Shown in pieces: positions 1 to 64,000 of a stretch of 64,000 bases of DNA. The notes under the pieces were generated by a model. The model saw only the letters and a list, made by a program, of their open reading frames with translations, was not told the DNA's origin and did no database searches. The translations under genes and the position numbers were made by a program. How positions within the stretch are numbered: the stretch's first letter is position 1; each line of letters opens with the position of its first letter. Location: positions 496,001-560,000 of the forward strand of contig NIVC01000227.1 in the NCBI GenBank assembly GCA_002269645.1, given 5' to 3'. Source of the stretch: Macrostomum lignano (lineage: Eukaryota).

Positions 1-108
1 ACTTCTGGGTGAGATTTTGAGGATATATGGATTGAGACTTCTGGGTGAGATTCTGAGGATATGGATTGAGACTTCTGGGTGAGATTTTCAGGATATAGAT
101 AGAAAAGA
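1..108. repeat. Intronic minisatellite, ~35 bp unit (acttctgggtgagattttgaggatatatggattgag), truncated by window start
   Basis: Three copies visible, starting at 1, 37 and 71. Confidence 0.85.
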
Positions 109-196
109 GAAGCGAGCTGAGCAAAGACACAAACTTGAGCAGGCCACATTGCCATTGTGGAGTTTCAAAGGACCCGAGGACCGGATAGAGAGGCTT

Positions 197-222
197 CGCG
201 GGCCGGTTTTTGCGGACCCCTG
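197..222 (-). mobile_element. Possible hAT-type MITE terminus
   Basis: Minus strand reads CAGGGGTCCGCAAAAACCGGCCCGCG, resembling the CAGGGGT...CGGCCCGCG termini of hAT-derived non-autonomous elements. No partner end identified. Confidence 0.35.
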
Positions 223-280
223 CTCTAAGGAGTGAAAAACTTCAAGCTTGCGTCACCAAATCTCTGCGCAAATCTTGCAG

Positions 281-781
281 GTGAACCCTAGCCGTCTTCC
301 AGTGGTTGTTGGCGGCCTATTGGACGTCGACTGCTCCGAAGACGTGATCAAGCAGCTCATCCAGGTGGTCCGTGGCCAGTTCTCAACTGACGAACTCGTT
401 GCGGAAGTTGAGAAGCGGAACCGGCTCAAACTGCTGCTACCCTGGCTTGAGAATCGGGTGCACGAGGGCTCTGAGGAGCCGGCCACGCACAATGCCCTGG
501 CCAAGATCTACATCGATGCTAATAACAACCCGGAGCGGTTCCTCAGGGAGAACCGGTTCTACGATTCCCGGGTGATCGGCAAGTACACGGAGAAGCGCGA
601 CCCTCACCTGTCCTGCCTTGCCTATGAGCGGGGCCAGTGCGACGAAGACCTCATCCGGGTGTGCAACGAGAACTCCCTGTTCAAGTCCGAGGCCAGGTAC
701 CTAGTTAAACGGAAGGACGAGACTCTGTGGGCTCAGGTGCTGCAGGAGGACAATCCTTATAGGCGACAACTGATTGATCAG
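281..781 (+). CDS. CLTC: Clathrin heavy chain, internal exon (gene begins upstream of window)
   Basis: Translates [21 protein letters not shown]...[17 protein letters not shown]...RRQLIDQ, recognisable clathrin heavy chain leg (CHCR) sequence. Bounded by ttgcag| and |gtgagc; 501 nt, phase 0-0. Confidence 0.97.
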
Positions 782-829
782 GTGAGCGGTTTTGAAATCA
801 CATTTTCAAGGATTTTGTAGGTAATCTGT

Positions 830-1170
830 AATCCGTTGAGTGAGATTTTAAAGAGATTTGTAATCTGTGTGGGTGAGATTCTGGGATTTGTAACCTGCCT
901 GGGTGAGATTTAGAAGAGATGTGTAATCTGTTAGGTGAGATTATCAAGAAATTTTCAATCTTTTGGTAAGATTTTAAAGAGATCTCTAATCTGTTTGAGA
1001 CTGAAGAGATATGTAATCTGTTAGGTGAGATTTTGAAGAGATATGTAATCTGTTAGGTGAGATTTTGAAGAGATGTGTAATCAGTTCGGTGAGATTTTGA
1101 AGAGACTTCTAATCTGTTTGAGATTGTAAAGATATCTGTAATCTGTCTGAAATTTTGAAGAAATCTAGAA
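830..1170. repeat. Degenerate ~31 bp intronic minisatellite (gtgagattttgaagagatatgtaatctgttag)
   Basis: About 10 diverged copies inside the clathrin intron 782-1221. Confidence 0.85.
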
Positions 1171-1221
1171 GGTGAGGTTAACCATGTTGCTCAAATCCCA
1201 ATCATTGCTCACAACCCGCAG

Positions 1222-1551
1222 GTGGTGCAGACCGCCCTGTCGGAGACCAACGACCCCGAGGAGATTTCCGTCGCCGTCAAATCCTTCATGGCCGCGGACC
1301 TTCCCAACGAGCTCATCGAACTGCTGGAGAAGATCGTGCTGGACAACACCGTGTTCTCGGACCATCGCAATCTGCAGAATCTGCTCATACTCACCGCCAT
1401 CAAGGCCGACACGACCCGGGTCATGGAGTACATCACCAAGCTGGAGAATTTCGACGCTCCAGAGATTGCTCAGATTGCCATCAGCAACCAGCTGTTCGAG
1501 GAGGCGTTCGCCGTGTTTAAGAAGTTCAGCGTCAACGAGAGCGCCATTAAG
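1222..1551 (+). CDS. CLTC: Clathrin heavy chain, internal exon
   Basis: [40 protein letters not shown]...[15 protein letters not shown]. Acceptor ccgcag|, donor |gtgagc; 330 nt, phase 0-0, in frame with the previous exon. Confidence 0.97.
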
Positions 1552-1578
1552 GTGAGCGCTACGGATATGAGACTTTAA

Positions 1579-2720
1579 TCCCTGGATTGGGTTCTTAAAT
1601 CTCCCAAATCCCTGGACTGGGATCTTAAATCTCCCAAATCTCTAGATTGGAATTTTAATCTATCAAATCCCTAGATTGGGATCTAAAGCCTCCCAAATCC
1701 CTAGATTGGGGTCTTGAATCTCCCAAATCCCTAGATTAGGATCTTGAATCTCCTAAATCCCTAGATTGGGATCTTAAATCTCCCAAATCCCAAGATTAGA
1801 ATCTTAAAAATCTCCCAAATCCCTAGATTGGAATCTTAAATCTCTCAAATCCCAAGATTAGAATATTGAATCTCCCAAATCTCTAGATTGGAAACTTAAA
1901 TCTCCCAAATCCCTAGAATGGAATCTTAAGTCTCCCAAATCCCTAGGATGGAATCCTAAATCTCCGAAATCCCTAGAATGGAATCTTAAATCTCCGAAAT
2001 CCCTAGAATGGAATCCTAAATCTCCCAAATCTCTTGATTGGAATCTTAAATCTCCCAAATCCCTAGATCGGGATCTAAAGTCTCCCAAATCCTTAGATCG
2101 GGATCTTGAATCTCCTAAATCCCTAGATTGGGATCTTAAATCTCCCAAATCCCAAGATTAGAATCTTAAATCCCCCAAATCTCTAGATTGGAATCTTAAA
2201 TCTCCCAAATCCCTAGATCGGGATCTAAAGTCTCCCAAATCCCTAGATCAGGATCTAAAGTCTCCCAAATCCCTAGATCGGGATCTTAAATCTCCCAAAT
2301 CCCTAGAATGGAATCTAAAATCTCCGAAATCCCTAGAATGGAATCTTAAATCTCCCAAATCTCTAGATTTGAATCTTAAATCTCCCAAATCCCTAGATCG
2401 GGATCTTAAATCTCCCAAATCCCTAGAATGGAATCTTAAATCTCCCAAATCTCTAGATTGGAATCTTAAATCTCCCAAATCCCTAGATCGGGATCTTAAA
2501 TCTCCCAAATCTCTAGATTGGAATCTTAAATCTCCCAAATCCCTAGATCGGGATCTTAAATCTCCCAAATCTCTAGATTGGAATCTTAAATCTCCCAAAT
2601 CCCTAGATCGGGATCTTAAATCTCCCAAATCTCTAGATTGGAATCCTAAATTTCCCAAATCCCTAGAATGGAATCTTAAATCTCTCAAATCCCTAGATAT
2701 TAATCCTTAATCTTCTTTAA
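1579..2720. repeat. 30 bp intronic minisatellite (gaatcttaaatctcccaaatccctagattg)
   Basis: About 38 copies; source of the spurious LKSPKSLDW / DLGDLRF ORFs. Confidence 0.95.
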
Positions 2721-2841
2721 ATCCTTATTGAAGGCTTACTCTCAAATCCTTTCATATGGATTCTAAATCTCTCGGCAGCCTCCATTGAGATGAATATTCC
2801 AATGCGTTCCGTCACTAATCCCTAATTATCCCCAACCCCAG

Positions 2842-3357
2842 GTGCTCATCGAAAACATCCGCAATCTTGATCGCGCCTACGAATTTGCCGAGAAGTGCAA
2901 CGAGCCGGCAGTGTGGTCCCAGCTGGCCAGCGCCCAGCTTGAAGAAGGCTTCGTCAAAGAAGCAATCGACAGCTTCATCAAGGCCAACGATCCCAGCTGC
3001 TACGTGGATGTTGTTCGCGTCGCTAGCGACTCGGGGCATTGGGAGGATTTGGTGAAATTCCTGCTCATGGCTAGGAAAAAAGCCAAGGAGTCATTCATTG
3101 AGACCGAGCTGGTGTTCGCCTACGCCAAGACCGGCCGGCTCGCGGATATGGAGGAGTTCATCAACTCGCCCAATCACGCCAAAATTGCCGAAGTGGCCGA
3201 CCGCTGCTTCGACCAAGAGATGTACGAGGCCGCCAAGATTCTCTATAGCAACGTGTCTAACTATGCCCGGCTGGCCATCACCCAGGTTAAACTGGGCGAG
3301 TTCCAGAACGCTGTTGAGTCTGCTAGGAAGGCCAATTCTACTAAGACTTGGAAGGAG
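2842..3357 (+). CDS. CLTC: Clathrin heavy chain, internal exon
   Basis: [29 protein letters not shown]...[12 protein letters not shown]. Acceptor ccccag|, donor |gtgagt; 516 nt, phase 0-0. Confidence 0.97.
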
Positions 3358-3990
3358 GTGAGTGTTCCGCCCCTTAGCAGCTGAGTATTCTGCCCCTTAG
3401 TAGCTGAGTATTCTGCCCCCTTAGTAGCTGAGTATTCCGCCCCCTTAGTAGCTGAGTATTCCGCCCCTTAGCAGCTGAGTATTCCGCCCCTTAGTAGCTG
3501 AGTATTCTGCCCCCTTAGTAGCTGAGTATTCCGCCCCCTTAGTAGCTGAGTATTCCGCCCCCTTAGTAGCTGAGGATTCCGCCCCTTAGCAGCTGAGTAT
3601 TCCGCCCCCTTAGTAGCTGAGTATTCCGCCCCCTTAGTAGCTGAGGATTCCGCCCCTTAGCAGCTGAGTATTCCGCCCCCTTAGTAGCTGAGGATTCCGC
3701 CCCTTAGTAGCTGAGTATTCCGCCCCCTTAGTAGCTGAGTATTCCGCCCCCTTAGTAGCTGAGGATTCCGCCCCTTAGCAGCTGAGTATTCCGCCCCCTT
3801 AGTAGCTGAGGATTCCGCCCCCTTAGTAGCTGAGTATTCCGCCCCCTTAGTAGCTGAGGATTCCGCCCCTTAGTAACTGAGTATTCCGCCCCTTAGTAGC
3901 TTAGGATTCCGCCCCCTAGTTAGTACTCTGCCCCGTAGTTTTTTAGTATTCCGCCCCCTGAGTTAGTTTCTGAGTATTCCGCCGGCATAT
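3358..3990. repeat. 23-24 bp intronic minisatellite (gctgagtattccgcccccttagta)
   Basis: About 25 copies beginning at the splice donor. Confidence 0.95.
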
Positions 3991-4110
3991 TTGTTGAGTA
4001 TTCCGTCCTGGCGACTGCGTTTCCTATTAATTGTTTATCCGCCCCCTTATCCTCTGAGTATGAAGAATCTCATTGCAAAGAAACTGTCAACCAATGCCAA
4101 CCCTACACAG

Positions 4111-4617
4111 GTGTGCTTCTCCTGCCTGGAGAGCGAAGAGTACCGCCTGGCCCAGATCTGCGGCCTGAACATCATCATCCACGCGGATGAGCTGGAGGAG
4201 CTGATCAACTTCTACCAGACTCGGGGCCTGTTCAATGAGCTCATCTCACTGTTCGAGGCCGGGCTGGGGCTCGACCGCGCCCACATGGGACTGTTCACGG
4301 AGCTGGCCATTCTGTACAGCAAGTACCGCACAGCCAAGCTCAAGGAGCACCTGGAGCTGTTCTGGTCCCGCATCAATATTCCCAAGGTGCTGCGAGCGGC
4401 CGAGCAGGCCCACCTGTGGGCTGAACTGGTCTTTTTGTACGACAAATACGAGGAGTTCGACAATGCCATACTCACTATGATGAAGCACCCGACTGAGGCT
4501 TGGCGCGAGTCCTTCTTTAAAGAGATGATCTCCAAGTGCGCCAATATTGAGATCTATTATAAGGCTATTAAATTCTATTTGGATTTCAAGCCTCTGCTGC
4601 TCAATGATTTGCTGCAG
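4111..4617 (+). CDS. CLTC: Clathrin heavy chain, internal exon
   Basis: [32 protein letters not shown]...ELAILYSKY...[31 protein letters not shown]. Acceptor acacag|, donor |gtgaga; 507 nt, phase 0-0. Confidence 0.97.
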
Positions 4618-4667
4618 GTGAGATAATGCTTCATGTAGCTTATTGTACCTACTGTATTTACACATTA

Positions 4668-5773
4668 GTCATGTATGTACACATTAGTCATGTATGTACA
4701 CATTAGTCATGTATGTACACATTAGTCATGTATGTACACATTAGTCATGTCATGTATGTACACATTAGTCATGTATGTACACATTAGTTATGTATGTACA
4801 CATTAGTCATGTCATGTATGTACACATTAGTCATGTATGTACACATTAGTAATTTATGTACACATTAGTCATGTAAATACACATTGGTCATGTATGTACA
4901 CATTGGTCATGTATGTACACATTAGTCATGTATGTACACATTGGTCATGTATGTACACATTAGTCATGTCATGTATGTACACATTAGTTATGTATGTACA
5001 CATTAGTCATGTCATGTATGTACACATTAGTCATGTATGTACACATTAGTTATGTATGTACACATTAGTCATGTCATGTATGTACACATTAGTCATGTAT
5101 GTACACATTAGTCATGTATGTACACATTAGTCATGTATGTACACATTAGTCATGTATGTACACATTAGTCATGTACGTACACATTAGTCATGTATGTACA
5201 CATTAGTCATGTCATGTATGTACACATTAGTCATGTATGTACACATTAGTAATTTATGTACACATTAGTCATGTATGTACACATTAGTCATGTATGTACA
5301 CACTAGTCATGTCATGTATGTACACATTAGTCATGTCATGTATGTACACATTAGTCATGTCATGTATGTACACATTAGTCATGTCATGTATGTACACATT
5401 AGTCATGTCATGTATGTACACATTAGTCATGTCATGTATGTACACATTAGTCATGTCATGTATGTACACATTAGTCATGTATGTACACATTAGTCATGTC
5501 ATGTATGTACACATTAGTCATGTATGTACACATTAGTCATGTCATGTATGTACACATTAGTCATGTATGTACACATTAGTCATGTATGTACACATTGGTC
5601 ATGTATGTACACATTGGTCATGTATGTACACATTAGTCATGTATGTACACATTGGTCATGTATGTACACATTAGTCATGTATATACACATTGGTCATGTA
5701 TGCACACATTAGTCATGTATGTACACATTAGTCATGTATGTACACATTGGTCATGTACGTACACATTAGTCAT
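4668..5773. repeat. 19/24 bp intronic minisatellite (acattagtcatgtatgtac)
   Basis: More than 50 copies filling almost the whole intron 4618-5805. Confidence 0.95.
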
Positions 5774-5805
5774 GCAGCTTCAAATCAATTTTTGTTCACC
5801 CCCAG

Positions 5806-6445
5806 GTGCTGATCCCCCGCTTGGACCACACCCGAGCTGTGAGCTTCTTCGCCAAGGAGGGCAAGGTGGCCATGGTGAAGCCCTACCTCAAAGCGGTGCA
5901 GCAGAACAACAACAAGCACATCAACGAAGCTCTGAACAGTCTGTACATCGAAGAGGAAGACTACCAGAGCCTACGCGCCAGCATCGAGGCATTCAACAAT
6001 TTCGACAACATCGGGCTGGCGCAGAAGTGCGAGAAGCACGAACTGCTGGAGTTCCGGCGGGTTGCGGCGCTGCTGTACAAGGGCAACAACCGGTTCAGTC
6101 AGAGCATCGAGCTGTGCAAGCGCGACCGGCTGTACAAGGACGCCATGCAGTTCGCTGGCGAGTCGCGGGACTCCGAACTGGCCGCCGCCCTGCTGCAGTG
6201 GTTCCTGGATGAGAAGCTCACCGAGTGCTTCAGCGCCTGTCTGTACCAGTGCTACGACCTGCTCAAACCGGACAAGGTGATGGAACTGGCCTGGCGGTAC
6301 AACCTCATGGACTACACGATGCCCTACATGGTGCAGGTCATGGCCGAGTACCAGGCTCGGCTGGAGCGGCTCGAGCAGGCCGAGGCTGTGCGGGCTGAGA
6401 GCGACGAGAAAGCTAATAGCGATGGCAACCCCATTGTGATGCAGA
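5806..6445 (+). CDS. CLTC: Clathrin heavy chain, penultimate exon (proximal leg / trimerisation region)
   Basis: [15 protein letters not shown]...[37 protein letters not shown]...DKVMELAWR. Acceptor ccccag|, donor |gtgagt at 6446 (phase 1). Confidence 0.96.
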
Positions 6446-6483
6446 GTGAGTGCTGGCTGGTTTGGGGACAGACAGACAGTCAG

Positions 6484-6586
6484 GCAGCGTGCAGACAGAC
6501 AGGCAGACAGACAGACAGACAGGCAGACAGACAGACAGAGACAGACAGGCAGACAGACAGACAGAGACAGACAAACAGACAGAGAC
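6484..6586. repeat. (CAGA)n microsatellite in last clathrin intron
   Basis: Direct inspection. Confidence 0.9.
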
Positions 6587-6624
6587 AACAATAAATCCGC
6601 AGCAACTCGCCCGCCCACCCTCAG

Positions 6625-6764
6625 CCAACCCCATGCTGATGCTGACCAGCGCTCCCCATCACTCGATGATGCCGCAGCAGCCGGGCTACCCGCCGCCGCC
6701 GCCTCCCGCCGGCCCTTTCTACGGAGCCGGCAGCGGCCTGCCGCCGCAGGGGCATCACTTCTGA
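6625..6764 (+). CDS. CLTC: Clathrin heavy chain, terminal exon
   Basis: Acceptor ccctcag| at 6624 fits the phase-1 donor, giving ...MQ-T-NPMLMLTSAP...GHHF*. MLMLT corresponds to the QLMLT Hsc70-binding motif, followed by a Pro-rich tail. Confidence 0.85.
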
Positions 6765-7594
6765 GCCGCCATCGATTATGAAAGTTCACGTTGAACTCTT
6801 CGACTTACCAATCTATTATAGACCTATATATAAACTTGAATGCAGGCGGTAAACAAACTTTAGTAAAAGGTAAGAAAAGTTTTGTTCAAACCCTGCGTTG
6901 CAAAATAAAACAAAAACAACTGCAGCAAAACTGTGATTTCACAATTACACTTTACACCCTGTTGTTTTGGTTACCTCCGAGTATGTTTGTTGGCTATTAT
7001 TGCCAATTATAAGTTAGCTTGTTGGTTCAAAAATATATGATATTGTCTTTATTTGTTGTGTTTTTTTTTCCTTCAAAAATTTCTTTAAAGCAGTGTTTCT
7101 GATTTCCGCTAAACACAACTTGCTCTGAGATGTTTCTAGGTTACTTAGTTAATTATTTATTCAGCTCCTTGTTGTACTTTTATTTTTAGCTATTCCGCTC
7201 ATTTTGTCGGTTGTTTGAATTTATAGTACTGTCAAGCAAGTAGGCAAGTGAGCGTGTTTGCTTATTATATATATTACTATTTACGAAGAGATGTCGCAGC
7301 TGCCCCTAATGAATTGCATTGTTTTTCTAGCTTACACTTTTAAGTGATTTTTGTTATCTAACAATTAGTGTGTCTTTGTGTGTCAGCACTAGCATATAAA
7401 ATCAAAGTCTGTCGTACCGTTGCGATTTTGGTTGTTTTTCATCAGCTGGTTATTGTAAACTGGAATCTGTAGTTATAAAGTTCTACCTTTGCTATTGTGT
7501 GTTTTATTATTGTAATTCAATTATTACTATGATTATTATTCATCTGCTAGTGTCAATTTTGTCATCGAACTGTTTCGTCTTGTGTCTAATTAAA

Positions 7595-7600
7595 AATAAA
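7595..7600 (+). terminator. Candidate polyadenylation signal of clathrin heavy chain
   Basis: AATAAA at the end of an AT-rich stretch ~830 nt after the stop codon; position only, not validated. Confidence 0.35.
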
Positions 7601-7822
7601 ATTGTCAACCGCATATGCATGTCCGTAACTGCCACTCTTAATTGGTTCATCAGCAGTAGTACAATTTGAACTTTGTCACTCATATTTAATTGCTAAGCAT
7701 AAAATTCTAAAAGTACTTATTGATTTATTCAGTTTGCTTTAAACACTCAGCTAGTAAACTGGATGCAATTCAAATGCTCTCGCACGGTGTGCACTCTGAT
7801 GTGTTCTTAATGTAGCCTCTGG

Positions 7823-8245
7823 TGTACATTAACACCAACCCCCCATCTATCTCTATCCCTATTGTACATTATTGACACCAACCCAATCTATCTCTACCCC
7901 TAGTGTACATTAACACCAACCCCATCTATCTCTACCCCTAGTGTACATTGACACCAACCCCATCTATCTCTACCCCTAGTGTACATTGACACCAACCCCA
8001 TTTATCTCTACCCCTAGTGTACATTAACACCAACCCAATCTATCTCTACCCCTAGTGTACATTAGCACCAACCCCATCTATCTCTACCCCTAGTGTACAT
8101 TGACACCAACCCCATCTATCTCTACCCCTAGTGTACATTGACACCAACCCCAATCTATCTTTACTCCTAGTGTACATTAACACCAACCCCATCTATCTCT
8201 ACCCCTAGTGTACATCGACGCCAACCCCATCTATTCCTATCCCTA
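7823..8245. repeat. 38 bp minisatellite (tagtgtacattgacaccaaccccatctatctctacccc)
   Basis: About 10-11 copies, intergenic. Confidence 0.92.
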
Positions 8246-8819
8246 ATGTACATCAAACCTAAAGAATTTAACGGGTTTTGCGTTAAGCGACTTTTCAACT
8301 ATTGTCAATTGTCTTTTGTTATTGTCTTTGTTACCTAGTGAAAACAATTTTGTTTAGAAGGAAAGCGAACAACATTTTTTCTCTCAAAGACACTGTAAAC
8401 GATTTCTCAGCATAGTTGATTGCTAGCGGTGCACTAATCACCATTTAAGCTGTGCACCCGTTTGGGTCTTCTGGTATTGTTCTTGTAGTACTTGTCAACT
8501 GCAACATTTATTTCGATTAATTCCTTTTTTAAACAGCAGTGTGTTTGTCTCAAATATTTGTTTGCTTTGCACTTTTAATTGCTTCGATTTATGTAATAAT
8601 TCAGCTTCACTGCTTCTCCAAAAAATCGATATTGTCAGTCACTTTAATCAGCTGTTTCTCGTTGTTGGATGCACAGTTTTAAAAATGACAGCAAACACAA
8701 ATACACTTCGAAGTTGGTTTTTATTGTTCTGCAGTCTCAAAATTTGCAACAGTTAACCTGCTGTGTGCGAAATGACCTAACATCAAATACTCTCTTCCAT
8801 CCAATCCGCACGATACTGC

Positions 8820-9765
8820 TTTTGACTGGCACTGTTTGTCACTGTTTGACTGGCACTGTTTGTCACTGTTTGACTGGCACTGTTTGTCACTGTTTGACTG
8901 GCACTGTTTGTCACTGTTTGACTGGCACTGTTTGTCACTGTTTGACTGGCACTGTTTGTCACTGTTTGACTGGCACTGTTTGTCACTGTTTGACTGGCAC
9001 TGTTTGTCACTGTTTGACTGGCACTGTTTGTCACTGTTTGACTGGCACTGTTTGTCACTGTTTGACTGGCACTGTGTTGTCACTGTTTGACTGGCACTGT
9101 TTGACTGACACTGTTTGTCACTGTTTGACTGGCACTGTTTGTCACTGTTTGACTGGCACTGTTTGACTGACACTGTTTGACTGACACTGTTTGACTGACA
9201 CTGTTTGACTGACACTAATTGACTGACACTGTTTGACTGACACTGTTTGACTGTCACTGTTTGTCACTGTTTGACTGACACTGTTTGACTGGCACTGTTT
9301 GTCACTGTTTGACTGACACTGTTTGTCACTGTTTGACTGGCACTGTTTGACTGACACTAATTGACTGACACTGTTTGACTGACACTGTTTGACTGTCACT
9401 GTTTGTCACTGTTTGACTGACACTGTTTGACTGGCACTGTTTGTCACTGTTTGACTGGCACTGTTTGTCACTGTTTGACTGACACTGTTTGTCACTGTTT
9501 GACTGGCACTGTTTGACTGACACTGTTTGTCACTGTTTGACTGTCACTATTTGACTGACACTGTTTGTCACTGTTTGACTGGCACTGTTTGACTGACACT
9601 GTTTGACTGACACTGTTTGACTGATACTGTTTGACAGACACTGTTTGACTGACACTGTTTGACTGACACTGTTTGACTGACACTGTTTGACTGATACTGT
9701 TTGACTGACACTGTTTGACTGGCACTGTTTGACTGACACTAATTGACTGACACTGTGACTGACAG
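8820..9765. repeat. Compound 10/14/24 bp minisatellite (cactgtttgt / cactgtttgactgg)
   Basis: Direct inspection; source of the TGTVCHCL / KQCQSNS ORFs. Confidence 0.95.
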
Positions 9766-10116
9766 CTGTTCGACTGGGAGCTAGTTGACTGACAGCTATT
9801 TAGGTTAACAGTTGAGGTTGGCAGTGAAAAGTCGCAGGCCCGCCTCAGTACATGTGCATGCGCACTACATTTACAGGTTCAGTGTACATTAACGTCAAGC
9901 CACACCATCTAAAAGAATATTACTAGATACAAGCTAAGCTGTCGCAAACTGAGATAGATGGTTTTATTGCTGAACAGCTACAGGTACTACTATTATAGGT
10001 AGGCAGTTAAGATTGCAGTCAGTAAGCTGATACTTCATGTATCTATCTGTATATACAATTTGTAGTTGACTTGCATCCCGCGTGAGCTGCACGCAGATCT
10101 GATTGATGTCTGTGCA

Positions 10117-10599
10117 TCAGATGTGCTCGCTGAAGCAGCAGCCCTCTGCGTTGGCCAGCCTGCCGCAGCAGTCCCACACGAACAGGACATCAGCCAGACG
10201 GCCCTGGCTGCTGTGCTGCTCCACCCGCTGCCGGCCCTTCGAATGGTACTTGCAGGCGAACTTGTTGTTGTCAACCAGACGGTAGAGCTTCTGGCAGCGA
10301 AGGCACCGGGTGACTGACGTCTTGGCTGGCATCACCTGTTGTTGCTGCTGTTGCTGCTGCTGCTGCTGCTGAGCTCCGCGACTTCGCTTCTGCGTGTTTC
10401 TTGCCAAATTCAGAATCGGCAAGCTGTTGTTGACTGCAGCGGCAGAGCTTGCTGCTGCCACTGCTGCTGCTGTTGCTCCATCTGCTGCTGCTGTAGTCTT
10501 CGATGTTGTAGTTTTCATTGCTTCCAGCTGCGTTGTTGTTGGCGGATGTGGAGGCGGGAGCGGCTGACGGTACGTGAAGGCGTGCTTCATTGAGGCCAC
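10117..10599 (-). CDS. Uncharacterised coiled-coil / Cys-His zinc-finger protein, terminal exon 4
   Basis: Acceptor aaatttcag| precedes 10599, phase 0. Ends CLRCQKLY...ACKYH...WDCC...GCCFSEHI*; contains poly-Ala and poly-Gln tracts. Confidence 0.8.
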   Translation of the reverse strand: MASMKHAFTYRQPLPPPHPPTTTQLEAMKTTTSKTTAAADGATAAAVAAASSAAAVNNSLPILNLARNTQKRSRGAQQQQQQQQQQQQVMPAKTSVTRCLRCQKLYRLVDNNKFACKYHSKGRQRVEQHSSQGRLADVLFVWDCCGRLANAEGCCFSEHI

Positions 10600-10770
10600 C
10601 TGAAATTTTATGTGCCATTATGGATGGCTGCCTGCCAGGGTTCTGTGAGGAATGGCCTTCATTAGCAGAATGAGACCAGTTCCACACATCTCGCATCAAG
10701 CATTTTTCTCACTTCACTCTCTCCTCTCTACTCTCTCATCTCTCCTCCCCTTTTCTCTCGGCCCTCCCAC

Positions 10771-11265
10771 CTGTTTTTCATAAGCGGCCAGCTGCTTGGC
10801 CTTCTCCTTGGCGTCCTCCTCGGCGGTGCGAAGCGCCTTGGCCAGCGCGTGCAGATCCCGACGCAGACGAGCATTCTCGGTCAGCGAGTCGGCGAGAGGA
10901 TCGGACTGAGGCTGCTCTGTCTGAGTGGCATCGTCAGTGGGGTCAGGCTGCTGAGTTGGCTGCTGGTGCCGGGGCCTCAGCGGCACAACGGCAATATCCG
11001 AGGGTTTAGCGCCGGCAAGCACGCGAACTCCCCGCTTCCAGCCGAGAATCGCGCCGGCCACGATTTGGTCCCGCTGAGTCGATTGAGGCTGCTGCTGCTG
11101 CTGCTGAGCATTGGGCATAATTTTCCCGTTGGCGTCTCCTCCGTCTGACATCGGCGCCGAGCTGCTCATAGCGGAGCCGCAGGCTGAGCAGTAAGCTTGA
11201 AGTGGCTTCTGGTGCTGCTGCTCACGGGTGAGCTGCTCGCACCGGTTCTGCAGCTCGCGAATGGC
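10771..11265 (-). CDS. Coiled-coil / zinc-finger protein, exon 3
   Basis: Acceptor aaatttcag|GCC, donor CAG|gtggga; 495 nt, phase 0-0. AIRELQNRCEQLTREQQ...YCSACG...LTENARLRRDLHALAKALRTAEEDAKEKAKQLAAYEKQ. Confidence 0.75.
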
Positions 11266-11460
11266 CTGAAATTTGAGATTTGGGAAATTTGCAGTTCTCT
11301 GCGTCGATTCAAGTTCTTTTAGGGCACGAAAATTGGCCCAGGGGGATGTTGTGCGATTCGCAGCCATGAGAGCCAGCCGACAAGGTACAGGGAGTGTACC
11401 TGCTTGACTATTGGAAAGTCGGGGTCGCCGTGCACCCATCCGTGTGCGATCGCTTGAAAG

Positions 11461-11795
11461 AAAGGGAGAGAGGCGATAGCAGAGAGGGGGAAGAGTGGGG
11501 AGAGAGGGGGAGAGAAGTGGGAGAGTGGACCGTGAGGAGAGAGGAGAGATGGGAGAGGGGAGAGGGGAGGGAGGGGAGATGGGAAAGAGGGGAGAGAGGG
11601 GAGAGAGGAGAGATGGAAGAGAGGGCAGAGGAGGAGAGGGAAGAGAGGGGAGATGGGAAAGAGGGGAGAGAGGGGAGAGGGAAGAGATGGGAGAGGAAGA
11701 GAGGGGAGAGGGAAGAGAGGGGAGAGTGGGGAGAGAGGAGAGTGGGGAGAGGGGGGTGGGTAAAGAGTGGAGAGGAGAGTGGAGAGAGGGGAGTG
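11461..11795. repeat. Purine-rich (GA) low-complexity intronic tract
   Basis: Almost pure G/A on the + strand, i.e. a polypyrimidine tract on the sense strand of the minus gene. Confidence 0.85.
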
Positions 11796-11856
11796 GTAGG
11801 AGGGTGTCGCAACAGATGGAGAATTTCGCCCAAGCCCTGCAGCCCCAGCAGCCCAC

Positions 11857-12327
11857 CTTGTATAGGTCGACCCCGCGGCCGCTCAGCCCTTCGTCACCGG
11901 TGGCGCCAGCCGCGAGCAGCCGGGCGCAGTGGCGCCTCTCCTGAGCCAGCTGGGTGAGCCGTGCCTCCAGCTTGGCATTGATGGATTTCAGCTCTCGGAT
12001 GAAATTCTCATAGTGCCAGGCCAGCTCCGAAGCCGCGCTCGCCTTCTCCAGAGCCTCGGACAGCTGCTCCCGCAGTTGAGCAGTTTCAGCCGAGTCCGCT
12101 TCCGCTTCCCCTGGTTCAGATTGCACTTCCGGGTTTGCCTCCTCCTCCTCTTTCTCTTCTTCCTCTTCCCTGTAGTCCGTGAACTGTTTCTGAAGCTTGT
12201 ATTCCCCATCAGCGTCGCTTCCGGTTAACTGCAGCGTCAACTTCCGGTGCCGCTCCAGCTCCTCCATGGCTTTAGACATCGAGCTCTGCGATTGGGATGG
12301 GAGCTGATTGAAGTGGCGATTTGCGTG
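11857..12327 (-). CDS. Coiled-coil / zinc-finger protein, exon 2
   Basis: Acceptor tatctcag|, donor AAG|gtgggc; 471 nt, phase 0-0. Acidic tract followed by heptad-rich AQLREQLSEALEKA...LKSINAKLEARLTQLAQE. Confidence 0.75.
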
Positions 12328-12354
12328 CTGAGATAAAGGGAGGGGAGGAGAGAC

Positions 12355-13262
12355 TGGGAGAGTGAGGGAGAGTGATGGGGAGAGTGATGGGGAGAGTGAT
12401 GGGGAGAGTGATGGGAAGAGTGATGGGGAGAGTGATGGGGAGAGTGATGGGGAGAGTGATGGGGAGAGTGATGGGGAGAGTGATGGGAAGAGTGATGGGG
12501 AGAGTGATGGGGAGAGTGATGGGGAGAGTGATGGGGAGAGCGATGGGGAGAGTGATGGGGAGAGTGATGGGGAGAGTGATGGGGGAGAGTGATGGGGAGA
12601 ATGAGGGGGAGAGTGATGGGGAGAATGATGGGGAGAGTGATGGAGAGAGTGATGGGGAGAGTGATGAGGAAAATGATGGGGAGAGTGATGGGGAGAGTGA
12701 TGGGGAGAGTGAGGGAGAGTGATGGGGAGAGTGATGGAGAGAGTGATGGGGAGAGTGATGGGGAGAATGATGGGGAGAGTGATGGGGAGAGTGATGGGGA
12801 GAGTGATGGAGAGAGTGATGGGGAGAGTGATGGGGAGAATGATGGGGAGAGTGATGGGGAGAGTGATAGGGAGAGTGATGGGGAGAGTGATGGGGAGAGT
12901 GATGGGGAGAGTGATGGGGAGAGTGATGGGGAGAGTGATGGGGAGAATGATGAGGAGAATGATGGGGAGAGTGATGGGGAGAGTGATGGGGAGAGTGAGG
13001 GAGAGTGATGGGGAGAGTGATGGGGAGAGTGATGGAGAGAGTGATGGGGAGAGTGATGGGGAGAATAATGGGGAGAATGATGGGGAGAGTGATAGGGAGA
13101 GTGATGGGGAGAGTGATGGGGAGAGTGATGGGGAGAGTGATGGGGAGAGTGATGGGGAGAATGATGAGGAGAATGATGGGGAGAGTGATGGGGAGAGTGA
13201 TGGGGAGAGTGAGGGAGAGTGATGGGGAGAGTGATGGGGAGAGTGATGGGGGACAGTGAGGG
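12355..13262. repeat. 12 bp intronic minisatellite (ggggagagtgat)
   Basis: About 70 copies; source of the SPSL / TLPI / MGRV / DGES ORFs. Confidence 0.95.
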
Positions 13263-13326
13263 AGAATAAAGGAATGAGGGTAGAGCTCACGGAGAATTAT
13301 GCGAAGGATCCCCAGTCAAGGCTCAC

Positions 13327-13491
13327 CCTCCAGCCGTTCCTCTCGTGCTGCAGCTGTGTCTGCAGAAAATTGCCCATCATCAGCCTGTCCAGGTCGTCCA
13401 GCTTCTTTGACAAGCTGGGATTTGAAGCCAAAAACTCGTCGGTTTTTCGACGCAAATCGCCATCGATGCTGTGCCGCTCTGAGGCCGGCAT
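13327..13491 (-). CDS. Coiled-coil / zinc-finger protein, probable first coding exon
   Basis: ATG at 13491, MPASERHSIDGDLRRKTDEFLASNPSLSKKLDDLDRLMM..., donor AGG|gtgagc at 13326, phase 0 matching exon 2. Total model about 537 aa. Confidence 0.6.
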
Positions 13492-13984
13492 GGCTGTTGC
13501 CAGTTCGAATTTGGCTCAACAGCAGCAACAGACCGGGGATAGCAACAGGCTCGCCTGAGCGCCTGAGCGCTTTTTTATTAACCTGCGATAAAACAAACGA
13601 GACAGAAAATGAGCGACTGGCAGAGTGGGTGCACTTGTGTCTGCCTGCTCAAGCCACTCGATGTAGCCACTCGTATGCGAGCATGCAGCTTTCTGCTCTC
13701 TTACCCGGCTCTCAACGCTCTGAGCTGCTCTCTCTCTCTCTCTCTCTCTCTCAAGCCGAGCAGAAATACAGTGTCAGACAGAGCGCGGATCGGCTGCGGG
13801 ACTCTGCATGCTGTTGCAGAGAATTCAATGGCTGGAGCAGCTACCCACCGCATGATTGTCATTGAGCGCCTTTGTGAGAAACAAGAATTGGCTCGAGATT
13901 TTTTAGAGTTCTTCAAGTTGTAACTGTTTAAGCTGCGAACTGTACAGCTGAATTACGGTGGGGCCACCGGTGCGCTTGGCAGGT

Positions 13985-14495
<511 letters not shown>

Positions 14496-16901
14496 GCAGA
14501 TCCATATAGCTGCCAGTCAGACCCACCGGCTATTTTACTTAATTTTAACTTACAGGCCTTTGTATTTTAGATACAGTTTCCAAGTGATAAGTTGATATCG
14601 AATATGTACTCGTAAACAATTGCCGGAAAGAATGAAAGTTAATTGAAGAAACTTCAAGGGCCAAGCAACAATCGAAATAGTAAAAAATTACTTTTGGTTT
14701 TGGGCATCATTATTTTTTCATGCCAAACAGCTGAAATAAAAGAGAAGTGAACATAATTTTCCAACTCCTTTTAAACTGATATTTATTCAAAAATTTCCTA
14801 AAATTACTAAACTGGAAAATTTCTAGAATGTAGCTCCGTCGTAGCCCTCCACCAGTCTCCTCGTCTCATCGTTCGTCGACTGCGCCCTCCCATCTCGTCA
14901 ACTGTCGACCGGAGCAGTCTCATCCCATCTCATCTCGTCTCGACTGTCTGCCGGTGCTCCTTCATCTACATGTAGTCGTCGCTCATCGTCTGCCGGGGGT
15001 GCGTCCTGCGGTGTCCTCGGTCTCTCTCGGTTTCAAATTCTCGGCCGGGGCGCCTCGGGGCTCGCCTGCCGGATCGTCTCTTCGCTCATCGCCTGCCAGA
15101 TCGCCTCGTTAATTCGTCATTCAATTTTTTCTTTCACCATGTAGTCACAATGTAAAAAATTTAATTAATTTTTTAGGGGGGAGGGTAGATGTAGTCAGTT
15201 TTCATTTGGTTGTAACAATTCATTCATTAAAATCGCACACGTGAAATTTCTTGGTCAAATTTGCATTCACTCTAGTCTCCACAGGTTTTGTATTGAAATT
15301 CTTAGTCGTATTTGTACACCATTGTTAAATTTGCTTTAAAGTTGTTTCTTGAACTCTAATTCATAATTCTATTGGTACTCGAAAATTCAAAAAAATGTTC
15401 CATTTTTTGGGGGGAGTGTCGCGACTTTCCTAGTCATTTCTTAGTTCACCTTCACTTGTCTCTGTTTACTCCGTTTTCTCTCTCTCTGTCTAGCTCAATC
15501 TTGTTATTCTTATCTCTCTCTCTCCCTTGCTGCCTTCTGATTGGTTCTCCATTCTCGCCTCTCTATTTAGTCGCGCACTCCACCCCTCTCTTTATTATCT
15601 GCAATTCAAACCCCCTAAGTTAATGTCTGGTATAAATATACTTGTTTGGGCCCTGCGCCCACTTACTGGCTTATCTTAGATTCAATTTAACTCCAAGTAA
15701 CTCTCTAGTCTTTAGTTTAGTATTTTTTCTACATAGCTTTGCTGTGGATAAATAGATTGAGGGCTTTAGAGCATAATTATGCACAGCTAGTCAGAAATCG
15801 ACTTTACATTCACGATATTTTTCACGAGTTTAGCTGATTAGAAGTGTTAATTAACGGACGATTTTTAAAAATGGAACGACTTTGCTTCTTTCCAGATCCA
15901 AAACGTTTTCAGGTTATCCAACAGTTGTTTCAGCTGTATTCATGCGATTTTGTTAGTTTGAATCACAGATTCGAAAATAACTAGATGGGCCACTCAGTCA
16001 CTCAGTAAAACAACTTTCTACTTTTTTAATTCAGTAGCAAAGAAGAAAAAGTATCTATTTTTTAAAAAAGGCATCTGAATTGAAATTGAAATGACTTTTG
16101 TAAGTTTAGAAGCCCAAGCTTGCAGGCGTAAACAATTTGCTAATTGGTTCAGCAATAATGTACATTGGCCACTGAATGTACATGGCAGCTTTAGGCTTGA
16201 ACTCCGAGAAAGGCAAGAAAAATTGGGGCGGGCGGACGGGGTAGTGTGGAAAAGCGCGGTTGGAGGGTTTAAGCTGGGGGGGGGTAAGAGCCAATAAATG
16301 AGCCTTGGCTTTAAAAATACATAAAGATGGTTCTGTTTAACTTGCTACTGAACTGAAATTAGTTTACACGCAAATGTGATGAGTGGCTCATCTAGTTATT
16401 CTATAGTATCTGTGGTGGTCTATATATAGTTTCATTGTTGCGCATTCTTGTCATTCGAATCGCCTCGTGACTCGTCGTCTGGGTCTCCTCGATTGTCCCC
16501 TCTACCGTCTTGACTGTCTTACTGCCGACCGCTTTGTCTTTGAAGGCTGATCTGCCTAAAAATATCCAAGTGACGCAGATGCCTGCCCACTATAGTGTTC
16601 CTTGAGTTGTACGCGGTTGCCTTGAAGCGGAGAACGGAGCATGGTGCTTTGTGTTCGATTTGGACCAGTGCAAATTGGATTTAGACATCCATTGCGCAAT
16701 CGCTAGCATCCAGGAGTTTTCTATTCAAGCATATAGTTTGAAGCTTGCATTTACCTGCTAATATATAATTAGCTACCGTAAATCATGTCAGCCAGGTGCG
16801 ATGGCATAGACACCTGCATTCTGATGACTGCAGCGCTTGTTAAAAGATTTTCTCCCCTAACGTTTCTATTTCATTTTTGCTACTAACTAGAAATTGGGTG
16901 C

Positions 16902-18193
16902 TCAAAAGAGTGAATAGAGGTCATTTCCTTTCCCAATAATAAACAAGCGACCCCCCATCTCTTGTGCACTCACATTGCTCATCCAGAGTCTTGCGCAAAG
17001 GGAGCCGGAAGCCAAGGCCAGAATCATTTGCTGCTTCGTCACTTTGAAGCCGCACAGGTGCTTCTCAAACAAAGACACAACCGGCCCGATTTCATTAACC
17101 AGCTTCGGGCAGTCGACTATTTGGCCGTTTGCTGCTGTGACACCCAGGCAGCGAGTCTGCACAAGCTTGTCCACAGCCAGCGACTTGGCCGAAGCCACCG
17201 TCAGGGAGTTGTCGTCGCCCTCCGGACACCGAATATAGCCCAGAGATGCACCTGCCGCCTCTTCCAGCTCTGGTGTGGCAAGCTGACCCATTTTGAAGAG
17301 AGCAGCGGCTCTGAGGTAGGCTTTGCCGACCTGAGCGCTGTCTGGAATCTGGCGCTCAACGTCCGACAAAAGTTGAGTCAATCTGCCAGACCGAGACCCG
17401 ACCGGAGCTTCACTCTTGATGCTTAACCAAAGCTCAGTTGCCGTCTGCATTGTGGAAGCGTATTTTGTCAAGCTGAAATCACTGCATTCCAGTAACTCTA
17501 CTGCTAGAAGGTAGTAAGAGAGAAACGAAAGGAGAATCACGTTGACCTCAAATTTAGGCAGAGACTCTCTGAACGGTTTCAGGTCGCTGAGCAGGTTGTC
17601 TGCTGACTGACGGACGGCTGCTACAATCCTCGATTTTGAGTCGTGCTCTCGCTTGAAGAACACTCTGGCGTCACGCAAGAAAAAATGTCTCATGCAGGCG
17701 TCCTCGGAGTCTGAGCTCTCCATCATTGCCACGAGAATTTCCAGCGACTGCTGCACCAGCGCCAGCAGGTTGTCCGACTTCCAGTCCTTCGCCGGTGTCT
17801 CGTCGAGCATGTAGAACAGCAAGTTTTTGCCAACGTACGTCTTCAGACCGCTCACTCTGCTGCCGATCACCCTCTTGATGAGGAACTTGACGAGGATGAA
17901 GAACTGACCCTGCACGGTGGTGAGATGCTGCATGACGGACCTTTCCAGCAGGGTTGTGCTCACTCGAAGTCGGCTGCCCTCTAGACCGGGCGGCGCACTG
18001 CTGACGGCGTGGCACCTTGGCGACTCGCCCAGCACCTCTTCTCTGAGCGCCCTCATGATGTCATCGGAAATGCAAGTCCTGTATCCGGGCCGCAGCAGCT
18101 CGATGTGAGGGTAGCCGCAGCAGGAATGCGCCAAAATCAGGTCTATTGCAGGCAACATCCGCGACACTTCCAATGCGATATTCGGCGCTAAAA
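16902..18193 (-). CDS. Mab-21 / cGAS-like receptor, exon 2 (C-terminal helical lobe)
   Basis: Acceptors atgcag| (18193) or ttttag| (18187) both fit phase 1. IDLILA (third acid), CHAV, RLRVSTTLLERSVMQHLTTVQGQFFILVKFLIK, LKTYVGKNLLFYMLDETP..W, HFF are typical Mab-21 blocks. The 3' end is uncertain: a GTGAGT donor at 16973 may lead to further exons. Confidence 0.85.
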
Positions 18194-18283
18194 CTGCATT
18201 TTCAGGACACATGTAGATGGTACATTTTATTTCTGTCCAATTTCCAATGCATTAGTATGAGATTTTAACGAGAATTTCCTTAC

Positions 18284-18719
18284 TGCGAACGCGCGCCTTG
18301 ACGTGTCCGTCCTCGTACTCCGCAGGCTCAGTCATCTCGCAGTCGTTGTGTTGAAATTCGGCCTGCTGGCCGTCAGCGACTTGCGGGTGAATGTGGATTT
18401 GCTGGCTCGCGTCTGTCATGATGTACGTCAGGTCGATGTCGGAATCTGGTGCGACGTCTCCATTGATGCAGCAAAGGTTGGCGCCGAAGATGTGGAAGCT
18501 TTTAGCCAGCAATCGGATCAGCTCCTCAGCTGCCATTGCGAGGCCGCTCTGCACCGCTGCGTTTGTTGAGCGAAACCCGGCAGTCGCCATGGCTGAGGAC
18601 AGCGATCGGCTGTGAGCTGCGAGGTCGTGCGCCATATTTAAATACCTCTCGTATAGGGACTTGCGAAGTTTTTCTTTGGAACAATTTTTGTTGCCTTTTG
18701 TTGTCAAACTTTTATACAT
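18284..18719 (-). CDS. Mab-21 / cGAS-like receptor (cGLR) nucleotidyltransferase, exon 1
   Basis: Contains FHIFGA-x13-DIDL (NTase hG[GS]...DhDh-like motif; DID at 18432-18440). Donor CGCA|gtaagg at 18283, phase 1. Start could be ATG 18719 or 18635. Confidence 0.75.
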
Positions 18720-18938
18720 TTATAGAGCTCTAGCTTTGCTCACAAATACAGAGTTGGATTGTACAGTATTTGGAATCCAGTGCTCAATTTCGGGTTATTT
18801 ACCTGTAACTGGCAACAGTCCTATTTTTCGAGTGCTTCGCTCAAAACGCGGGCTTAATATGCAAAGGTTCCTTGCTGAGAGTGCATTAGCATATTCAGGG
18901 CCCCTGTTCGCTCTGATCAGCATTGGCCAACTTCAAAA

Positions 18939-19900
<962 letters not shown>

Positions 19901-20414
19901 CTCTTAGTATGTCTGTACACCTGCTAGGTAAATGTTTTTGAATAAAATCTGTTTTTCTACTGAGTTCAAATCGAATCAACGTTAGTGAGCTAATTTTCGT
20001 ATTCTGCTGCCAAGATGCGTTTAAATTGAAACATGGTGCTTCATCTAAGTACTGATATATGCAAAGGCCACATAACGACTTTAGCGGCATGAAAGTTCTA
20101 CCAGCATAATATTGCTAATTCCCATCAGTAGCAGCTGGCCCCAGTGCTCAGATAGCTCAGGCAGATGAGAATTGGGAATAGACCAGGAACGGGGAGAAAA
20201 ACTGGATTTGATGGATGAGACAGCAGGATGTGCAGGCGGTGGAAAGGAAACCAGGTAGAGGAAATAAGAAGGTGGGAATGTGCGCTGAATCAATGAGGTG
20301 TGGATTCACACATGGCTCCTGTGCTACTGGAACTCCTTGAGAGGAAATATTGATGCAGAAATATTGGAGAGAAGCTATTTTAGGCAGAGAAGCGAAGAGA
20401 TTGCGGGAGCAGGG

Positions 20415-21430
20415 AAGAGGAGGGTGAGATGGAGAGGAGGGTGAGACGGAGAGGAGGGAGGGTGAGACGGAGAGAGGGTGAGACGGAGAGGAGGGTGAGA
20501 CGGAGAGGAGGGTGAGACGGAGAGGAGGGTGAGACGGAGAGGAGGGTGAGACGGAGAGGAGGGTGAGACGGAGAGGAGGGTGAGACGGAGAGGAGGGTGA
20601 GACGGAGAGGAGGGTGAGACGGAGAGGAGGGTGAGACGGAGAGGAGGGTGAGACGGAGAGGAGGGTGAGACGGAGAGGAGGGTGAGACGGAGAGGAGGGT
20701 GAGACGGAGAGGAGGGTGAGACGGAGAGGAGGGTGAGACGGAGAGGAGGGTGAGACGGAGAGGAGGGAGGATGAGACGGAGAGGAGGGTGAGACGGAGAG
20801 GAGGGTGAGACGGAGAGGAGGGAGGGTGAGACGGAGAGGAGGGAGGGTGAGACGGAGAGGAGGGTGAGACGGAGAGGAGGGTGAGACGGAGAGGAGGGTG
20901 AGACGGAGAGGAGGGTGAGACGGAGAGGAGGGAGGATGAGACGGAGAGGAGGGTGAGACGGAGAGGAGGGTGAGACGGAGAGGAGGGTGAGACGGAGAGG
21001 AGGGAGGGTGAGACGGAGAGGAGGGTGAGACGGAGAGGAGGGTGAGACGGAGAGGAGGGTGAGACGGAGAGGAGGGTGAGACGGAGAGGAGGGAGGGTGA
21101 GACGGAGAGGAGGGAGGGTGAGACGGAGAGGAGGGAGGGTGAGACGGAGAGGAGGGTGAGACGGAGAGGAGGGTGAGACGGAGAGGAGGGTGAGACGGAG
21201 AGGAGGGTGAGACGGAGAGGAGGGAGGGTGAGACGGAGAGGAGGGAGGGTGAGACGGAGAGGAGGGAGGGTGAGACGGAGAGGAGGGTGAGACGGAGAGG
21301 AGGGTGAGACGGAGAGGAGGGTGAGACGGAGAGGAGGGTGAGACGGAGAGGAGGGTGAGACGGAGAGGAGGGTGAGACGGAGAGGAGAGTGATACGGAGA
21401 GGAGGGTGAGACGAAGAAAAGGGTGAGATG
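20415..21430. repeat. 17/21 bp purine-rich minisatellite (gagggtgagacggagag)
   Basis: About 55 copies. Confidence 0.95.
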
Positions 21431-22482
21431 GAACGCAGGGTGGGACAGAGAAGGGGTGATAAATGAGATGCATGCAAATAGATATCTCACTCACAACTCT
21501 TACCCAGCAAGTATGGACAGGCAGTCACTTTGCCGAGGCCCTCAAATAGAATTAGCTAATTAGTGATTCCCGAGAACCAACTATCTGAAGCCTCAAACAG
21601 CGAAGCAGATGTCACTGGAGCTTCTTTTAGTCCCTCACTCAACTCTCCTGGGCTGATCCAATCGGGACTAGCTGGAGCTGTCTGAGTTGTTCCAGAAAGT
21701 CCACTCTGCATCTCTCTGTCCATTCAGAAGCCCCTAGCAATGGCTGCGTCTTCCCAGCAACCGGCGACAATTGCATCTCTGTGAGCTGAAGTCCGGCATG
21801 CGGTGCCCTGTCCCAGAGATTATTAATTAGTGGGGGCCTATGCAGGATAATGGGGAACTCGTTGTCTCCTCTGCAGTGTGTCTGCCTCTTTGCGCGCGCT
21901 CATTAATTAATTAGACGCGGCTCCTCTCGTTCGAGAACGGCTCGAAAATTCGATATCGAAGCGAGTCCGCGGTCTGGCTGCTCTGAGCCGCTGAGTAGCC
22001 TCTGAGCCTCTTCATTCTCAACTGAGCTGGGCTTGATGCAGGTGAGGAATGAGTTGCCTAGAGGGGTGCAGCAAAGTGGAAACGGCAACTCTCTCTCTCT
22101 CAGCTACAGGGGCTTCTCTCTTCCCGATCTCCTCTGCTCAGCCTGCAGCTTCCCTCAGCTCCATGCAGCCTCTCTTCTGCATCGCCCCCAGCCTCAGCTC
22201 CTCCCCTGAATGGCCCGCGGTGCTCCAGTCTTTTTCATCCTGTCTCTCCGTCTCAACTGAACTAACGGAGAGCCTGCATGGGAGAAGCATAAAATCCCCC
22301 CCCCCCAACTCAGACAGACAGACAGGCTAGCAGTCCATGCAGCGGAGCTTCTGCCCTCCCCTCTCTACACAATAAATTTAGGAAGGAAGCAACAGCTGCG
22401 GTTGAATACAAGAGTGACACGGGGAGTGAATAGATAGAGTGATCTATAAACGTAAGGCGTAAACAGCTCAGAGTGACCAGTT

Positions 22483-22692
22483 CAACGGATAGTGACCAGG
22501 TCAACTGATAGTGACCAGTTCAACTCAGGGTGACCGCAGTTCAACTCAGAGTGAGTGACGAGATCAATTCAGCGTGACCAGTTCAACCCAGAGTGACCAG
22601 TTCAACCCAGAGTGACCAGTTCAACCCAGAGTGACCAGTTCAACCCAGAGTGACCAGTTCAACCCAGAGTGACCAGTTCAACTCAGAGTGAT
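22483..22692. repeat. 19 bp minisatellite (agagtgaccagttcaaccc)
   Basis: About 10 copies just upstream of the TM-protein start. Confidence 0.85.
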
Positions 22693-22744
22693 CAGATAAA
22701 CACAGGAGTGCCCAGACTGCCTTCTAGATCCCTCCGTCAGCAAA

Positions 22745-23440
22745 ATGAGCAAATCTCGCCCAAACCGCCGGCCCCGCATTCTGTGCTACGATCAGCGCTA
22801 CTTCTGCCGCATGACACTGTGGCTGGAGCTGATGGTGGGCATCATCATGACCATCCTGGGCCTCTTCATCCTGCTGCTCAGCATGGAGTCGCTCAAAGCG
22901 GGCGACTACGCCGCCGTGTACTTCTGCTCCTCCTTCATCGTGCTGGGCGTGGCCCTGCTGCTGGTGTACTACATTCACTACTACGCGCTGAAGCTCTCCG
23001 TCAAGCGGCAAGTCCAGAAGCTGGACGCCAGCATCAAGTCGGATCAGGACGCGCTGGCGGCGCTGGCCAGGCGGGGCCTGCAGTTCTCCAAGTTCGCGGC
23101 GGTCAGGCAGACGCAGTCAACGAATTCTACCGACGCCACCGCTGAGGCGGCCGATCCCGAGGACGCCATTGTGGCTGTACACGAGGCCGTTGCGGCGGAG
23201 TCTGGAACAGCAGGAGCTGCATGTTCATCTGCGATGTCGAACGCTGACGTCGCAACATCTCCTTCATCGGCAGTGCAGAGCTGGCATCGTCGCCAAGATT
23301 CTGTCGATAGAGACACCATTGTCAGATTTCCGCAGGCGAGTAAAGCTGCCGCGGGGGCGGCGGAAGACAGCGACGGAATGTCGAATGTCAGCCTGGCAGA
23401 TCTCAGTGCCATCTGGGAGACGCGGCAGACCACTGTTTGA
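22745..23440 (+). CDS. Uncharacterised two-pass membrane protein (231 aa, single coding exon)
   Basis: GC-rich ORF with exon-like codon usage and AAAATG start. Two hydrophobic segments (LWLELMVGIIMTILGLFILLLSM; AVYFCSSFIVLGVALLLVYYIHYY), then a short coiled coil and an Ala/Ser-rich tail ending ETRQTTV. Confidence 0.7.
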   Translation: MSKSRPNRRPRILCYDQRYFCRMTLWLELMVGIIMTILGLFILLLSMESLKAGDYAAVYFCSSFIVLGVALLLVYYIHYYALKLSVKRQVQKLDASIKSDQDALAALARRGLQFSKFAAVRQTQSTNSTDATAEAADPEDAIVAVHEAVAAESGTAGAACSSAMSNADVATSPSSAVQSWHRRQDSVDRDTIVRFPQASKAAAGAAEDSDGMSNVSLADLSAIWETRQTTV

Positions 23441-25540
23441 GTGCACAGCTGGGGCTGCTACGTGATGGTTTTAAAAACGCTTTTGTTAGTGCACTTACAT
23501 TGCACTTACCCCAGCAAAAAAGTCAATTAAGTCTAGAGAGTTTTCGTTAAGCAAAAATAATTTCAAATATCAAACGCCATTAAATTATCGCCGTTTAGCA
23601 ATCAAATAATTTTTAATTACACGTAACGATATAACTAAAGCATCATTGTTTGAATTACCGCCAATCTTTACTTCCGGAATTAAGAATGTCGTGCGGATCA
23701 TTTTATTGAGCTGACCTGCCCAGAATGATCAGTTGCCTTGTAAAGTTTTAGCTATAGACGAAAGACACTAAACATGTGTATTTAGGGAATTAAAAAATGT
23801 TAAAACTTATTGTCTACGAGCCTGTAGTCGTAATAAAATTTATATCGCAGGCGAAAGCCTAATTAATATAACTGACTCTTTGAGTTATAAATTGACGCAA
23901 GTTAATTTACGTTATATAAAGAAGCCTTATATGCCACGCGATGTGCATAGCTATGTAATTTGTCCTAGCTGATCCTCGTAATAAGATTGTTAAAATTCAA
24001 GCCTAGAATTTCTGCCAGTTGGGAAACATTTATAGCTATTCAATATATTACAGATTTTATTGCTCACGAGTTATGGTAAAAAGAAAAGTAACAATTTCAA
24101 TCTTTTTTATTTAAATTTTTTCGTTTTAAATAAATCAAAAGTAGCATATATAATTACGAGTACAGATATACTGTCATAAATGTATCAAATATCAAGCTAA
24201 AAAGATTTGTCGTAAGAGCTCAAAATGTTTCTATTTAAATATATACCATTTGTAAACAAATGCTTTGACTATAAAAACTATTTTAATTTGAAACCGAGTT
24301 ATTCCCACGTAACCTGTAATAATAAATAAAGTATCTAGCACATAATGCGACACGTGTTTAATATTTTAATTTTCTTGTATTCTACCGGATTTGTTTATAA
24401 TAGCAATTTGAAACGTGCTGTTAAAACAAATTGTTTTAATTTAAATTTGAAATCCTGTTAACTAATAGTCCCTAATATAATGTTCTGTTTGATACGAAAA
24501 CGTCTACTTACGTTCATTGTACGAGTCGCAGCAGGGTAGAAAAAACTTGCTCTCCTAATTCCCCGATAATCTCCAACCCTTATTTAGATTGTAGCTAGCT
24601 ATATGGCAAATATGCAAAATATATTACTTTTATGTGAAAAATACTTGCTGAACTATTGTCTGTCTGCAGAAGATTCATGCAATCAGAAATTTGTTAGAAA
24701 TTTTATAATTATTTCTTTTCTCAGGTACAATACATCAAAACGTACAGTGAGTGTCGTATTACATAAATACATGTATGTTGCATACCATGCCACATGTTTT
24801 GCGGGGACTATAGCAATTTCCGCTCAGTATAATAAACGCATGTATATAGATAACCAATCAGTTATAATTGTGTTAATTCTTGTAGAATATTCTCCCCAAA
24901 TAGGTCTTTTATTTGCACCTGTCTGCAATCTGCATGGGTATAATCGGTTGGTACAGTCGGAGTAAAATACCTGCATTAACGACCTAGATCTACATGCGCA
25001 GTTTTCCTGAAAAAAATTTTAATTTAAAAAAGTTTAGCGATCAGAGTCAAGAAGAGCTGCATGCGCACAGCAGGTCAGCCAGCTTATCTCCGATAAACTC
25101 AAGCCGAAAACCATGGTCAACTCCAAAGGGCCGCCCCGCTCAATTTGCGACTTAAGTGGAGCAGACATAATCTGAGAAATCCAAGCTTCTCTTGAATTGC
25201 TGCATCAGTGCACGGATGAGCACAGTTGGGAATGCCGGGCCTGCAGCATCTCCCCGCCGGGTCCCCCTGGGGCGGCGCGCGGTGAGGATCGAAATGTGAC
25301 CGGGCTGATTGATGACTCGGGTTGCTCAGCAGAGGCTTTAGCGAGAAGCAGCTGTGCGAACCAGTTGGCTGCGATCTCTGCTGAGATTTGTTGCGAGGTA
25401 TTGATAGAGTTTTTAGATATTGTAGCTTTTGCGAGGTTTGCTACTTTTAGTAGGAGTATCGCATCTTCAGTGGTAAATTCACAGATAATGCATCCAATTT
25501 TCATAGAAATTAAAATGGTTTTATGTGTCGAATGAGCGCA

Positions 25541-26716
25541 GTGAGTATCAGACAGTGTCAAATGGGTACAGTGAGTATCAGACAGTGTCAAATGGGTACA
25601 GTGAGTGTCAGACAGTGTCAGATGGGTACAGTTAGTGTCAGACAGTGTCAAATGGGTACAGTTAGTGTCAGACAGTGTCAAATGGGTACAGTTAGTATCA
25701 GACAGTGTCAAATGGGTACAGTGAGTGTCAGACAGTGTCAAATGGGTACAGTGAGTGTCAGACAGTGTCAAATGGGTACAGTTAGTATCAGACAGTGTCA
25801 AATGGGTACAGTTAGTATCAGACAGTGTCAAATGGGTACAGTGAGTGTCAGACAGTGTCAAATGGGTACAGTTAGTGTCAGACAGTGTCAAATGGGTACA
25901 GTTAGTGTCAGACAGTGTCAAATGGGTACAGTTAGTGTCAGACAGTGTCAAATGGGTACAGTTAGTGTCAGACAGTGTCAGATGGGTACAGTGAGTGTCA
26001 GACAGTGTCAAATGGGTACAGTTAGTGTCAGACAGTGTCAGATGGGTGCAGCGAGTGTCAGACAGTGTCAAATGGGTACAGTTAGTGTCAGACAGTGTCA
26101 AATGGGTACAGTTAGTATCAGACAGTGTCAAATGGGTACAGTTAGTGTCAGACAGTGTCAGATGGGTGCAGCGAGTGTCAGACAGTGTCAAATGGGTACT
26201 GTTAGTGTCAGACAGTGTCAGATGGGTGCAGCGAGTGTCAGACAGTGTCAAATGGGTACAGTTAGTGTCAGACAGTGTCAAATGGGTACAGTTAGTGTCA
26301 GACAGTGTCAGATGGGTGCAGCGAGTGTCAGACAGTGTCAAATGGGTACAGTTAGTGTCAGACAGTGTCAAATGGGTACAGTTAGTATCAGACAGTGTCA
26401 AATGGGTACAGTTAGTGTCAGACAGTGTCAGATGGGTGCAGCGAGTGTCAGACAGTGTCAAATGGGTACTGTTAGTGTCAGACAGTGTCAGATGGGTGCA
26501 GCGAGTGTCAGACAGTGTCAAATGGGTACAGTTAGTGTCAGACAGTGTCAAATGGGTACAGTTAGTGTCAGACAGTGTCAGATGGGTACAGTGAGTGTCA
26601 GACAGTGTCAAATGGGTACAGTTAGTGTCAGACAGTGTCAAATGGGTACAGTTAGTGTCAGACAGTGTCAAATGGGTACAGACAGTTAGTGTCAGACAGT
26701 GTCAAATGGGTACAGA
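25541..26716. repeat. 30 bp minisatellite (gtgtcagacagtgtcaaatgggtacagtta)
   Basis: About 39 copies with variant patterning. Confidence 0.96.
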
Positions 26717-27068
26717 TTCGGTCAGAGGATGCGAAATGGGCTCCGAGAGGGTCAGATAGATGAGGGTACAAAGTGGGTATCTAGAATTTCAGCAGGTGCA
26801 GTTTCACCAGGCAGGCATATGGCAAATTACAGTACTATAAAATAATAATAACACACACAATAATATTATCTAGGAAATGAACAACACTCCGAAAAGCGGA
26901 ACCCGTGCACCGGAGTTGAAAACCAGGTCAGCCTTGTCCTCAGCCTGGCATCAGATCTGGGATAAATTATGAAAATTATGAGTCGCAATTATTTTCTATC
27001 CAATTATTGATTCTCAAAAATTGCTCTCGGCCGGAAGCGAGCCTGTGGGTTCTTTTCTGCAATTTTTG

Positions 27069-27795
27069 CTATTTTAGAGATTTTACAGACTTGGGGTAGA
27101 ACTGGGGAGATTTGATAGACTTGGGGTAGAACTGGGGAGATTTGACAGACTTGGGGTAGAACTGGGGAGATTTGACAGACTTGGGGTAGAACTGGGGAGA
27201 TTTGACAGACTTGAGGTAGAACTGGGGAGATTTTACTGAATTGAGGTAGAACTGGGGAGATTTTTCAGACCTGGGGTAGAACTGGGGAGATTTGATAGAC
27301 TTGGGGTAGAACTGGGGAGATTTTTCAGACCTGGGGTAGAACTGGGGAGATTTGACAGACTTGGGGTAGAACTGGGGAGATTTGACAGACTTGAGGTAGA
27401 ACTGGGGAGATTTTACTGAATTGGGGTAGAACTGGGGAGATTTTTCAGACCTGGGGTAGAACTGGGGAGATTTGATAGACTTGGGGTAGAACTGGGGAGA
27501 TTTTTCAGACCTGGGGTAGAACTGGGGAGATTTGACAGACTTGGGGTAGAACTGGGGAGATTTTTCAGACCTGGGGTAGAACTGGGGAGATTTGATAGAC
27601 TTGGGGTAGAACTGGGGAGATTTGATAGACTTGGGGTAGAACTGGGGAGATTTTTCAGACCTGGGGTAGAACTGGGGAGATTTTTCAGACCTGGGGTAGA
27701 ACTGGGGAGATTTGATAGACTTGGGGTAGAATTGGGGAGATTTTACAGACTTGGGGTAGAACTGGGGAGATTTGACAGACTTGGGGTAGAACTTT
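27069..27795. repeat. 30 bp minisatellite (ttggggtagaactggggagatttgacagac)
   Basis: About 24 copies. Confidence 0.96.
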
Positions 27796-28298
27796 AAAGC
27801 AAACACATGCCATACTAAATACTAATAATTATTTGAGAACAGTGCAAGCGGGCCTGCTCAAAGGAAATCCTATAATTGGTTTATTCTGCATCGAAGAAAA
27901 AATGAAATTGTTTTTTATATAGATAAATGCCTGGCAAACGGCTCCGCGCTGCAGCTATAAAATCATTACGGTCGTGCGCATATAAGGCTATTAACTTCTT
28001 AGCCTATAGTTTCATATTGATATGCACACATGCATACAGCATCAGCACAACCAGCCCCAGTCACGAGCTGCTCAGTCATGCGATGCCGACGACTCCCTGT
28101 AAGATTGCAGAGGCGGAGCTGCCATGCTGCCTATAGGTAGGGCAAAGTGATGGGGAGAGCAGGGCGGAGGGAGGCTGTAGGGAAGGAAGCACCTCGGACT
28201 GGGAAGGGAAGGCCAGTGGGGAAGGGCGGCTCAGTATTGATAAATCAGATGGGGCAGTTCAGCAGCCCGGGGGTTCCGCAGTCCTGGGATTCTCACAG

Positions 28299-29231
28299 CA
28301 GCAGCGCCCTGGCATGAACGACCCCGAGTTCACCGAGGCCGTCTGGCACAGCGACATCTCCCAAGTCCGTCGCTACCTTCAGCTGCTCCGGCAGCCGGCC
28401 GAGGACAGCAACGCCGATGACAACGACGGGCTTCTCGGCCGCGACTCGGCCGGCGACTCGCCGCTGCACCTGTGCGTCAGGGCCAACGCCCAGCCTGAGC
28501 TGTTCGGCCTGCTGCTCAGAGCCGGCGGCTGCTGCCCCGCGACCCGGAACCAGGACGGCCACTTGGCCGAGGACCTGTTCCCGGACTCGAAGTTCGGGCC
28601 TCTCTATCACGAGGAGCTGGACAATTTTACCGCGGACCTGATTTCGGCCGGGAAGCTGGACCGCATCGAAGGCTGGATTCGCAAAGGCTGGACGGTGCCG
28701 GACCGGCGAGAGGAGGCCTACCGGGCCGCGGTCGCCGAGGGGGCTGTCACCGAGGCTGCGCTGACCACCGCCTTCGAGCGGCTGCAACGCCTACAGGACT
28801 CGGTGGACCGGCTGCACGAGCTGCCCTGGCCCGAGTGCGGCGCGGATTCGAACCCGGGCCTGCTGGCCAGCCTGGACCAGTGCGGCCTGACTCTGCTGCA
28901 CCGGGCGGCGCTCGAAGGCGACGCTGGCCGCGCTCGCCACCTGCTGGCCCTGCGGCCGCAGCTGCTGAGAGCGCCGGACTTTCTGGGCCGACCGGCCGCG
29001 TTCTACTGCGACTCGGCTGACAACGAGATGGCCGGCTTGCTGTTGCCAGGGGCAACCGAGGAGGGCGGTGGCGACGTTGACAACCCTCTGGGCTGCGCTG
29101 GCGCCACGCCCGACCAGCTGAGGTCGCGGCTGGCGGCGGGCTGCGCCAGGAGGCAGCGGCGCCTGACATCGTCTGCTGCCACCGGCTGCGATCTGGCCGC
29201 TGTCCGGGCTCTGGCCGAGCAGGCACTGTGA
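28299..29231 (+). CDS. Ankyrin-repeat protein exon
   Basis: Ankyrin-like motifs RDSAGDSPLHLCVR...LFGLLL and LDQCGLTLLHRAALEGD...HLLALRPQLLRAPDFLGR. High-GC exon with in-frame acceptor tctcacag| at 28298 (ATG at 28314). Both ends of the gene are uncertain. Confidence 0.75.
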   Translation, partial: QQRPGMNDPEFTEAVWHSDISQVRRYLQLLRQPAEDSNADDNDGLLGRDSAGDSPLHLCVRANAQPELFGLLLRAGGCCPATRNQDGHLAEDLFPDSKFGPLYHEELDNFTADLISAGKLDRIEGWIRKGWTVPDRREEAYRAAVAEGAVTEAALTTAFERLQRLQDSVDRLHELPWPECGADSNPGLLASLDQCGLTLLHRAALEGDAGRARHLLALRPQLLRAPDFLGRPAAFYCDSADNEMAGLLLPGATEEGGGDVDNPLGCAGATPDQLRSRLAAGCARRQRRLTSSAATGCDLAAVRALAEQAL

Positions 29232-29640
29232 ATGGGGAATGTGAATAGGGAAGAGTGAGCGGGTGTCTGTGAGTAGGAGGGATTCGTGAACTAACAAATA
29301 AGGGATTGTGAATGGGGATTCGTGAATCAATAAATAAGGGATTGTGAATGGGGATTCGTGAATCAATAAATAAGGGATTGTGAATGGGGATTCGTGAATC
29401 AATAAATAAGGGATTGTGAATGGGGATTCGTGAATCAATAAATAAGGGATTGTGAATGGGGATTTGTGAATCAATAAATAAGGGATTGTGAATGGCGACT
29501 CGTGAATCAATAAATAAGGGATTGTGAATGGGGACTCGTGAATCAATAAATAAGGGATTGTGAATGGAGATTCGTGAATCAATAAATAAGTGATTGTAAA
29601 TGGGGACTGGTGATTCACTAAATAAGGGATCGTGAATGGG
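29229..29640. repeat. 36 bp minisatellite (gtgaatggggattcgtgaatcaataaataagggatt)
   Basis: About 10 copies starting at the ankyrin ORF stop. Confidence 0.9.
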
Positions 29641-29915
29641 GAGATCCGCGAAGATGGCTATAACAACACTTACCAATGTCAAGTTAGTCGTTGTGCAGAA
29701 ATGGCCGCAAAACTGCAGCAGCAGCAGCAGACCCCATCGGCGCCCTCTGACTGTCATACTTTCAATTTGTCGATTTTTATCAATAAAACCCGCTTCGAGT
29801 TCACATTTCACAGCTAAACCTCGTTGCAGACACAATGCACTCGAGTCAGTTGTCAACTAAGCACCAACTCTTTGCACTTTTGTAGCTGTGCTGCTCACAG
29901 CTACAAACTTTTCTA

Positions 29916-30440
29916 GCACCCTGAAACCCCATCCATTATCCTTGAAACGCTCCCTGAAACCCCATCGATCATCCCTGAAACCCCCAACCGATCATCCCTG
30001 AAACCCCATCCATTATCCCTGAAACCCTCCCTGAAACCTTATCCATTATCCCTGAAACCCCATCCATCATCCCTGAAACCCTCCCTGAAACCCCATCCAT
30101 CATCCCTGAAACCCTCCCTGAAACCCCATCCATCATCACTGAAACCCCATCCATCATCCCTGAAACCCTCCCTGAAACCCCATCCATCATCCCTGAAACC
30201 CCATCCATCATCACTGAAACCCCATCCATTATCCTTGAAACGCTCCCTGAAACCCCATCCATTATCATTGAAACGCTCCCTGAAACCCCATCCATCATCC
30301 CTGAAACCCCCAACCGATCATCCCTGAAACCCCCAACCGATCATCCCTGAAACCCCCCAACCGATCATCCCTGAAACCCCATCCATCATACCTGAAACCT
30401 CATCTATCATCCCTGAAACCCCCAACCCATCATCCCTGAA
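29916..30440. repeat. 21/12 bp minisatellite (cctgaaaccccatccatcatc)
   Basis: Direct inspection. Confidence 0.92.
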
Positions 30441-30904
30441 AACTACCTGTCTTGGATTCGGTATTCTTGGCATAAACAGTAATAACCAAAACTCGACACA
30501 TTCATTTTAAAATACAAAGTTTCAGCAGTTTAATTTATTTATTTAAAATCTTTTAGCATTCGGTCACGTGCAGAACAGCTGATCAATTATTAAAATCAAT
30601 TATTTAATTCTCTCTAATGGAGTGGCTCGCGGGTTGTCAAATATTCGAGCAGCTCAAGCGACAGTTGCTTAATAGAAACGAAAGCGACTGCTCGATCGAT
30701 AAGTGCCTTGTCTGGGCAGGGACGGCGGTGGGAAATGGCTCCGAATTTGAAATGCGACATTTTTGCTAATTGCAGGGAAGTGTAAAGAGTGCTCTCGAGT
30801 GCCGCCTGTACTCGATACCGGTGTTCTAACCTTTAACAAGGGCGAGAGGGACGCAATGGGCAATGTATGGATTTAGTTAGGTGTAATGATTTAGTCATAT
30901 AGGC

Positions 30905-31566
<662 letters not shown>

Positions 31567-32404
31567 GCAGGAATCAAATCAGGCAGGCAGGCACCTGTGA
31601 GCAGGGGAGAATTGATTGAGCAGGCGGGCAGCCAAGGCCGAGAGCCACATGTCGCGAACTCAAGCGCTGCAGGCAACCCTCTCGATTTCGCACGCCCGCC
31701 TCAGCTCGCCTGCATTCCCGAAACCTTCTCAGCCTTTTTATTTCCCTTTTTCTTTCCCTCGCCACCCCCCCCCCCTGGTCCCTTTAGTCCTTCGGCAGCT
31801 CGAATTCCCCGAGGGAAAATGAGAGGCAGATTCTCTGCTGCTGTTTTGGAGACACGGTGCCCCTGAGGGGGGCTGCCCGCCCAGCTGCTGCAGAGATGAG
31901 GAAGCGATGGGTCAGCAGAACTGCCGGCCTACACGAGCCTCTCGAGAGTAATTGCGACACCTGCCTCAAAGAGACACCTAGGGGGTGGGGATCTCTCAAC
32001 CTTAATTAGAAATTGTCCACACGCGAAGCTGAGCTGGAGTTTGCGAAACAGGAAAAACAGGCTGCCATTGCTGCTGCTGGAGAGGAAAAAATTAAAGAGC
32101 TGACAGGACGGGAGATTTCAACACGCGAATCCCTGGGAGAGAAAGAGGGGAGCTTGGGGACCTTCGCACCCGGATTTGTCAATGAATGATGAATGAGGCA
32201 GACTGCGAACTGTCGCTCATCCACTGCTCGGGTTTACCTCTCCCCGGGTTTGACGAATGAGAGATGAATAAATTTATTTGATTTTCCTGCTTGGCAAGAC
32301 TGACAGAAGCAGATCGCTTTGATTTATTGTTAAATGCATGTGAGAGTAGCTGCATCGGGTCGCGGGCTTGCGAAAGATATATGGAGAGAAAAGAGAAGAG
32401 GGAA

Positions 32405-32574
<170 letters not shown>

Positions 32575-32839
32575 GCTCATTACTGCAAGCACTCTCTCAG
32601 TCATGTCACATTTTCACTTCAGGACTAATTTTCTTCAGTCGTCAGGATTTCAAATAGAAAGGGCGGAATATGATGAGCTAGATAATGCTCACGGGCATAA
32701 TTCCCTGTCACACATCTCTGCTCAGTGCTTTTATCCAGCTAGATTAGATTATGCGCATGATGGGTCCAGTGCCCAGAAGCGGTATCTAGAAGCGGCCTAG
32801 GAAAGCGAAATTCGCTTATATACCTTAGTAAGTACTAGC

Positions 32840-33900
32840 AATCTACGCCCCCGTTGGGGAGCCAAAGAAATGCAATACACGTTTTTTTAATAAGCTACAT
32901 GTATCCTTGAAATCTTAAAAAATCTCCTGTCAAACCTTGTAAGCCTTGACATGTCAGTTATCCCCCCACAAGCTTTAACATATCAACTTCCCCCTTGACA
33001 TCTCAGCAATGCCCCCAATAAGCCTTGGAAATCTAAAAATATCTGTCAACCTTCTAACCCTAACCCTAGCCTAACCCTAACCCTAACCCTAACCCTAACC
33101 CTAACCTAACCCTAAAGCATTGAAATTTCAGTAATTCTCTCTAAGAGTCATTATAGCACTACTACAGCATTATAGCGATTCCTTGCAAGCCTCAACATCG
33201 TAGGGATTCCCAAATGAATCTCTTAACTTCGACATGAAGCTTCTTTTATTTTTTACATTACGTTTTTTTATCAGCGATCCCTCCCCTGAGGAGGCATCAA
33301 ATAATGTAATAAAAAGTTTTCAATAAACTACATGTAGCTTCTGACTTTAGCTTTGAAATCTCATTTATACCCCCGTGAGCCTTGACATCTCAGCTATTCC
33401 CCCCGTAAGCCTTGACATGTCAGCAATGGCCCCCATAAACCTTGAAATCTAAAAAATCCCCTGTTAACCTTGAAACCCGATAAAATATAACCCTCAACCC
33501 ACACCTGACCTAAACCTTACTTTAACCCAACCTAAAGCCTTGAAATCTCAGCAATTCTTCTCCCCTAAGCCTTGACATTTTAGTGATTCTTTCTTTAAGA
33601 ATCACAGCACTATAACGATTTCCACCAAGCTTTGACATCGTAGCAATTCCCAAATGAATCTTTTAACTTCGACATGACTTTTCTTTTATGTATACATAGT
33701 GCTACTTTTATTTTTTACATGACTTTTCTTCTATCAGCGCCCCCCCCGTGACGAGCCAACAAAGAATGCAATAAAAAATGGAGTAAAGTACATGAACTTT
33801 GAAGTAGCTTCTGACTTTTGCTTTGACATCTCAGAAACCCCCCCCCGTAATCTCAGTTATTCTCTGAGAGCCTTTACGTCTCAGTTTTTCTCCCCAGCAC
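32840..33900. repeat. Degenerate tandem duplication, unit about 420-460 bp
   Basis: Shared blocks ccttgacat.tcagcaatg (32993 / 33410) and tcccaaatgaatc.ttaacttcgacatga (33208 / 33648). Confidence 0.75.
33054..33115 (-). repeat. Interstitial telomere-like (TTAGGG)n, about 10 units
   Basis: (CCCTAA)n on the + strand, with 6 uninterrupted units at 33071-33106. Confidence 0.85.
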
Positions 33901-34024
33901 AGCACTATAATTGCATTTAATTTTTACATGACACCTTCATGTCTGACATGACGTTTCTTTTATTCTACCGTGACGCTTCTTAATTTTTTAAATGACACTT
34001 TCATTAGTTTTAAATGAGGCTTCT

Positions 34025-34272
34025 ATGATTTTTTCTTGACGCTTCTATGATTTTTACATGACGCTTCTATGATTTTTATATGACGCTTCTACGATTTTTT
34101 ACATGACGCTTCTATGATTGTTTACATGACGCTTCTATGATTGTTTACATGACGCTTCTATGATTTTTTAAATGATGCTTCTATGATTTTGTAAATGACG
34201 CTTCTATGATTTTTTAAATGATGCTTCTATGATTTTGTAAATGACGCTTCTATGATTTTTACATGACGCTTC
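34025..34272. repeat. 23-24 bp AT-rich minisatellite (atgacgcttctatgattttttac)
   Basis: About 10 copies. Confidence 0.9.
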
Positions 34273-35384
34273 TTTTTAAAAAGTCTTTTAGTTTTCCTGA
34301 CGTTGAAAAGCTTTAATTAAAAAAATTATACTCTATGAAAATTCAAACCATCGTCACTGCATTTAGCAGTTCAGGTTGTTCACCTTTAGGCTAGCTCTCA
34401 TCGTTTTGATAACATCAACTTTTGCACTTATATAACTCAACACTTTTAAATCCAAGCATAGAGTAAATCACACGAAGCAGTTATGACATAATCAGTTTCT
34501 CAGTCAGTCAGTATCAGTTAACAATATGGTTACGCAATTTAAATCAAGTCTGGTGCTACGCTTCCACACTGCATTTTCAATTCAAGTCGGAGTTACAATT
34601 CAGTTATGATGCAATATATTTCAGAGTCAGAATTCAACCAGTCAGTTTTTTCTCTAGCATTCTTACAATGCATTTCAAGTCAAAAAGTTTGCTTGACCTT
34701 TGCAAAAAAGCATGTTTTTCGAATATTTAATGCCTTTAGCATCGAGCAATTTCTTAGCCACGATGCATGTACCGTCACGGGAAAATTTCTGATCGAACAG
34801 TGCAAGTTCGAACAAAATCGGTCCAGCCATTTTTTCTCTAATCTATCACATATATATAGACATCACATTTTTAGTATATAGGAAGGATAGGTAATGTTTT
34901 CTTCTCTCAAATACCCGTAGTATTAAGCAATCCCTTGCTAAAATGAACTTCGATCTGCCCAGATTTGGCTATTGCCAACTTCATTTTAATCTAATTTAGA
35001 TTTTCCTTTCGTCAATTCGTCTTTTTCTCAATGAATCTCCTTCAGCTAAAGGCTCGCAGCTTTCGGGCCCGAATGAGGATGCCTGAACCCTTCGCTTAGC
35101 AACTAAGGCTGGGCTAAGCGCCAAATTTAGAAATTAAAATTCTGTGTTTCAATTTATCGAATTGATTAAAACAGACGCTCGCCACAGATGGGGCTCGCTT
35201 TGAATTATCTGCTTTTTAGGCCTTTTTGTGAGATTGAGGAATAAAATTCCCAATTTTTGTTAAATAAGCCTTCGGTTTTCAAGTCAGCCTCTTTATTGCT
35301 AAACTGCACCAAAATTTTAACAACGTTCGCGAAAATTGAAGTTTAGCACAATTCACAATAAATTTAGTTCACATGCACTACCCC

Positions 35385-35640
35385 TCCTTCACGTCTCTCC
35401 ACTCCACCTCATCTGCACTTCAGTCTCTCTCCATCCCATCTCTCCCCTCCTCCACTCCATTTCTCCCTCCACTCCATCTCTCCACTCCTCCACTCCATCT
35501 CTCCCCTCCTCTACTCCATCTCTCACCTCCTCCACTCCATCTCTCCCCTCCTCTACTCCATCTCTCCCCTCCTCCACTCTATGTCTCACCTCCTCCACAC
35601 TATGTCTCACCTCCTCCACTCGATCTCTTCCTCACTCCCC
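35385..35640. repeat. 21 bp CT-rich minisatellite (tctcccctcctccactccatc)
   Basis: Degenerate array. Confidence 0.8.
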
Positions 35641-36321
35641 CTCATCAACGAGTACCTTCATCTTTCCGCTCAAACGCAGTTCTGAAATCGAAGTTTGAAC
35701 TAATCTGGATGCATAAAATATAACAATATTTTATTGTTCCCTTACAGCCTACTCTAAGTAGCAAAACAGACATAATAGTAGTAAGACTGCAGCTAATGTT
35801 GACTAATCTATACTTCTTCCCTACAACTCCTGTACCTTCAGCGTGGCAGCTCAATGTTTTTTGCCTGACATCTGGAGTCTCGCAGCTGCTCAGCTATCCT
35901 TCCAGGATGCCAGGAAATCGGCCAAGAAAACGTGACGTCTTTCCCCACCCCAAACTCGAAACAGAGATGGATGGCCGTGGCCACGAGAGCAGCTGAGCAC
36001 AAATCGGTATTAAGGCAGCGATAAGTATGTGTGCATTTGCGCGAGCCACGGCTGCAGCATGAGCTCACGAATGGCCAACAGGATTCGAGTTCTCCTGAGC
36101 TCTGTTAAGCTTGAGTTTGCTCTCATGTGTATACGAGGCTGCTTTTTAGGAGAGGAAGGGGAGAACGAACTGGGGACGCGGGTATTTGGGGAATAAAGAT
36201 GCAGCACCTGGACATGGGGACTAAATGCATTCTACACCCCCAGTCCGAGTCTAGATAAACCCAGCCATAATTAATCGATTCCCAAGGTTAATCGGAGATT
36301 AACGAACGTAGGGAACACCTG

Positions 36322-36579
36322 ATGGACTGGCTTCGGAGACTCCGGAATCGACTGGGCTCCGCTGGCAGGTCAGTAATTCAGCGAATCTTTGATACTGCTA
36401 GCATGGGGAGTCAGCAGCAACATGCTCAAAGTAATGATGAAGGAATAGAAGATTGCGAGAGCTCAGCAGAGACGGCCGATCTGAGGCCTACGGAGGCGAT
36501 GAGGCGCAGGTTGATGCTGAGAAGGCAAAGCGTCAGCGCGGAGAAGCCGGAGCCTGAGGACGGGCGAGAATGGCACGCG
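36322..36579 (+). CDS. PKA type-II-like regulatory subunit, exon 1 (inhibitory site)
   Basis: Encodes RRQSVSAE (cf. RII RRVSVCAE substrate/inhibitory site) at 36520-36543. Donor GCG|gtgaga at 36580, phase 0. Confidence 0.8.
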
Positions 36580-37142
36580 GTGAGATCAGATCGAGTTGTT
36601 TTCGAATAGCTCCGATTTTTAGCGGGTGAATCGTGTGCAGTCGAATTTCAGTGCAAACACAAGGTTTTTTTTAAACTGAGGATTTACTGTGGGAAAAACA
36701 TGCTAAACTTGAATGACATTGTTGAGTTACCAAGTTGGCAAAGTATCATTGTCATGAGCTTAGAAAGTATACAATGTTGTTGCCCAACTTCAATCGACTT
36801 GAAAAGTTTACAAAGTACATGCTCTGTCTCTACATCCAAGTACTTGGAAAGTGACTCGAGAGAACATTGCATACTAGCTTGAAAGTGCTTATCGAATGAA
36901 CTTGAGAAACTCGGAAACTTCATAGGCTTGGCAAGTTTGGGTTGTTGTTTTTTTCTCAGGCAACTTCTTCTCATCGAAGACTGAATAGAAAAAATCCATT
37001 TGTGCCAATTTCGTCAGCGTTACTGTTTGTTGAACTGGGTTTAAGCGCTTTTGCACAGCTGCGGTGTGATAGGATAGTCATTTAGATGGAGGGAGAATGA
37101 GCAAGAACTAAGACTGCAGAAATAATCCCCCCCTCCAAACAG

Positions 37143-37278
37143 CCTTTCTTTGCCAAATCAGCTGACGAACTGCGCCAACTGACGGAATCGCTGCGCAACA
37201 TCATATTCCTACGGGAGCTGGAGCCGTCCGATCTGCGTCGCATTGCAACAGCGATGCGCGAGCGAACTGTCCAACCCG
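37143..37278 (+). CDS. PKA regulatory subunit-like, exon 2 (N3A helices of CNB-A)
   Basis: Acceptor caaacag|; PFFAKSADELRQLTESLRNIIFLRELEPSDLRRIATAMRERTVQP aligns to RII [25 protein letters not shown]. Donor CCG|gtgaga, phase 1. Confidence 0.88.
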
Positions 37279-37637
37279 GTGAGAATACTGATTCCAAGGA
37301 AGATTCCCAAACTTGAGCAATCATGCTTTTCAAAGTTGCAACAAATAAACTTCATCCGTATCTTAACTTCTGTTCAACATTACATGAACACAAACAGGTC
37401 TTCTTTCGAAATAGGCCTTTGAAACCTCAAATTTTTTATTGGAAACATATTATTAAAGTATGAATTATTTCATTTATTGCAATCATTACCAAATATTTAT
37501 TGGAATCATCATTCATCGTTACGAGTTTCGTACGCACTTTGAAACTCTGCTTTTTGAATTGTACGAGCTGCAAGTTAAATCTAAAGACACCTTACAATTA
37601 CCCATTGAATAATTAACATGCTTCCTTCCAAACACAG

Positions 37638-38368
37638 CGGAAACGGTCATACGCGAAGGTGACAACGGCGACAATTTCTATGTGATCCGGCGTGGTCACT
37701 TCGTTGTGACGGCAAAACAAGCTGATGGCACCGCAGAGGTGATCCGCCAGTTGACCGATCAAACGCAGCATGTTGGAGAAGCCGCTCATGCTCGCAACTA
37801 CTTCGGCGAGCTCGCGTTGCTCTACAATCGGCCGAGATCGGCCAGCGTGCTCGAAGCAGGCGGCGACGGGCAGGGCGGCAGCCTGTGGGTGCTGGACGGC
37901 TCCGCGTTCCGTCGGCTGGTGATTCGGGCCGGGCGTCAGCGCCGACTCGAGCGTCTCCGGATGCTTCGTCGGGTCCCCGCTCTGCGGGATGGATTGTCGA
38001 CCGACGAGTTGGAGCGACTGGCTGACGCGCTGACCTTGCGAGAGTTCTCCCTCGGAGAGGTGGTCTGTTCTAGAGGCGACGAAGCCGATGGAATGTACTT
38101 TGTGCTTAGTGGAGGTGCCAGGGTAGTTGGCGATGGCGAAGTGAATTTGAGAACGCTCGGGCCTGGAGATTACTTCGGAGAGGCAGCATTGATTGACAGA
38201 AAGCCTCGCTCTGCCACGGTTGTTGCTGTGATCAGCAGCGATGGCGAAAGCAATGGCGAAGCCGAGGCTATGGCTACGATGGCTTTCCTAGATCGGTCAG
38301 CTTTTGAACGGCTGCTGGGTCCCTGCGTGGAGCTCATGCGCCGGGGAATGGAAAAGTACACAGACTGA
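37638..38368 (+). CDS. PKA regulatory subunit-like, exon 3 (two cyclic-nucleotide-binding domains)
   Basis: Acceptor aacacag| phase 1. VIREGDNGDNFYVI, phosphate-binding cassettes FGELALLYNRPRSAS and FGEAALIDRKPRSAT, RII-type end AFERLLGPCVELMRR. Full model about 374 aa. Confidence 0.93.
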
Positions 38369-39138
38369 TGAGCAACTGTTACAAATCACAAGTTTAAGTT
38401 TGATGAACGCATAGAATAACGGCTTATCCAGTAAGGCGGGCGGACAAACTTTACAGAGCTACTGATTCCGCGTAGTTTGATAAAAGCCCCATCTACACTC
38501 AACTGGTAAAAGACTACCAAGTAGATTTGAATGAATTTTGGGATGGATAGCTCTGTCCGATTTGGTATAGTACGGGCTGAGGGCGTTTTATTGAGTTGGA
38601 ATTGTCTCAGAGCAGCCCCTTTGGCCCCTTTTTGAATTAACTGTTGAGTTCTGTAGCTGTTCTGCTTCGTGCATCTTATAATTTGCGTCATACAAACTGT
38701 GCAGTTCGAAATACAAGCATTAAATTCGAAAAAAAACTACGAGCGTACTTCAATCCTGTTGCGTGCTGCTAACAACATTTTTCGATAGCAGCCTTTTTTC
38801 AAACCAACTAGAACGAGTTAAATATTTGAAGCAGTAAAAGTTTTTAGTGTCGTTCTATCTGAATGAAGTTTGCTAGTTTGAGTTATGCACTCGGAGAGCT
38901 AAGCAGCGATATTCTCAATCGCAACTTTCGCTCTGTACTCATCAGCTTGTCAAGCATTAGAATCTTGTTACAGCTACAGCTATTAAACTTAATGATGTTT
39001 TTCCGGTTGCAAGTCGATGAGCGTGTATTAAAAACAAGCATCAACCCTGTGCAATGGCCAGATAAAAGTTTCCAGTGCAATTGCTATTATTTAAACACTC
39101 ATAGGAACTATAGCTCTGCAAAGTGAAGACTTACAGCC

Positions 39139-39247
39139 ATGCAGCGTATTAGCTTTTCATTCGCTATGGCAACCGTAATCCTGCTAATGGCCTGTTGCTA
39201 TGGCATCGCCATGGCGGCTAGAAACAATCGGAATTGCGACAACATTA
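39139..39247 (+). CDS. Signal-peptide exon, probable exon 1 of the staphylococcal-nuclease gene
   Basis: MQRISFSFAMATVILLMACCYGIAMAARNNRNCDNI has a basic n-region, hydrophobic core and AMA-like cleavage site. Consensus donor A|GTGAGT at 39248 is phase 1 and matches the phase-1 acceptor at 42769. Confidence 0.7.
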
Positions 39248-41499
39248 GTGAGTATAGTGCTTCGATGTATTTTCTCATTGAAACTTCACAATATAGAACT
39301 GTGGATAGATGTTCACTATGGCTTTTAAGACCCGAAAAATAACTGGGACTAAACTAGATCCTAGGAAGATACCGCGTGGTACCAGGACGTAGCATTTTTA
39401 AAAATGCTACAAAATTATTAGAAGGCCCGCTAGTTGGCATTGCAGCTAAACTTTAAATGATCTTAACTCTGGATCTGTTGCACTTAAAATGAGTGCAACA
39501 TATAGGGCAATATTAAATGTAATGTGACGAATTTAGATCGATTGTGAACGATGTCGATACAGCGTGACGCGCTGAGCGCGTGCTGAGAGTTTATTTAATA
39601 AATTAACAATGAAAATAATATATTCTTAACATTAAAGATAGCAACGAGCGTAGCGTATTAATTGCTAGCGTATAGCGTAGCAATGAGACGGTGTGAAGGA
39701 AGGAGATCGAGAGGGAGCAAGCGCGCGTAAAATAGATTCGAATACATTTTATATACTGCTAGGTATTTCTATGAATTATACGGTATAACAAAAAATGCGT
39801 TAACGCTAAATAGGAAAGTAAAATTTAAGTATAATGTAGAAATAGATTATGAATATTATGCTGTATGATACAAAATAAGAAACAAAGGTGAAATAAAGAA
39901 AGTGACAGCGTCACATTGCATTACTCTATGAAATAATTTTTTGTCACATTGTATTTGTTTTCATGCGCCGGTCAAAGTTAATAAATACCGTGCACCCGTA
40001 TTCAAAATATTTCGCTTTTTGCCCGGCATGTTAGGCTTTCTGTTCTCCGGGGTCTTAATTTATCCGGGGGACACCGCAAAGCAAAATTATTGTCGCTTTG
40101 CGATAACCTACCCTGGATAATCCAAGGCGCAACAAAACCGGGCTTTGAAATATCCTGGGTTTTAAATTGTCCGGGGTGAATAAAGATTGGTGGTCAAGTT
40201 ATTTACCTGATAAAGCGCATGTGAATGGGGCAGGACATCATTTCGAGAGAATGGGGCTGACTCAGAGGCCAGGAAAGGGCCCTGACTGCACCTTAGAGAG
40301 AGGAGGGGCAGATGAGGTGCAGTCTAAGAATAAATCGATAATGGACTGGCGTCACATTGCTAGCACTACAAGCGCACGTGCGATGAAGATCAGTGTACGA
40401 GCTAATAGCCCACAAAGGAAAGTGTTGTGCAAATTACGAGTATATTACACGTAAATTTTTATTTCTTGTCGAAGTTCTACGTTTAGGAAAATTTATCTCT
40501 CGATGGCTAAAGTATCGCTGAACCAAGTGTTTTTTATGTTTTTAACGAGTATGTTGAGCTGCCGGAAAATTCCAGTACGAAAGAGAGAGATAATCTGAAA
40601 CGAAAAATCTGAGAAAAGAGCAAAAACTTCACGCTTCATTCAGCGGATGGCCTGTTTTTGATTGAACGAATTACATGTAGATTGGTGAATCAAGTAACAG
40701 TTTTTTGGCTGACAATGTATAGTATCAATACCTTTAATTTTGCTTCTGTTTGGAGTGTGTGAAATGCAAAATAGTGATTGAAAACACACTCGGTTAAATA
40801 AGCATGACGCAGATGTTTGCCAATTGAAAAAGTAGCAGAAAGTTTTTTCTTACTTTGCTATTCCTAACCCCGGATATCAGTAGCCGGATGTCCTAAAGCA
40901 AACCTCTGTCTCCGCAGACTGACCCCTCTCTTTCAATCTACAGTCGGATGTCCGAAGACAACTTCCCCTTCTTGTGATCTCCGGGCCGGATAGCAGAGTC
41001 AGTGCCGTAGGATGTCCGGGAGACATCTCAAAGTGCCCAGACAATGCAAAGCAATTCAAGATATCCGGGTAGGAGAAAACAAAGCAGGCTTTTTGCTTGG
41101 CAGTATCCGGGCGGATATCGTAAGAGCGTTCGGATATCCGGGCCAGACAAAAAACCCCGGAAAGTCTAAAGTGTAACACCGGCCCCCGCTCGTGCTCGCT
41201 CGGCGGATCGATCGGCCCATTACAAGTAGCATTCAGAATACTGAGCCGATTGAACCTTAGTGGGGTGTTCGTATATTGAATTGTAAGATTGAGTTGAAGT
41301 GTGAACCGATATGTCCGTTGATAAGGGCGCAGGAGGCCCGCGACTATTCTGTAATTTCATGGCTAACTTTGGAAGGAATAATTAAGACTAGCTCTGTAAC
41401 TTTTGTGCACTTAAGTATTAATATTTTAATTGCACCGATCTAAATCTGTAATTCCATATAATAATAAGCAATTTTTTAGTAGATAAATGTAATAGTTAA

Positions 41500-42135
41500 C
41501 TTTTCCAACCTTCAATTCATATATCCTTGATTAAGTGCCCTTCTCAGTCAATATATTTAAAGCTTTGATTGTTGCCAGCGAAACTATATATGTACCTTTC
41601 CGACAATTTTATATGGGGAGGAATCGCAATTTAAGATATCAAAGAGTACACATTTTGGCATCTATTCAAACCATCTCAGGGTACGTCCGATCGACTGGTG
41701 GAAACAGTAGTAGCCTTGGGCCATTATGTTGTATCGCTAACACAGGGATAAGTTAATTGGGATAATTGTCACCGTCAGGGTTGTCTATAAGGGTTGTCTA
41801 AAATTCAGAAATTTTAAGAGGTCTGAGACGTTTAGCCGATATAATAGTAATTTGTATCAAAACCTTAGTCATCGCTAGCTAAGAGTTCGGATACTCGTAG
41901 CCCTTTGTGAGGTAACAGACAGTGAGTCATCGTGAACCATGGCAGGACATTTTGCCGTATTAGTTAGAGTTCGAGTGAAAACAAATTGCCTTTTTATTAT
42001 CGGGGTTTGTTTGAATGATAAGTGAATTGTGGGACCGAATTAATTTGAATTCATTTCTTAGAAACTCTGGAGTTAGTGCAGGGATCGTTATACTCACTGC
42101 AGTAGGAATAGACGCCTTTTACATTTGGTAACAAT
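41500..42135 (+). mobile_element. LTR-like remnant inside the nuclease intron
   Basis: Shares tctcagtcaat...cagcgaa and accatctcagggtac blocks with 44880-45070. Followed by TTACA|TTTGGT (LTR end + PBS-like) at ~42119. Confidence 0.45.
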
Positions 42136-42769
42136 GGTGGGATTTGAAATTCCTATTCTCCTACCGAGTTAGAAACAATTGTACAATTGTTCTCTTTTGG
42201 ATGACGTAATTAGCTAGTTCAGCCTTATATCTACATGTAGGAATGACAGGGGATGTACAGTAAGTAACTGCTATACGCAATATTTCTGGCAGTCGAAAAG
42301 AAATAAATAAGCTGCGATGAATTTCGACTATGGTTTCCGTTGAACTAGCTACCGTTTTCTTGACAAAGTAGCAAACCAGAAAAGCATACAGTTTGGAAGC
42401 TTTAAAAATTGTAATCTGTTCAGTGCTGAATAGGCTGCAAAAAGCTATATAGTCTGCACAAAATCAGCGGGGCAATATTTCCGAAATCTTGGCACACCGG
42501 TGCAACACATGGACTCCCAATATTTAAAGTATTTATTTTGCTGTTCAAACGAACAGTAGAAGTCAAATAAAAACTTTGTACGAGCTACAATATCACTGCT
42601 TTATATTTTGTATTTAAACTCGCCTTTAGAACCTCTATAATATCATAAAAAAACTTGTGAAATAGGAAAAGTATGCCCAATACAACGGTGAATTCGTTTA
42701 GTGAACCTTGACTAGATCATAGCTAACTTGCCTTGTTTTAACTTGTTTTTTTTACTAATTTATTGGCAG

Positions 42770-43212
42770 GAGCTGATGATGAAAATGGAGAGAGCGTCAT
42801 CTGCGGCAGGGTGACATTCGTGAACGATGGTGACACGCTGCGCCTCTCTCCGGACGGCCGCAGAAATTCGGCGTCTCTGCGCATCCGCCTGCTAGAGATT
42901 GACGCGCCGGAACTGAACCAACGGCACGGCGCTGAGGCGCGCGACGCCCTGCGATACATGGCGCCAACCGGCTCGCGCGTCTGCATCTTAATAGACAACG
43001 AGGACATCTACGGCAGACTGCTGGGCCGAGTCTGCCGCGGCGGCGCCGACTTGAATCTGCGCCTGTTGGAGGATGGGCACGTCTGGTGCTATCGGGGCCG
43101 CTGTCGCTCGGCCTACAGGACGGCAGAATTGCAGGCGCGTTCTAGTAGGCGCGGACTTTGGTCGGATCCGACAGCGCAGGCACCCTGGCTGTTCAGAAAG
43201 CAGAAAGGATAG
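42770..43212 (+). CDS. Stand-alone staphylococcal nuclease (thermonuclease/SNase) domain, exon 2
   Basis: VNDGDTL, RIRLLEIDAPE, EDIYGRLLG, LNLRLLEDGHVWCY, AELQARSSRRGLWSDPTAQAPWLFRK match the SNase fold. Preceded by a T-tract, TACTAAT branch point and ttggcag| acceptor. Confidence 0.93.
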
Positions 43213-43959
43213 GCTGGCAAGCATGACGCTGGTGTGGTCAAACTAATACGATGTACTATTAAGAGTAAGATAGTCAAAGAAGAACAATGAGAACGGACTG
43301 ACTGCAAAGCTGCCGGAATTAAAAGCTTCTTTATATTGCAAACTAATTAAAAGCACTGAATTAATACATCGTTATGAAAGATAACACCGGATCTATAAAG
43401 TTTGCTGGCGCAATTATACTATTAAAAATTATCCACCTCTTCACATTACCTAAAAAATGCACAAATAATTTAATGATATACGATTAGACTAGATGCTACT
43501 ATTAGAATACCCATACGAAATAACACCAGTTTTTTGTTCCTGCAAGCTTAATACGAGCTAAAATAAGGAGTCCTCAGGCCACCATGCCCAGTTCTGAGCT
43601 AACAGTCCCGCGTCCGAGTAAGAAGATAACAGAGTCAGGCAGGACATCGCGCACCTGTTAATATAGAGTTTAGAAAGTTTTCCAACGACCGGCTGGGACT
43701 TTTTGCCCAACTGGGCATCAATTTAATTATATTTACTAATTCACTATGTGTTAGGTGGTGTGATCGATACGTAGGGGCACGAAACAAGCGTAGCACAAAA
43801 AAAAACAAAAAACGTTCAAAATCGGAAATCAAATTCAAACACGATTAGATTGAAAATAATACCATGCAAAAAGAGTGTAAAATTGTTAATTCCCTAGAAA
43901 TACATTTTACGAGTACAAAGGGGCGCTTTCGCATAATAGCATCCTCCTACGTGGTTATC

Positions 43960-44690
43960 AACGAGCGGTGTTGCAAAGGTTTCCGGACTGTGTTCACGAG
44001 CAGTGCTACTCGCAAACAGAGAGGGAGTCGCTGGCCATCAAATTCGGTTGCCTCAAATTCCACCACTACCTTAGCCGCTGCCCAAAATTCAAGGTTATAC
44101 CACCGGATTATACCACAAGCCGCTGGTCAGCATGCACAGCCCCACCGCGGATCGAGCGCCTGGCACTTGGCTGCAGTACAAGCCAGGGGCAGACAACTCA
44201 GCAGATTTCTGGGACCGATCGAAGGTCATATGCTGCTAGTGTGCACAAACTACTTTTTACGCTTTTCACTGGTAGATAATTTCGGGGGCGAAAGCAGCAG
44301 CCCAGGTCATCCGAAGCCTCCGAAAGTTGTTCAGGACGCCAGTCAGTTAAGATCACCAACGACAACGGCCCGCTGTTCTTGTCCGCAGAGTTCAACGCCT
44401 ACTTGCGCAGTCAGGGCATCCAACATCATCAGAATGCACCGCTGCATCCCCAACCAAATGGACTCACTCGTGCAGCGATGCATCCGAGGCCTCACTAAGA
44501 CACTCAAAGGGCAGCGACTGGCGGGCGGCACTGGACAACTAACTGGCGAAAACCGCGCCCAACAAAGGGCATGGCCCAAGAGGCCTCCAACCACCAGATC
44601 ACCGAAGGAAACCTCGTCCTCCGCCAGCTCACTAACCGCAGCAAGACCCAACCCCTTTTTCGAGGCCTCGCCTAAACATTATTAGCTCTA
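43960..44690 (+). mobile_element. Decayed Ty3/Gypsy pol (RNase H + integrase fragments)
   Basis: Across frames: YSQTERESLAIKFGCLKFHHYL and PPRIERLAL (Ty3 RNase H); FLGPIEGHMLLV and DNGPLFLSAEFNAYLRSQGIQHHQNAPLHPQPNG (integrase core). Frameshifted and internally deleted. Confidence 0.85.
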
Positions 44691-44699
44691 ACAGACTGT

Positions 44700-45625
44700 G
44701 TTGGTGAGGACACAGGAAGCCGAGCTTATATTTTGTCTTTGTTAATTATTTGGTGTTAAGTCCTTATCAATATTTACTGCTGGTGCGCTAGTTAATTTAT
44801 CGCTCAATAATTACATTCGTCTATTTATTATTATTTCGAAGTCTCAATTTAACTCATTAAGTTCAACTAATCAAATCTTTCTTTGAGAAACGGCTTGTCT
44901 CAGTCAATTTAATCATAGCTTCGATTGGTGGCAGCGAACTACCTTTCGTGATTTATCTAGCTTGGGGTTTAATTATCGATTTAAGAGGGAACTTAATTTA
45001 TCAAGAAATTATCGGTCGCACTCTATCAGACCATCTCAGGGTACCGCTCTTCGGCTGGTGCAGTATAAGCAGTATAGCCTTAGGCCCTATTATCGCAGCT
45101 ACCGTTAATCAAAGTTATTTGGGACCTTTGTCAGCGGAAATAGGGAAACCAGTCACTCCGCCCGTTAAGATTTCGCGGACATTGAGCCCATTTAATCCGC
45201 GCCAGACGCTTAGTCATTACCGGCTAAAAGTCCAAGTGATTCATAGTCTGCAGTCAGACAAAGACCTAGAGAGACAGAGAGCCCAGCGGAAATATAGGAG
45301 TCTAGCGAGACAAAGAGCCCAAGGAATTTATAGGGCGCGCAAGACAATAAGCCCAGCTCGGCTTAGCGCTAGATTTCCGATCCGCAAGAGACTACTCGTG
45401 AGTAGCCGAGTTAGAACTAGGATTAATAATTGACACCGTCAAGTCTTAAAAATTTTAGGTCCGTTACATTTGGTGTTATTAGCGATGGGATTCGATATCC
45501 AAGCGTGAACCTTTTAATAAATTTCTGACCTTTTACATTTAGTGGAATCAGCGTTTGGATTAACGTGAAGTTTCAGCAGCGACTCCCAGACCTTTTACAT
45601 TTGGTTCACAGCGGTGGAATTTAGT
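44700..45625 (+). mobile_element. LTR-like segment with repeated LTR-end/PBS-like junctions
   Basis: Follows the pol relic and is homologous to 41500-41850. TTACATTT(G/A)GT occurs three times (~45465, ~45533, ~45596). Confidence 0.45.
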
Positions 45626-47519
45626 CAGTAACACCGTCACGCATAATTAAGTTAAGACCCTTGTACACTATTATTCATCGCTGAAATGAGAACCAACTTT
45701 TCAGCCTGTCGGGAACTGAATTTTACTAAAGCAACTTCGGTGAACATCTTTAGTTATTACGAGGCTCTTAGAAAGCTTTTGATGTTTGTCGCAATGGCGG
45801 CCGTCAGCGCGTGGAACATCACTGACGAGCTCAGGTTGAATCGAATTTTGAGCGACCCTGCGACAGAGCTGTCCGTAGATCTGAAGAAAATTATGGGTCT
45901 GGTCGGCTAGATGCAAAACCCAAACCGCCAAATGCGATCCGCTGTTAGCGGTGCTGTCACCATCGTAGTTATGGCGGGCAACACAATTTTACTTGTTTCT
46001 AACTTCAATTGATTCGGTGATGGACCTTCCAATGCAGCTCGATAATTTGAGGTAATATTCGTAGACCAATTAAAGCTCTTCAACTTCACTGCGTCATTTT
46101 CTCACTACTTAGTTTAGAGATTATCTCAAAAGTACCTCCAGAAGTAATGTTATTTTGTATCGATAAATCTGTCATGCTTTGTCCAATACTGGACACAATC
46201 TCACATAAAATTCCATTATAACTCGTATAGCTACCTTTGCTACCTGATCATTTTCCCTCACCATGCTATTGCATGGTAAATATGGATACAGTATAGCGCG
46301 TACAAACAAGTAATATCCTGTTTGAAAGTAATAGTTTGCATCTTTGAGTTCATTGATTTGCCCTAAGTGCAGCAGTATGTTGCCTGACGAGCTGTTATTC
46401 TGAGAAAGCGATTTAAGACCGGTGCTTACAATATGGGGTTGCACAATCTTGCCAACAGACACTCGCAGAAGCAGGAGCGGATAGCGGATCTGCGGAACAA
46501 AGACGCTGCACCAACGACCAATTTGCTTTTTAATTTTTCTTGCACAGAAACGCTGCAAAAAATGAAGCTGATATCTATATTAGCTTATATCTGCATGCTG
46601 TCTAGCTAACGAAGTTGGTCCGGTCATCAGCGACCGTGCGGCGTCCAAAATAATACTGCAGCTGACGTCAAGCCAGTCTGATGTCGCTGGCGACAAAAGT
46701 ACTGTCGTTGTAAGCTAGGGGCCTAGCCTCTTGTAAAAACTTGCTAGACATAGATGTAGATATTTGTATTATTTCCATTTAACACCCTTTATTGTATTCT
46801 TCACATGAGCAAGATTGGATGTGAAATTTTAGCGACAAAGTTGCGTTTCTGCTTTAATGGTCCTGCAGGGATGTCTATAGCGTTCCATTTAGCATGTGGG
46901 CAGTCAATATTATGTTTTAGCAGTCTGACAAGAAACACAGAAATATATCACTGCAGAATGGTTTTGCTATTTTTAGTATATTGGATTTTCGTTATAAGCC
47001 CTAATAATAAAAAAAATACCTTTTTAGGCCATTTAGGCCATTGAAAATTTAGGCCATTTAGGCCATTTACCAGTCAGTAAAGCGATATCACCCAACCATT
47101 TACCCTAACAGCACACCTTTAGAGCAGTTAAGCATAGTATCAATGCTGTAGTGTTTAAGAAATCCAATGCGCTTTACAAGTCGATTTTCACTTGAAAATT
47201 ATCTTCTCTACTACCGTTTGTACGTCGTATTAGACGAAAGGGTAAATATATTTTCCCTACTCACAGAAGGCCAACACCACACGCTTCCTAGTGACCCAAA
47301 AAATCTAAAGCACATTACCTGCTTGCACTGCAACAGCAATTGCGTTTATGAGCTTAGTACTTATAATTGTAGAAGATTCGGGTTAAACCCATCAGGTTTG
47401 TCATTGACCCTTCAAATCAATAAACAATTCAGGGTTGAAGGCTTTCTTATACATACTATTTGATTATTATTTCACCTGATGAAAGTGAACCACTCCTATT
47501 TCAAGTCAAAAGTCTCTGA

Positions 47520-48590
47520 CCAGCTCCGAAACAATTGACGTTGTAGTCCGATCCGTGACACTGTAAATTCCTGATGCAACGGTGAGACGATGTTCAAGGA
47601 TGACATGCACAACTACACTACAACGATATTTTAACCAGGTCTGAACAGTTGACGTTGTCGTCGGATCCGTAACATAGCGAATTCCTGATGCAACGGTGAA
47701 ATGCTGTTTAAGGCTGATATGCAGGACTAAACTTCAGAGAAAGATATTGTAACCAGATCAGAATTAATTCAAGTTGTGGTCGGATCCGTGACAATGCAGA
47801 TTCCTAGTGCAACGGTGAGATTTTCAAGGCTGATTTGCAGGACTACACTCCATGCAGAGAAAGATATTGTAACCAGATCTGAAACAGTTGACGTTGATGC
47901 AGTGGTCGGATCCGTGACAGGGCATATTCCTAATGCAACGGTGAGATGTTCGATCAAGACTGATACACAGGACTATATTCCAGAGAAGGATGTTGTAACT
48001 AGATCTGAAACAGTTGACGTTGTGGTCGGATCCGTGACATTGCAAATTTCTGATGCAACGGTGAGACGATGTTCAAGGATAATATGCACAACTACACTAC
48101 AACGATATTTTAACCAGGTCTGAAACAGTTGACGTTGTCGTCGGATCCGTAACATAGCGAATTCCTGATGCAACGGTGAAATGCTGTTTAAGGCTGATAT
48201 GCAGGACTACACTTCAGAGAAAGATATTGTAACCAGATCAGAATTAATTTAAGTTGTCGGATCCGTGACAATGCAGATTCCTAGTGCAACGGTGAGATTT
48301 TCAAGGCTGATTTGCAGGACTACACTCCATGCAGAGGAAGATATTGTAACCAGATCTGAAACAGTTGACGTTGATGCAGTGGTCGGATCCGTGACAGGGC
48401 ATATTCCTAATGCAACGGTGAGATGTTCGATCAAGACCGATACACAGGACTATATTCCAGAGAAGGATGTTGTAACTAGATCTGAAACAGTTGACGTTGT
48501 GGTCGGATCCGTGACATTGCAAATTTCTGATGCAATGGTGAGATGTTCAAGGGTGATATGCAGGACTAGACTCCAGAGAAGGATTGTAGC
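47520..48590. repeat. Higher-order tandem repeat: ~120 bp monomers in a 477-480 bp four-monomer unit
   Basis: GGATCC at 47663, 47782, 47908, 48028, 48143, 48259, 48385, 48505; monomer n matches n+4 almost exactly. Confidence 0.9.
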
Positions 48591-49782
48591 TAGTGACTTA
48601 TATTTGTCGTGTCACTATACATGTATGTTTTTTAAGAAACGTGCATTTGAGAAATTTCTATGGATCACGTATACAAGTACAGTAGTTTATACGACTGTAC
48701 AGTTACAAAGTCATAAAAGTCTACTAATATTGCCCCACTATTCTGAAAATTTCGAATAGTGGGCCAAATAAGAGTATAGAAACGGTCTAGAAACTGATAA
48801 ACAGAAACAATATTTATATAGCAATAAGAACTCAAATTGATACTGTGCTGATAATCCACCCAGACTAAATGTCTTACTTACTAATTCTACTACAACGTAC
48901 GCTTCTCTCGCTGCCGAGCATAGTTAGCTTGCATGGTTATACCGATTATTGAGGTCTCTGTTCGTTCATTTACCTAAAGATACAACAATAGACGCAAGAT
49001 ATAGCTAGAAAGCAGGCTTAGAGCGGATAACTGTGGGAATCGGATCTGATCTAGTGGCTATACATTCCCGACGCAATAATTAAGATTGAGAGCTGTCTGC
49101 ACGGTCGCCACTGAGACAGACATCTTTGTGGTTTTTGCATCCATCCCAAGAGATCAGTCAACGTGGCCGCTACCTGGATATCAATGCGGAAAGTGTGTTG
49201 TTGTTTTAAAAGGCAATAAAATTGAAAACGCGTGACGAAAATAGGGGCATGGGGGACACTCGGACGGACGAGATCCCCGTACCCAGTCCTACTTTATGTG
49301 CTCGTACATGTACATGTAAACCAGGCCAGTGGCTCCGTTTTGATGCAGTTTCGGAAGGCAGACGCCATACAAGTGATGTTATTACTGTCTACTCTGGCTA
49401 CAAGACAGCTACTACAGTCGTTTTTCTACATATTTCCCGACCCGTGTCTCTGATGGGCATTCGCCTCACAAAGGAGATGTCAAAGGTTCGATGCTTGAAT
49501 ATCTACAATTCGATGGATAGTCGCTACGTACTCTACTGTCATGTATAGATTGCACTGAATTCAGTTTAGCTAATTATGAAACCATGCAGTTGTTGCCAGT
49601 GTTGTCTCTCGTCCTCTCGACTTTTTTCGTTCACAAAAGGGCACGTTCCCTTTCATTTCCACTTGCACTTTACTTGACCATGCAGTTGATAAACCAACTG
49701 GGTTGGCGAAGCAAAGGGTGAAACAGTCCCGGCGATTAGCCCTCCTGCCGCTTCAAAGATAAGAGACTGTCTGTTGGCAAGA

Positions 49783-50103
49783 GTACCCGGGGTCTAGTTG
49801 GGGGGGGAGGCTCCTTCGGGTTGCCACGGCCGTGGGGGGGGGGGGCGGTCAAATGACTGGCATTGGCTTATCTAACCCAGGAGTAGGCACGGGCTTCCCT
49901 GAATGGTTCACTCAACCCCCTCTGGCCCCGGGGAGGTTTTTGATATGTACCCGGGGGTGGTGGGCGGTCGGCCCCAGCATGGTTGCCACGGCTCTAGGCC
50001 TTCGGGCCATCCCTAACAGGCTAAGGGGCCTTCTAACCTGGTTTTTGGGCACGGGCTCCTGACTGGTTCGTCGAACCGCTGTCACTGTCTCCCGGGGAGG
50101 TTT
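49783..50103. repeat. Two diverged GC-rich ~164 bp direct copies
   Basis: gtacccgggg...ggttgccacgg...tctaacc...ggcacgggct...tggttc...ccggggaggttt occurs at 49783 and 49947. Confidence 0.7.
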
Positions 50104-53100
50104 GGATTTTATGTTATTGCCCTGTACAGTCCTCTATAGTCTAATTGGCTTTTAGTGTACATGAGTACACTCCCAATCTGGAATCTAAATTATCTCTAGT
50201 GGCGTAAGAGCCTTTTTACTTAGGCTGAGGCGCCGGAAGTACTTATCATAGTCATAGTCATAGTCCCTTGGGAAAGCATCCTCCGCGGAGATTCCGTTTG
50301 TGATCCGATTGAACTCAGAACGATTTTAAGGAATTTGGTAAGAAGGGAAATAAAAGGGAAATAGAATTAGAACGCACAGAGGAGTCTTGCCTCTAAAAGT
50401 GTTGGGAGTCTTGCCCAGAGCACATAAGGAGAATAGGGAATTAATGTAACAAACCTGTATGTAACCTTTATGTAACCTTTATGTAAACCTTATTTATTAT
50501 GTAAAGGTTTATTATGTAAACCTTTATGTAAAGGTTTATGTAAACCTTTATGTAACAAAACTTCTGTACAAGTAACATTCTTTCTATTAACTTTGTGTTA
50601 ACTTAAACTATTGAATTGGTGTCATGACTCACTTCTTTAAATCTAAGTGCTAGAATTAGGGAAGACAAGAACCTGGTGGCACCGAACTACCAAAATCTCA
50701 AACCAGTAAATCCACGAGAAAGATCCTTAGCACAGAAACCAGTAGCTTAGCCGCGAGGTTACACGCCCATTCCTCATTCCACAACCAATAAAAATATTTT
50801 TAGTAAATGGAACTTAATTGATAATGATACAAATAGATGTTTGGTTTGATTCTTGGTCTAATGTTAGTAGTACAAGTTCCGTATAGTTTGGATAGAAGTT
50901 GGATATAGTCTATAACAGACTGCATGCCTCTGTCGCTATACATGATTTATGAGTACCTCTAACTCCCATTCATTGTTTTTGACATCTTGACACGAAAACA
51001 TACTCTTTAAGGTATAGTGTAGTTGACTCTACTTGAGCTGAAAGAATGTATACATGTATATACGAGTATACAAATTATTTCAGTTGATTCATGGTTTCAA
51101 TAACAAGTTTCAATTTGTTAGCAGCTTTCAAGCAGCTAGAGGCCCCGTAGCTGATGAGTGTCATATCGCGTGACTCACCAGGTTATTTTTATTGTTGACT
51201 AACCAATTTTTCGAGCGTAGTGACTTTTCTCTCTTTGTGTGTGCGTTCTTTTGAACCCATAGTGCTTTTAAGCGTGTCGTGCAGTGAACGTGCTTTACAT
51301 GTCGAAGTCTAAAAGCTTGTGAGCTTCAAAGCTTAAAGTTCGTATTTCATGCACTAAAGAAACTATAGTTATTTAAATGAGCATTTCGAAATTTACCTGA
51401 TGGCTCTGAGCGGTACTGTGCTCCAAGTCCTAAAGACGAAAGTTGAGGACTAGGCCCTCCACATTCTACCCGCCGACAGCCAGTCTGGGTAGCAGCGCTC
51501 CTCGAGATGCTGAAAGCCCTCGACTGGGGTTAGGAGTTTGGTAACCTGTTTATCTACGAGGACGAGCAACCCCGGACACTAGTAAACACTGTGCCTGGAT
51601 TCCGGCTCGCAGCGCCATCACTAACACCGAGCTGTGACGCCTTCTAATGTAGCAACCAATCCCGATTTACCGGCAAATAGTATCGTGGTTCACAAGACCA
51701 TCTCCAAGCTTAGCTGAGCGGAAATGGTTTCACGGCCATCCTCGACCTGTCTAATAGCTGGATGCTTCGATTTGCAGTTCAGAATCCTACACCACCCGTA
51801 CATTGCCTCCGAGAAGCGTCAGCGGGCAAACGGGATCTCTGTCTAGCGGAAACGGAGCCCTTGTGCATCATGACCCCTACGAGAACATAGACGGTGGACC
51901 CCATCAGGGAGAAAGCCACGAAGGCTGCTATAACAGCTAGGAGGATGTGAGAAGGGCCGGAAAACCGCCCGGAACAGTATACACTCTGGATTGCAGCTGC
52001 TAGACACTGCCAAGGTTCGCAACCGCAGCAACCCCCAACCCAGTGTCACCACTGCGTCCCATACCTGTGACCCAACCCCCACGGCCACCGCCGTTGGCAC
52101 CACTCTGATCAACCAGTAGGTGGACCCAAAGCATAGGGAGAGGTGGGCTAACACCCTTAAATGCCGGAAATCCTGGACGGCTATCCCTTGTCCTGCCGCT
52201 GCACTCGACAGGGCCCTGCTTGGACTTAACCACGGGGACATCAGGGCGCTGACTATGGCTCTCTGATGACATGATGTTTTACTTTCTCAGAAATGCTCAT
52301 TACGCCTCTCCAGTATTGAGAATGCGGAGCACTTTAACTGTGAAGAGTTTTACACTTTTACGCCCTAATATACTACAGTGGTCCTGAAGCTTGCCATCGC
52401 TGCTCTTATATTGTTGCGTACGTACAGAATCCCAGGGCTGTTGCAGAAGCTGTCAAGGACACCAAAGCCTTTGGCAAAGGGACTATCGAAGTCTGGGAGA
52501 GAATTGGAACAGCTAGAAGCGAGTCGACACGTCGACTCACACATGGACTATCATGTGTGAATCGCGCTCGAAATACTGAATCACTCTCACTATCTGCTGC
52601 ACGTTGACTTGGCGCCATAAGGCTGAGTTTTTCAAGCTCAGAGGGACACTGACATCCAACGAGCTGGTATTACACTGATTTCAGTGATAATTACATGTGT
52701 GCACACTAAAATGCAACTAGTCAACGTACTGCAATCAGCGCCAAGTGACTATTTTCACAGTTGGAGTGTACAGCAGTGCAAAGAAGCCGTGATCAGTGAT
52801 ACAACTGACTATTTTAAGTGAACCGCTGCAGATATGCTTGATTCTACACTGCAGGTAAGGTATCAAAGCTGGTTGTACACTTGTACTGTGATATTTTTCA
52901 AATAGACAGAATAGTTAGCCCTAAACAAACCTAGCTGGCGCAGTATTGCTGGATCGGTTATTCTACCAATATTTATGGTAGCAGTAGCTAGTGATACAAA
53001 GAGTTAAAAATGATACTGTACAAGTAAATAAACAACGCGAGTGAACACGATCACAGATTTGAGTCCGAGCACTGACTCATTTTTACTCTTAAGAAAAAAC

Positions 53101-53149
53101 TTGCAAGGATATTATTCCTAAATTTAATTGACACGGACAATTTAGACAA

Positions 53150-53990
53150 TAGAATGTTAAAAAATTCAGCGCTGCTTTTAACAAGACTGGTATGACGATT
53201 CACTTCAGGAGTGACGAGCCTGCTTCTCAATTCAAGAACTGATTCGCCCAAAGGTAACTCGCAGTCACTCGTGTCAAGTTCAATCTGAAGAGGCTGGCAT
53301 TGAACTCTTTTTTGCCACGTCTCACGGTAAGGGCGCGATCGATGGAGCCGGAGGCACACTGAAACGGTTTGTTTGGAAGCTAGTTAAGGTGAGGCAGGTG
53401 ATTGTCAGAATGCAGCAGTTAATAGTGCAGATGAGGTGTGTAAGATTGAGTGAGACCTACTGCATCTCAAAAAAGAAGATTCTGGAACTGCTTATGCTTA
53501 ACGATTGAGTAGATAAGATGTTCACAGCCAGAGGTGAGTGGTTTTTTGTTAAGAGATCTGCAGAACTCAATGACTGAGTCTCTGTCTTCATTTCAAGTTC
53601 CAAGCATCAAGCGGCAGCACTTTTGGTGTGCATATGACAACTCACTTGCTGTCTTCACCAACAAACTGTCCATCGACCGATATGACCAGTTTCCAGGTAG
53701 CCAGAGCAGGATATGCAGCTTGATCCTTAAGCCAGACAGCTGCCCAGACTCGACTATAGATATCAGCTTCCAGTTGTAGGTGACTGGGTGCTCGTCAAAT
53801 ACTGGTAGAGTCTAAAGACACAAGTTATACCTGGACAAGTCACCAATGTCATCAACATCACCATGGTGCAATTGCACCGTGGTCACAATTGCTACAAATG
53901 GACTTGAAAGGACCTAATATACCATGCTGAAACTGACATTGTGCACATCATTGACACACCTATTGCACTTGTTCAAAGCTATTTTGACAA
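53150..53990 (+). pseudogene. Decayed DNA-transposon (DDD transposase) relic, Sola-like by motif recollection
   Basis: TIHFRSDEPASQFKN, then after frameshift/stops FFATSHGKGAIDGAGGTLKR; later GDWVLVKY...GQV...KWT*KD. Matches an invertebrate transposase family with SDxxxxQ[FY]KN / HGKGxxDGxGG motifs. Confidence 0.65.
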
Positions 53991-56171
53991 ATGTTGCAAT
54001 AATTACTACACAAGCAGGCTCATAAAAAACTGTGTTGCCTTTCTTTTGTTAAGAACTTATGAAAATCACCTTAGTATACTGATGATAATTCCCCAGAAAT
54101 CTTCAGAAACATGGCATTGAATTTGAGAAGTATGATCTTGATTCTAATACAGGTCCTAACCATTACCAAAATGGAAGGCCTCTCTCTGAGATGAAAAATG
54201 ATGGCAGCTTTTTCACCTAAGAACTACTTGCAGATCTCGGAGAAAAAATAAGAGGGGTCAGATTTTAACCAAGAGTAGGATGCCATATTATGCACAAGAG
54301 GTGCACCATATTGAAAAAACTGATGGCAGTGAAGACCCTTTTTATGACAACTTCTATGCTTATTTTCTGGCACTCCTGTGTTATTTCCTATTTTGGATTA
54401 TATTACTCTATCTTGCAAAGTATTATACTTTTAGGATTTTGATACTTATACATGCGCAACCCTCCCTCCTATACATCAGCTATGCAACATACTTTTGACC
54501 ATGTGACTTACCTATAAAAGAAGCTTAAGAAAATAAACGTAATTTTGGGTAGACGGCAAGAGTATAACTATGACTAATTTTTAGGGAAAATGCCTCGTCA
54601 TCTAATTAATACTATGTATATTTTGGATAGGCATTTTAGTGACTACTTACCTTGGCTTATGCCAGTGATCATATGCCAGTGATCATATGCCAGTACTCAT
54701 TTAATTTAAAGGAATGATATAGTTATAATATTACTATAAGTTATTAGCCTAACATTATTAATTTGATTAAAGTTTCAACAATTTCAAAGTCAGTCATGAA
54801 ACTCTTAAAGACTTGGTACATAAAGTGTATAATGCTTAGCATATAAAGCAAGTGCTACTTGGTATCCTTAGTGCATAATAAATGATACTTAATGTGCTTG
54901 GCCTCATACATACACAACTGCTAGCCAACCTAGCCAATCTAGCCACCATAAATAGTGGTAGACTAGGTGTAAATTGCAAAAATGCCTACCCAAAAGAATA
55001 GATATAATACTAACTAGATGATGATGCATTTAGCCTTAATAAGACAGTCATGTAATGACTCCGGAATCAGACAGTATTTGTGGCATGCGAGAAAAAGGTC
55101 TTAACCCTCCAAGTAGGGTGAGACAATATTTATATATTTGGAAGCAATCTGATTGCAATGTGCACAAGAGCCGCGTGCCATACATACATAAGTTGGGTAG
55201 TGACATGTACTTGCTAGTTGCTAATACAATGTACAAGCTAGCACTGGCCAGAGTAGCATTACAAGTCATAGTTACTCCTGCTATTTACCAAAATTCACAT
55301 TTAATTTTTGCTTAATGGTTTCTTTTATGGGTAAATTGCATTTTTTGTCAAAAAGTAAGTTGCATAGCCAGTATAAATCAGTGGGATTGTGCATGTATGC
55401 TTGGCTTGCAAAGTATACAAAGCTTAGTGCCTTTGGCATATATAGTATACCATAGTTTGGAAGGCAAAATGTATGCTAAGATTCCCCAGCATAAAACAAG
55501 TCTTACCATTTTTAGTATACATTAACATCAGGGTATATCCCCGAATATATGATACAGCAGATATATTATGTCAAATGACAATTTTTTGTCATTTTTTCTG
55601 GCATTAAACCTGAGGTACACTAATATAGGATCCTAACTATAGATAATATATCATGTTTAGCATGTTGATAGACTTTGTTTTTGAGAACTTTATTATAATA
55701 TAGCCATTAATGGGCTTTAATATAAGCTGATAAAATATAAAATGAGTCAAAACAATGATTATAATATTTCATGTTTATATTGATTAAATTATTGTCAAAT
55801 AATTATTAAATTATCATTAATTATAAGATATTAGATTTGAAGTATCTAATATCATAAAATATTTAAAGCTATTTATTATAGTATTTAGGCCTACTACTTA
55901 ATTTGGTCCAAAAAAAATAAATCTAGTTCTAAAAATAAAAAGCCACAGATATTTATCTAAACTAGGCCTAGGCCCTATCTAGGCTTATTAAATTAGACTA
56001 GATACTTAGATTATATATCAATGACAAAAGGTAGCAGATATTATAAGAAGTTGCAAGATGAATACATACAAACTGACAAACATTGCTTTATCTTTTAGAT
56101 CTTTAAAAAAATGAAAATACAATGATGGCATTGTACAGAAATATGCCATCTATCTCTATTAATATAGAGAT

Positions 56172-56871
56172 ACAGCATACATTGCGCAATATCTAGCCAA
56201 GCTAGACAATTGGGCCAGCTAATAAGGGGTCCACCAAGTAAGTTGCAAAAATACCCAGCTGAAAATCTGCTTGTATTTCTAATTAGATGACGAGGCATTT
56301 AGTATTAATAATACATTTATAGTTACTCATGCTGTTTACCCAAAATTATGTAAATTTATGTAATTTTATAAGTAGGCAGCCTAAGTTGCATGGCCACTTG
56401 GTCGGTGAAATCAGGGGGTTGCATATGCAGAGGAGCCATTTTTCTAAATAGGGCCTAGTCAATTTCAAGTTACCAAACTTAAAGAATATGATAATATAAA
56501 TATGATGTATCTTTCTACTATCTACTATCTACTATCATATTTATATTGTCACATTCTTTAAGTTTGGTAACTTGAAATTGACTAGGCCCTATTTAGAAAA
56601 ATGGCTCCTCTGCATATGCAACCCCCTGATTTCACCAACCAAGTGGCCATGCAACTTAGGCCTACTTATAAAAGAAACCTAAGCAAAATTTACGTAATTT
56701 TGGGTAAGCAGCATGAGTAACTATAAATGTATTATTAATACTAAATGCCTCGTCATCTAATTAGAAATACATGCAGATTTTCAGCTGGGCATTTTTGCAA
56801 CTTATTTGGTGGACCCCTTATTAGCTGGCCCAATTGTCCGGCTTGGCTAGATATTGCACAATGTATGCTGT
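56172..56871. mobile_element. 700 bp palindromic (foldback/MITE-like) element
   Basis: Arms ~56172-56506 and ~56534-56871 are reverse complements around a 27 nt spacer; a partial third copy lies at ~54535-54612. Confidence 0.85.
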
Positions 56872-58914
56872 TCTATTATTCTATTCCTCTAGTTGGAATG
56901 CAAAGAAAATTTTAGCTATAGTATAGAACCTGAGACTCCTAGAGTTTGTATCTTTATTTAGAACTATATCGACTATTTGTAGGACCAAATTAGGTGAGAA
57001 ATGGTATTTAATTTTAATAAGCTATAACTACTAATATAAATCACATTTATTTTAAAAAAAAAAACTCACCAAAATGCATTGAGAGTTGGTTGCTGACAGT
57101 TTTTTTTATCACTTTTAGAATAAGAAATTAAAGAGCAAGAGCTAAAATCAAAGCAAAATCATGCACTGTATCCCATGCAGTCTAGGTCCACTTAATTTTA
57201 ATTAGGCCTAAGCTGAAAGCCAAAGGCATTTCAACTCTTCAAAACCACTAAGTCTAGTAGACTGCAGGGTTGATCTTTCTAGACTTTCCTTCATTTTCCT
57301 TGCCTCTATCTCTAATAAGTCAATCACTATTGGATAGGCCATGAGTGTGATCAATAGGTTTAATGACCCTATACACGAGTAGGACAAAAAACTCTATAGC
57401 CCCAAGTCAAAAAAGAGGGGTTATTGTGTACGCAGCAGAATGCAACCCCCCTCCCTCTATCCCAAACCAATCGATAAAATGGAGGGGGTTGGCAGAGAGC
57501 CTTTGTGTTTGTTTAATTCTATGGAATAAGTTGGTTTGGCTAGGTCTTCTTTTTATGATTCGATTCCTTACTATTTAGATTGAACCATTTTATCTTTTTC
57601 AATCCCCTTTTAAAACTTCTGTTGTGTAGTAATTTAAAAATATTTATTGATACTAATAGGCAATAAGCAAATAGCAAATTGTGATGCCCATCATGCCACT
57701 AAAATCTCTTACAAAGGGACACTTTTCTTGGGGAATTTTAGCAGTAAGGGCAGAATGTCTAATAGGTATTCCAACTGTGCTGGGCACAAAATTAAGACTT
57801 GGAAGAGAGCCAGGTTCTTTGACCTATGTCTCCAAAGAAACAATACTTGCCCCCATTTGGGAACAAAGCATAGGCCTACTGTATTATTTCCTGGCCTTTA
57901 GGGCCTCCTCAATCCTCATTGGCCTTAGCAGGTTCTAGCTGTACATTGATGAGAGAGTGGGAAAACGCAGGTACAACCTGACCTAACAGAGCGAATCTAA
58001 TGGTTGTATGACTTAGCAATCACGCATGCTTCATACACTTTGTACACTAAACAGTAACACAGTCACAACAATAGGGAATTGGGAAAGAGACAAAATGCCT
58101 TATGGATAGAGGTCTAAGGTTAGGAAAGATGCCTAGCCTTGGAGACAGCAGAACATCTATGGGGATAAGGCAAGACACCTAGGGAGACAGTATATCTGGG
58201 GATAAGCAAAACACCTAGGAAGACAGCACATCTGAGGGGGGGGGGAAGATAGGCAAGATGCCTTATTCAGGCCTATATGCCTTGAGGAGAAGGGAAGAGG
58301 CAACATGCCCCTATTAGACAGGATGTTTCCTAGGGACAAGGGGCAGAATGACTAAGAAATAAGGCATTGATGAATATGCTATTTTTAAAACTTGGATAGG
58401 CAAAAGCAAAAGCAAAAGCAAAAAGTTTTGCATCAGCAAAAATTGCAAGTTGCAACACCAAGAACAAGTTGGTCTGTCAGAATATTTTCTGATTCCTTTT
58501 TATAGAGCAAAACAGAGTTGTGTAGTATTTAATAAAACAGAGTTTTGACAATTTGCAGAGAAATACAGGGGATCTGTCTCTTTGTCCTTGCCCTTATTAC
58601 CCGAGGGCAATGCATTTGCCCTTAGTAACTTTGCACTTTTCAAAATACATTGGATAATTTTTTATCCTTCATTTAAAAAAAGAAAGATATTTCAACCAAT
58701 GTTGACATAATTTTAACACAAGGTTGTCACAAATATAGCATTATATTTGCAGAATTTACGCATGCAAGCAATCACATATACACATGCAAGTGGTGGTCCG
58801 AAGTTGAATGTTAAAAAGCAAGCCGCGGGGATGCCACATTCACTTTGCTTTGTGTGTGAGTGAGTGCTTGTGTGCATAAATTTTGTAAATCATCATAATA
58901 TACTAAATCTCTTA

Positions 58915-58916
58915 GA

Positions 58917-58977
<61 letters not shown>

Positions 58978-59046
58978 TTGTCTGTCGTTCTGTCTGTCTA
59001 TTGACTGTCTCTCTGTCTGTGTGTCTGTCTGTCTGTCTGTCTGTCT
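58915..59046. repeat. (CTGT)n microsatellite
   Basis: Direct inspection. Confidence 0.9.
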
Positions 59047-59401
59047 GACTGGTATTTCAGTCTATAGCCTGAAGCCTGAACCAATTTTTTTCAAACTTGC
59101 TTTATTCATTCGGAAATTCTTGTGAGATTGTGTGGATGTAATTGCATTGATAAAATCGAATGGGAAGATGGTTAAATATTTGGAAAACTATATTTTCCCT
59201 ATCTAATTAGTGTATTTTTCTCATAGTGAGAGCTCAATATAACTATGGCCATAGACTAAACTTCAACTTCTTGAGCTAATGCTACTCTCTATAAGTAATT
59301 AAATACGTGTATTCGAAAACATGCTTTTTTGTATAAAAGAGAGATATCAGCCAGTGCACTTTAAAAGCGTTGAAGTATTATATGCAACTGTGTATTAGGC
59401 C

Positions 59402-59711
59402 CATGGAGGAAAGAATAGAATGGAGTGCCAATCTGAGCCAGTCATTTTTATCTCGCTCAATTTTTGCTTTTAACATCCCTTTCCCCCCGTTCCTTCCTAT
59501 TGGCTAAAAGCATATTTTGATGCGAGCTCATACTATGCTGGGACAGACCTTTCAGAGGGGAATGAAAATGAAAATGAGACAAAAAATACTTTGTCTATGG
59601 TAGTCACGAGCCAATAGGAAAGAACAGGGGAAAGGGATGTTAAAAGTTAAGATCGAGTGAGATAAAAACAACTGGCTCAGATCAGCACTCCATTCTATTC
59701 TTTCCAACATG
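59402..59711. mobile_element. MITE-like element with ~100 bp inverted arms
   Basis: 59402-59505 (catggaggaaagaatagaatggagtgc...cctattggct) is the imperfect reverse complement of 59609-59711. Confidence 0.75.
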
Positions 59712-59867
59712 ATTTGGCCTCACTGTTATATATCACTCACTGTGTATATCACTCACTGTGTATATCACTCACTGTGTATATCAGCTTCTATGTATTTGAC
59801 TGCATTGCTGAAGCATTTCATTGGCTGATGCTAAAAATTGTCCATCTGTGTGTGCCCTGGGTCTGAG

Positions 59868-60420
59868 AAATGCTTGCTTATGCTTGCTGTCTGAGTAATG
59901 CTTGCTGTCTGAGGAATGCTTGCTGTCTGGGGGATGCTTGCTATCTGGGGGATGCTTGCTGTCTGAGGAATGCTTGCTGTCTAGGGAATGCTTGCTGTCT
60001 AAGGAATGCTTGCTGTCTGGGGGATGCTTGCTGTCTGAGGAATGCTTGCTGTCTGAGGGGATTGCTTGCTGTCTGGGGGATGTTTGCTGTCTGAGTAATG
60101 ATTGCTGTCTGAGGAATGCTTGCTGTTTGAGGAATGCTTGCTGTCTGAGGAATGCTTGCTGTCTGAGGAATGCTTGCTGTCTGAGGGGATTGCTTGCTGT
60201 CTGGGGGATGTTTGCTGTCTGAGTAATGATTGCTGTCTGAGGAATGCTTGCTGTTTGAGGAATGCTTGCTGTCTGAGGAATGCTTGCTGTCTGAGGAATG
60301 CTTGCTGTCTGAGGAATGCTTGCTGTCTGAGGAATGCTTGCTGTCTGAGGGGATTGCTTGCTGTCTGGGGGATGTTTGCTTATGCTTGCTGTCTGGGGGA
60401 TGCTTGCTTTCTGGGGGATT
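59868..60420. repeat. 18 bp minisatellite (gaggaatgcttgctgtct) with ~128 bp higher-order period
   Basis: Variant block gaggggattg...gggggatgtttg...gagtaatgattg recurs at ~60056 and ~60184. Confidence 0.92.
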
Positions 60421-63400
60421 CTTTGAGTTAGGCTAATAAAGAGGGGCCTAAGGCTGTGAGCTCCCGCTGTAGACCAGAATATGCCCCGGCCATAGTGACA
60501 ATATGCACTAAGAGTTAGTGCTTGAAAGGATAAGCACTATTTGCTGATTGAGAAAGGGTTTTGGGTTGATGAAGGAAACTTTTTTGGCTGATTAAAGTTT
60601 TGATTTATGGCAATTTGGTGTCATTTTTAAGGCCCCCCAGTGGGGGGCTACATGGCTAGTATGCTATACTTGTGGCAACATTAAGTGTTAAAATTTTGTC
60701 AATACCTCGTATAGGTTGCAAATGACAAAGTTATTAATGTTTTACTTTAAATTTGGCGTGTTATACGTGGGCCACCCTCTCTTTAAAAAAGCTATGAGAT
60801 TGATGCTATATAGGTAGGCCTAATTTGCACTGTTTCCCCAATCAATAGATTTGTTTTAAAGTGCCAAAATATAGCACCACTAGCGCCAAAATGAATGTTT
60901 AAAACACTTAAATGAGCACATGCAATGCCACAAAATGAGTGCCTATGGTGCAAAAAGTAAGTGTCTATAGCCTGGTGCAAATTTGAATGTTTGCGGACTT
61001 TTGTCAAGATATTTTGAAACTGGCATTCCAATAAGTTTCTATTAAAAAATTCATTTGTAATTCATAAACTGAAATGAACTGGGCCTACTTTTTGTTGTTC
61101 CCAAATGCATCCCTGAACAACACAATACGAGTATAGCAATCCGATATGTGTTGAGTTATAATTTAAAAAAATTCCATTTTGTCTATTAATTTTTATTCTA
61201 ATTTGATTTAACAATTATAGACTCATGCACTTAAACAAAATTCGTAAATCCATGACTACTATTGCGGGCCTACAAGTATATTTTAATATTATAATCATGG
61301 ACTTAAAGAATCGTGAGCATGAATTAATAAGCCAAAAATAACAAACAGGGTTCAGTGTGAAATCATTTTCCGGTATTCTGGAAATACCAGATATTCTGGA
61401 TGAAGTACGTAGCAGATGGCTGCTACGCACTTCATCATTTGTACTTTCTATTAGACTTAGATTATAATATTTGTCCTAATTCAACCTACAACAAAACAAA
61501 AACAAGTAGGCCTACTAGGGCATAAATTATTTATTAATATAAAAAGTGCAGGATTTAGACAGAGACTTTTGAGCTTCAAATTGCAATTTTAAATAATTGA
61601 TATTATGTAGGCCTACTAATATCATTTCTCAAGTCTAGAGAATATCTACCTGTCCAAAATTCTAAACTCATCATAAATGTAGTACTGCTGTATTAGGCCC
61701 TATAGCTGTACTACTTGTGTGCTATAAGGTTCATTTTACCTGGGCATGGTTATGTCTCGATCAGGTAGTTTGTACATGTATGACGACTATATGTATATGA
61801 GTTTGAGATTCTGTTCCCGATAGAATTTTCACAAAAATAAAGCTTTTACATTGCTAGGCCTAGGCCTAGCTTAAAATAACACCACGACACGAGACACGAC
61901 CAGACCAGATCAGACTTGAGGAAAAATAAATGCATTTTTAGAAAACCAGAAACTCCCTTGGAACCTCCTACTTTTATCGCACCTACTACCGTATAGGCGC
62001 GGCCCTATAGCTAGGCCTAGTTAAAGCAAAGCAACCGACTGCTAGAAAGTTCTAGTAATTATACATGTAGCTTCTGGATTCTAGAACGTGCAGATTCAAA
62101 ATTACCAAGTTGCAACCAAAATTATTTAAGGCCTTGTAAATTTAAGTTCAATGTAACTTTGATTTTTTGTTTTATTAATTCTACAACTACATGTAATCAG
62201 AGATCAGTGAGACAGCTAGACAGACGACGAAAGAACTTCAATCTCCAAGGTCAAAGGTCAGGGCGCGGTTATTTTGAATTTGTCAATTGTGATTTAAGAT
62301 TTTAACAACCTCAAATTAAATGCATTTTAAATGCATCCATCATAAGGAGAGGCAATTCTGAGAGGAACTGTGCATGCAATAGAGGGCAGATCGAGTGTGC
62401 ACTGCTAGTTGAATGATCCCAATCAATACATGCAAGTGCAGTTTCTTATTTTTACCATTTGCTAAAGAACTATGTACTCGTAGCTATACAATACAATAAA
62501 ATATTTTGACTGCTCAATTACCTGCCCAAGTGCTGTCACATGATTAATTTGGGGCTAAATGTGAATCCGGGGTTTGGGTCCATGCATGCTCCAACCAACC
62601 AACAGCGTTTTAAGAATGCTCTGTGTGCTAAAATGGCTTATGGAGGTATAAATTTTTGAAATGCTCTGCAACCTCACTCAGCCAGGCGCATCGCTGGGGG
62701 GGGACAGGGGGCTATCCTCCCCAGTAAAAGCTATGGGGGACATGTCAATGCTTTGTCCCCTCCCCAAACCTTGTGACTATAGTGAAATTATTTTTTTTTC
62801 ACCTCAAGGCGCCAAAATATAGAGAAGGGCGCTAAAATAGGGCGCCAAAATATAAAGAATGCCTGCGGCGCCAAAAAAAAGCCTGCGGCGCCAAAGGAAA
62901 TGCCTGCTGTGGCGCCAAAAAAAGCCTGCGCGGCGCCAGAAGCTGTAATCTCACTCCCAGCTCTGCAATCTCAAGTCAGCCCTACAATTGATGAGGACGC
63001 ACTTTTTTTCCAAATCCCGCGCTAGCACATAGGCTCTAAACTTACTAGCCTACTAACAGTGGGCAACAATGGGCATTTTTATCCTTTTTCTGCGAATTGT
63101 CATGGAATCTATACTAGATATAATGTTTGGTCATACTAGTAGTCATAATAACATAGGCGCAGCTTTTTGGGTCATAAATCATCGCTTTCGAAGCTATTCT
63201 GACAGCCACCTGCGCCTCACTCAGTGTTGAGGCGGGCGCCAGATGGTCTGAGGGGATGCGAATGAAAGCTTTTTTCTCATCATTTTGACAGGCCATCAAG
63301 ATTTATGAGGTCAGGGCCTATTGACCGGCCAGGAATTGACCGTCGTTTCTTGATCCACGGATTGCGACCCCCCCCCCATCATCATCAAGGGCGAGTCCCC

Positions 63401-64000
63401 CCGGTCATCAGCAGTGAACATCAAAGTGAAGTGCATCACCTGCTAGCTATTAGCGAAGATTACGACATCAGCATCATCCCGGGCCTACAGCTGCGAAGCA
63501 CTAAGCCGATTCGGTCACTGTGGATTACCTGGTCTCCGGCTGTTGAGTTTCTGATTGGTTGGGTGAGAGGCTGCCTAGACTTGCTTGATTGGATGATTCC
63601 TTATCTGTCCCCTGTTTCAGTAGCTGGATTAGGCGCAAAATTTTGCTCATTTTATTCAGTAGTGCTGTTAATCGAGGCAGAAGTCATTCAATAATACTGC
63701 TAGTAGTCTAAACCCCAATTCAATCTGAAGTGTGAATTGTGATCTAAAGAGAAGGTTAAATCTAACAGTTATTTTTATCAATTCTATTTCTTTGTTCGCC
63801 GATGGCTCAGATAAATAGCTAAGCTAGTAGGCGCCGGTCACAGTGGACCAATGGCAAGGCAGTTCTCAGTCGATCAATCTACGAGCTATCAAATCGTTAG
63901 CGAAATTGCCAATAGTGCAGAATCGGCTCCAGAGATGTACTCTGTGCACTCTAGGTTAGCCAAGTGGCTCGGGTGATCAATCATGCGGTCTCTGAAGTTC

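What the first reader, a model, noticed from the sequence alone, without database searches (positions are those of the whole stretch)
39139..43212. Secreted, catalytically intact, bacterial-style thermonuclease encoded by a spliced animal gene (candidate domesticated HGT)
Seen: a signal-peptide exon (donor A|GTGAGT, phase 1) and an SNase exon (branch point TACTAAT, acceptor ttggcag|, phase 1) join in frame to 183 aa across a 3522 nt intron. Equivalents of S. aureus nuclease D19, D21 (DGDT), R35, D40, E43 (RLLEIDAPE) and D83, Y85, R87 (DIYGR) are all present. The C-terminus RGLWSDPTAQAPWLFRK is typical of single-domain bacterial/fungal/plant SNases. The mature chain has six Cys, compatible with disulfides in a secreted protein. 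Established: animals normally carry this fold as multidomain Tudor-SN (SND1) with degenerate active sites; stand-alone forms occur in bacteria, fungi (LCL3) and plants (CAN). Inference: a horizontally acquired Ca2+-dependent nuclease fused to a host secretion exon, perhaps for digestion, mucus/biofilm DNA clearance or defence. The spliceosomal intron and flanking host repeats argue against contamination.
Basis: partly seen in the sequence, partly recalled or inferred. Interest (0 to 1): 0.85.

Follow-up and report, generated by a model that had tools for sequence, protein, structure and literature searches.

The report
Flatworm gene for secreted bacterial-type nuclease
A two-exon gene of the flatworm Macrostomum lignano encodes a small, probably secreted DNA/RNA-cutting enzyme whose nearest relatives are bacterial, plasmid and phage thermonucleases; it belongs to a small flatworm gene family that most likely stems from an old gene transfer, and the gene model is already in public databases but unstudied.

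Summary
Exon 1 (39139-39247) and exon 2 (42770-43212) join in frame across a 3522-nt GT-AG intron to give a 183-aa protein. It has an N-terminal signal-like segment, a staphylococcal-nuclease (SNase) fold and all catalytic and Ca2+-binding residues. The window is M. lignano contig NIVC01000227.1. The gene is already annotated from RNA-seq as Mlig002410.g2 (PAA87530.1, "hypothetical protein").

New findings:
- It is not a lone gene. There are three near-identical collinear copies under purifying selection.
- Two further subfamilies (~40% identity) share the phase-1 intron and a six-cysteine pattern found in no bacterial homologue.
- Outside Macrostomum, every relative whose context I checked is bacterial, plasmid-borne or phage-borne (up to 50% identity).
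- Fungal LCL3 nucleases are far more distant (at most 32 bits against 83-108).
- Coding GC content matches the neighbouring host gene, so any transfer is old.

Horizontal origin is likely but not proven. My distance trees are poorly resolved, and plant, protist and other flatworm sequences could not be sampled. That exon 1 came from the host is unproven. The biological role (digestion, defence or other) is unknown. This is a new member of a known kind, of moderate interest.

The parts
39088..39095 (+). TATA-like TATTTAAA, 44 nt upstream of the ATG (candidate core promoter)
   Evidence: Read from the sequence. Inference only. A possible trans-splice acceptor, cttacag|CC, lies at 39130-39136.
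39139..39247 (+). Exon 1 (109 nt, ends in phase 1). Encodes M1-I36 plus the first base of codon 37: the signal-like segment and the first conserved cysteine (C33, codon 39235-39237).
   Evidence: tblastn gives 100% over aa 1-36. Same exon in the GenBank model.
39139..39216 (+). Predicted signal peptide, aa 1-26. The n-region is MQRIS, the hydrophobic region spans residues 6-26, and the cleavage motif is A-M-A|A.
   Evidence: Mean Kyte-Doolittle hydropathy 2.04 over residues 6-26, with small residues at -1 and -3. AF2 predicts a helix at 6-28. No SignalP was available.
39248..42769 (+). Spliceosomal intron: 3522 nt, GTGAGT...CAG, phase 1, 38.9% GC
   Evidence: Conserved in two more copies with 0.9-2.3% substitutions and identical splice sites.
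42753..42759 (+). Branch-point-like TACTAAT following a T-run, 10 nt before the acceptor AG
   Evidence: Read. Conserved in all three copies.
42770..43212 (+). Exon 2 (443 nt including the TAG stop). Encodes R37-G183: a linker plus the whole SNase domain. 62% GC.
42770..42790 (+). 21-nt 5' extension of exon 2 (peptide RADDENG), specific to this subfamily. An in-frame AG at 42789-42790 marks the position homologous to the acceptor used in the two paralogous subfamilies.
   Evidence: The paralog introns sit 4 codons before the CG(R/S)V cysteine, against 11 codons here, all in phase 1. The Cys1-Cys2 spacing is 15 residues here and 8 in the paralogs, a difference of 7 residues = 21 nt.
42826..42834 (+). 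D56-G57-D58 (equivalent to S. aureus D19-G20-D21; D21 is a Ca2+ ligand)
   Evidence: alignment. D56, G57 and D58 are invariant or at least 90% conserved.
42886..42912 (+). R76-L-L-E-I-D81-A82-P-E84 (equivalent to R35, D40, T41 and E43: a phosphate-binding Arg, Ca2+ ligands and the general base)
43003..43017 (+). D115-I-Y117-G-R119 (equivalent to D83, Y85, R87)
43318..43351 (+). Two ATTAAA poly(A)-signal-like hexamers (43318 and 43346), 106-134 nt after the stop codon
   Evidence: Inference only.

Best explanation
The locus is an expressed Macrostomum lignano gene (Mlig002410.g2).

What it encodes and how it works. The product enters the secretory pathway through an N-terminal signal peptide (predicted cleavage after A26). 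It matures into a ~157-aa, basic, probably three-disulfide staphylococcal-nuclease-fold enzyme. By homology it should cut DNA and RNA in a Ca2+-dependent way. In that mechanism D58, D81 and the A82 carbonyl hold Ca2+, E84 activates the attacking water, and R76 and R119 bind and stabilise the phosphate, giving 3'-phosphate products.

Where it came from. It is one of three diverged subfamilies of a Macrostomum SNase gene family. The family most likely descends from a single, old transfer of a thermonuclease gene of the type carried by proteobacterial chromosomes, conjugative plasmids and temperate phages. Before the subfamilies split, the ancestral gene already had the two-exon structure (a signal/Cys1 exon, a phase-1 intron, and an SNase exon) and six cysteines. 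In this subfamily the 3' splice site later moved 21 nt upstream, adding seven residues.

Shown versus inferred.
- Shown: gene structure, fold, residues, paralogy, purifying selection, and the prokaryotic nature of the nearest relatives.
- Inferred: secretion, disulfides, enzymatic activity, direction and timing of the transfer, and biological role. My guess is extracellular nucleic-acid digestion, in the gut or on the body surface.
For: - Structure and annotation; identical GenBank protein; annotation derived from RNA-seq assemblies (PMC5730564).
- SNase membership: Pfam E=1.7e-14. PDB sequence hits at E~1e-9 with active-site residues aligned. AF2 pLDDT 89.7 and pTM 0.80. Foldseek top hits are S. 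aureus nuclease, TM 0.77-0.79.
- Host integration: three collinear copies at 95-99% identity with conserved splice sites. A cNMP-binding PKA-R-like gene lies upstream and a retroelement RNase H fragment downstream. Satellite arrays are present.
- Selection: 5 synonymous against 2 nonsynonymous differences, dN/dS ~0.13, binomial P=0.011. Nonsynonymous-site divergence is below intron divergence, P=0.0017.
- Family: paralogs P0148 and P0150 score 129-131 bits, above any single-domain bacterial hit (102 bits or less) in an exhaustive HMMER search of 1.84 billion representatives. They have the same phase-1 intron. Six cysteines are conserved in all three subfamilies, and no other sequence among 460 aligned domains has the set.
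- Prokaryotic relatives: all seven contexts inspected are compact bacterial or phage gene arrays. At least 5000 plasmid records and 89 viral contigs encode relatives at 30-42% identity. Named hits are Neisseria, Methylomonas, Pseudoduganella, Thiomonas and Pseudomonas.
- Not the opisthokont LCL3 lineage: best LCL3 score is 32 bits against a bacterial median of 83. An LCL3 clade excluding the flatworm proteins appears in 99.5% of bootstraps.
Against: - No supported tree places the flatworm proteins inside a bacterial clade. NJ bootstrap support for flatworm monophyly is only 9-34%, and the window protein is as close to some bacterial sequences as to its paralogs.
- Plant CAN nucleases, protist SNases and other flatworms could not be sampled. 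The protein database showed no other Macrostomum species, and it is unclear whether they are covered. A wider eukaryotic or flatworm clade therefore cannot be excluded.
- Composition gives no foreign signal.
- No SignalP run, no junction reads seen directly, no expression site and no enzyme assay.
- The 21-residue hydrophobic segment could act as an uncleaved signal anchor.
- No paper or supplement searched mentions the gene.
Confidence: 0.6

Rival explanations
1. Vertical descent. The family is a relic of an ancestral eukaryotic stand-alone SNase, lost in most animals and retained and duplicated in Macrostomum. It resembles bacterial enzymes only because the fold is conservative.
For: The subfamilies are old (~40% identity) and fully host-like in composition and gene structure. 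The trees are unresolved. Stand-alone SNases do exist in fungi and plants (PMC3505149).
Against: Fungal LCL3, the only opisthokont stand-alone group sampled, scores at most 32 bits, while more than 400 bacterial or phage proteins score 36-108. LCL3 forms its own clade in 99.5% of bootstraps. No named eukaryote other than M. lignano appears among the best 120-150 hits of three searches.
Confidence: 0.17
2. Same gene and same origin, but not secreted. The N-terminal hydrophobic segment is an uncleaved anchor or an ER/lysosome-targeting signal. The enzyme would then act on the cell's own or ingested nucleic acids inside membrane compartments (phagolysosomal digestion, or a cell-death nuclease like plant CAN).
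For: The hydrophobic stretch is long, at 21 residues. Flatworm digestion is largely intracellular (general knowledge). LCL3 and CAN are membrane-bound (PMC3505149).
Against: An A-x-A cleavage motif is present, and paralog P0150 has a canonical short signal ending AAAS|T. Six conserved cysteines fit an oxidising lumenal or extracellular environment in either case. There is no retention motif at the C-terminus.
Confidence: 0.15
3. Several independent transfers. The three subfamilies were acquired separately from related bacterial donors.
For: In NJ trees the window protein does not reliably group with P0148 and P0150, and it is as close to bacterial sequences (d=0.80) as to its paralogs (0.91-0.96).
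Against: All three subfamilies share a phase-1 intron at the homologous site with a GTGAGT donor, and a Cys-bearing first exon. They also share the six-Cys pattern, which is absent from all 457 other aligned domains. By HMMER the paralogs are each other's best hits (127-131 bits against 108 or less).
Confidence: 0.04
4. Bacterial contamination, an assembly chimera, or a dead insertion that the annotation pipeline happened to join to an upstream ORF.
For: Exon 2 alone is an uninterrupted 149-codon ORF with bacterial-like sequence.
Against: The GT-AG intron, polypyrimidine tract and flanks are conserved in three loci on large contigs. Both paralog subfamilies are also spliced. The model derives from transcripts. 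Purifying selection is detectable. Neighbours are eukaryotic.
Confidence: 0.02

Closest known systems
Staphylococcus aureus thermonuclease / micrococcal nuclease (Nuc, EC 3.1.31.1)
   Same: Same fold (Foldseek TM 0.77-0.79). Same catalytic and Ca2+-binding residues. Single domain, N-terminal export signal and small size.
   Different: Only ~25-28% identity. The flatworm protein has six conserved cysteines (S. aureus Nuc has none) and a W-for-Y change at position 113. It is encoded by a spliced animal gene.
Proteobacterial 'thermonuclease family protein' / YncB-type endonucleases on chromosomes, conjugative plasmids and Mu-like or other temperate phages
   Same: These are the closest sequences: 40-50% identity over the whole domain. 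They share the motifs VHDGDS/T, R-x-R-L-x-x-IDAPE, D-x-YGR and GLW...PW.(W/F)R.
   Different: None carries the six-Cys set. They have no introns and prokaryotic signal or lipoprotein leaders. Many of the best-scoring ones are tandem two-domain proteins.
Fungal LCL3 (probable endonuclease LCL3, membrane-anchored stand-alone SNase)
   Same: A eukaryotic stand-alone SNase with an N-terminal hydrophobic segment. The IDAPE and GLW motifs are retained.
   Different: Very distant: at most 32 bits against 83-108 for bacterial relatives. It forms a separate clade in 99.5% of bootstraps, has a large insertion in the N-terminal half of the domain, and lacks the cysteine pattern.
Plant CAN1/CAN2 Ca2+-dependent nucleases
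   Same: Eukaryotic single-SNase-domain enzymes with demonstrated Ca2+-dependent DNase/RNase activity. The authors describe their domains as most similar to bacterial ParB-type nucleases (PMC3505149).
   Different: CAN proteins are N-myristoylated/palmitoylated plasma-membrane proteins with an inserted tRNA-synthetase-like motif (PMC3505149). The flatworm protein starts MQR..., has a signal peptide and has no insertion. Sequence relationship was not tested here.
Tudor-SN / SND1 (the usual animal carrier of the SNase fold)
   Same: SNase-type OB fold.
   Different: SND1 is a ~900-aa cytoplasmic/nuclear protein with four to five SN domains plus a Tudor domain and degenerate nuclease sites (general knowledge). 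The flatworm protein is a 183-aa single domain with an intact site.
Other bacterial enzymes domesticated by invertebrates after horizontal transfer (for example GH45 cellulases of soil invertebrates, PMC13084967; a carbohydrate-degrading enzyme in Folsomia candida, PMC9460274)
   Same: Same pattern: a secreted hydrolase of microbial type, with introns and a eukaryotic signal, lineage-specific duplication and host-like composition.
   Different: The substrate class here is nucleic acid. I found no report of an SNase-family case in animals.

Membership tests
SNase / thermonuclease family (Pfam PF00565) | Sequence match to the family profile above the curated threshold | tested here: met
   54.6 bits against a cutoff of 21, E=1.7e-14, full profile 1-107.
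SNase / thermonuclease family (Pfam PF00565) | OB-fold barrel plus three helices | tested here: met
   AF2 pLDDT 89.7. Foldseek top 50 are all S. aureus nuclease, TM 0.75-0.79, E~1e-10.
SNase / thermonuclease family (Pfam PF00565) | Ca2+ ligands (D21, D40, T41 carbonyl) and catalytic R35, E43, R87 | tested here: met
   D58, D81, A82 (backbone ligand), R76, E84 and R119. Also kept in both paralog subfamilies.
SNase / thermonuclease family (Pfam PF00565) | Ca2+-dependent hydrolysis of DNA and RNA to 3'-phosphates | not testable with these tools
   Needs recombinant protein and an assay.
Secreted protein (classical pathway) | Cleavable N-terminal signal peptide | tested here: inconclusive
   The n/h/c regions and an A-x-A site are present, and the paralogs also start with hydrophobic leaders. 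No dedicated predictor was run, and the h-region is long.
Horizontally acquired, domesticated animal gene | Physically integrated in host DNA with host-type gene structure | tested here: met
   Intron, three collinear loci, host neighbours.
Horizontally acquired, domesticated animal gene | Expressed and under selection | tested here: met
   The annotation is transcript-derived (indirect, as junction reads were not seen). dN/dS ~0.13, P=0.011.
Horizontally acquired, domesticated animal gene | Supported phylogenetic nesting within a donor (prokaryotic) clade | tested here: inconclusive
   Nearest relatives are prokaryotic or on mobile elements, but NJ trees lack support. No ML software was available.
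Horizontally acquired, domesticated animal gene | Absence from related animals and other eukaryotes | tested here: inconclusive
   No non-Macrostomum eukaryote among the best hits, and LCL3 is distant. Other flatworms, plant CAN and protists were not sampled.
Tudor-SN (SND1) | Multiple SN domains plus a Tudor domain | tested here: not met
   Single SNase hit in 183 aa.
Fungal LCL3 | Groups with LCL3 sequences | tested here: not met
   At most 32 bits. An LCL3 clade excludes it in 99.5% of bootstraps.
Plant CAN nucleases | N-terminal myristoylation/palmitoylation motif and an inserted anticodon-binding-like motif (PMC3505149) | tested here: not met
   The N-terminus is MQRISF..., with no M-G start. 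The domain is uninterrupted.

The most novel reading that the evidence does not exclude
Macrostomum flatworms captured a plasmid- or phage-type bacterial thermonuclease long ago and rebuilt it into a family of disulfide-stabilised secreted nucleases, with a signal exon, a phase-1 intron and six new cysteines. This would be the first animal lineage known to use the staphylococcal-nuclease fold as a stand-alone extracellular enzyme. Possible uses are digesting prey and biofilm nucleic acids or destroying foreign DNA/RNA at the body surface.
Probability: 0.5. Interest if true: 0.55.

Novelty: new member of a known kind. Interest (0 to 1): 0.45.

Why it matters
Animals are thought to carry the SNase fold almost only as the multidomain, largely non-catalytic Tudor-SN. 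A catalytically intact, stand-alone, secretory SNase family in a flatworm would add a nucleic-acid-degrading enzyme to the list of microbial hydrolases domesticated by invertebrates.

It would also offer a clean example of how a prokaryotic gene is refitted for the eukaryotic secretory pathway, through an intron, a signal and new disulfides.

M. lignano has transgenesis (PMC5730564) and, as general knowledge not checked here, RNAi and in situ hybridisation methods. The function is therefore directly testable.

It does not open a new category, because horizontal acquisition of secreted hydrolases by invertebrates is well documented.

Tried and rejected
- GC-rich exon as a foreign signature: rejected. 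CDS GC (59.2%) equals that of the neighbouring host exon, and the paralogs are 59-66%.
- Contamination or chimera: rejected.
- Genome-contig scan with the single protein: only five distant loci (Pseudomonas, SAR86, Smithella), which was uninformative.
- Metagenome scan for the family-specific W-C-Y-x3-C-x3-Y-x12-G-L-W signature: five chance matches, none of them SNase.
- Naming the ten nearest relatives: all come from unnamed metagenome or Logan contigs.
- NJ trees on 136 and 145 columns: no supported placement.
Replaced by selecting stop-free segments.
- Intron against other M. lignano loci and the rest of the window: no shared repeats at E<1e-5.
- Gene IDs (Mlig002410, 018861, 022653, 008456, 031327, 013652) in full texts and in the supplements of five M. 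lignano papers: no occurrence. Held supplement files may be truncated, so this says nothing about expression.
- Literature on thermonuclease, SNase or HGT in flatworms or metazoa: nothing relevant.
- Disulfide pairing: could not be read from the AF2 job because no coordinates are returned. The only hints come from co-occurring Cys pairs in a few bacterial homologues (C48+C108 and C143+C148).
Full report

Yes. The ATG is at 39139. Exon 1 runs to 39247 and is followed by GTGAGT. A T-run, TACTAAT (42753-42759) and ttattggcag precede exon 2, which starts at 42770. The stop codon TAG is at 43210-43212. Joining 109 + 443 nt gives a 552-nt ORF and a 183-aa protein; the intron is 3522 nt. Nothing else in the window resembles the protein.

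The protein matches Pfam SNase over the full profile (E=1.7e-14, 54.6 bits against a cutoff of 21). It also matches S. aureus nuclease chains in the PDB (E~1e-9). That alignment, plus conservation in 7- and 114-sequence alignments, gives these equivalences:

| Flatworm residue | S. aureus equivalent |
|---|---|
| D56, D58 | D19, D21 |
| R76 | R35 |
| D81 | D40 |
| A82 | T41 (backbone ligand) |
| E84 | E43 |
| D115, Y117, R119 | D83, Y85, R87 |

An AlphaFold2 model built on 114 homologues is confident (pLDDT 89.7, pTM 0.80). Its best PDB matches are all staphylococcal nuclease (TM 0.75-0.79).

**2. Where is it, and is the gene known?**

The window is Macrostomum lignano, assembly Mlig_3_7, contig NIVC01000227.1. 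Locus L002 is 100% identical to window 29139-53212. The gene is already annotated as BOX15_Mlig002410g2 (PAA87530.1; UniProt A0A1I8HA68, 'TNase-like domain-containing protein'), with exactly this 183-aa product.

The GenBank annotation of this assembly was made from genome-guided RNA-seq transcript assemblies with TransDecoder ORFs (PMC5730564). The splice is therefore indirectly backed by transcripts. I found no paper or supplement that mentions the gene or its paralogs. I also found no report of a thermonuclease-type gene in flatworms or acquired by animals.

**3. Host context.**

- Window 1-36 kb is a mosaic of tandem-repeat arrays.
- A PKA-regulatory-subunit-like gene with two cNMP-binding domains (E=4e-31) lies on the same strand at about 36.3-38.4 kb.
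- A degenerate retroelement RNase H fragment lies at 43.9-44.3 kb.
- Two more copies of the nuclease gene sit in collinear DNA on other contigs (L001 and L003). They are 95-99% identical including intron and flanks, with identical donor, branch-point and acceptor sequences. This fits the known redundancy of this assembly (PMC5730564).

Among the three copies there are 5 synonymous and 2 nonsynonymous differences (dN/dS ~0.13; binomial P=0.011). Nonsynonymous-site divergence is below intron divergence (P=0.0017). Contamination, chimera and pseudogene readings are therefore rejected.

**4. It is a gene family.**

An exhaustive HMMER search of 1.84 billion cluster representatives gave 16,128 hits. 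After the query itself, the two best-scoring groups (ranks 2 and 4-5) are further M. lignano proteins:

- P0148 (Mlig008456 / Mlig013652), 43% identity, 131 bits.
- P0150 and P0151 (Mlig022653), 41-43% identity, 129 bits.

The one non-flatworm protein scoring among them (P0149, 130.8 bits) is a four-domain tandem protein whose score sums over its domains.

Together with the window type this makes three subfamilies and about ten annotated loci.

Both paralog types are also two-exon genes, with a GTGAGT donor and a phase-1 intron (734 and 3319 nt). All three subfamilies keep the catalytic residues and the same six cysteines, one of them in exon 1. Among 460 aligned SNase domains, no non-flatworm sequence has this set.

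In the paralogs the intron lies 4 codons before the CG(R/S)V cysteine. In the window gene it lies 11 codons before it. The window protein has exactly 7 extra residues (RADDENG) between Cys1 and Cys2 (spacing 15 against 8). An in-frame AG sits at 42789-42790, the homologous position. The simplest reading is that the 3' splice site moved 21 nt upstream in this subfamily.

The shared intron, first exon and cysteines point to one ancestral gene that already had this structure before the subfamilies diverged to ~40% identity.

**5. Relatives outside Macrostomum.**

In three large searches, the only named hits other than M. lignano are bacterial: Neisseria leonii, Pseudoduganella eburnea and Methylomonas. 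Single-domain relatives reach 44-50% identity. The higher-ranked 300-560-aa proteins are tandem SNase lipoprotein-like proteins whose scores sum over two to four domains.

All seven genomic contexts I inspected are compact prokaryotic arrays:

- next to CysRS and QueF (L009);
- next to GatC and amidase (L010);
- inside a Mu-like prophage with GemA, Mor, gp27 and terminase (L014);
- a phage-like block (L016);
- next to an HTH regulator (L103) or ProQ (L106);
- a short contig flanked by close-packed ORFs on the opposite strand (L104).

In addition, tblastn finds relatives of 30-42% identity on at least 5000 plasmid records, mostly conjugative, on 5 GenBank phages and on 89 IMG/VR contigs.

As a eukaryotic comparator I retrieved 120 fungal LCL3 proteins. 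The bait was a yeast LCL3 sequence recalled from memory, and it proved 100% identical to database entry P0427. Scored with the window SNase domain:

| Group | Best-domain bits |
|---|---|
| Fungal LCL3 | max 32, median 21 |
| Bacterial/phage set | range 36-108, median 83 |
| M. lignano paralogs | 127 |

In NJ bootstraps, LCL3 forms a clade that excludes the flatworm proteins in 99.5% of replicates.

**6. What remains unresolved.**

My trees are distance-based, on 136-145 columns. Flatworm monophyly gets only 9-34% support, and no bacterial sister group is supported. Plant CAN nucleases, protist SNases and other flatworms could not be sampled with the tools available.

Coding GC content (59.2% GC, GC3 69%) is the same as in the neighbouring host exon (59.2%, GC3 62.5%) and the paralogs. 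The GC-rich exon is therefore simply a host-like exon in an AT-rich intron landscape, and any transfer is old.

Whether exon 1 was captured from the host, or an intron was gained inside the original ORF, cannot be decided.

**7. Mechanism (inferred).**

- Residues 1-26 form an n/h/c signal-like segment ending A-M-A|A.
- The mature 157-aa chain is basic (27 K+R against 21 D+E), has no N-glycosylation sequon and has six cysteines.
- Conservation of the cysteines only in the animal proteins suggests three disulfides formed in the secretory pathway.
- Co-occurring Cys pairs in a few bacterial homologues hint at C48-C108 and C143-C148, which would leave C33-C125. This pairing is a guess.
- By homology the enzyme should be a Ca2+-dependent endo-exonuclease for DNA and RNA.
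- Its site of action (gut lumen, phagosome, mucus or other) is unknown.

**8. Verdict.**

It is a member of an old lineage-specific family, horizontal origin is likely (about 0.7) rather than shown, and the 'host secretion exon' and the proposed roles are untested. This is a new member of a known kind, namely microbial hydrolases domesticated by invertebrates and the SNase family. Interest is moderate.

Noticed in passing
window 16902-18212 (- strand): An intact 436-aa ATG-initiated ORF with a Mab-21 C-terminal (HhH/H2TH-like) domain hit (E=2e-5, just above the Pfam cutoff). It sits between satellite arrays and could be a Mab21/cGAS-like gene.
   Followed up: no
window 1-36000: An almost continuous mosaic of more than 25 different tandem-repeat arrays (periods 4-154 nt; for example TATC x127 at 13986-14495, GTCT x242 at 18939-19899, and 30-mers at 1577-2698 and 25525-26715). 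The long 'ORFs' and the Pentapeptide/Ank Pfam hits there are translations of these repeats.
   Followed up: partly
window 36292-38365 (+ strand): A PKA-regulatory-subunit-like gene (RRxS-type site, two cNMP-binding domains, E=4e-31) lies directly upstream of the nuclease gene, yet it is not among the called genes returned for this locus. In copy L001 collinearity with the window ends at window 38455. That copy shares only ~680 nt of upstream sequence and lacks the PKA-R-like gene.
   Followed up: partly
window 43849-44685 (+ strand): A degenerate Ty3/gypsy-type retroelement fragment (RT RNase H domain hits, reading frame broken between 43890-44276 and 44280-44495) starts 640 nt after the nuclease stop codon.
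   Followed up: partly
window 47519-48584: A 126/477-nt tandem array downstream. BLAST off-diagonals show register shifts between the three gene copies.
   Followed up: no
L014 1816-2268; L016 6001-6390: Two of the closest non-flatworm relatives (46% and 50% identity) are carried by mobile elements. One sits inside a Mu-like prophage (GemA, Mor, gp27, holin, terminase) and the other in a phage-like block. Relatives also occur on at least 5000 plasmids.
   Followed up: partly
P0327 (Mlig022653.g1) and P0300 (UniProt A0A1I8GL13): One subfamily-C copy starts at MQIDAPEL and has an unrelated C-terminal tail, so it is probably a truncated or frameshifted copy. An older-assembly model fuses an SNase paralog into a 1918-aa 'GPCR' protein, which is probably a gene-model fusion.
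   Followed up: no
P0296/P0297 (Mlig031327): These proteins are listed in the same 90% cluster as paralog P0148, but they show no SNase domain and do not align with it. This looks like an oddity of the clustering or of overlapping gene models.
   Followed up: no
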